Virus record (IMG/VR): IMGVR_UViG_2529293078_000007
Origin: a virus
Taxonomy: Duplodnaviria > Heunggongvirae > Uroviricota > Caudoviricetes
Length of the DNA stretch: 5,365 nt
Strand: one strand, 5' to 3'
Shown here: one piece after another, positions 1 to 5,365 of the stretch
How positions within the stretch are numbered: position 1 is the first letter of the stretch
Layout of the letters: each line of letters opens with the position of its first letter
Program-made: the position numbers and the translations under genes
Notes under the pieces: generated by a model
What the model saw: the letters and a program-made list of their open reading frames with translations, nothing else
What the model was told of the DNA's origin: nothing
Databases searched by the model: none

Positions 1-287
1 CTGTGACTGCGCATACGGGCCACCAGCAGAGGCGGCATTGCCTTTTCGATCGCCGGTAACAGAGCCTGCATTTTTTCAACTGCATCAGGGGTGTCTTTCT
101 CTATCCAGCGGAAAATTTTCTGGGTATTGCGAGCCAGGGCTTCCGGATGGCTGTCGTCGTACAGTTCAGGAAACGTCATACCCAACTCAAAATAAGCCTG
201 GGTTATTCCAGCTGCCGGAACTTTTTCGCCATCAGGACGCGCCCAGGCATTCATCGCCATGCGGATGTGTTCATGCTTGATTTTCAT
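1..287 (-). CDS. YdaT-like prophage regulatory protein (PF06254-type), partial; start codon at 287-285, runs off the window start
   Basis: Minus-strand frame is open from ATG (plus 285-287) to position 1 with no stop. Strong SD AAGGGGGG about 5 nt upstream (plus 293-300). N-terminus MKIKHEHIRMAMNAWARPDGEK... recalled as typical of YdaT-family proteins that follow cro-like genes in Rac-type prophages. The + strand ORF 38..280 is its antisense shadow. Confidence 0.5.
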   Translation of the reverse strand, partial: MKIKHEHIRMAMNAWARPDGEKVPAAGITQAYFELGMTFPELYDDSHPEALARNTQKIFRWIEKDTPDAVEKMQALLPAIEKAMPPLLVARMRSH

Positions 288-513
288 GAATCCCCCCTTG
301 GTTAGAAGGCGGATTATGATCAGAATCGGGAATGACAACCGTCGGTATGTGTAACTCATATTTGAGCGCCCCGGCAGTGACTGCCTGAATTAGCAACGCC
401 CATTTCCACGGAACGTCTTCCCCCCACATGCTGACTGTGGTTTTTGACGTTCCTAGAGCGGCGGCTGTTTTAACAACTCCGCCAAAATAGCCTAATACTT
501 CTGATTTTTTCAT
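271..513 (-). CDS. dicC: Cro/DicC-like small DNA-binding regulator, 80 aa
   Basis: Start chosen at ATG 513-511 (MKKSEVLGYFGG...) because GGAG lies 6 nt upstream; the track's start at 561 has no SD. Pattern YFGG..K.A.ALG....VS.W..D.VP...A.L.Q..T.G.L.Y resembles DicC as remembered. Divergent from the repressor gene. Its 3' end overlaps the YdaT-like start by 17 nt. Confidence 0.65.
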   Translation of the reverse strand: MKKSEVLGYFGGVVKTAAALGTSKTTVSMWGEDVPWKWALLIQAVTAGALKYELHIPTVVIPDSDHNPPSNQGGIHENQA

Positions 514-541
514 GAGTCGCTCCATAAAACTGAACGCCAAA

Positions 542-605
542 AGTTTAATAATCAAAACCAAAGAAAGTCAAGAAACAAAACCATCTGTGTTTTAAAATCA
601 AAACA
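542..605. promoter_or_regulatory. Divergent promoter/operator region between cro-like and repressor genes; three operator-like sites at 23-bp spacing
   Basis: AT-rich 91-bp intergenic region. Motifs TCAAAACCA (552-560), ACAAAACCA (575-583) and TCAAAACA (598-605) lie exactly 23 bp apart. The best site is the 18-bp palindrome TGTTTTaaaatcAAAACA (588-605), which overlaps the repressor start codon. Confidence 0.4.
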
Positions 606-1243
606 TGAACAAGCAAACAATATCTGAACGCATAACCCAACGTATGCATGCGCTAAACTTGAAAGGCAAAGACCTTGTCAATGCCACTGGCGCATCAAAA
701 GGCTCCGTAAGTCAATGGATGAACGGTGGAGGAGCGCCGTCCTCGCGTTACATAAGTTCACTGGCAAAGATATTGAAAGTAAACGAAAATTGGCTTCTTA
801 ATGGAGGAGAGTTAAATACAGGTGATTCGCTTGATCTATCTTTACCGCCGATAAAAACGGTTCCGCTACTATCACTTCAGCAGGCAGCAAGCTGGAGTGA
901 TTATATGAAAAATTCCTCAATAACCTCTTGTGTGCAGCTTGTCGGAGAAATCCCGGCCAATACCTTTGCTGTTGTTCTAGAGAGTGACAGTATGTCGACA
1001 TCTGGTGGTGGAGTTTCCATCCCAAATGGTTCAACAGTTTTTGTTGATCCCGATCGAATCGTACAACCAGGAAATATTGTCCTTGCCTTACCCAAAGGGA
1101 CCACAACGCCTGTCATTCGCAAACTGGAGATAGAAGGGCCGGATATTCTTTTAGTCCCCACGAATCCTCGCTACCCTTCAATTATGCTGGATGATCTATC
1201 TTGCATATTGGGAGTATGCTTTAAAATTCAACAAGATATTTAA
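605..1243 (+). CDS. Lambda cI-type prophage repressor, 212 aa: N-terminal HTH (XRE-like) plus C-terminal S24 LexA-like peptidase domain
   Basis: SLAKILKV matches lambda cI LAKILKV. C-terminal domain has the S24 Ser (ESDSM, Ser129) and Lys (VIRKLE, Lys173) at cI-like spacing, and LVPTNPRYPSIM resembles cI LQPLNPQYPMIP. No SD precedes ATG 605, so the mRNA may be leaderless as for lambda PRM. Confidence 0.85.
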   Translation: MNKQTISERITQRMHALNLKGKDLVNATGASKGSVSQWMNGGGAPSSRYISSLAKILKVNENWLLNGGELNTGDSLDLSLPPIKTVPLLSLQQAASWSDYMKNSSITSCVQLVGEIPANTFAVVLESDSMSTSGGGVSIPNGSTVFVDPDRIVQPGNIVLALPKGTTTPVIRKLEIEGPDILLVPTNPRYPSIMLDDLSCILGVCFKIQQDI

Positions 1244-1307
1244 CCAACCTCATCTATTTGATTAACTGTATGCCATCGTAGTGATGGCGTAACAGCTGCC
1301 TGCTTAA

Positions 1308-1329
1308 AATGTTTTGATAAAAAAACATT
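1308..1329. promoter_or_regulatory. Operator-like palindrome AATGTTTTgataaaAAAACATT (second copy of TGTTTT-N6-AAAACA)
   Basis: Perfect 8-bp inverted arms with a 6-bp spacer. Core and spacing are identical to the 588-605 site. Lies directly against the -35 of the predicted promoter downstream of the repressor gene. Confidence 0.4.
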
Positions 1330-1356
1330 GACCTTAAATGTTCGTTTTTCTAAACT
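1328..1356 (+). promoter_or_regulatory. Candidate sigma70 promoter (PL-like) for the ydfA-like operon
   Basis: TTGACC (1328-1333), 17-nt spacer, TAAACT (1351-1356). Sequence-only prediction. Confidence 0.35.
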
Positions 1357-1535
1357 TCATTCATTCCCTCACCCCGCCCCACAGAATGCAGGGCAATACT
1401 TCGAGTTACCAGGCAGTGGTCAGGGGTTAAGTAGCCAGCCCGAGGCGTAAGAACATGACGGCAGGGTTCAACTTTAATAACTATGCAGCAGGTTTTTGTT
1501 CCGCTACCCCGGCGTTAAGGGGAAATGAGGTCAAC

Positions 1536-1688
1536 ATGGATACGCTCAATCTTGGCAACAACGAATCTCTGGTATGTGGCGTGTTCCCCAACCAGGACGG
1601 TACGTTCACCGCGATGACGTATACCAAAAGCAAAACGTTTAAAACTGAAGCTGGCGCGCGTCGCTGGTTAGCCAGAAACACTGACTGA
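1536..1688 (+). CDS. ydfA: YdfA-like small prophage protein (DUF1391-like), 50 aa
   Basis: ATG 1536 has GAGG 5 nt upstream, whereas the upstream in-frame ATG 1455 has a poorer SD and would give 77 aa. MDTLNLGNNESLVCGVFPNQDGTFTAMTYTKSKTFKTE... matches Qin YdfA as remembered, in the same position after the repressor. Stop TGA 1686-1688 overlaps ATG 1688 of the next frame. Confidence 0.55.
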   Translation: MDTLNLGNNESLVCGVFPNQDGTFTAMTYTKSKTFKTEAGARRWLARNTD

Positions 1689-1699
1689 TGAGGTTGACG

Positions 1700-2338
1700 A
1701 TGGAATTTAAAGATTTACCTCCTTCAATCCAGGAGATTGCAGCACACACACTTCGTCATCGTCTGAACGAACTTGAATTGGAATCGGTAACGAAAAAAGA
1801 CACTGATAATATGGCTCGTAATGTGCGCGATGCGTTTACCGGATTGTATTTCTGTGCGTCTATAAATAAACACGACTCAGAGAGTGTGGCAAATAAAATT
1901 GCAGAAACGACAGCGCAAAACATCAATACGAAACCAACGGAAGAAGAAATTGATCAGTTTGCTCATGATGCTGGTTTAAAAAACAAGAAAGAAAAATCGC
2001 CATATGCGGGGAACATGTTTGTTTATGACAATCTCATCAGAATTCGTGGCGAAATTCCGGCGGAATACCTGGCAAGAGTCCATCAGGCATTGCTTAAAAA
2101 TTTGGAAACAGAATTATTTGATGGCAACACTAACGGTTTCTTCATGGTATCAGGCCTTGAGAAAGACTGGGATGCAGAAAAACGCTGGAATGTTGCTACA
2201 TGGTTATTCAGTAACAGAGCCGCTGCACTGGAAGCTTCGGCATGTATTTGCGGCCTGTTCTTAACAGACCACAAATATAATCTGGATGTGTACAGTTATA
2301 TTTACGCTGAACACGGTCCACTCTGGATTGACTGGTAA
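1700..2338 (+). CDS. Hypothetical protein, 212 aa, no recognisable domain (alternative start 1688 would give 216 aa)
   Basis: Long ORF with GAGGT 5 nt upstream of ATG 1700. The alternative ATG 1688 overlaps the ydfA-like stop (TGATG). No Walker, HEPN, nuclease or transmembrane signature recognised by eye. Confidence 0.6.
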   Translation: MEFKDLPPSIQEIAAHTLRHRLNELELESVTKKDTDNMARNVRDAFTGLYFCASINKHDSESVANKIAETTAQNINTKPTEEEIDQFAHDAGLKNKKEKSPYAGNMFVYDNLIRIRGEIPAEYLARVHQALLKNLETELFDGNTNGFFMVSGLEKDWDAEKRWNVATWLFSNRAAALEASACICGLFLTDHKYNLDVYSYIYAEHGPLWIDW

Positions 2339-2548
2339 TTATAAGGAAACACCAGCAGGGCCGCGGCGACCAACAGAACGATTAAAATCAATAATGCCAT
2401 TATAAAGGACATTATTTAATTTATCGTCGAATGCTGATTCTGTGAGCCTCAACTCTGAATGAGTTTTTAATAACCCTGATTGCCTGAGTTGATTTACCAG
2501 GCATTCAATCTGTTTTTCAATAAGCGGATTTCTTTTTTTGTTTGGCAT
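2339..2548 (-). CDS. Hypothetical small protein, 69 aa, convergent with the 212-aa gene
   Basis: ATG at 2548-2546 is preceded by GGAGGAT (plus 2553-2559). The track's start at 2560 is the ATG inside that SD. Stop abuts the stop of the + strand gene (TAATTA, 2336-2341). Uses rare codons (AGA, AGG, TTA); no homolog recognised. Confidence 0.35.
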   Translation of the reverse strand: MPNKKRNPLIEKQIECLVNQLRQSGLLKTHSELRLTESAFDDKLNNVLYNGIIDFNRSVGRRGPAGVSL

Positions 2549-2579
2549 TTTATCCTCCATTGAGGTTCTGGGTTAAAAA

Positions 2580-2885
2580 TGGAGACCAACACGCTGTCAC
2601 GTGTGGTCGTGCGCCGGACACGGATAAGAATCCGGTACTGACAGTTTACTGAAAGGATATTTCCCTGAAAAGTCAGTGCATAACGCGAAAGCGTACGGCG
2701 AAGCTCTTTCCCTTAGAAGGCTTGTCGTTAGATTTCTTCGAACGTGCGCTTCCGGTTGTGGCACTCCGCGAAATGGCGCGGCGGTAAGTATGGCGGGGTT
2801 ATTCCTTCCCCATTGAGGACACCGGGTTGTCAGGTTGACCATACGCTTAAGTGACAACCCCGCTGCAACGCCCTCTGTTATCAAT
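2580..2885 (+). other. GC-rich, hairpin-dense non-coding region upstream of DicF (possible dicF precursor or separate structured RNA)
   Basis: No + strand ORF longer than about 20 aa. Nested hairpin CTGTCA (2594-2599)/TGACAG (2639-2644) enclosing CCGGA (2614-2618)/TCCGG (2631-2635). GNRA hairpin ACGC-GAAA-GCGT (2683-2694). Perfect 9-bp stem GGGTTGTCA (2824-2832)/TGACAACCC (2852-2860). The 95-aa minus ORF here has non-protein-like composition. Confidence 0.3.
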
Positions 2886-2943
2886 TTTCTGGTGACGTTT
2901 GGCGGTATCAGTTTTACTCCGTGGCTGCTCTGCCGCCCTTTTT
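2886..2943 (+). ncRNA. dicF: DicF-like small regulatory RNA (ftsZ-targeting antisense sRNA), including its 3' terminator
   Basis: tttctggtgacgtttggcggtatcagttttactccgtggctgctctgccgccc followed by TTTTT matches E. coli DicF as recalled. It sits immediately upstream of the dicB-like gene as in Qin. Ends are approximate (a few nt either way). Confidence 0.7.
2901..2943 (+). terminator. Intrinsic terminator-like element (3' end of DicF)
   Basis: GGCGG (2901-2905) and CCGCC (2932-2936) flank an internally paired region, followed by a T5 run (2939-2943). Confidence 0.45.
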
Positions 2944-3112
2944 AAAGTGAATTTTGTGATGCGGTGAATGCGGCTAAGCGCACGCGGAACAGTTAAAACC
3001 AAAAACAGTGTTATGGGTGGATTCTCTGTATCCGGCGTTAATTGTTAACTGGTTAACGTCACCTGGAGGCACCAGGCACTGCATCACAAAATTCATTGTT
3101 GAGGACGCGATA

Positions 3113-3301
3113 ATGGAAACGTCATTACCAAACGTTAATACGTCTGAAGGTTGTTTTGATATTGGTGTTCTGCTCAGTAACCGGGAGTTTACTGAAGATG
3201 CCATTAACATGAGGAAATATGAGCCTTATCTGCTCAATGATAATTCCATACTTTCCCGAATTGCTCTTCTTGAACTTGGTATTTTCGGAGAACGTCAATG
3301 A
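3113..3301 (+). CDS. dicB: DicB-like cell-division inhibitor, 62 aa
   Basis: METSLPNVNTSEGCFDIGVLLSNREFTEDAINMRK... closely matches the remembered Qin DicB N-terminus (..LPNVNTSEGCFEIGV...FTEDAIN.RK), with the same 62-aa length. GAGGA lies 7 nt upstream of ATG 3113. The track ORF 3008..3301 is an in-frame upstream extension without an SD. Confidence 0.8.
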   Translation: METSLPNVNTSEGCFDIGVLLSNREFTEDAINMRKYEPYLLNDNSILSRIALLELGIFGERQ

Positions 3302-3486
3302 CTTCAGCATTTGCACTGATGATGACGGTTTTTCTTATAACGGGTGAATCACAGAATGTGATTACCGGAATTTATGCCAGTAAAGAATCCTGCCTCCAGG
3401 CAAGAGACGAGCAAAAAATTTCTGGTGAATGCCTCCCGGTAAAAAAAGTATCGCTGTACCTGAATAACGAAACACCGGCTGGATAA
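3298..3486 (+). CDS. ydfD: YdfD-like small protein with hydrophobic N-terminus, 62 aa
   Basis: ATGA start/stop overlap with dicB (3298-3301) and GGAG 6 nt upstream. Hydrophobic N-terminal segment MTSAFALMMTVFLITG. Same size and position as Qin YdfD downstream of dicB. Confidence 0.6.
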   Translation: MTSAFALMMTVFLITGESQNVITGIYASKESCLQARDEQKISGECLPVKKVSLYLNNETPAG

Positions 3487-3578
3487 CCCTCCAGCCATAT
3501 TAACACCATACCAACGGATTAAAAATGCCAGCAATGGCAGGGATTTGTTCACCCTTAAATCTGTAATGAGGTTTATCA

Positions 3579-4823
3579 ATGAGCACTGATAAAGAAGAAT
3601 TTGCGCTATATTGCGAAGCAAAAAATGACAAAGTCAGAAAACGTCTGGGAATTAAAGGTGGTTTTTACTGGACTACAGCAAAAAAATTATCTGTTGCCAT
3701 CTCCCGCTGCATTACCGCAATGGATGACAACGATTATGATGAAGACGACTTTAAAAAACCCGTTCGCGTCCATTTACCCGTTGTGAATGACCTTCCACCT
3801 GAAGGCGTGTTTGATACCGAATTCTGCAACCGATACGAAAAAGGCGGGGAAGATGGCATTACAATGGTATTTATCGCGCCCTCTCCCTCCGTGCAGGAGA
3901 AACCAGCCAGTACTGACAATACCAACGTCAACGGCGAAGACATGACGGAGATTGAGGAGAATATGCTCCTGCCGGTTTCTGGTCAGGAGCTGCCCATTCG
4001 CTGGCTTGCGCAACACGGCAGCGAAAAACCAGTAACGCACGTTGCACGGGAAGAACTTCAGGCATTACATATAGCACGGGCGGAAGAACTGCCGGCTGTT
4101 ACTGCCCTGGCCATTTCTCACAAAACAAAGCTGCTCGACCCGCTGGAGATTCGCGACCTTCACAAACTGGTACGCGACACTGACAAAGTTTTCCCTAATC
4201 CCGGTAATTCAGACCTGGGACTGATAACTGCTTTTTTCGAGGCATACCTGGACGCTGACTACACTGATCGGGGTCTGCTGACAAAAGAGTGGATGAAAGG
4301 AAATCGTGTTTCGCGTATCACCCGTACGGCTTCCGGTGCAAATGCCGGTGGCGGGAACAAAACCGATCGCAATCCGAATTTAGTACACACCTTCGATACG
4401 CTGGATGTGGAGATTGCAGCAGCCACACTTCCGATGGATTTTAATATTTATGAAATTCCGGGCAGCGTTTATCGTCGCGCAAAAGAAATCGTCCTGAAAA
4501 GAGAAAGTCCGTTCAAAGAATGGTCCGCAGCACTTCGCGCAACCCCGGGTATTCTGGACTATTCCCGCGCCGCTATTTTTGCACTTATCCGGAGCGCTCA
4601 CCCTGAGTTTTATCACTACCCGGGACGCCTTCAGGGGTATATCAACGCCTACTTAACGGAGACTGATCACGAGAACCCCAGCAAGGAAACTCTCACTGCT
4701 GCACGACATACACCGGAAAAAGATATCCTGGAAGAAGTTAACCGCGAACTGTCTGCTAAGCAGGAAACAGAAGAAGAAAATGATGAAGAAAAACCGCAAC
4801 CATCTTGCGCAATGGCAGAATGA
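3579..4823 (+). CDS. Hypothetical prophage protein, 414 aa, acidic patches; occupies the position of Qin ydfE
   Basis: Long ORF with GAGGT 8 nt upstream of ATG 3579. Acidic stretches DDNDYDEDDF and C-terminal ETEEENDEEKPQ. No catalytic motif recognised. The ydfE assignment is positional only. Confidence 0.7.
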   Translation: MSTDKEEFALYCEAKNDKVRKRLGIKGGFYWTTAKKLSVAISRCITAMDDNDYDEDDFKKPVRVHLPVVNDLPPEGVFDTEFCNRYEKGGEDGITMVFIAPSPSVQEKPASTDNTNVNGEDMTEIEENMLLPVSGQELPIRWLAQHGSEKPVTHVAREELQALHIARAEELPAVTALAISHKTKLLDPLEIRDLHKLVRDTDKVFPNPGNSDLGLITAFFEAYLDADYTDRGLLTKEWMKGNRVSRITRTASGANAGGGNKTDRNPNLVHTFDTLDVEIAAATLPMDFNIYEIPGSVYRRAKEIVLKRESPFKEWSAALRATPGILDYSRAAIFALIRSAHPEFYHYPGRLQGYINAYLTETDHENPSKETLTAARHTPEKDILEEVNRELSAKQETEEENDEEKPQPSCAMAE

Positions 4824-5365
4824 TAATCAGAAGAAATCTGGCAAAAGACCGTTTTACAGTACCAAAAACACAGGCGGGAACCAATCGTGTGATTCACCTT
4901 ATTAAGCCCGCAATCGACGCTCTCCGGAGTCAGATGGCACTAACGAGACTGAGCAAAGAGCATATCATCGATGTTCACCTCAGAGAATTCGGCAGAACAG
5001 AGAAACAAAAATGTACCTTTGTTTTTCAACCTGAAGTGTCAGCGAAAGTAAAAAATTATGGCGACCATTTTACCGTTGACTCAATAAGGCAGATGTGGGA
5101 CGCAGCGGTAAAGCGTGCCGGAATCCGCCATCGCAAATCGTATCAGTCGAGACACACTTATGCCTGCTGGTCGTTAACAGCAGGAGCTAACCCGGCATTC
5201 ATTGCAAACCAGATGGGCCATGCAGATGCGCAAATGGTGTTTCAGGTGTACGGGAAATGGATGTCAGAAAATAATAATGCGCAGGTAATGAACCGCCCCG
5301 GGTTTCCTGGAGAGTGTTTTATCTGTGAACTCAGGCTGCCAGATCATCGTTTCCGATGGAAGCAT
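4820..5365 (+). pseudogene. Tyrosine recombinase/integrase, C-terminal catalytic-domain fragment (intQ-like, lacks the N-terminal half), continues past the window end
   Basis: Frame is open from the stop at 4784-4786 to the window end. First ATG 4820 overlaps the stop of the upstream gene (ATGA). Integrase catalytic motifs are present: beta-hairpin Lys region FTVPKTQAGTNRVIHL, Arg-His in SRHTYA (about 5150-5164), MGHAD, and the catalytic Tyr in QVYGKW (5249-5251). No Box I arginine region or N-terminal DNA-binding domains exist in any upstream frame. Confidence 0.55.

Follow-up and report, generated by a model that had tools for sequence, protein, structure and literature searches.

Gene organization of the locus

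The stretch of DNA analysed here (referred to as the window; 5365 bp) corresponds to the immunity and early-left region of lambdoid prophage Sp11, being 99.9–100% identical to this region of Escherichia coli O157:H7 Sakai and related strains. From left to right, it contains the start of ydaT, a gene of the P22_Cro family, a 91-bp intergenic region, the gene for a 212-amino-acid repressor, and the ydfA-dicF-dicB operon, with fragments of recE and int following ydfD. The ydaT gene (positions 1–287, minus strand), which is cut by the end of the window, matched Pfam YdaT_toxin and encodes a cII analogue 87% identical to YdaT of CP-933P/Sp12. The product of the Cro-like gene (271–513, minus strand) comprises 80 amino acids and matched Pfam P22_Cro with E = 1e-15. 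The cI-like repressor (605–1243, plus strand), with a helix-turn-helix domain at its NH2 terminus and an S24 autopeptidase domain at its COOH terminus, matched Pfam S24 with E = 8e-13 and HTH_3 with 21.5 bits, a score just below the cut-off of 23. The cro gene on the minus strand and the repressor gene on the plus strand diverge from the intergenic region at 514–604, confirming the divergent cro/repressor arrangement proposed in a preliminary description of this DNA. A scan with Rfam gave no match in the intergenic region, the sole match being DicF elsewhere.

The operon that follows the repressor gene, and which lies under a P_L-like promoter, extends from 1455 to 3486 on the plus strand and contains ydfA (DUF1391), orf216, DicF, dicB, and ydfD, with the DicF RNA located at 2887–2938 (Rfam, 75 bits), dicB at 3113–3301, and ydfD at 3298–3486. 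Between the stop codon of the repressor gene and the first operator-like site upstream of this operon, we found a stable hairpin on the plus strand (1266–1295; GCCATC-N5-GATGGC) with a folding energy of −15.9 kcal/mol and a z score of −5.1. The GCCATC/GATGGC stem is invariant in relatives, the 5-nt loop is variable, and no U-tract follows. This hairpin may define the 3' terminus of the transcript for the repressor or impede read-through.

Sequence to the left of approximately position 291, on the ydaT side, is common to the window and Sp12, and homology with the leaders of Rac and Qin starts at approximately position 1370. To the right of this point the window and the Rac ydaF leader share ~96% identity, with the sequence upstream of ~1370 being unrelated to Rac. 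Given these homologies, the segment between ~291 and ~1370 is a swappable immunity cassette, the right edge of which falls just past the P_L-like start site. This cassette of ~1.08 kb was present in about 1035 to 1042 of 5426 genomes, so that the Sp11 type of immunity is found in ~19% of complete E. coli genomes (1035/5426); the sequence to the right of ~1370 was present in 3756 of the 5426. The left boundary coincides with a probable YdaT operator at the cro/ydaT junction (277–294), which resembles an O_M site and reads GGGATT-CATGAA-AATCAA on the minus strand. The site footprinted for YdaT of CP-933P/Sp12 lies at the same junction and has the form TTGATT-N6-AATCAA (TTGATT-CATGAA-AATCAA) (PMC9986795). 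In a search for the full YdaT dyad that allowed up to two mismatches, the only match was that at 277–294. The homology with Sp12 begins within this site, and the left boundary of the cassette therefore cuts the YdaT operator.

Promoters and transcription start sites

Promoters for cro and for the dicBF operon were identified with a consensus scan, and the −10 sequence of the repressor promoter was found by eye. The P_R-like promoter for cro and ydaT (535–571, minus strand) consists of a −35 hexamer TTGACT at 571–566, an 18-bp spacer, and a −10 hexamer TAAACT at 547–542. The P_RM-like promoter (570–605, plus strand) has a −10 hexamer TAAAAT at 593–598 and a weak −35-like sequence, AAGAAA, at 570–575. 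The P_L-like promoter, which is the equivalent of dicBp (1328–1363, plus strand), has a −35 hexamer TTGACC at 1328–1333, a 17-bp spacer, and a −10 hexamer TAAACT at 1351–1356.

We compared these promoters with start sites determined by Cappable-seq for strain EDL933 (PMC10469882, Table S5; coordinates of NZ_CP008957.1). Coordinates were converted according to the relation window = 1897225 − EDL933, anchored at the cro start codon, and EDL933 is identical to the window over positions 500–700 and 1300–1400. Among the entries of that table, the repressor start at 1896620 (−), corresponding to position 605, was detected in all eight conditions, and the start for cro and ydaT at 1896690 (+), corresponding to position 535, in two salt conditions only. 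The start for the DUF1391 gene and dicBF operon at 1895862 (−), corresponding to position 1363, was detected in 6 of the 8. In all three cases, six nucleotides intervene between the −10 hexamer and the start, the start being 7 nt downstream of the hexamer's last base. The predicted promoters thus match the mapped starts at single-base resolution, and the repeats described below therefore sit on core promoters. The divergent starts for cro and the repressor gene are 70 bp apart. Position 605 is the A of the repressor ATG codon, so that the repressor mRNA is leaderless, and an upstream Shine-Dalgarno sequence is absent.

Given that the O_R segment is single-copy in the sampled O157:H7 genomes, cross-mapping of reads in this segment is unlikely. 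The start at 1363 is less secure, because the transcript enters a leader common to other prophages after ~7 nt. As far as the tabulated data go, detection of this start in six of eight conditions would mean that repression at the dicBF promoter is incomplete or, alternatively, that reads were cross-mapped from the leader-sharing prophages. The tabulated pattern of a repressor start in every condition and a rare cro start fits a lysogenic state with the repressor ON, and the restriction of the tabulated cro start to salt conditions may hint at a switch that responds to osmotic stress.

The two conditions in which the cro start is tabulated are exponential and stationary salt stress. DicF is generally regarded as arising by processing. 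A start detected in one condition at 2886 (EDL933 1894339) is positioned 1 nt before the 5' end of DicF, and further condition-specific starts are given within the 5' portion of the repressor gene at 622, 666, and 703 (EDL933 1896603, 1896559, and 1896522) (PMC10469882). Beyond these, among the table entries covered from the same paper, no P_RE-type start inside cro or other extra start was found.

Repeats between cro and the repressor gene

The preliminary description had reported three motifs containing CAAAAC with a spacing of 23 bp in this region, as well as a palindrome overlapping the repressor start codon. Both features are present exactly as described. The motifs are TCAAAAC at 552–558, ACAAAAC at 575–581, and TCAAAAC at 598–604, with the CAAAAC cores starting at 553, 576, and 599, and the 18-bp palindrome at 588–605 reads TGTTTT-AAAATC-AAAACA, its last base being the A of the ATG codon at 605–607. 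The base composition of the repeat region is 48% A. An equally spaced triple of an exact 6-mer, with a spacing of 10 to 35 bp, arose in 1.2% of 20,000 dinucleotide-preserving shuffles of the region, and the triple by itself (P of ~0.012) is suggestive, not decisive. The palindrome is much stronger evidence: exact matches to TGTTTT-N6-AAAACA lie at 588 and 1310 and nowhere else in the window, and the pattern was absent from all 200 shuffles. The looser pattern GTTT-N8-AAAC with up to one mismatch gave four matches in 5.4 kb compared with 4.2 expected and is thus not above chance; all four matches (543, 589, 1311, and 1340) fall within the two promoter regions. In 17.7 kb of Sp11, WGTTT-N8-AAACM with no mismatch was found only at the sites designated S1, S3, and OL1 below.

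Three 18-bp frames can be placed on the repeats, and only the outer two are dyads (AGTTT-N8-AAACC at 542–559 and TGTTT-N8-AAACA at 588–605). The first, S1 (542–559; AGTTTAATAATCAAAACC), is an OR1-like candidate operator that extends over −7 to −24 relative to the cro start and has the −10 hexamer as its left half. The middle frame, S2 (565–582; AAGTCAAGAAACAAAACC), is an OR2-like half-site. The right half, CAAAACC, is the same in S1 and S2; the left half of S2 (AAGTC) lies outside the dyad pattern and forms part of the cro −35 hexamer. Relative to the cro start, S2 extends from −30 to −47. Relative to the repressor start site, it extends from −23 to −40, over the −35 element and spacer of that promoter, and its center is at approximately −31.5. 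With the left half-site missing, binding at S2 may be weak or absent. The third frame, S3 (588–605; TGTTTTAAAATCAAAACA), is an OR3-like candidate operator with a perfect dyad that covers −17 to +1 of the repressor promoter and is centered at approximately −8.5 relative to the repressor start.

We also considered the possibility that the S3 palindrome forms an RNA hairpin. We rejected this candidate, given that the fold is weak (−3.6 kcal/mol, z = −1.4) and that the palindrome lies upstream of the start site at 605 and is not transcribed from the repressor promoter. Separately, a possible fourth half-site in the same register is apparent at 519–536, corresponding to +17 to −1 of the cro transcript, where GAAC (532–535) takes the place of AAAC, as it does in OL2. 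This half-site has no statistical support.

Operator-like sites at the dicBF promoter

The second exact copy of the palindrome, at 1310–1327, is located 67 bp past the stop codon of the repressor gene and abuts the TTGACC-17-TAAACT promoter at 1328–1356. This candidate operator, OL1 (TGTTTTGATAAAAAAACA), carries the S3 dyad (15/18 when inverted) and lies at −36 to −53 relative to the dicBF start, directly adjoining the −35 hexamer. A second candidate, OL2 (1339–1356; TGTTCGTTTTTCTAAACT), is a weaker dyad, GTTC-N8-AAAC, with one mismatch, and is situated over the dicBF −10 hexamer. It spans −7 to −24 of this promoter, which is the position that S1 occupies at the cro promoter. The spacing of OL1 and OL2 is 29 bp, compared with 23 bp in O_R, and O_L is ~720 bp from O_R. 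OL1 is conserved in relatives with variable flanks, and the left half of OL2 appears among relatives as GTTC, GTTT, or GCTC. The presence of the palindrome at both early promoters is the O_R/O_L pattern of lambdoid phages.

Conservation of the 18-bp frames in relatives

A protein search with the repressor yielded only 12 close relatives, the diverged members of which were 83–89% identical. The relatives compared (contigs L005 to L011 and L017) represent three or four independent diverged lineages, and all retain the arrangement of Cro, 91-bp region, and repressor. Their coding DNA is 80–83% identical to that of the window, with 58–64% identity at third codon positions and a dS of ~0.9 to 1.3.

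The three frames were set from the window sequence alone, before conservation was inspected. Of the intergenic positions, 2 of the 53 that fall inside the frames were variable, compared with 14 of the 38 that fall outside them (Fisher one-sided p = 5e-5; three or four lineages), and four of the five bases in the spacer between S2 and S3 vary (583–586). S2 was invariant in all relatives, S1 was invariant with the exception of C559A, and S3 with the exception of A600G. The C559A substitution shifts S1 toward the dyad consensus. The A600G substitution affects the innermost position of the half-site, and the symmetric position in OL1 of the same lineage is also changed (T1315A). A variant of the 98% type, sampled at two loci (L013 and L018), contains a single intergenic change, which is outside the frames.

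In the phage collection, copies with 98–99% identity were followed by repressor relatives with only ~30% identity, and none fell between ~30% and 83%. A scan of genome contigs with the repressor gave only spurious matches to S24 domains (Mycobacterium, Alicyclobacillus). A scan of viral contigs for the operator recovered near-identical copies of the same immunity region together with single chance matches.

The repressor gene and its annotation

The repressor aligned over its full length with lambda cI (PDB 3bdn, E = 5e-10), and its NH2-terminal domain matched structures of the 434 and P22 c2 repressors. The helix-turn-helix domain and that of DicA share 37% identity. In the alignment with lambda cI, Ser129 and Lys173 occupy the positions of the catalytic residues. 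The residues that align with the Ala111-Gly112 cleavage site of lambda cI are Ala-Ala (QQA-ASW; codons 95 and 96, window 887–892), with Ala96 in the position of lambda Gly112, and Ala-Ala is kept in all relatives. The inducibility of this repressor by the SOS response is therefore uncertain.

Codons 1 to 70, which encode the helix-turn-helix domain, showed a dN/dS of 0.05, and the reading frame from 605 is thus under purifying selection. In Sakai, EDL933, AR_0114, and ES5, the gene is annotated as a 112-amino-acid "LexA family protein" that starts at an internal ATG at 905 (905–1243), and no coding sequence is annotated over 605–700 in 24 of 25 sampled genomes. The Sp11 repressor was also scored as "disrupted" in an earlier survey (PMC2669165). 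The gene for the 212-amino-acid repressor is intact and conserved and gives rise to a leaderless mRNA, and the record of a fragment or a disrupted gene is hereby corrected. The shorter annotation likely arose because the leaderless start has no ribosome-binding site.

At codons 71 to 100 (window 815–904), dS falls to 0.15–0.22, compared with 0.9–1.6 in the flanking domains. Just beyond this segment are an internal GGAG and the ATG at 905. Its low dS possibly reflects a recombination patch or a constraint at the nucleotide level, such as an internal translation start.

Comparison with known immunity switches

The likeness to the lambda OR1-OR2-OR3 arrangement that had been noted previously is supported by the gene context, the overlap of the sites with promoters, the copy of the motif at a second promoter, and the conservation of the frames, and is essentially right, with the caveat that the middle repeat is a half-site. 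The two switches share a divergent repressor/cro pair, three sites spaced ~23 bp from center to center over both promoters, the recurrence of the same motif at the leftward early promoter, and a repressor with helix-turn-helix and S24 domains that aligns with cI over its full length. The repressor mRNA is leaderless in both, that of lambda cI according to the work cited in PMC8630535. Sp11 differs from lambda in that its operator motif is unrelated, its middle site is a half-site, its O_L consists of two sites 29 bp apart at ~720 bp from O_R, and its repressor has Ala-Ala instead of Ala-Gly at the cleavage site. The divergent start sites of lambda are 82 bp apart, compared with 70 bp in Sp11, and OR2 of lambda is centered at approximately −42 from the repressor start, compared with approximately −31.5 for S2. 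Given this difference in the position of the middle site, positive autoregulation of the lambda kind should not be assumed for Sp11.

A parallel in layout within the same genome is the neighboring prophage CP-933P/Sp12, for which electrophoretic mobility shift assays, footprinting, and reporters applied to a 97-bp region showed a bistable PaaR2/YdaS switch, with equally spaced 18-bp palindromes, two of them without one half, and a leaderless repressor gene (PMC8630535). The intergenic region is short in both prophages (97 bp versus 91 bp in Sp11), the hexamers of the cro promoter are identical (TTGACT-18-TAAACT), and the −10 hexamer is embedded in an operator half-site, GTTTA. Both also have equally spaced 18-bp palindromes, some as halves only, a leaderless repressor, and an O_M site (probable in Sp11) at the same junction. 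The operators of CP-933P are of the form GTTT-N10-AAAC, with four sites at a spacing of ~19 to 20 bp, whereas those of Sp11 are of the form GTTT-N8-AAAC, with three sites at 23 bp. PaaR2 has no S24 domain, and a toxin-antitoxin pair follows its gene. We detected no similarity between the Sp11 repressor and PaaR2 or between Sp11 Cro and YdaS. Assignment of Sp11 to the PaaR2/YdaS/YdaT immunity type of CP-933P, with its GTTTAGTAA half-sites, was therefore rejected, only YdaT (87%) being common to the two.

The dicA-dicC-dicBp region of the heteroimmune prophage Qin in strain K-12 has the same downstream operon, ydfA-dicF-dicB-ydfD, and the same promoter layout, with a dyad TTAGC..GCATA followed by TTGACC and then by TTAGTCATGGCTAA over the −10 position. 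It differs from Sp11 in that DicA comprises 135 amino acids, is without an S24 domain, and is not SOS-cleavable, and in that its operators are dyads of the TTAGT type (PMC10448788, PMC3441716). Sp11 Cro showed no detectable similarity to DicC. The DicA/DicC immunity type was likewise rejected, given that homology is limited to the helix-turn-helix domain (37%), that Cro is unlike DicC, and that the operators differ.

In the racR-ydaS-ydaT region of Rac, likewise a heteroimmune prophage, the leader after the P_L-like start is ~96% identical to that of Sp11, and the P_L layout is also alike, with TAGGCATAGCCTA followed by TTGACA and then by TAGGCATTACCTA, these being Rac's own TAGGC-N3-GCCTA dyads. 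RacR is unrelated to the Sp11 repressor. With regard to immC of P22 (c2, cro), Sp11 Cro belongs to Pfam P22_Cro and the Sp11 repressor is ~29% identical to c2 over its full length, whereas the operator sequence and immunity specificity differ. The operators of P22 are 18 bp long, as are the Sp11 frames.

Proposed model of the Sp11 switch and alternative explanations

Taken together with the positions of the sites on mapped promoters, these comparisons lead us to conclude that the repeats very probably serve the immunity switch of lambdoid prophage Sp11 as its O_R sites. The preliminary description had further proposed cooperative binding and a bistable switch of the cI/Cro type. We infer the assignment of proteins to sites, cooperativity, order of occupancy, and bistability from the geometry of the sites and from the precedents of lambda, Qin, and CP-933P. 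In the model that we favor, dimers of the 212-amino-acid repressor and of the P22-Cro-like protein would recognize the 18-bp pseudo-dyad (T/A)GTTT-N8-AAAC(A/C). Repressor bound at S1, over the cro −10 hexamer, and at the S2 half-site, over the −35 hexamer, would shut off cro, ydaT, and the replication genes, with occupancy of S1 and S2 probably being cooperative across the 23-bp spacing. Through S3, which covers the −10 hexamer and +1 position of the promoter for the leaderless repressor mRNA, excess repressor would regulate its own synthesis negatively and Cro would shut the promoter off. Repressor at OL1 and OL2, which bracket the ydfA-dicF-dicB promoter, would silence that operon too. Loss of the repressor, in which the S24 Ser and Lys residues are present and the cleavage site is Ala-Ala, would flip the switch.

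A simpler version, which we consider unlikely, would reduce O_R to two operators, S1 and S3, separated by 46 bp and mirroring the two-site O_L. The middle CAAAAC would then have been kept for its place beside the cro −35 hexamer and in the spacer of the repressor promoter, or would bind only Cro or a single monomer. In keeping with such an arrangement, S2 agrees with the half-site core at one of four positions in its left half (AGTC versus GTTT), which is simply the −35 hexamer TTGACT, S2 does not match GTTT-N8-AAAC with one mismatch or fewer, and O_L itself has two recognizable sites only. On the other hand, the CAAAACC of S2 is identical to that of S1 and is placed at the exact midpoint in the 23-bp register, where the chance of the 6-mer is ~0.002 as estimated from base composition. 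Positions 576–582 are, moreover, invariant in relatives despite lying in a promoter spacer, a region usually under little sequence constraint, whereas the adjacent positions 583–586 all vary, and half-palindromes also occur within the footprinted operator array of CP-933P. These features argue against an O_R of two operators.

It is also conceivable, although we judge it improbable, that Sp11 has a switch more compact than that of lambda and with a different logic, in which autoregulation is negative only and the trigger is osmotic stress, or stress of another kind, instead of cleavage mediated by RecA. This reading draws on the 70-bp distance between the divergent starts, the center of S2 at approximately −31.5, the Ala-Ala sequence at the cleavage site, the detection of the repressor start in eight of eight conditions, and the restriction of the cro start to salt. 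Activation of the repressor promoter in the lambda style from a site centered at approximately −31.5 is unlikely.

That the repeats are phased A-tracts conferring intrinsic curvature or a stimulation similar to that of UP elements, instead of operators for specific proteins, is very improbable. A-tracts separated by approximately two helical turns are in phase, curved AT-rich DNA is often found between divergent promoters, and the high A content of the region (48%) suits such a role. An 18-bp dyad that includes the half TGTTT, which is not an A-tract, nevertheless recurs 722 bp away at the second promoter. In addition, substitutions in relatives avoid the frames, while equally AT-rich spacers vary, and heteroimmune prophages carry quite different dyads, without A-tracts, at the same positions.

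The idea that the repeats are sites for the cII analogue YdaT, which draws on the presence of AATCAA in S1 (549–554) and S3 (596–601) and on the 87% identity of YdaT here with the characterized CP-933P protein (PMC9986795), can be set aside as most improbable, given that neither AATCAA has a TTGATT partner 6 bp upstream and that the sole match to the dyad with up to two mismatches is that at the cro/ydaT junction (277–294), where the CP-933P site also lies.

Implications

The Sp11 switch is of a thoroughly familiar kind and has an uncharacterized immunity specificity, and nothing about it is conceptually new beyond the lambda paradigm. To the first reading of the repeats, the present analysis adds sites at O_L, three promoters mapped by experiment, a repressor mRNA without a leader, and the recognition of the middle repeat as a half-site. 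The most useful by-product is one of annotation, in that a 212-amino-acid repressor takes the place of a 112-amino-acid COOH-terminal fragment.

In O157:H7, one of the dicF-dicB operons would be under the control of the switch of the Sp11 type, and a link has been drawn between DicF and the regulation of virulence in enterohaemorrhagic E. coli. With the operators and three promoters located, regulation of dicF-dicB is directly testable. If the switch were flipped by stress, expression of DicF and DicB in enterohaemorrhagic E. coli would be coupled to osmotic or other stress.

Follow-up and report, generated by a model that had tools for sequence, protein, structure and literature searches.

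The closest described relative of the locus analysed here is the immunity region of the Qin prophage of Escherichia coli K-12, in which the regions on both sides of dicA have been described as holding lambda-like operator sets and deletion of dicA derepresses the promoter dicBp 22-fold (PMC10448788). The palindrome Oc (TTGTTAGTCATAACTAACAA) is a target of DicA in vivo, and altering just one of its bases abolishes the binding (PMC3441716). A second relative is the O157 prophage CP-933P/Sp12, in which GFP fusions have shown that PaaR2 and the Cro-like protein YdaS each repress the PL-like promoter PL933P, with its operators OL1-3, by a factor of about 100 (PMC8630535). In lambda, CI and Cro use common operators with opposite orders of preference (summarised in PMC10448788). 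A study of DicC in O157:H7 (PMC6915034) was considered as a further precedent and set aside, its primers pointing to a different locus, of the 135-aa DicA type. Searching the literature with the Sakai locus tags ECs2208-2214 returned nothing relevant, and the search yielded no paper on operators of the Sp11 type.

The DNA under study, 5,365 nucleotides of the IMG/VR virus record IMGVR_UViG_2529293078_000007 and called the window in what follows, is early-left DNA of a lambdoid prophage, comparable in kind to that of K-12 Qin. It is 100% identical to chromosomes of E. coli O157:H7 and 99.9% identical to the Sakai prophage Sp11 (“lambda-like phage”). On the minus strand lie a ydaT-like gene, a CII analogue that extends from before position 1 to 287, and the gene of an 80-residue Cro-like regulator of the P22_Cro family (271-513; Pfam PF14549, 1e-15), which travels with the immunity module. 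The plus strand encodes a CI-like repressor of 212 residues with an N-terminal helix-turn-helix (HTH) and a C-terminal S24 peptidase domain, both recognised by Pfam (605-1243). It is followed by the first gene of the operon, which is ydfA-like (DUF1391; 1536-1688; Pfam 1e-29 over residues 29-75 of a 77-aa frame) and for which a longer frame begins at 1455, the short form being the one used in the RefSeq annotation of relatives. Next come a 212-aa gene (1700-2338; ECs_2211 in the Sakai annotation, the maximal ORF from 1688 having 216 aa) without a Pfam family match, the small RNA DicF (2887-2938; Rfam RF00039, scoring 75 bits where the gathering score is 48), which has a terminator-like stem within it at 2921-2936, the cell-division inhibitor gene dicB (3113-3301; Pfam DicB, 1.7e-35) and a ydfD-like gene (DUF1482; 3298-3486; Pfam 2.9e-15), all on the plus strand. 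The order downstream of the repressor (DUF1391, DicF, DicB, DUF1482) is that of K-12.

At its right end, the window holds a truncated recE-like gene and then an integrase fragment broken by the end of an IS629/IS1203 element. The recE-like gene (3579-4823) is listed as a truncated pseudogene in the Sakai annotation; the integrase fragment terminates in IS629/IS1203-type sequence at about 5289-5365, and strains free of the insertion align only up to 5288. The broken integrase and the truncated recE-like gene together indicate a prophage that is defective for excision.

The comparison with Qin reveals a common plan built from different parts. Both loci combine a Cro-like gene, a divergently oriented repressor gene and a promoter reading into ydfA and on to dicF-dicB-ydfD; in both, this promoter has the -35 hexamer TTGACC, at the same position, and the operators are 6+6+6 palindromes starting with TGTT. 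However, the operator reads TGTTTT-N6-AAAACA here and TGTTAG-N6-CTAACA in Qin, the repressor has 212 residues and an S24 domain here, whereas DicA has 135 residues and no peptidase domain, and there is no DNA homology across 293-1369. The two also differ in the place of the perfect right-hand palindrome, which lies at the end of the repressor gene here and downstream of the dicC -10 in K-12. Since neither the repressor nor its operators are of the DicA type, the promoter would work in the manner of dicBp, within a different immunity type.

The candidate distal left operator (OL-distal) is a perfect palindrome at 1308-1329, AATGTTTTgataaaAAAACATT, in which the 8-bp arms AATGTTTT (1308-1315) and AAAACATT (1322-1329) are separated by GATAAA (1316-1321). 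Of its core, TGTTTT-N6-AAAACA, the window has two copies and no more, one at 588-605 and one at 1310-1327, which flank the repressor gene; the same two copies are the only perfect ones in 17.7 kb of the Sakai prophage. The first-pass annotation had reported this palindrome and its shared core, and both its sequence and its coordinates are exact. Two sites match the 22-mer at 13 or more of the 16 specified bases, against 0.03 expected, and a shared 6+6 palindrome of equal spacer length did not arise in any of 5000 dinucleotide-preserving shuffles of both intergenic regions. For a single arm of at least 8 bp in the region 1244-1454, the corresponding figure is 1.4% of shuffles.

A consensus scan places, on the plus strand, the -35 hexamer TTGACC at 1328-1333 and, after a spacer of 17 nt, the -10 hexamer TAAACT at 1351-1356; this PL-like promoter would be the equivalent of dicBp, and from its hexamer geometry transcription is predicted to start at the A at 1363, 7 nt after the -10, so that the centre of the palindrome falls at about -44. 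The earlier description of the palindrome as sitting against a good -35/-10 pair holds for the presence, position and spacing of the pair, but the palindrome overlaps the -35 by 2 bp instead of merely abutting it, and a 9/12 match to consensus is no better than chance alone: six promoter-like sites at this level were found in the window, where 8.6 are expected. As the hexamer match is unremarkable, the promoter call rests on position and conservation. A second, imperfect copy of the operator that had been overlooked, AATGTTCGTTTTTCTAAACTTC (11/16 matches), is found at 1337-1358, where it spans the promoter spacer and the -10, and is the candidate proximal left operator (OL-proximal). The left side thus has two recognisable copies, 29 bp apart, which between them overlap the -35 and the -10 of an outward-reading sigma-70-type promoter. 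A third left operator at about 1250-1270 (TTTGATTA) was entertained and dropped, since it is not conserved in the three contigs with diverged repressors (L093-L095) described below.

On the other side of the repressor gene, the 91 bp between it and the Cro-like gene contain a promoter on the minus strand and candidate sites at 540-561, 563-584 and 586-607. Read on the cro-sense strand, the region 514-607, with a G+C content of 32%, runs CATGTTTTGATTTTAAAACA ... ATGGTTTTG ... TTGACT ... TTGGTTTTGATTATTAAACT. The promoter is PR-like and was found by consensus scan as TTGACT (571-566) and TAAACT (547-542) with a spacer of 18 nt. The site adjoining the repressor gene (OR-distal, 586-607) reads TGTGTTTTaaaatcAAAACATG, has 13/16 matches, is conserved in L093-L095 and includes the ATG of the repressor (605-607). 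The PR-proximal candidate (540-561), AAAGTTTAATAATCAAAACCAA, has 11/16 matches and covers the spacer and the -10 of the promoter, while the middle candidate (563-584), which covers its -35, is weak, with one good half-site (ATGGTTTT, minus strand) and an 8/16 match. The half-sites at 560, 583 and 606, which are the left ones when read on the cro-sense strand, are spaced by 23 bp, compared with the 29 bp between the left operators. TAAACT is the -10 of both outward promoters, and in each case it forms part of the right half-site of the proximal operator.

The spacer of the OR-distal site also holds a possible -10 for the repressor gene itself, TAAAAT (593-598), for which there is no convincing -35, and no Shine-Dalgarno sequence precedes the ATG. 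Read from the sequence, this suggests a leaderless and autoregulated repressor message, like that of lambda cI from PRM. In the K-12 and BLR types, an operator likewise abuts the start codon of the repressor.

The repressor is a member of the HTH and S24 family of phage regulators. Pfam detects Peptidase_S24 (8e-13) in it, HTH_31 and, just under the Pfam cutoff, HTH_3 (E = 2.4e-4), and the nearest solved structures are lambda CI, 434 and P22 C2. Its residues 1-69 align with the DNA-binding domains of P22 C2 and the 434 repressor, and its N-terminal domain shares 36% identity with K-12 DicA and 31% with P22 C2. As recognition helix the repressor has SKGSVSQW, to which the SHVSVSQW of DicA is related, and the Cro-like protein has SKTTVSMW. 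The corresponding regions (repressor, 691-717, ATGASKGSVSQW; Cro-like protein, 424-447 on the minus strand, ALGTSKTTVSMW) share 7 of 12 residues, the leading Ser-Lys included, which fits both proteins reading the same operators. The common SK..VS.W motif is a by-eye observation only, because BLASTP of the N-terminus of the repressor against the Cro-like protein gave no alignment.

In the C-terminal domain, the catalytic residues Ser129 and Lys173 are kept. Where P22 C2 and lambda CI have their Ala-Gly cleavage bond, the alignment shows Ala94-Ala95 in this repressor (884-889, within LQQAASW), which leaves the SOS inducibility of the repressor uncertain. The full 212-aa ORF, with the HTH intact, is present in the window as well as in Sakai (6605-7243 of the Sakai locus, L001). 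The Sakai annotation ECs_2209 comprises only the C-terminal 112 aa of the protein, and the repressor of Sp11 was scored as disrupted in a survey (Asadulghani et al., 2009; PMC2669165). When the contigs of GTDB genomes were scanned for the repressor, only spurious S24-domain matches were obtained (Mycobacterium, Alicyclobacillus). The same repressor is carried by the GenBank phages vB_EcoS-813R8 and vB_EcoS-640R1, which are prophages of clinical isolates and whose abstract contains no sign of induction.

Conservation was assessed in 87 loci with near-identical or diverged repressors, which fall into 39 distinct haplotypes. From the stop codon of the repressor to the junction of the module, no block varies less than the palindrome, in which 0.6% of haplotype-positions differ from the window; the figure is 1.7% for the -35 and for the -10, and 3-35% for the neighbouring blocks. 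The -10 has no site that is variable in at least 10% of haplotypes, and the TTGAC of the -35 is invariant in the relatives, the complete hexamer being TTGACT in L093-L095. These three contigs encode repressors that are 83-84% identical, with an invariant recognition helix, and they retain ATGTTT[T/A]GATAAAAAAACATTGAC at the palindrome, the core GTT..TTTTTCTAAACTT of the proximal operator and an unchanged -10, while the bases just upstream, those that separate the -35 from the proximal site and those after the -10 have all changed.

Between the repressor gene and the palindrome lies a GC-rich hairpin, GCCATC-N5-GATGGC, within 1266-1295 (-15.9 kcal/mol), followed by the block TAACAGCTGCCTGC (the two together spanning 1266-1303). 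The stem of the hairpin is conserved, whereas variation is seen in its loop and in the base that follows the stem, and there is no U-run behind it; the block is among the better-conserved stretches, also when diverged relatives are included. The repressor transcript may have its 3' end at this hairpin.

The left operators do not stand alone, as the Cro-like gene, the right operators and promoters, the repressor gene and the left operators with their promoter form one exchangeable immunity module (293-1369). The junctions of this module are sharp, lying at 292/293 on the left, in the overlap of the Cro-like and ydaT-like genes, and at 1369/1370 on the right, about 7 nt past the predicted start of transcription. 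Genomes with other repressors have DNA in common with the window only up to 292 and from 1370 rightward (from 1498 in the case of K-12). The position of the right junction means that operator and promoter travel with the repressor, whereas ydfA-dicF-dicB is common to other immunity types. Among 5426 complete E. coli genomes, about 1035-1038 (~19%) have the module in full. The region coding for the N-terminus of the repressor occurs at 1038 places in 1032 of these 5426 genomes, and in all of the approximately 1038 repressor-bearing genomes the repressor is contiguous with the region 1308-1358. With the core on both sides, its conservation and this mosaic co-inheritance, the earlier proposal that the repressor gene is flanked by two operator/promoter regions, in the style of lambda OR/PR and OL/PL, is supported.

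Where the repressor differs, other palindromes occupy the same position: TGTTAGCTATAGCATACA and TGTTAGTCATGGCTAATC in K-12 Qin (DicA), TGTTAGATCAATCTAACA and TGTTAGGTTATTCTAAAT in the BLR(DE3) type, and TTACCCATGGGTAT and ATACCTATGGGTAT in the type of CFT073 and E2348-69. The layout, in which a distal operator is followed by the -35 and by a proximal operator ending in the -10, is common to the K-12, BLR and CFT073 types, and in each of them the left palindromes match those in their own cI-cro intergenic region. This co-variation of operator and repressor across immunity types is the strongest computational argument for the predicted operator function.

Taken from comparative sequence analysis, the palindrome at 1308-1329 is very likely a left operator through which the neighbouring repressor silences the DicF/DicB operon. 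It is also probable that the two Sp11-type left operators differ in strength, the site at 1308-1329 being the stronger and that at 1337-1358 the weaker, and that the CI-like repressor shuts off the left operon through them. In such a mechanism, dimers of the repressor would bind the TGTTTT-N6-AAAACA sites at 1308-1329 and 1337-1358, which the Cro-like protein probably recognises as well, and the bound sites would span the promoter from its -35 to its -10, so that RNA polymerase would be occluded at the rightward sigma-70 promoter with its start near 1363. The early-left operon (the ydfA-like gene, the 212-aa gene, DicF, dicB and the ydfD-like gene), which would be transcribed as a whole from this promoter, would consequently remain off during lysogeny, and the matching sites at 540-607 would control the divergent promoters of the Cro-like gene and the repressor gene.

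From a position near -44, some regulators activate transcription and do not repress it. The palindrome could accordingly be a real regulator site that does not act primarily by occlusion through the repressor, being either mainly a site for the Cro-like protein or an activator or UP-like element at about -44, with repression exerted from the proximal site only. The position of the centre, the overlap with the -35 of just 2 bp and the A7 tract in the spacer of the palindrome, which resembles an UP element, are compatible with such a role, as are the opposite preferences of lambda CI and Cro for shared operators (PMC10448788) and the SK..VS.W helices of both regulators here. In its unoccupied state, the distal site might also stimulate the promoter. 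However, the distal operators of K-12 and BLR also lie upstream of the -35, at a promoter that is known to be repressed (PMC10448788), and PL933P is repressed by both of its regulators, which makes this reading unlikely.

Two further explanations would deprive the palindrome of any operator function. One is that it acts in RNA, as a terminator or a 3' stabilising hairpin of the repressor transcript, given that it is located 65 nt past the stop codon of the repressor and that its arms could pair into a hairpin of 8 bp (z-score -5.3). This hairpin reaches only -5.7 kcal/mol, though, consists almost entirely of A-U pairs, is followed by GACCUUAAAUG instead of a U-run and was missed by the terminator scan; a far stronger, GC-rich hairpin is available upstream, at 1266-1295, and the other copy of the core precedes the repressor gene, a place in which termination would serve no purpose. 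An action in RNA is therefore the least probable of the readings considered. Scarcely more credible is a chance product of A+T-rich intergenic DNA, in which an arm of at least 8 bp turns up at the frequency given above for shuffled sequences, or a binding site of a host factor, for example IHF, whose consensus is WATCAANNNNTTR and to which the element TATCAAAACATT within the palindrome comes near when compared by eye. Against both speak the failure of the 5000 shuffles to produce a shared core and the strong conservation of the site relative to its flanks, and the replacement of the site, as opposed to its retention, wherever the repressor differs argues against a host factor.

CP-933P/Sp12 is a neighbouring lambdoid prophage in the same strain and resembles the present locus in its pair of YdaS (Cro-like) and YdaT (CII-like), in a repressor gene located between operator sets with common repeats, and in having -35 and -10 elements that are alike at PR and PL. 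In contrast, the regulator there, PaaR2, is small, of the HTH type and unrelated, and a toxin-antitoxin pair comes after it; the OL operators reported for that prophage number three, compared with two recognisable ones here, and the operator sequences differ.

With lambda and with P22 and its C2 repressor, the locus shares an HTH and S24 repressor encoded divergently from cro, operators that overlap the promoter hexamers, three OR sites at a spacing of 23 bp (candidates here, the middle one weak) and an immunity module that is swapped as a unit. As for the leaderless cI message of lambda, the start codon of the repressor lies at an operator without a Shine-Dalgarno sequence. The locus differs from lambda and P22 in that neither an N gene nor a nutL-type element could be recognised downstream, the left operon begins with the ydfA-like gene and dicF/dicB, and two OL sites are 29 bp apart; in addition, the best palindromes here are the promoter-distal ones, and the cleavage site of the repressor is Ala-Ala and not Ala-Gly. 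All in all, the locus is an ordinary, textbook lambdoid arrangement and represents a common immunity type.

The analysis defines an operator, TGTTTT-N6-AAAACA, and the promoter layout associated with it for an immunity type found in about one fifth of sequenced E. coli, O157:H7 included, and it offers a prediction of the means by which this dicF/dicB copy, one of several in O157:H7, stays silent. To our knowledge, the K-12 Qin copy of this cell-division-inhibitor operon does not respond to DNA damage. With a repressor that has an S24 peptidase domain where Qin has the non-cleavable DicA, a direct wiring of DicF/DicB expression to the SOS response becomes conceivable, which would link DNA damage to the arrest of cell division, to DicB-mediated phage exclusion and to the DicF-dependent control of virulence. 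This proposal is tentative and somewhat doubtful: the operon could be wired to SOS in this way, or the Ala-Ala bond could make the repressor insensitive to induction and thereby keep the operon permanently off. A loop between the operator sets, which are separated by 722 bp, might also form, as in lambda.

Downstream of the left promoter, the predicted 5' leader extends over about 170 nt (1363-1535) up to the probable start of the ydfA-like gene at 1536, which is preceded by a GAGG Shine-Dalgarno sequence, and from 1370 on it is common to several immunity types. A structured or known RNA in this leader was considered and rejected, the fold of 1363-1460 having a z-score of 0.34 and a permissive Rfam scan (1240-1700) giving only noise. 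Within the rightward operon, a minus-strand ORF of 70-73 aa (ECs_2212; 2339-2548), to which Pfam assigned no family, is convergent with the PL-like transcription and has a promoter-like site of its own, TTAACC-18-TAAAAT, at 2576-2547.

The proximal left operator has common polymorphisms at 1339 and 1344, where the O157 haplotype reads AATGTTCG and most relatives read AAAGTTCA; the majority form is closer than the O157 form to the PR-proximal operator, AAAGTTTA.

Follow-up and report, generated by a model that had tools for sequence, protein, structure and literature searches.

A polymorphic pair of convergent genes between ydfA and dicF in Qin/dicBF-type cryptic prophages: a candidate effector-inhibitor cassette

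In a Qin/dicBF-type cryptic prophage of Escherichia coli, a gene for a 212-amino-acid (aa) protein and a convergent gene for a 69-aa protein together fill a variable segment between ydfA and dicF. Judging from sequence, the two products may form a cognate antagonist pair, in which a binding effector expressed upon induction is matched with a convergent inhibitor, and the two would be exchanged between prophages as a conflict cassette. We hold this reading tentatively, with a probability of roughly 40%, and weigh it below against four alternatives at the points where the evidence bears on them.

A genuine gene in the early operon

The window, that is, the whole 5,365-base stretch analyzed here, is a segment of a Qin/dicBF-type cryptic prophage with 99.85% identity to E. 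coli O157:H7 strain TR01 (Table 1). Its part from ydfA through the small gene (positions 1400 to 2600) recurs as identical copies in many O157, O121, O111, O145, and O103 genomes. Downstream of the ydfD-like gene lie a truncated RecE and an integrase fragment, and the prophage is therefore defective.

Table 1. Features of the window and their coordinates
Feature	Position	Strand	Evidence
P22_Cro-like gene	271-510	minus	
cI-like repressor, HTH and S24 peptidase domains	605-1243		
Operator-like 19-nt palindrome TGTTTTGATAAAAAAACAT, abutting the -35 element of the promoter-like site	1310-1328		Repeat search
Sigma-70 promoter-like site, TTGACC-17-TAAACT	1328-1356	plus	Consensus scan
ydfA-like gene (DUF1391), first gene of the operon	1536-1688	plus	Pfam PF07151, E = 3.6e-30; aligns with K-12 ydfA
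212-aa gene, coding sequence including stop	1700-2338	plus	ORF; RefSeq WP_000394548.1; phrog_2151
N-terminal helical module, aa 1 to ~52 (MEFKDLP...NVRDAFTGLY), left recombination junction of the cassette	1700-1855	plus	
Allele-specific C-terminal alpha+beta domain, aa 97 to 212, beta-beta-alpha-beta-beta-alpha-beta	1988-2335	plus	
69-aa gene, convergent	2339-2548	minus	ORF; RefSeq WP_001133037.1; phrog_4274
Right junction of the cassette: Shine-Dalgarno sequence and leader of the small gene, hairpin at 2584-2608	2549-2612		Alignment of upstream regions (all types and K-12); hairpin variants
Untranslated leader upstream of dicF, conserved; constant right flank	2613-2886	plus	Alignments
DicF sRNA	2887-2938	plus	Rfam RF00039, 75 bits
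dicB	3113-3301		
ydfD-like gene (DUF1482)	3298-3486		

The open reading frame (ORF) for the 212-aa protein is a genuine early-operon gene of this prophage. It runs uninterrupted to position 2338, it is annotated in RefSeq as a 212-aa hypothetical protein, and its product matches a PHROG family without assigned function over 212/212 positions (phrog_2151; E = 1.9e-147). Between alleles that differ by a dS of 0.3 to 0.6, dN/dS is about 0.2 for the gene and 0.16 to 0.22 for its C-terminal domain, and the frame is unbroken even in alleles with no more than 67% identity and in the Salmonella homologs at 28%. These values, well under 1, together with the long-kept frame and a C-terminal domain that folds confidently in prediction, speak against a functionless ORF drifting in a defective prophage and made widespread by clonal STEC lineages. 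That alternative, which would accommodate the truncated RecE, the fragmented integrase, the occurrence of frameshifted copies, and the 513 genomes (among 5,426 complete E. coli genomes) with copies at least 99% identical, is in our judgment very improbable.

The protein is undescribed: it has no named relative and no functional family. A word-indexed search of 5.8 billion proteins returned 153 relatives, all from Escherichia or Salmonella and all unnamed or called "Ybl81", and the cluster that matches at 100% identity has 973 members. HMMER, run exhaustively against 1.84 billion cluster representatives, returned only 50 proteins, including two remote relatives of the C-terminal domain. Neither the 212-aa nor the 69-aa protein matched Pfam (E up to 0.1), NCBIfam, or PADLOC-DB 2.0.0 (E up to 1), which leaves both outside the toxin and antitoxin families of these collections, and a PDB sequence search with the 69-aa protein returned nothing. 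A search of the literature found no mention of WP_000394548, WP_001133037, or Ybl81.

Position of the cassette and start of translation

The Qin prophage of K-12, with the order ydfA-ydfB-ydfC-dicF-dicB-ydfD, provides the same frame, its flanks (ydfA, dicF leader, DicF, dicB, and ydfD-like gene) being about 90% identical to those of the window. On the left, this identity extends through ydfA to about position 1685, and it resumes at about 2613 through the dicF leader. The 925 bp in between (1688-2612) cannot be aligned with the ydfB-ydfC segment of K-12; both genes are absent from the window, and two convergent genes stand there instead. The repressor also differs: in contrast to DicA, it resembles cI and has an S24 peptidase domain. 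In BLASTP, the 212-aa protein had no match to YdfB or YdfC, and the 69-aa protein had a single one at E = 3.

A sequence-only reading of this DNA had described an unrecognized 212-aa protein, following a YdfA-like gene and lying between the repressor and dicF. All of this holds, as the family searches and the order of DicF, dicB, and the ydfD-like gene attest. The same reading had equated the position with the ydfB/ydfC slot, which is true of the window, where the K-12 segment is replaced, but not of other loci, in which ydfA and ydfB and/or ydfC precede a gene headed by the same N-terminal module. Because some loci hold ydfB/ydfC plus such a gene, the cassette sits after ydfC and is not a strict ydfB/ydfC alternative. 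The span that had been assigned to the protein, 1536-2338, has the correct end but also takes in ydfA, and the convergent 69-aa gene, half of the replaced segment, had been overlooked.

The conserved start of the 212-aa gene is ATG 1700, which lies 11 nt past the ydfA stop and 5 to 8 nt downstream of a Shine-Dalgarno sequence (GAGG/GGGG or GGAGGG). It is kept, with such a sequence before it, in every genomic context, whether the gene follows ydfA, ydfB, or ydfC or sits in an Stx phage; all homologs begin with MEFKDLP. A TGATG at 1686-1690 had been taken as a translational coupling to ydfA. The motif exists, but its ATG would give 216 aa, and since the kept start is ATG 1700, coupling by overlap is not real.

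Two-part anatomy of the 212-aa protein

The N-terminal module, helical in the AF2 model, also matches phrog_1363, 9419, 6937, and 33007 and heads dozens of short prophage proteins with unrelated C termini. In about 40 representative clusters, it is the only part in common with the 212-aa protein, and about 275 E. coli genomes match only nucleotides 1 to 153 or 156 of the gene, so the end of the module marks a sharp recombination junction. In Stx phages, relatives of the module occur in the early-left region, between recombination and accessory genes. The only PDB profile match of the large protein, of its N-terminal part to Noc/ParB (E = 0.02, 17 bits), was a helical, low-information alignment and was taken to be due to chance.

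The C-terminal domain is strongly conserved within the family and has a confident fold in structure prediction, its remote relatives being Salmonella proteins only, at 28% identity. The invariant polar residues are only Y109, Y123, D141, N145, and E178; the domain has no conserved Cys, His, Ser, Lys, or Arg and no recognized catalytic motif. Because none of these residues is conserved, a binding module fits better than an enzyme, and the domain looks more like a module that would act by stoichiometric binding. A relation to SUI1/eIF1-like, ACT-like, or Prp-like alpha+beta folds was considered, and the fold matches obtained were weak, to ACT, the ArgR C-terminal domain, and SUI1, which are regulatory alpha+beta modules. 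The 212-aa protein is acidic and soluble, with a maximum Kyte-Doolittle 19-residue mean of 1.16 (0.22 in the 69-aa protein), and neither protein has a membrane segment. Furthermore, the net charges of its C-terminal part (-8) and of the small protein (+3.6) are complementary.

The convergent 69-aa gene

The stop of the 69-aa gene (2339-2341) directly abuts that of the 212-aa gene, stop codon to stop codon. A GGAGGA Shine-Dalgarno sequence precedes its ATG (2548) by 5 nt, and the product is a basic protein (pI 9.7) that matches phrog_4274 (E = 1.4e-51 for WP_001133037.1). Compared with alleles at a dS of about 0.37, its dN/dS is 0.25. Thus, the low dN/dS, the strong Shine-Dalgarno sequences, and a PHROG family for each indicate that both genes are real.

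The two genes are about equally frequent in complete E. coli genomes, 568/5,426 having the 212-aa gene (scored as present at a coverage of at least 80%) and 597/5,426 the small-gene segment. At the cassettes of the type found in the window, here called type A, the small gene lies at gap 0 in 38/43 loci, and in 4/43 the 212-aa gene is intact and the small gene is frameshifted in an A7 run. Either these frameshifts are sequencing errors or the prophage can do without the small gene, at least as long as the operon is under repression. Pseudogene patterns did not single out either partner as the effector. None of 50,697 deposited phage genomes contains a full-length copy of either gene; given this absence, the pair may matter only in resident, often defective, prophages.

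A minus-strand consensus scan for a promoter of the small gene gave one match, inside its own ORF, and none that was convincing. TTTTCA-17-TAAACT (2671-2643), picked by eye, was rejected as the small-gene promoter, as it is present too in K-12, which lacks the gene.

Type-specific partners in a polymorphic slot

We analyzed 80 IMG/VR loci retrieved via the N-terminal module together with the other loci collected. Beyond type A, four C-terminal types have their own unrelated convergent small ORF (five if the related F and G are counted separately; Table 2). The non-A partners (types B, C, D, and F/G) are convergent and overlap the 3' end of the large gene by 12 to 131 nt. Across types, the small partners are soluble proteins of 63 to 99 aa, those of different types are mutually unrelated, and no locus among the approximately 80 mixes the large gene of one type with the partner of another. 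Searches of Pfam, NCBIfam, PADLOC, and PHROGs with the other cassette types returned only PHROG families of unknown function; the PGAP name "RNA-binding protein" on a type-C protein was discarded, being without HMM support.

Table 2. C-terminal types of the large protein and their convergent partners
Type	Large protein	Partner	Arrangement of 3' ends	Loci with partner
A	212 aa	69 aa, MPNKK...PAGVSL	Stops abut	38/43
B	112 aa	64 aa, MSEQELKLGACYC...	Overlap of 12 nt (33 in one locus)	17/18
C	179/186 aa	80 aa, CPxC...CPxH	Overlap of 20-44 nt	5/5
D	201 aa	63 aa, MTQEEKVMFLM...	Overlap of 23 nt	4/4
F/G	147/129 aa	Related ...WTI[AS]QCRLM..DIRLAL... ORFs	Overlap of 122-131 nt	3/5
E	124 aa	No clear partner		

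The expectation that the slot would vary between constant flanks was borne out by the complete E. coli genomes (n = 5,426): 3,065 carry ydfC, and types A, B, C, and D were counted in 568, 152, 24, and 8, respectively, with about 125 partial matches for type D. The leader upstream of dicF is common to K-12 Qin and, in blocks, to Salmonella loci. Upstream of the small genes, the sequence does not vary and passes without a break into this leader; in types A, B, C, and G, it includes the ATGGAGGATAAAATG start region. Because of this constancy across types, the variable block can be delimited as running from the end of the N-terminal module to the start codon of the small gene. Recombination junctions fall inside the large gene and upstream of the small-gene start, and never between the two genes.

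The C-terminal domain also occurs with a partner outside this genomic frame. Its Salmonella homologs, at 28% identity and with a different N-terminal domain, are encoded directly after cox in prophages with a P2-type integrase-repressor-Cox switch, and one of them, P0140, has an XRE HTH between its N-terminal domain and the C-terminal domain. Each homolog is followed by a convergent 64-aa ORF, overlapping its 3' end by 11 or 53 nt. The products of these ORFs share 54% and 46% identity with the 69-aa protein (E = 6e-23 and 1e-12) and match phrog_4274 (E = 1.5e-19). Since Salmonella keeps both behind a different N-terminal domain, the small protein follows the C-terminal domain and not the N-terminal module.

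It should be considered that two adjacent segments in one mosaic block co-vary through linkage alone. The co-variation seen here could have this origin if the 212-aa product were a stand-alone early accessory protein that binds one host protein, for host takeover or counter-defense, and the 69-aa gene a hitchhiking moron. Such a protein would be at home in an early-left operon that also encodes the host-directed DicF, DicB, YdfD-like lysis protein, and RecE, where the Stx phages too have relatives of the N-terminal module, and an acidic, soluble product without a catalytic motif would suit the role. Nevertheless, we consider this alternative unlikely. The pair has been kept through deep divergence and in another N-domain context in Salmonella, four further C-terminal types have their own 3'-overlapping convergent partner, and the junctions avoid the space between the two genes. 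The case for a functional coupling is built mainly on the Salmonella pairs and on this avoidance.

Predicted expression from a repressed operon

Between the end of the repressor gene (1243) and ydfA, a gap of about 290 nt holds the promoter-like site and one operator copy; the region separating the cro-like gene from the repressor gene has two related copies of the palindrome, at 542-560 and 588-606. The site at 1328-1356 is a candidate dicBp/PL equivalent for the ydfA operon, and its position upstream of ydfA matches the operon model of K-12 (PMC10448788). There, transcription of the homologous operon begins at dicBp, which lies upstream of ydfA and is repressed by DicA; the antirepressor Rem relieves this repression, spontaneous switch-on occurs in a subpopulation, and DicF is processed from the polycistronic RNA (PMC10448788; the operon is also described in PMC5069750). 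Given the operator-flanked promoter here and the DicA-repressed dicBp there, the 212-aa gene is expected to belong to a repressed early operon, silent in the lysogen and on upon derepression. The sole terminator-like site between 1200 and 3150 is that of DicF, at 2921-2936, and none lies between the two convergent genes; therefore, an early transcript that extends to dicF and dicB must cross the small gene in the antisense direction.

This arrangement undermines an analogy with rexAB and sieB that had been drawn from the location next to the repressor. The 212-aa gene is separated from the repressor gene by the gap with the promoter-like site and the palindrome, and the K-12 operon is DicA-repressed; because co-transcription with the repressor is not predicted, the analogy with rexAB fails. 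What is shared with rexAB and sieB-esc is the presence of accessory genes beside the immunity region of a lambdoid prophage. Unlike RexB and SieB, neither protein has a membrane segment, and neither has a Pfam match.

The sieB-esc (P22/lambda) and BstA-aba systems combine defense with self-immunity. The exclusion and self-protection logic of sieB-esc would fit a pair of the reverse polarity, in which the small protein, made by the lysogen, blocks phages and the large early protein neutralizes it, sparing the resident phage. The position of the small gene opposite a repressed operon would permit its independent expression, the polymorphic, type-specific partners resemble the outcome of an arms race, and this is the version nearest to the exclusion idea of the sequence-only reading. 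It is nonetheless quite unlikely, as the small proteins are soluble, 63 to 99 aa long, and without PADLOC match, the consensus scan gave no convincing promoter for the small gene, and about 10% of the sampled loci have a frameshifted small gene. Additionally, by analogy with polymorphic systems, the protein with a constant N terminus and a variable C terminus would usually be the effector, as it is in CDI/Rhs-type systems.

Alternatively, the C-terminal domain could bind a partner or ligand, and the pair could tune the prophage switch or the processing and the read-through of the dicF-dicB transcript. In P0140 the domain stands behind an XRE-type HTH, where repressors carry a sensor or oligomerization domain, and the weak matches to ACT, the ArgR C-terminal domain, and SUI1 point in the same direction. 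Moreover, convergent transcription across the sole route to dicF and dicB would itself modulate both. On the other hand, the E. coli protein has no DNA-binding domain in Pfam, the Noc/ParB match reached only E = 0.02, and five or more unrelated allelic forms would be unexpected if the pair regulated a conserved leader. K-12, furthermore, operates the same operon without the cassette (PMC10448788), and we rank a regulatory pair slightly below the reverse polarity, as improbable.

Comparison with known conflict systems

A polymorphic, paired architecture is the usual look of conflict systems, whether for exclusion, toxin-immunity, or defense with self-immunity, and by this analogy a conflict function for the pair is plausible. 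The operons of pore-forming colicins, in which a colicin gene, a convergent immunity gene, and a lysis gene are under SOS control, are similar in several respects. Here, too, an inducible promoter is under an SOS-type repressor (cI-like, with an S24 peptidase domain), the gene after the one in the effector position is small and oppositely oriented, a lysis gene (the ydfD-like gene) lies further on, and effector and partner vary together. The likeness is one of gene arrangement alone. The small proteins have no membrane segments, whereas the immunity proteins of pore-formers are integral to the membrane; domains for translocation, receptor binding, or pore formation are absent from the large protein, which has no colicin Pfam match and no sequence similarity to colicins; and the genes lie in a prophage early operon rather than on a plasmid.

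The CdiA-CT/CdiI and Rhs-CT/RhsI systems share with these cassettes a constant N-terminal part joined at a sharp junction to a variable C-terminal domain, a small neighbor gene specific to each C-terminal type, and recombination at conserved flanks. In contrast, the partner here is convergent and overlapping, not co-directional, and the proteins are small and cytosolic, without a secretion or delivery domain or a recognizable toxin domain. The arrangement also differs from that of type II toxin-antitoxin systems, as the genes are convergent with abutting stops and do not form one operon. Membership in the colicins or the polymorphic toxin-immunity systems is contradicted by each testable defining feature other than gene arrangement.

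The proposal that the 212-aa gene is a candidate for exclusion or defense is upheld in part. The protein is undescribed, the slot varies, and the paired layout is typical of conflict systems; against it, PADLOC gave no match and the protein has no membrane segment. A characterized family unrelated to defense was sought in Pfam, NCBIfam, PHROGs, and the PDB, with no confident match.

A putative effector-inhibitor cassette

The cognate antagonist pair is the reading we favor because of the 1:1-like co-occurrence of the two genes, the type-specific partners, the Salmonella pairs, and the complementary charges, and also because of the operator at the promoter, the absence of a terminator between the genes, and the lack of a catalytic motif. 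The possibility of mere linkage, the missing small-gene promoter, the partnerless type E, the frameshifts, and the absence of a match to any toxin or defense family count against it.

In the antagonist-pair model, synthesis of the large protein, the effector, would require loss of the repressor, by induction, spontaneous derepression, or antirepression, and the small protein, encoded on the opposite strand, would inhibit it specifically. As the early transcript would run antisense through the small gene, derepression would raise the effector and lower the inhibitor at once. The C-terminal domain, once freed, would bind a target in the host or in a rival phage. Recombination at the N-terminal module on the left and at the dicF leader on the right would exchange such pairs between prophages and keep the locus polymorphic. 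In this model we infer the physical interaction, the opposite expression regimes, the choice of the effector partner, and the target. It is possible, although more doubtful than the antagonist pair itself, that the cassettes constitute a previously undescribed class in enterobacterial prophages, defined by polymorphic convergent effector-inhibitor genes in a repressor-controlled early operon, with recombination handles, convergent transcription as the trigger upon derepression, and a role in conflict between phages or between phage and host.

Few cryptic-prophage loci have been studied as well as the dicBF operon, whose copies in EHEC have effects on division, metabolism, virulence regulation, and phage resistance. 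Those of its genes that separate ydfA from dicF have, however, been regarded as small unknowns, and type A by itself accounts for about 10% of the complete E. coli genomes and is concentrated in STEC. Should the pairing be mere linkage, the results would still give a clear account of a prophage protein that has two domains and no known relatives. If the cassettes are indeed swappable cognate pairs, the transcription route to DicF and DicB would be strain dependent and would cross an antisense gene. The pairs could then represent a new effector-inhibitor family without sequence relatives and might place a conflict system right beside dicF and dicB in EHEC.

Immunity region and state of the prophage

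The copy of the prophage in the window is defective, since its RecE-family exonuclease is reduced to the N-terminal 414 aa and is followed by nothing but integrase fragments. The cI-like repressor gene, in turn, is complete, encoding an HTH domain and an S24 peptidase; its length of 212 aa equals that of the target protein by coincidence. In E. coli O157:H7 strain TR01 (L001), the repressor is annotated as the C-terminal 113 aa only. Window and TR01 differ by seven small indels across 5.3 kb, and near-identical strains therefore vary in repressor integrity. Furthermore, three related 19-nt palindromes may serve as operators for the S24-type repressor: two lie in the intergenic region between the cro-like gene and the repressor, and the third adjoins the -35 element of the early promoter-like site. 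The same immunity region has a second variable slot, located after the repressor gene and before ydfA; in some relatives, a toxin-antitoxin pair (RelB/RelE or HigB/HTH) is inserted there.

Feature coordinates in the window and in related loci
Feature	Window	Relatives	Remarks
Palindromes, 19 nt	542-560, 588-606, 1310-1328		consensus ~TGTTTTGAT.AAAAACA
Repressor	605-1243	L001 7506-7844	
Toxin-antitoxin pair		L007 1450-1928; L012 2007-2671	
T7 (+ strand)	2533-2539		A7 in 69-aa gene, codons 4-6
Hairpin	2584-2608	L002 ~2580-2603; L004 ~6830-6855; L008 ~6078-6103	directly left of invariant GTGCGCCGGACAC
dicF leader, long, untranslated	2613-2886	L004 6856 to ~7200	block-wise conservation
Near-palindrome	2636-2674		CTGACAGTTTACTGAAAGGATATTTCCCTGAAAAGTCAG
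RecE-family exonuclease	3579-4823		
Integrase fragments	4900-5365		
Type-C N-module protein		L093 1338-1898	NZ_OZ547217.1
C4 antisense RNA		L004 8582-8669	Rfam, 76.8 bits

Small gene and right junction of the cassette

Within the convergent 69-aa gene, the A7 tract differs in length by one base in 5 of 43 type-A IMG/VR loci, which shortens the product of the small gene to 17 aa; four of these five loci retain an intact 212-aa gene. Either the tract switches the gene on and off by slipped-strand variation, or the changes are errors in homopolymer sequencing. At the hairpin position, at least four stem sequences occur (ACCAACACG/CGTGTGGT, TTCTCCAC/GTGGAG, TTCCCG/CGGGAA and TTCCCAAC/GTTGGGGA), and in the window, read on the minus strand, the hairpin is followed by a T5 run. 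Folding z-scores, computed on single sequences, gave no significance for the hairpin. Because K-12 retains it though lacking the small gene, the hairpin is probably part of the dicF-precursor leader.

Relatives of the cassette and the dicF leader

A type-C protein with the N-module (186 aa, L093) is labelled "RNA-binding protein" by RefSeq/PGAP, a name for which NCBIfam, Pfam and PDB yielded no supporting match. The Salmonella prophage bearing a C-domain homolog (L004) encodes a C4 antisense RNA, with Phage_ASH or Derepression-family genes nearby and a RecE-like exonuclease downstream. Thus, this hybrid prophage combines a switch of P2 type with an immunity element of P1/P4 type and an early-left region of Qin type. 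Blocks of the dicF leader, which contains a near-palindrome, are 85-100% identical in Salmonella prophages with a P2-type switch, and Rfam searches of those sharing the blocks found DicF absent. The leader seems to have a role besides the delivery of DicF.

Follow-up and report, generated by a model that had tools for sequence, protein, structure and literature searches.

A small protein gene on the strand opposite the dicF early operon of Qin-like prophages

Between the first early genes of a Qin-type prophage and its dicF gene lies an open reading frame (ORF) of 69 aa that reads against the operon and meets the preceding 212-aa gene stop to stop. Is it a gene and, if so, what might a protein made from the wrong strand do inside the operon that makes DicF and DicB? 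The question is raised by IMG/VR record IMGVR_UViG_2529293078_000007, a viral DNA of 5,365 nucleotides (hereafter the window). A first-pass annotation of the window had described the ORF as convergent with the 212-aa gene and antisense to the dicF precursor transcript, had suggested that it might form a two-gene module with the 212-aa protein or act through transcriptional interference, and had left room for its being spurious. The window and the Qin-type prophage region that surrounds dicF are collinear, and positions 2200-2700 of the window (501 bases searched) are identical to E. coli O157:H7 chromosomes. The features discussed below are collected in Table 1; a RecE-like fragment, which follows the DUF1482 gene, closes the gene map.

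Table 1. Features of the window, with positions counted from its first nucleotide
Feature	Position	Strand	Basis or remark
Cro-like gene	271-513	-	
CI/LexA-like repressor ORF	605-1243	+	
Early-operon promoter-like site TTGACC-17-TAAACT, at the dicBp position	1328-1356	+	Consensus scan; collinear with K-12 dicA-ydfA
DUF1391 gene	ends 1688	+	
212-aa gene (phrog_2151, 'Ybl81')	1700-2338	+	ORF list, RefSeq, PHROG match
Abutting stops TAA/TTA (TAATTA) of the convergent genes	2336-2341		Sequence
Small protein gene, 69 aa (MPNKKRNPLIEKQ...GRRGPAGVSL)	2339-2548, stop included	-	ORF list; RefSeq CDS WP_001133037.1; phrog_4274
Shine-Dalgarno GGAGGA	2553-2558	-	5 nt before ATG 2548
Two possible anti-Shine-Dalgarno segments, CCTC (2565-2562) and CUCCAU (2584-2579)	2562-2584	-	Can pair with AUGGAGG 2560-2554
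Second leader hairpin, ACACG-loop-CGUGU	2586-2606	-	Window
First leader hairpin, CCGGA-12 nt-UCCGG, at the predicted mRNA 5' end	2614-2635	-	Conserved alignment block
Promoter-like site TTTTCA (2671-2666), 17 nt, TAAACT (2648-2643); predicted start ~2636	2643-2671	-	PWM scan
Long stem in the DicF precursor, 2679-2694 with 2746-2760	2679-2760	+	Folds
Structured, conserved RNA core within the precursor (given for context; outside the small gene)	2768-2868	+	Alignment, RNAalifold, pair counts
DicF sRNA and terminator	2887-2938	+	Rfam RF00039, 75 bits
dicB	3113-3301	+	
DUF1482 gene	3298-3486	+	

Coding status of the small ORF

The sequence and the ORF list bear out the description of a 69-aa minus-strand ORF with a strong Shine-Dalgarno (SD) sequence and a stop adjoining that of the 212-aa gene. 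The stop TAA of the 212-aa gene occupies 2336-2338 and, because the stop of the small ORF is the complement of TTA at 2339-2341, zero bases lie between the two. This TAATTA arrangement is shared by all but one of the 27 distinct window-type alleles; the exception, L076, has a one-base deletion. Translation could begin at ATG 2560, giving 73 aa, or at ATG 2548, giving 69 aa, which is the RefSeq start. Since the upstream ATG falls within the SD and, in P2-like relatives, is not in frame, the 69-aa start is the conserved one; a GGAG(G/A) or GGATGG motif that can serve as the SD is retained in all lineages. With DicF at 2887-2938 on the plus strand, the small ORF is upstream of dicF and on the opposite strand.

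The length of the ORF by itself is no evidence of a gene, since the window holds about ten unannotated, mechanically called ORFs of at least 69 aa. This abundance, together with the lack of any function, domain or literature attached to the ORF, is what favors its being a chance reading frame propagated by annotation pipelines. The substitution pattern speaks strongly against such an origin. In comparisons with alleles that are 12-14% diverged, the small ORF's own frame has a dN/dS of 0.19-0.27. Four other frames give 0.87-2.85, and the antisense frame with the same wobble positions as the small ORF gives 0.34-0.69. The changes comprise 16 synonymous and 13 non-synonymous ones on 47 and 160 sites, respectively (binomial p = 1e-4; 1e-4 to 2e-3 over the selection tests), and the ratio matches that of the neighboring 212-aa gene (0.23). 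Thus, the synonymous bias across related prophages that the first-pass annotation had proposed as a mark of a functional ORF is present, with a low dN/dS in this frame only.

Frameshifts and stops, which had been named as the signs of a spurious ORF, are uncommon among the homologues. The ORF is intact and ungapped in 24 of 27 distinct alleles (77 loci). An A7-to-A6 frameshift in codons 4-6 occurs in eight IMG/VR loci, but among complete genomes the best match is the intact A7 allele in about 535 of 598 and the frameshifted A6 allele in five; the A6 frameshift is therefore rare or a sequencing artefact. The GC content of the ORF is 37.1%, below that of the 212-aa gene (41.3%) and of the precursor region (51.2%); neighboring genes span 39-51%. 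The rare codon usage attributed to the ORF holds only weakly: three of its six arginine codons are AGA or AGG.

The protein has also been seen before. RefSeq already annotates an identical protein as WP_001133037.1 (hypothetical), and a search with hmmscan gives a full-length match to PHROG 4274 (E = 1.2e-51, residues 1-69 on profile positions 1-69). The gene is carried by 597 of 5426 complete E. coli genomes, or about one in nine, at 744 places and at up to four places per genome; O157:H7, O26, O111 and O145 strains are among the matches listed. Relatives were sought with a profile that was run exhaustively against 1.8 billion proteins and by a second, word-indexed search. They are 64-80 aa long, show 41-56% identity and are found in P2-like and Rac-like prophages. 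Every relative with a named source is from Escherichia or Salmonella, and several are known from sequencing-run assemblies alone. Despite the divergence, they keep residues Q13, L21, S24, L26, L27, S31, F40, K43, L44, I52 and P64. In the distant relatives the protein is kept while the DNA has diverged past nucleotide alignment.

Taken together, these findings indicate that the small ORF is almost certainly a real protein-coding prophage gene under purifying selection. Given the selection in its own frame, the intact alleles, the RefSeq and PHROG entries and the relatives in unrelated prophage backbones with an unchanged start context, we regard a chance ORF as very improbable.

The records of PHROG 4274 and WP_001133037.1 carry no function. 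PHROG 4274 is the sole family match; Pfam, NCBIfam, PADLOC and the sequences in the PDB gave zero matches, tblastn against INPHARED phage records found nothing, no confirmed relative was found among the GTDB species representatives scanned, and no paper was found under the accession, the peptide or the PHROG identifier. The protein has 11 K/R and 7 D/E residues and lacks a hydrophobic segment. A predicted model of low confidence (pLDDT 58.7) has two helices, residues 8-24 and 42-58, and a Foldseek search of the PDB with this poor model returned zero matches. The family is one of basic, mainly helical, soluble proteins of 64-80 aa, and it consists so far of Escherichia and Salmonella sequences only.

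A conserved slot, its leader and the opposing precursor RNA

The position of the gene is conserved as well. In every locus examined, the small gene is antisense to the early operon and convergent with the preceding gene, and it lies after the first early gene or genes and before DicF or a structured-RNA region. In lambdoid Qin-like loci, the partner is the 212-aa gene and the stops abut. In P2-like prophages, which are marked by integrase, C and cox, partners of 220-307 aa overlap the small gene by 53 or 11 nt. A short lambdoid contig has a 62-aa partner with a 44-nt overlap, the lambdoid locus L098 has an N-like antiterminator as partner with the stops 52 nt apart, and in the Rac-like locus L082 a 79-aa same-strand ORF lies between the small gene and a convergent 101-aa ORF. 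Thus the 3' ends may abut, overlap by 11, 44 or 53 nt, or stand 52 nt apart, while position and orientation are conserved across three prophage architectures. In K-12 Qin and in phage vB_EcoM-606R7, ydfB/ydfC are present and the small ORF is absent from the corresponding place.

Possible expression signals were sought by scanning, with a PWM, 330 nt of upstream sequence for each of 12 family members drawn from six sequence contexts (240 nt for L081, the limit of its contig). In 12 of 12 leaders, the three top-ranked sites include a promoter-like sequence with the end of its -10 hexamer 89-94 nt upstream of the ATG. In the other lineages, these sites read TTTATT-18-TAAAAT, TTATCT-17-TATAGG, TTAACT-17-TATATC, TTTAAA-18-TACAAT and TTAATT-17-TAAAAT. 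Their scores are 3.7-9.6, compared with a median of 7.4 for the best site in shuffled sequences; since single scores do not stand above the shuffles, the one argument that the site is a promoter is its fixed position.

The leader that would start at this putative promoter contains a series of hairpins. The first has CAGG/CCUG instead of CCGGA/UCCGG in L081. The second can form in each lineage, from different sequence: UCCCGAC/GUCGGGA in L083 and UUCCCAAC/GUUGGGAA in L077, according to the folds, and CUCCAC/GUGGAG in K-12, as read from alignments. Minimum-free-energy folding of the last 75 nt of ten leaders suggests that the last hairpin can sequester the SD of the small gene. The window-type and P2-like lineages retain the pairing CUCCAU/AUGGAG, and L098 and L081 retain CCUC/GAGG; in L082, a pairing AUCUAC/GUGGAU can be written by eye, but the computed fold pairs that segment otherwise. 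From 2604 upward, K-12 has retained the sequence with its promoter-like site and first two hairpins, but it has neither the SD nor the ORF. Consequently, these sequences may serve the sense-strand precursor instead.

The small gene could be a lytic-phase gene, or one reached by read-through from a distant minus-strand promoter, and the local site's lack of significance by score would accommodate this, as would a minus-strand promoter-like site at 3048-3021, which has 9 of 12 consensus matches. An occluded SD would also suggest that translation needs an activating event. However, the 3048-3021 sequence is not shared by the P2-like loci, whereas the site near -90 is positionally conserved in all lineages. 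After induction, moreover, a strong early promoter would send transcription head-on against the gene and so counter its expression. We therefore consider expression of this kind quite improbable.

A consensus scan of 1250-3150 found a single terminator-like site, which is that of DicF (2921-2936, plus strand), and none on the minus strand. Any small-gene transcript must therefore extend antisense into the 212-aa gene and, since there is no intergenic terminator, overlap of the convergent transcripts is unavoidable. The earlier remark that the abutting stops leave no room for a terminator is thus correct, and the scan extends it to the surroundings.

What the small gene opposes is known from K-12. 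There, the RNA from which DicF is processed is polycistronic; it starts at dicBp, upstream of ydfA, and continues through ydfABC to dicF (PMC10448788). RNase III gives a 190-nt DicF species and RNase E the 53-nt form (PMC10448788; PMC9438474). DicF and DicB control cell division, and DicF activates virulence genes of EHEC (PMC9438474). The window is collinear with this polycistronic region, and the reported RNase III cut for the 190-nt species maps to about 2749 (2938 - 190 + 1), inside the long stem. Further toward DicF, the pairs of the structured core show compensatory changes, and G.U pairs outnumber A.C pairs 25 to 2, as fits an RNA of the plus strand. No Rfam family was found for the core (2768-2868). 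The idea that it is an HK022 put-type antiterminator is unsupported, as its covariance model has no match in the HK022 immunity region.

The stretch 2679-2869 shows 81% identity to P2-like loci, while the small proteins there have only about 45%. This stretch was considered as the 5' leader of the small ORF and rejected in this role, because K-12, P1, P7 and further phages, among them the cdtI phage, a Salmonella phage and an Actinobacillus phage, carry it but lack the ORF. It is always in the early-operon sense and, as in the core, its G.U pairs favor the plus strand. The conserved region is therefore plus-strand precursor RNA, and the small ORF is truly antisense to the precursor. This agrees with what had been claimed from the window alone, the ORF lying on the strand opposite a transcript that is collinear with the dicBp-ydfABC-dicF transcript of K-12 (PMC10448788).

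From this geometry, transcriptional interference between the two strands may be expected. One could go further and suppose that the transcript is what matters and the protein is secondary, with an antisense RNA from the minus-strand promoter limiting, through interference or through cleavage by RNase III, the leaky transcription that reaches dicF and dicB from the early promoter. The absence of terminators and the convergent layout suit this idea, as does K-12, which retains the promoter-like site and the 5' hairpins though the ORF is gone, and in which RNase III acts on the precursor (PMC10448788). It does not explain why selection acts on the amino-acid sequence, why distant relatives keep the protein despite DNA diverged beyond alignment, or why the SD and the start codon are conserved, and the promoter-like site is weak. 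A primarily regulatory RNA thus seems improbable to us.

The 212-aa partner and a possible mechanism

The 212-aa protein consists of N-terminal helices followed by a C-terminal domain of beta-beta-alpha-beta-beta-alpha-beta type with the motifs NMxVYDxLIxIxGxIP, FDGxxNGxF and WxFS. It has no match in Pfam, NCBIfam, PADLOC or PDB sequences, and among PHROGs it matches function-less families only (phrog_2151 and four others). Its C-terminal domain is homologous to the partners in P2-like prophages, with 32-41% identity.

The suggestion of a two-gene module finds support here. In complete E. coli genomes, co-occurrence is near-perfect, with the small ORF at 744 places and the C-terminal half of the 212-aa gene at 751, and the homologous domain adjoins the small gene in six loci (L077, L095, L083, L085, L100 and L102). 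In addition, the small protein ends in a tail of approximately G-R-R-x-P-A-G-V-x-L in all lineages with the partner domain, while the three lineages without it have different tails. In the window, this tail is conserved through synonymous changes although the two genes do not overlap, which argues for selection on the small protein itself. The correlation between tail and partner, which has few independent lineages behind it, is suggestive. However, the three lineages without the domain (L081, L082 and L098) have a 62-aa ORF, the 79-aa and 101-aa ORFs, or an N-like antiterminator as neighbors, so that coupling is not obligatory. The module idea therefore stands in part: it fits the E. coli and P2-like loci, and it does not extend to the lineages with unrelated partners.

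A stricter form would have the small protein and the C-terminal domain make up an obligate two-protein system, either toxin-antitoxin-like or concerned with defense or self-immunity, with the convergent layout setting their ratio. The co-occurrence, the homologous domain beside P2-like relatives and the restricted tail all favor it. Yet the small gene does exist without the domain, neither protein matches a PADLOC, Pfam or NCBIfam profile, and the E. coli linkage could reflect recent common descent of one cassette. Moreover, the genes are convergent, whereas the known type II toxin-antitoxin pairs are, to our knowledge, co-directional. On balance, we think an obligate system somewhat unlikely.

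The best overall explanation, in which we have middling confidence, is that the small gene is a moron-like gene on the opposite strand that would be expressed in the lysogen, be turned off on induction and probably act with its partner. It would be an independently transcribed insert in a fixed slot of the early operon. While a CI/DicA-type repressor silences that operon, the weak promoter of the small gene would drive its transcription, occlusion of the SD would gate translation of the protein, and the transcript would extend antisense into the 212-aa gene. Upon induction, head-on transcription and sense-antisense pairing would shut the small gene off. As a result, the small protein and the early proteins would be made in opposite states. 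In the last and weakest step, the small protein would act on or with the C-terminal domain of the partner, for example by restraining leaky partner activity in the lysogen. That it probably acts with the partner is suggested by the strict linkage to the 212-aa gene in E. coli and by the finding that relatives with the GRRxPAGVxL tail adjoin the partner domain. Both the lysogen-phase expression and the partner coupling are inferences.

A more speculative version, which we think unlikely, would make the pair a new kind of prophage switch module, in which the conserved tail of the small protein meets the C-terminal domain of the partner. Here, a small protein made in the lysogen would bind or neutralize an early lytic effector, or the reverse, and collision and antisense pairing between the terminator-less convergent transcripts would fix their ratio. 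Such a pair, either toxin-antitoxin-like or serving defense or self-immunity, would have moved as a cassette between lambdoid and P2-like prophages.

As the small gene is already annotated and included in a PHROG, its existence is not new. What is new is the proof of selection, the distant P2-like and Rac-like relatives, the conserved slot and leader, the pattern of partner and tail, and the analogy with sieB that is described below. The gene sits inside the operon that makes DicF and DicB. If expressed in lysogens, it would be a candidate lysogenic-conversion, exclusion or safety factor, and its antisense transcript could influence the amount of DicF precursor that escapes repression. Failing those readings, it is one more conserved hypothetical prophage gene, for which the coding evidence is now clean.

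Comparison with sieB, morons and OOP RNA

The closest parallel in gene order is found in the Rac prophage of K-12, which reads racR, ydaG, ydaF (DUF1391), sieB on the opposite strand, the KilS sRNA, kilR, ydaE, racC and recE. Like the small ORF, sieB follows the repressor and DUF1391 genes, lies on the opposite strand and is convergent with the preceding early gene; it overlaps ydaF by 4 nt, whereas the stops at the small ORF abut. Downstream of both come an sRNA (KilS or DicF), a division inhibitor gene (kilR or dicB) and recE, and a long stem upstream is common to the two. Judged by gene order, then, the small ORF occupies the slot that holds sieB, a superinfection exclusion gene, in Rac and that is empty in K-12 Qin. 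By this analogy, the gene would be expected to affect superinfecting phages or the induction of the prophage.

The proteins themselves differ. SieB, which is described as a membrane protein, has 162 aa with long hydrophobic stretches, while the small protein has 69 aa, is basic and lacks a hydrophobic segment. A tblastn search of the Rac locus with the small protein gave no match, and hhalign returned a SieB homology probability of 0.2%. With neither sequence nor profile similarity, the small protein as a SieB homologue is ruled out.

Other known systems were compared in the same way. A type I toxin-antitoxin was rejected, since the small protein, being basic and without a hydrophobic stretch, is unlike a small hydrophobic membrane toxin. 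A hydrophobic ORF of 36 aa in an alternative frame (2302-2412) was likewise set aside as a type I toxin, being truncated in two alleles and absent from the distant relatives. For a type II toxin-antitoxin or a known defense system, neither the 69-aa nor the 212-aa protein matched a profile in PADLOC, Pfam or NCBIfam. Similarity to Rem, the DicA/CI antirepressor of Qin, was also rejected, as BLASTP gave no alignment at E values up to 100.

Two further likenesses concern the gene and its transcript. As with morons in the sense of Juhala and Hendrix, the small gene is present or absent among collinear prophages, has a lower GC content than its flanks and is oriented against its surroundings. A promoter of its own would be a further likeness, the candidate being the site near -90, whose position is fixed but whose score does not exceed that of shuffled sequence. 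A classical moron, however, has its own terminator, which the small gene lacks. The OOP RNA of lambda, short and non-coding, ends at a terminator of its own; it is convergent with and antisense to cII and leads to RNase III cleavage. A transcript of the small gene would resemble it, since its 3' part has to run across the 3' end of an early gene, and RNase III acts on the operon RNA in K-12. It would differ from OOP in that it encodes a protein under selection.

A structured RNA and a possible second sRNA-like element around DicF

Immediately upstream of the sRNA DicF lies a conserved structured RNA (Table), copies of which are found in lambdoid, P2-like, and P1/P7 phages with 78-97% identity over the best-matching segment. 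In P1 and P7, the copy is positioned immediately 3' of the C1-controlled Pban promoters, and its sole label in the P1 record is 'dicF-like region'; the element is also present in some loci that lack DicF. Across an alignment of 13 sequences, pairing holds in 97% of cells, with compensatory changes at 6 pairs, a result matched by 0 of 500 shuffles. The count of G.U pairs (25, versus 2 A.C) favours a structure formed on the operon-sense strand. Rfam contains no corresponding family, and searching the HK022 immunity region with a covariance model of the element gives no match. This RNA accounts for the greater part of the stable 190-nt DicF species, and may serve in processing or antitermination, or act as an independent sRNA.

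On the other side of DicF, the spacer that separates it from dicB has a match to Rfam STnc100 at 34.5 bits (sub-threshold, as the gathering score is 47) and is 78% identical to positions 2250-2454 of the K-12 Rac locus (L099), a region that contains the sRNA KilS. Because of these two similarities, a second sRNA-like element 3' of DicF may be common to the window prophage and Rac.

Features discussed in this part, in window coordinates
Feature	Position	Strand	Remarks
CI-like repressor, complete (mechanical ORF)	605-1243	+	212 aa; HTH_3 and Peptidase_S24
Hydrophobic ORF	2302-2412	-	36 aa, very hydrophobic (MSFIMALLILIVLLVAAALLVF...); alternative frame
A7 homopolymer	2531-2537	-	codons 4-6 of the small ORF, near the gene start
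Structured RNA	2768-2868	+	~100 nt; flanked by stem 2679-2694/2746-2760; immediately 5' of DicF
DicF-dicB spacer	2936-3145	+

Variation within and around the small antisense gene

The A7 run in the small gene, which encodes a 69-aa protein antisense to the early operon, is shortened to A6 in 8 of the 77 IMG/VR loci, creating a frameshift allele. Only 5 of 598 complete genomes, from O26 and O145 strains, have this allele as their best match, and it probably represents either a sequencing error or a rare inactivation.

An alternative-frame ORF overlaps the 3' ends of both the small gene and the convergent gene for the 212-aa protein. Of the 27 window-type alleles, 25 keep it open (32-37 aa) and 2 truncate it. 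The ORF lacks a Shine-Dalgarno sequence, has a dN/dS above 1 in its own frame, and is absent from distant relatives; it has probably arisen as a side effect of wobble positions rich in pyrimidines.

In K-12 Qin (L087), positions 2560-2665 correspond to 2604-2671 of the window. The promoter-like site of the small gene and the first two hairpins of its leader are kept, and the end of ydfC stands in place of the Shine-Dalgarno sequence and ORF. If this site were active, a non-coding antisense RNA against ydfC would be expected; no such K-12 transcript was found in the literature searched.

The 212-aa partner and the repressor

The N-terminal parts of the P2-like partners differ, some having an HTH_3 domain, and within the 212-aa protein the first 50-75 residues (window 1700-1925, residues 1-75) are matched by four further PHROGs, 1363, 9419, 6937, and 33007. 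These sequence comparisons show that the partner is modular, with the C-terminal domain alone travelling with the small gene.

The HTH_3 match in the repressor ORF (residues 17-64) scores 21.5 bits, slightly below the Pfam cut-off of 23 bits. Since this ORF encodes a complete CI-like repressor and the RefSeq 'LexA family protein' covers only its final 339 nt, the RefSeq start is probably too far downstream.

What the first reader, a model, noticed from the sequence alone, without database searches (positions are those of the whole stretch)
2580..2885. About 300-nt GC-rich, hairpin-dense non-coding region immediately upstream of DicF
The region has no credible ORF on either strand, is more GC-rich than its flanks, and contains several perfect stems including a nested double hairpin, a GNRA tetraloop hairpin and a 9-bp stem with 19-nt loop. 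DicF is known to be cut out of a longer transcript by RNase III and RNase E, so this may be the processing scaffold. The density of structure also suggests a second stable RNA or a cis-regulatory element controlling dicF/dicB output.
Basis: partly seen in the sequence, partly recalled or inferred. Interest (0 to 1): 0.55.

Follow-up and report, generated by a model that had tools for sequence, protein, structure and literature searches.

The report
Structured 5' body of DicF precursor
The GC-rich stretch upstream of DicF is a conserved, folded RNA leader: a long hairpin plus a 115-nt pseudoknotted four-way-junction domain not in Rfam, which forms the front part of the 190-nt DicF precursor, is shared with phage P1, and has no tested function.

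Summary
The region is non-coding, GC-richer than its flanks and lies directly 5' of DicF (Rfam, 2887-2938). Folding energy alone is unremarkable. The evidence is comparative.

Two + strand RNA structures are supported by compensatory changes:
- A 21-23 bp hairpin, "helix L" (2679-2703 with 2736-2760).
- A 115-nt "core" (2755-2869): closing stem P1, three inner arms and a 6-bp pseudoknot.

The core matches no Rfam 15 family. It occurs in most E. coli genomes, including K-12 Qin, and in P1/P7 about 27 nt after the C1-controlled ban promoter. It is always followed within about 10-45 nt by a variable seed and an intrinsic terminator.

Measuring 190 nt back from the DicF terminator lands 1-3 nt before P1, so the core is the 5' body of the published 190-nt pre-DicF.

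The core is optional. Rac-type leaders (annotated sRNA KilS) and N-encoding phages keep only P1 as a mini-hairpin.

Its GNRA hairpin is one strand of helix L.

My best reading is a cis-acting processing and termination platform. An antiterminator or an autonomous RNA remain possible. It is a new RNA family of a known kind.

The parts
2580..2607 (.). Left flank with hairpin GACCAACACG/CGUGUGGUC. Not part of the widely conserved leader. Next to a promoter-like site (2576-2547, minus strand) for the antisense 73-aa ORF 2339-2560.
   Evidence: K-12 and most homologues align only from 2608 on. Positions q1-62 and q12-70 match phiP27 and the phi191/P13374-type Stx phages separately. Promoter scan.
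2608..2678 (+). 5' leader modules. Hairpin CCGGA 2614-2618 with UCCGG 2631-2635. Hairpin S2, CCCUGA 2663-2668 with UCAGUG 2673-2678.
   Evidence: S2 keeps pairing with different sequences in other leader classes: CCUG/CAGG, GCCCGG/CCGGGC, GCUGG/CCAGC, CCUGG/CCAGG (read by eye from the alignment). In some classes it is part of an apparent H-type pseudoknot with CACC/GUGG. Not formally counted.
2679..2703 (+). Helix L, 5' strand (CAUAACGCGAAAGCGUACGGCGAAG). The first 6 nt (X, 2679-2684) pair with Y (2755-2760).
   Evidence: RNAalifold finds 21 pairs. The helix is also in the MFE of the whole 306 nt. Three sequence families each keep a cognate duplex of -25 to -33 kcal/mol. 21 of 22 cross-family pairings give -14 to -23 kcal/mol; K-12 Qin 5' strand with Ayreon 3' strand gives -29.5. 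Shuffled control averages -14.2, sd 3.1.
2704..2735 (+). Variable cap of helix L (about 22-111 nt in homologues). Runs into the conserved AU-rich block GUCGUUAGAUUU (2726-2737).
   Evidence: Alignments. In K-12 Rac the same block reads TGTTAAATT, an extended -10-like motif, 7 nt before the 5' end of the annotated sRNA KilS. TSS data for KilS are cited in PMC8175672. A promoter role in this window is inferred only; the scan finds none.
2736..2760 (+). Helix L, 3' strand (CUUCGAACGUGCGCUUCCGGUUGUG). Its last 6 nt (Y) are also the 5' strand of core stem P1.
   Evidence: Sharing of Y makes X:Y and P1 mutually exclusive (read from the sequence).
2755..2869 (+). Core: a four-way junction with a pseudoknot. 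P1 2755-2761/2863-2869. P2 2766-2770/2777-2781. PJ 2782-2785/2821-2824. PK 2788-2793/2839-2844. P3 2794-2798/2808-2812. P4 2825-2832/2852-2859.
   Evidence: 96.5% of cells are paired, against 32-58% when partners are slid. Nine pairs change on both sides (1 of 500 shuffles reach this). Five of six helices show a double change (on the MAFFT alignment gives 95.8% and 8 pairs). P3 keeps pairing with at least 7 different stems. Single-sequence MFEs of the Ayreon, F1055, L030, L035 and L041 types recover P1-P4. U.G/G.U pairs in P1 indicate the + strand. Model R1 scores every copy 92-165 bits. No Rfam family matches.
2870..2886 (+). Single-stranded spacer GCCCUCUGUUAUCAAUU, ending at the DicF 5' end (RNase E-dependent according to the literature).
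   Evidence: Rfam DicF starts at 2887. RNase E origin of the 5' end per PMC5069750 and PMC9438474.
2887..2943 (+). DicF sRNA with its intrinsic terminator and U-run.
   Evidence: RF00039, 75 bits. Terminator scan.
2947..3096 (+). dicB 5' UTR (STnc100-like, below Rfam threshold), closed by the 16-bp duplex 2947-2962 with 3081-3096. This is the likely RNase III site for the 72-nt DicF. It lies outside the finding.
   Evidence: RF02076, 34.5 bits against a threshold of 47. Complementarity read. The 72-nt length comes from PMC5069750.

Best explanation
The region is the structured, untranslated 5' part of the DicF precursor and dicB-operon leader, read on the + strand.

Shown:
- It contains a long hairpin (helix L) and a 115-nt four-way-junction plus pseudoknot domain (the core), both kept by compensatory changes.
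- The core sits between helix L and the sRNA seed.
- The core is an exchangeable module. It is shared with P1/P7. In Rac-type leaders it is absent, and the same stem P1 closes as a 5-bp mini-hairpin.
- Wherever its 3' side is intact, the core is followed within about 10-45 nt by a variable seed and an intrinsic terminator.

Inferred:
- The core is the 5' body of the published 190-nt pre-DicF.
- Stem P1 sets the structural boundary 16-17 nt upstream of the RNase E cut that releases the 53-nt DicF.
- In long operon transcripts helix L forms first. Its outer pairs (X:Y) compete with P1. Helix L is also a plausible RNase III substrate, and a cut in its 3' strand could create the 5' end of the 190-nt RNA.
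- In short transcripts that start inside the helix L cap region, as TSS data suggest for the Rac homologue KilS, X is missing and P1 and the core fold by default.
- The folded core holds its G-rich strand (GGCGGUAAGUAUGG), which could otherwise pair with the terminator's 3' arm. Core folding would then favour termination and sRNA output over read-through into dicB.

Overall I read it as a cis-acting folding, processing and termination platform for a family of prophage sRNAs. The role of the core interior is the least certain step.
For: - Conservation: homologues in 4421 of 5426 complete E. coli genomes, median 2 and up to 8 copies per genome. K-12 Qin carries it between ydfC and dicF.
- Core structure and covariation. 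Helix L.
- Linkage: in all roughly ten seed types with an intact 3' side, including P1, a seed and terminator follow the core.
- P1/P7: the core begins about 27 nt after the predicted Pban start and a strong terminator follows, giving an RNA of about 180 nt.
- Core-less leaders keep P1 as a hairpin in 29 of 126 loci seeded from the downstream motif. K-12 Rac KilS is a 98-nt, northern-verified, Hfq-associated RNA. It begins at the helix L 3' strand and includes the mini-P1 hairpin.
[quoted passage not shown] Counting back 190 nt from 2941-2943 gives 2752-2754.
- For the 192-nt RNA, the fold with core plus terminator (-62.0 kcal/mol, plus about -5.9 for the pseudoknot) is close in energy to one pairing the core's 5' half with the terminator's 3' arm (-69.7).
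Against: - No experiment addresses the core.
- Core-less leaders (Rac KilS, N-encoding phages) make an sRNA of the same architecture. The interior is therefore not required for sRNA biogenesis, and a simple hairpin may suffice as a processing boundary.
- A processing boundary does not explain the invariant loops, the junctions or the pseudoknot.
- The core-versus-terminator competition appears in the MFE only for the DicF type. The P1, P7, Ayreon, F1055, L035, L041 and L065 types fold the terminator in their MFEs. It has no covariation support.
- No RNase III cleavage is reported in helix L.
- Three variants (L018, L065, L258) lack the P1 5' strand.
- The covariation rests on few independent events: the P1/P7 clade versus the lambdoids, plus scattered variants.
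- The A3 alignment was fitted to the structure being tested.
Confidence: 0.42

Rival explanations
1. The core is a factor-independent, cis-acting antiterminator RNA, working like HK022 put or the Bacillus EAR element. As nascent RNA it would bind the elongating RNA polymerase. This would let it read through the sRNA terminator and later terminators, so that dicB/kil, recE and int are expressed (in P1: the tRNAs and ban).
For: - Position: always in a repressor-controlled early operon, upstream of the first strong intrinsic terminator. In P1 it lies about 27 nt after the Pban start and before a 7-bp UUCG-capped terminator with a U-run. No promoter is annotated between that terminator and the tRNA genes.
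- None of 77 core-containing loci has an N homologue. The 3 loci that do encode N are core-less or carry a truncated core.
- Conserved tertiary structure fits protein or polymerase recognition.
Against: - Not a put relative. The fold is a four-way junction with a pseudoknot, not two stems in a V. The covariance model finds nothing in the HK022 early region.
- 22 core-less loci also lack the N types tested, so there is no clean complementarity between the core and N.
- A processive antiterminator need not sit within 45 nt of a terminator in every lineage.
- DicF and KilS do accumulate as terminated RNAs.
Confidence: 0.2
2. The core is an autonomous functional RNA domain. It would be either a stable by-product of pre-DicF processing that acts in trans by binding a host or phage protein, or a ligand-sensing aptamer (riboswitch-like). 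The seed and terminator would simply share its transcription unit.
For: - The core is much better conserved than the seeds. P1 and the lambdoids share the core but have unrelated seeds.
- Loops and junctions are near-invariant, and there is a pseudoknot.
- In P1 the layout promoter, core, 8 nt, terminator looks like a dedicated ncRNA gene.
- It behaves as an optional accessory module.
- Mutually exclusive pairings exist (X:Y versus P1), and a second register is possible for the P4 3' strand, with one compensatory case each (L264 versus L035/L294).
- An Hfq-enriched interval lies upstream of dicF.
Against: - No stable RNA of about 115 nt is reported.
- No expression platform overlapping the terminator is conserved.
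- No ligand or protein candidate emerges from the gene context.
- The range is narrow: enterobacterial phages only.
Confidence: 0.2
3. The conservation reflects DNA-level signals or recent spread of one prophage module, and the inner folds have no function. Examples of such signals: an internal promoter for the sRNA, or recombination junctions between phage modules.
For: - Most lambdoid copies are over 90% identical, so much of the pairing is inherited.
- Homology breakpoints at q29, q100 and q176/187 show modular recombination.
- The AU-rich block resembles a -10 element and precedes the KilS 5' end.
- Folding energy is not exceptional.
Against: - Compensatory changes on both sides occur in five of six core helices, and three sequence families keep helix L.
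- P3 pairs with at least 7 different stems.
- Wobble pairs fit only the + strand RNA.
- P1/P7 copies are 78-82% identical yet keep every helix.
Confidence: 0.08
4. The region encodes a small protein, for example the 95-aa minus-strand ORF 2597-2884. Some phage records annotate hypothetical proteins here.
For: A mechanical ORF exists. Several deposited phage annotations place hypothetical proteins over the match.
Against: - No Pfam family, and a TTG start.
- NCBI's pipeline calls nothing here in RefSeq genomes.
- Close relatives differ by 1-, 3- and 4-nt indels within it.
- The substitutions follow base pairing rather than codons.
Confidence: 0.02

Closest known systems
The 190-nt DicF precursor of the Qin dicB operon (Faubladier, Cam and Bouche 1990, as cited in PMC4152368, PMC5069750, PMC9438474)
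   Same: Same locus and strand. The core plus spacer plus DicF equals the reported length. RNase E makes the DicF 5' end at the right edge of the region. [quoted passage not shown]
   Different: The papers I could read call it only a long untranslated region or the ydfC 3' UTR. None describes a fold, covariation, the P1 homologue or the modular core/seed/terminator family. I could not read the 1990 and 1994 papers.
KilS sRNA of the K-12 Rac prophage (kilR 5' UTR; PMC8175672)
   Same: Homologous leader: S2-type hairpin, helix L, Y, P1 stem, seed, GGCGG-type terminator, then an STnc100-like UTR and a cell-division inhibitor gene.
   Different: It has no core interior; P1 closes as GGUUGU-AAAUA-ACGAC. 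It also has a different seed.
The 'dicF-like region' annotated in the phage P1 genome (AF234173, 68472-68573)
   Same: It overlaps the P1 copy of the core's 3' half and the following terminator. The helices are kept with compensatory changes.
   Different: The annotation records similarity only. In P1 the element directly follows the C1-controlled Pban promoter and precedes the tRNA genes, not dicB. The seed and terminator are unrelated to DicF, and Rfam DicF does not hit there.
HK022 put RNAs (putL, putR)
   Same: Both are structured RNA elements in lambdoid early operons that lack N, downstream of a repressor-controlled promoter and upstream of terminators. A possible functional analogue.
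   Different: put is about 70 nt, with two stem-loops in a V shape and a short triplex (PMC9378689). The core is 115 nt, with a four-way junction and a pseudoknot. The model finds no match in HK022. Antitermination is untested here.
RNase III processing hairpins of phage early transcripts (lambda N leader, T7 early sites; from general knowledge)
   Same: Helix L is an intercistronic hairpin of 21-23 bp with small bulges in an early operon already known to be processed by RNase III.
   Different: No cleavage has been mapped in helix L. The documented RNase III cut of this operon lies in the downstream duplex 2947-2962 with 3081-3096.
sRNAs cut from longer precursors by RNase E (ArcZ, MicL, CpxQ; PMC9438474)
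   Same: A 3' terminator-proximal sRNA is released by RNase E next to a stem.
   Different: Here the discarded 5' part is more conserved than the seed, across seeds that are unrelated to each other.

Membership tests
DicF RNA (Rfam RF00039) | Match to the 52-nt DicF covariance model | tested here: not met
   The only hit is 2887-2938. Nothing matches inside 2580-2885, even at E up to 1. The region lies upstream of DicF and is not part of the family model.
Any curated RNA family (Rfam 15, 4227 models) | A covariance-model match at or near the gathering score | tested here: not met
   No hit in 2580-2885 in the window, or at the core in nine homologous loci.
HK022 put-type antiterminator RNA | About 70 nt with two stem-loops in a V shape and a short triplex | tested here: not met
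   The covariation-supported fold is a four-way junction with a pseudoknot. Features of put come from PMC9378689.
HK022 put-type antiterminator RNA | Sequence and structure homology to putL or putR | tested here: not met
   Model R1 finds nothing in HK022 positions 21000-32000 at E up to 10.
HK022 put-type antiterminator RNA | Located downstream of an early promoter, ahead of terminators, in a phage without N | tested here: met
   In P1/P7 it lies about 27 nt after the Pban start. In lambdoids it lies in the early-left operon before the sRNA terminator. No N homologue is present in 77 core-containing loci.
HK022 put-type antiterminator RNA | Suppresses termination in cis by binding the RNA polymerase beta-prime zinc-binding domain | not testable with these tools
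   Needs transcription assays.
Riboswitch | Conserved aptamer with covarying helices and invariant junctions | tested here: met
Riboswitch | An expression platform whose pairing overlaps the aptamer | tested here: inconclusive
   X:Y versus P1 is mutually exclusive in all classes. A competition between the core and the terminator 3' arm appears only in the DicF type and lacks covariation.
Riboswitch | Specific ligand binding | not testable with these tools
   No ligand is suggested by the gene context.
RNase III processing site | A duplex of about 20 bp or more | tested here: met
   Helix L has 21-23 bp at -25 to -33 kcal/mol in six representatives.
RNase III processing site | rnc-dependent cleavage within the duplex | not testable with these tools
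   Transcriptome-wide RNase III maps mention DicF only by citation. The operon is repressed in laboratory strains.
tRNA or tRNA-like element | Recognised by tRNA models; a 3' NCCA after the closing stem | tested here: not met
   ARAGORN finds none, and there is no tRNA-clan hit. The cloverleaf-like topology with a 7-bp closing stem is only a resemblance. A CCA follows the stem in P1 phage only.
Lambda-type nut site (boxA plus boxB) | A boxA consensus followed by a 5-bp boxB hairpin with a GNRNA loop, matching the phage's own nut sites | tested here: not met
   The core-less mini-hairpin GUUGU-GAAUA-ACAAC has boxB-like geometry. The true nutL sites of the two N-encoding phages have different boxB sequences: GCGCUGACAAAGCGC and GGCUGCAAAGCC.
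Protein-coding gene | A conserved reading frame or a family match | tested here: not met

The most novel reading that the evidence does not exclude
The 115-nt core is a new class of phage regulatory RNA, shared by P1-like and lambdoid phages. It would fold as nascent RNA right after derepression of the early promoter. Either by itself (binding RNA polymerase) or with a ligand or protein, it would decide whether transcription stops at the next terminator or reads through. Stopping yields a division-inhibiting sRNA. Reading through reaches the division-inhibitor, recombination and, in P1, tRNA/ban genes. The X:Y versus P1 exchange would serve as its switch.
Probability: 0.22. Interest if true: 0.8.

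Novelty: new member of a known kind. Interest (0 to 1): 0.5.

Why it matters
DicF is one of the oldest known sRNAs, sits in E. coli K-12 and affects EHEC virulence. Even so, the fold of the larger part of its 190-nt precursor is not described in any paper I could read. This analysis gives:
- a testable secondary-structure model;
- evidence that the same domain heads the P1 ban-operon leader;
- evidence that DicF, KilS and at least eight other seed variants form one modular family (leader hairpin, optional core, seed, terminator).

If the core controls termination or processing, it would explain how these N-less prophages balance sRNA output against expression of toxic division inhibitors. It would also add a new structured RNA class in a model organism.

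Tried and rejected
- Known RNA families: Rfam at permissive thresholds gives nothing in the region. ARAGORN finds no tRNA or tmRNA.
- Stability as evidence: z-scores are weak, so I dropped it.
- put homology: rejected on fold and on the model search.
- "N replaces the core": N is found only in 3 core-less loci, but 22 core-less loci have no N of the types tested, so there is no clean complementarity. This test used tblastn with only two N queries, so its sensitivity is limited.
- nut-like reading of the mini-hairpin: it does not match the phages' own nutL sites.
- Alternative pairing GCGGGGUU with AACCCCGC: not conserved in P1, read.
- P3-loop to linker pseudoknot (UCCU/AGGA, replaced by CAUU/AAUG in one clade): suggestive but not general.
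- Three-codon mini-ORF UUG-UCA-GGU-UGA: its Shine-Dalgarno sequence is absent in P1.
- Similarity to the CRISPR I-E repeat: two shared 8-mers recalled from memory, not tested with any tool and judged chance.
- More distant homologues: the genome-contig scan used a 15-nt pattern that was too short. Of its hits, only Escherichia albertii was real. A gapped pattern in IMG/VR added only chance matches.
- Papers: the 1990 and 1994 DicF papers, the P1 genome paper and PMC5617263 are not held. PMC4152368 has no supplement held.

Full report
**Context.** The window is the early-left (dicB-type) operon of an E. coli O157-type lambdoid prophage. The gene order is:
- a Cro-like gene on the minus strand;
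- an S24/HTH repressor (605-1243);
- a promoter-like site at 1328-1356;
- a DUF1391 (ydfA-like) gene and a 216-aa gene;
- an antisense 73-aa ORF (2339-2560);
- the finding (2580-2885);
- DicF (2887-2938, RF00039, 75 bits);
- dicB (3113-3301) and a DUF1482/ydfD-like gene;
- a truncated recE and an integrase fragment.

**Checking the observation.**
- GC is 0.49-0.55 inside the region and 0.33-0.44 outside it.
- RefSeq annotates nothing there.
- A 95-aa minus-strand ORF spans the region. It has no family match, and 1-nt indels in close homologues break it.
- Folding energy is not exceptional. Z-scores are -1.49 and -1.84 for the two strands of the whole region, -0.46 for the core alone and -2.28 for 2600-2754.
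- Hairpin density therefore proves nothing by itself. The case rests on comparison with homologues.

**Distribution.**
- Homologues occur in 4421 of 5426 complete E. coli genomes, with a median of 2 and up to 8 copies each.
- In K-12 the homologue is the ydfC-dicF spacer of Qin, about 90% identical from window position 2608 onward.
- Homology classes begin at different points: q1, q29, q100 and q176/187. The region is therefore a mosaic.
- The rightmost block (about 2766-2862) also occurs at 78-82% identity in P1, P7 and about 500 P1-like plasmids. There it lies just downstream of the C1-controlled Pban promoter, in a stretch the P1 record calls a "dicF-like region".
- In Ayreon, the Stx2c phages, cdtI, Salmonella F1055 and a phage deposited as Actinobacillus pPE4, it lies downstream of the repressor gene in the early-left operon.

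**The core (2755-2869).** Seventy distinct sequences support six helices:

| Helix | 5' strand | 3' strand |
|---|---|---|
| P1 | 2755-2761 | 2863-2869 |
| P2 | 2766-2770 | 2777-2781 |
| PJ | 2782-2785 | 2821-2824 |
| P3 (hairpin) | 2794-2798 | 2808-2812 |
| P4 | 2825-2832 | 2852-2859 |
| PK (pseudoknot into the P4 loop) | 2788-2793 | 2839-2844 |

- On the MAFFT alignment, 95.8% of cells pair and 8 pairs change on both sides.
- On the model-based alignment, 96.5% pair, against 32-58% when partners are slid. Nine pairs change on both sides; 1 of 500 shuffles reaches this. Every helix except P2 has at least one such pair.
- Examples of compensatory change: PK U-A to C-G in P1; P4 U-A to C-G in P1/P7 and again in L035; PJ U-A to C-G in P7.
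- P3 pairs with at least seven different stems.
- In P1 the variable positions are always U.G or U-A, and G.U or G-C. This fits RNA from the + strand only.
- Single-sequence MFEs of the Ayreon, F1055, L030, L035 and L041 types recover P1-P4 without using the alignment.
- Model R1 scores all copies 92-165 bits. It finds nothing else, including in the HK022 early region.
- No Rfam family matches.
- Caveats: the sequences are closely related, independent events are few, and alignment A3 is fitted to the structure.

**Helix L.**
- RNAalifold on the upstream leader predicts 21 pairs between 2679-2703 and 2736-2760. The same helix appears in the MFE of the full 306 nt.
- Three sequence families keep the duplex with different sequences: Qin/window, Rac-type, and F1055/L041/Ayreon.
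- Cognate duplexes are -25 to -33 kcal/mol. 21 of 22 cross-family pairings give -14 to -23; K-12 Qin 5' strand with Ayreon 3' strand gives -29.5. A shuffled control averages -14.2 with sd 3.1.
- The outer six pairs, X (2679-2684) with Y (2755-2760), use the same nucleotides as the 5' strand of P1. The leader therefore has two mutually exclusive pairings.
- Helix L is long enough for RNase III, but no cleavage has been mapped there.

**What follows the core.**
- In every lineage with an intact 3' side, a 10-45 nt variable segment and a GC-rich intrinsic terminator follow the core. These are DicF or one of at least eight other seed types, including P1's.
- In lambdoids an STnc100-like 5' UTR and dicB or kil come next.
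- The published 72-nt, RNase III-derived DicF would end near 2957-2958. That is inside the duplex 2947-2962 with 3081-3096 and outside the finding.

**The core is optional.**
- I seeded loci from the downstream motif, independently of the core. Of 126 loci, 29 have no core.
- In most of these, P1 closes as GGUUGU-GAAUA-ACAAC or a similar mini-hairpin.
- One locus (L276) retains a 7-bp P1 with a short loop. POCJ13 has a 5'-truncated core.
- This core-less class is the sieB-kilR spacer of Rac. In K-12 it carries the annotated 98-nt sRNA KilS.
- KilS was verified by northern blot, was recovered in Hfq RIL-seq, and has TSS data suggesting its own promoter.
- Its 5' end falls at the start of the helix L 3' strand, 7 nt after an extended -10-like TGTTAAATT.

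**Link to published work.** One paper, citing Faubladier 1990, states that the 53-nt DicF derives from a full-length 190-nt RNA through RNase III and RNase E. [quoted passage not shown] Counting 190 nt back from the terminator U-run (2941-2943) gives 2752-2754, which is 1-3 nt before P1. The core is therefore the 5' body of that precursor. The P1 equivalent would be about 180 nt.

**How it may work.** The steps shown here are the conserved fold, the strand, the modular family, the linkage to a terminator and the optional nature of the core. The following steps are inferred:
- P1 marks the boundary for the RNase E cut 16-17 nt downstream.
- Helix L and X:Y dominate in operon-length transcripts and may be cut by RNase III.
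- Short transcripts lack X, so they fold the core.
- In the DicF type, the core's G-rich strand could otherwise pair with the terminator's 3' arm. The two global folds are near-isoenergetic: -69.7 kcal/mol against -62.0 plus about -5.9 for the pseudoknot. This last point is not general.

**Rivals.**
- A put/EAR-like antiterminator fits the position, especially in P1. It is not supported by homology, and its relation to N is not clean.
- An autonomous protein- or ligand-binding RNA fits the strong conservation of loops and the optional, exchangeable nature of the module.
- I cannot separate these readings computationally.

**Verdict.** The precursor RNA species is already known. Its fold, the P1 homology and the family architecture are not described in any paper I could read. 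The function of the core interior remains open.

Noticed in passing
window 2870-2943 and loci L006, L007, L011, L030, L035, L041, L065, L102, L005: DicF is one member of a family. At least nine different seed segments, each followed by a GGCGG/CCGCC-type terminator (a different terminator in P1), occupy the same slot after the core. This suggests a set of prophage sRNAs with different targets.
   Followed up: partly
L300 2906-3003 (K-12 Rac, minus strand) and loci L263-L299: The annotated sRNA KilS is the core-less homologue of pre-DicF. It shares the helix L 3' strand, a mini-P1 hairpin, a seed and a terminator. The papers I read do not mention this relationship.
   Followed up: partly
window 2936-3145: The dicB 5' UTR matches Rfam STnc100 below threshold (34.5 bits against 47). 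Its closing duplex 2947-2962 with 3081-3096 is where a 72-nt DicF would end, so it is probably the known RNase III site. P1 has an STnc100-like stretch upstream of tciA (L005 2842-2961).
   Followed up: partly
window 2339-2576, minus strand: A 73-aa ORF with its own promoter-like site (TTAACC-18-TAAAAT) sits antisense inside the early-left operon. It has no Pfam family, and RefSeq annotates it as hypothetical.
   Followed up: no
L004 3045-3650 (E. coli EC2641): A SIR2-family gene on the opposite strand replaces everything after the core's P4, removing the P1 3' strand and the sRNA. This may be a defence-gene insertion hotspot.
   Followed up: no
L258 (phage deposited as Actinobacillus vB_Apl-pPE4): The seed and terminator module is tandemly duplicated after the core, and the P1 and P2 5' strands are replaced. 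The gene content looks like an E. coli Rac/Qin-type phage (DicA, YdaT, Kil, RecE).
   Followed up: no
window 2607-2616 and 2743-2754: A direct repeat, CGUGCGCCGG and CGUGCGCUUCCGG, brackets the upstream leader. GUGCGC is nearly self-complementary and pairs in the MFE of 2600-2754.
   Followed up: no
window 2833-2837 with 2855-2859: A second register is possible for the P4 3' strand (GGUUG with CAACC, predicted by RNAalifold). L264 has a C/G compensatory pair in this register, while L035/L294 compensate in the P4 register. This hints at two conformers.
   Followed up: partly
window 2680-2702 versus 2761-2784; locus L018: GCAUAACGCGAAAGCGUACGGCG resembles GCACUCCGCGAAAUGGCGCGGCGG. Variant L018 looks like a deletion between these repeats that removes the P1 5' strand.
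   Followed up: no
window 3579-5365: The recE-like gene is truncated and the integrase is a frameshifted fragment (RefSeq flags), so this prophage copy is defective.
   Followed up: no

Follow-up and report, generated by a model that had tools for sequence, protein, structure and literature searches.

The integrase fragment at the end of prophage Sp11 of Escherichia coli O157:H7 is almost certainly the remnant of a deletion that joined an exonuclease gene to an integrase gene

A stretch of Caudoviricetes DNA of 5,365 nucleotides, referred to here as the window, ends in an open reading frame for the catalytic part of a tyrosine integrase that lacks its N-terminal half and whose first ATG overlaps the stop codon of the preceding reading frame. 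The arrangement raises the question of whether the frame encodes an expressed protein with a role of its own, translationally coupled to its neighbor, or is what was left of an inactivated gene. Comparison with intact relatives indicates that the fragment is almost certainly a non-functional deletion remnant of the integrase of prophage Sp11. The fragment itself is already known: it is an ordinary pseudogene, which has been annotated and functionally described earlier.

A megablast search of complete E. coli genomes with the whole window returned matches of 99.9–100% identity in O157:H7 strains. Positions 1–5288 correspond to 2198695–2203982 of the Sakai genome (NC_002695.2) with two mismatches, and by its sequence the window is assigned to the early-left arm of the lambdoid prophage Sp11 of E. 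coli O157:H7. The order of its genes (Table 1) is that of the early-left operon of a Qin/mEp460-type lambdoid phage. In the Sakai annotation, the locus forms the end of "prophage Sp11, lambda-like phage", and the boundary to the tandem prophage Sp12 follows 106 bp further on. The two reading frames that meet at the ATG correspond to ECs_2216 and ECs_2217; they are pseudogenes in the Sakai annotation, reportedly that of Hayashi in 2001, and PGAP calls both of them partial. The Sakai locus is the same as that of the window and differs from it over 1–5288 only at the two bases given above; however, the Sakai fragment continues for 22 codons to the native stop, with the nearest IS629 388 bp downstream, whereas in the window IS629 follows directly after codon 409.

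Table 1 Features of the window and catalytic residues of the integrase; motifs were placed on the intact protein by alignment to Tn1549 Int (PDB 6emy).
Feature	Position	Strand	Remarks
cro-like gene		−	first in the order of the window
cI-like repressor	605–1243	+	
DUF1391/ydfA-like gene			after the cI-like repressor
hypothetical gene, 216 aa			between the DUF1391/ydfA-like gene and DicF
DicF sRNA, full-length	2887–2938	+	Rfam RF00039, 75 bits against a gathering score of 48
dicB homologue	3113–3301		downstream of DicF
DUF1482/ydfD homologue	3298–3486		after dicB
RecE-family / 3'-5' exonuclease remnant (Sakai ECs_2216)	3579–4823	+	codons 1–414 of an 820-aa protein
deletion junction	4811–4823	none	three-way comparison with L005
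integrase remnant (Sakai ECs_2217)	4820–5288	+	residues 254–409 of a 431-aa IntQ/mEp460-type tyrosine integrase
Arg I (Box I), R235 in TGIRPGE			aligns with TGLRISE of Tn1549 Int; absent, upstream of the breakpoint
hairpin Lys, K269 in PKTQAG	4865–4867		present
Y361/R364/H365 in YQSRHT (Y361-x-x-R364-H365)	5141–5155		present
H387 in MGH	5219–5221		present
Tyr nucleophile, Y397 in QVYG	5249–5251		present
IS629/IS1203 (IS3 family), terminal 77 bp with inverted repeat end	5289–5365	−	after integrase codon 409

The origin of the fragment is apparent from an intact relative, the near-identical prophage arm of strain 2015C-4944 (locus L005). The proteins encoded there by the DUF1391 neighbor, dicB and DUF1482 are identical to those of the window, and they are followed by an exonuclease of 820 residues, an excisionase of 83 residues and an integrase of 431 residues. 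The blastn alignment of the window with L005 consists of exactly two collinear blocks: positions 1498–4819 match L005 364–3688 with 99.6% DNA identity, and positions 4819–5288 match L005 6009–6478 with 99.4% DNA identity. Between the two blocks the window is shorter than L005 by 2,321 bp. Codon 414 of the exonuclease is joined to codon 254 of the integrase, and the crossover at 4819/4820 falls inside an imperfect 13-bp microhomology. The junction reads AATGGCAGAATGA in the window, AATGGCAGA-TGA on the exonuclease side of L005, and AATGGAACAATGA on its integrase side. The excisionase gene xis (DUF1233, 83 aa), which is located between the exonuclease and integrase genes in both L005 and phage mEp460, lies wholly inside the deleted stretch, and residues 1–253 of the integrase, the N-terminal 59% of the protein, are deleted as well.

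Other references place the breakpoint at the same site. The prophage L006, which is less closely related, shares 89% identity with the exonuclease side up to position 4823 and continues from there with its own exonuclease. The intQ gene of K-12 has 91.6% DNA identity to positions 4811–5287 of the window, with the match starting at 4811. A search centered on the junction gave, in about 2,700 other genomes, integrase matches beginning at query position 112 (position 4811 of the window), and the exonuclease matches in other genomes stop at the junction. Both flanks are therefore collinear with intact genes around a single breakpoint on which independent references concur, as in a pseudogene formed by deletion, and the junction reads as the signature of an illegitimate, microhomology-mediated deletion.

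The integrase of strain 2015C-4944 (WP_001206147.1, 431 aa) is identical in residues 254–409 to the fragment in the window (100% amino-acid identity), and integrases of the mEp460 type are about 94–95% identical to it. Phage mEp460, with an integrase of 426 residues, shares the gene order dicB-DUF1482-exo-xis-int. Unlike mEp460 and strain 2015C-4944, the window lacks integrase residues 1–253 and 410–431, xis, and the C-terminal half of the exonuclease. The intQ pseudogene of the K-12 prophage Qin belongs to the same integrase type and has the same dicA/dicF/dicB/ydfD context and the same chromosomal neighborhood as the window. It has lost only the extreme N-terminus of the integrase, through an IS2 that inserted between ydfE (exo') and intQ, and most of the gene (1,164 bp) remains. 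By contrast, the window carries a clean, IS-free deletion of 2.3 kb, by which 59% of the gene and the entire xis were lost.

An ancestor of the O157:H7 clone carried an Sp11 with the standard module dicF-dicB-DUF1482-exonuclease-xis-int. One illegitimate recombination between the imperfect 13-bp repeats (AATGG.A.A(A)TGA) then cost it 2,321 bp, with exonuclease codon 415 at one end and integrase codon 253 at the other, and with them the nuclease domain, the whole of xis and the N-terminal 59% of the integrase. The exonuclease frame now ran one codon into the integrase gene and met a TGA overlapping the Met254 codon, which created the ATGA. In the strain of the window, IS629 would have inserted later, after codon 409, and taken the last 22 residues. 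This is a base-by-base account of how a single event cost Sp11 its Xis, Int and exonuclease. Asadulghani et al. 2009 (PMC2669165) scored the integration function of Sp11 as "D" (defective), excision as "-" (absent), and ExoVIII-type recombination as "D", predicted that Sp11 is unable to excise, and reported its circularization, replication and packaging as all absent. The single deletion across the exonuclease, xis and integrase genes therefore accounts for the lack of excision published for Sp11. The junction (4811–4823), together with the variable IS629 sites described below, could provide markers for typing O157:H7 lineages.

The reading frame upstream of the ATG, which the sequence-only reading had called the upstream gene, is likewise a pseudogene. 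The product of the frame at 3579–4823 matches Pfam Exonuc_VIII (E = 1.6e-34) and comprises amino acids 1–414 of the 820-residue RecE-family exonuclease. The Rv2179c-like 3'-5' exonuclease domain, which occupies amino acids 639–810 of the intact protein, has been lost. The last sense codon of the exonuclease remnant (GAA, 4818–4820) spans the junction, and the TGA at 4821–4823 that terminates it is integrase sequence. The intact exonuclease of Sp12 was rejected as a reference for these comparisons in favor of L005, because it shares only 33% identity with the Sp11 remnant, in a middle segment. The exonuclease remnant also contains a GAA-repeat tract in which positions 4763–4778 of the window differ in length from L005 3629–3647 by 3 bp, one Glu codon; the difference looks like simple repeat slippage.

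The frame of the integrase fragment is closed upstream by the TGA at 4784–4786, from which 11 sense codons lead to the ATG at 4820–4822; this ATG overlaps the TGA at 4821–4823, the stop of the exonuclease frame, in an ATGA. The sequence-only reading had described both the late opening of the frame and the overlap correctly, and had noted rightly that no IS element separates the two reading frames. Its extent for the integrase, 4784–5365, holds for the open frame; however, homology to integrases begins only at 4811, and 5289–5365 belongs to IS629/IS1203, so that neither end of the frame is an end of the integrase sequence. The last 26 codons of the frame (MNRPGFPGECF...) are read-through into the IS, and the native last 22 residues of the integrase (410–431) are absent from the window.

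The product of the fragment matches the Pfam profile Phage_integrase (PF00589) with E = 5.6e-9 and 36.4 bits, above the gathering cut-off of 27.1, but the match covers only profile positions 53–165 of 172. Alignment to the full-length integrase, which the earlier reading had called for, places the truncation at residue 254. As that reading had noticed, the Arg-His, His and Tyr motifs and the Lys of the β-hairpin are present (R364/H365, H387, Y397 and K269), and the Box I arginine (R235) and the N-terminal DNA-binding domains are absent. Five of the six residues of the catalytic pocket are kept; the complete catalytic set of tyrosine recombinases, Arg I - Lys - His/Tyr-x-x-Arg II - His/Trp - Tyr, is broken by the missing Arg I. 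The intact integrase consists of an Arm-DNA-bind_2 domain (amino acids 9–71), a SAM-like core-binding domain (85–190) and a catalytic domain that starts at residue 206. Both the arm-type and the SAM-like core-binding domain of a lambda-type (heterobivalent) integrase are deleted in the window, no xis gene lies immediately upstream of the fragment, and about 48 residues are missing from the start of the catalytic domain. The fragment is not expected to bind att DNA or to catalyze strand exchange. With Arg I, the opening 48 residues of the catalytic domain and the two DNA-binding domains gone, established tyrosine-recombinase enzymology implies that there is no working recombinase.

The overlap of stop and start codons resembles that of a translationally coupled gene pair, as the earlier reading had proposed, but its composition points to an accident of the junction. 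Its ATG encodes Met254, an internal residue of the integrase (…NGT-M-IIRR…). Past the junction, the exonuclease frame reads GAA TGA, in which the TGA is out-of-frame integrase sequence, so that the overlapping stop and start are both derived from the integrase gene. As the frames of the two genes differ, the ATGA is a mechanical by-product of the deletion. Reading of the 20 nucleotides before 4820 (CATCTTGCGCAATGGCAGA) revealed no Shine-Dalgarno-like motif. A coupled pair would consist of two intact genes conserved beyond a single clone; here both members are truncated, and no intact relative has the exo'/'int arrangement, which occurs only with the O157-type junction. What looks like translational coupling is thus likely to be without function, and the claim of coupling is not supported.

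An expressed protein is nevertheless the alternative that has to be weighed. The fragment could be translated by reinitiation at the ATGA and yield a protein consisting of the catalytic domain alone with a new role, for example as a dominant-negative partner in the tetramers of incoming IntQ/mEp460-type integrases. In favor of this, the open frame and its ATGA are real, there is no sequence bar to a product of 156–178 residues starting at the ATG, and the product would retain five of the six pocket residues in a sequence fully identical to intact Int. However, the ATGA arises mechanically from the junction and is not preceded by a Shine-Dalgarno-like motif, and the upstream frame is a pseudogene in an early operon that is normally repressed. 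The arrangement is limited to one clone, it is doubtful that a catalytic domain lacking its first 48 or so residues folds stably, and IS629 has broken the fragment at two different positions in separate O157 strains without evident counter-selection. A literature search for expression of ECs2216 and ECs2217 returned only a SNP table. Reinitiation leading to a protein with a new role is therefore very unlikely, and the earlier suggestion of an expressed fragment with a different role is not supported. It is even less probable that a low-level reinitiation product, catalytically inert and with its protomer contacts kept, interferes with the IntQ/mEp460-type integrases of superinfecting or neighboring phages; if it did, it would help to stabilize the tandem Sp11-Sp12 array. 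The integrase frame is also −1 relative to the exonuclease frame and open from 4787, with a run of five A at 4789–4793, and a −1 ribosomal frameshift within the 37-nucleotide overlap of the frames (4787–4823, containing GAAAAAC) would produce an exonuclease'-integrase' fusion. Such a fusion is hardly credible: reading of the overlap found no canonical X XXY YYZ heptamer in register, the A-run is native to the exonuclease and present in the intact gene without an integrase frame behind it, no stimulatory structure is evident downstream, and the arrangement is specific to the clone.

The missing half of the integrase could instead have been displaced rather than deleted. The C-terminal remnant lies just to the left of Sp12, and an N-terminal remnant of the same IntQ/mEp460-type integrase, comprising codons 1–227, is located at the right end of Sp12 (L004 9333–9997), which is the geometry expected if both were halves of one gene, split by integration at an att site within the integrase gene (SSV-type) or by one rearrangement, and rebuilt upon excision. 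The Sp12 remnant is 96% identical to L005 and 99.9% identical to mEp460. Nevertheless, the two parts do not add up to a gene. The Sp12 remnant stops at L005 5931 (codon 227) and the Sp11 fragment starts at L005 6001–6009 (codon 251–254), so that 70–78 bp, including the Arg I codon, are missing between them. The Sp12 remnant, moreover, carries a frameshift about 30 codons in. A deletion of its own, about 3 kb long when compared with K-12, has fused it to internal rspA sequence (L007 7894) and taken away the 3' half of the integrase gene, the att site, rspB, and most of rspA; the Sp11 remnant, for its part, adjoins mid-exonuclease sequence and no att site. Circularization occurs in neither Sp11 nor Sp12 (PMC2669165). 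The junction search found one matching place per genome and no intact copy of the C-terminal part of the integrase in O157. Complementary halves were rejected on account of the gap with Arg I, the frameshift and the independent fusion to rspA, and a split gene that excision restores is scarcely conceivable. An N-terminal half near the fragment, which the sequence-only reading had named as the finding that would speak against truncation, does not occur within Sp11; what exists is the same-type, frameshifted remnant at the far end of Sp12, which falls 70–78 bp short of the start of the fragment. The two remnants are the products of two independent deletions in two tandem prophages that carried one integrase type.

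The deletion that formed the Sp11 remnant is young. The exo'/'int junction is present in 225 of 5,426 complete E. coli genomes, always with at least 99% identity. This distribution, together with the 99.4–99.6% identity of the flanks to the intact module, makes the event recent and specific to the clone rather than ancient. The description of the fragment as an "anciently truncated dead integrase" was thus right in calling it truncated and dead, since 253 of 431 residues are gone, but the age it assigned conflicts with the identity of the flanks, the 100% identity of the protein, and the restricted distribution. The absence of decay in the remaining sequence says little about function, since so young a deletion would not yet be expected to show any.

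The remnant has been disrupted further by insertion sequences. According to blastn, positions 5289–5365 are 100% identical to the end of IS1203 in L003 and 98.7% identical to the IS of Sakai; the transposase of the element would be encoded on the minus strand past the end of the window. An IS1 terminus was ruled out by comparison with annotated records, which identified the element as IS629/IS1203 of the IS3 family. In strain 7636 (L003 7606–8915), IS629 is inserted inside the fragment at a site corresponding to position 5105; five other records give the same three-piece match as strain 7636, in which the insertion itself was inspected. Strain 9.1_Anguil (L008 8289–9601) has IS629 at 5288, in the orientation opposite to that in the window and with a TAA target duplication. 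The exact configuration of the window, with the IS in this orientation at 5288, occurs in no complete E. coli genome of the collection. As the window ends inside the IS, the IS at 5289 may reflect either a new insertion or an IS-adjacent deletion of the 388 bp present in Sakai; strain 9.1_Anguil carries a simple insertion, with its TAA duplication, at the same site. Restriction to one lineage (225 of 5,426 genomes) and further disruption (IS629 at 5105 and 5288) are both properties of a pseudogene, and the pattern of IS629 insertions fits neutral decay. In O157 strains, IS629/IS1203 has struck the integrase remnant at least three times, at 5105 and at 5288 in each orientation, and position 5288 may be a hot spot for IS629.

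The other genes of the window yielded three minor observations. DicF, dicB and the DUF1482/ydfD homologue form the Qin-type cell-division-inhibition cassette, which is intact in Sp11. The frame of the cI-like repressor is open for 212 residues with an HTH and a Peptidase_S24 domain and has 98% identity over 100% of its length to the annotated "repressor protein cI" of the induced phages vB_EcoS-813R8 and 640R1. The Sakai annotation and PGAP call only its C-terminal 112 residues (905–1243), and the Sp11 repressor was called "disrupted" by Asadulghani et al. 2009 (PMC2669165); the repressor of Sp11 may be intact and under-called in public annotation. Position 3123 of the window is C, in contrast to T in all three O157 records used for comparison, those of Sakai, 2010C-3142 and 7636, so that codon 4 of DicB reads TCA (Ser) instead of TTA (Leu). 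Codon 4 of the K-12 DicB presumably also encodes Leu.
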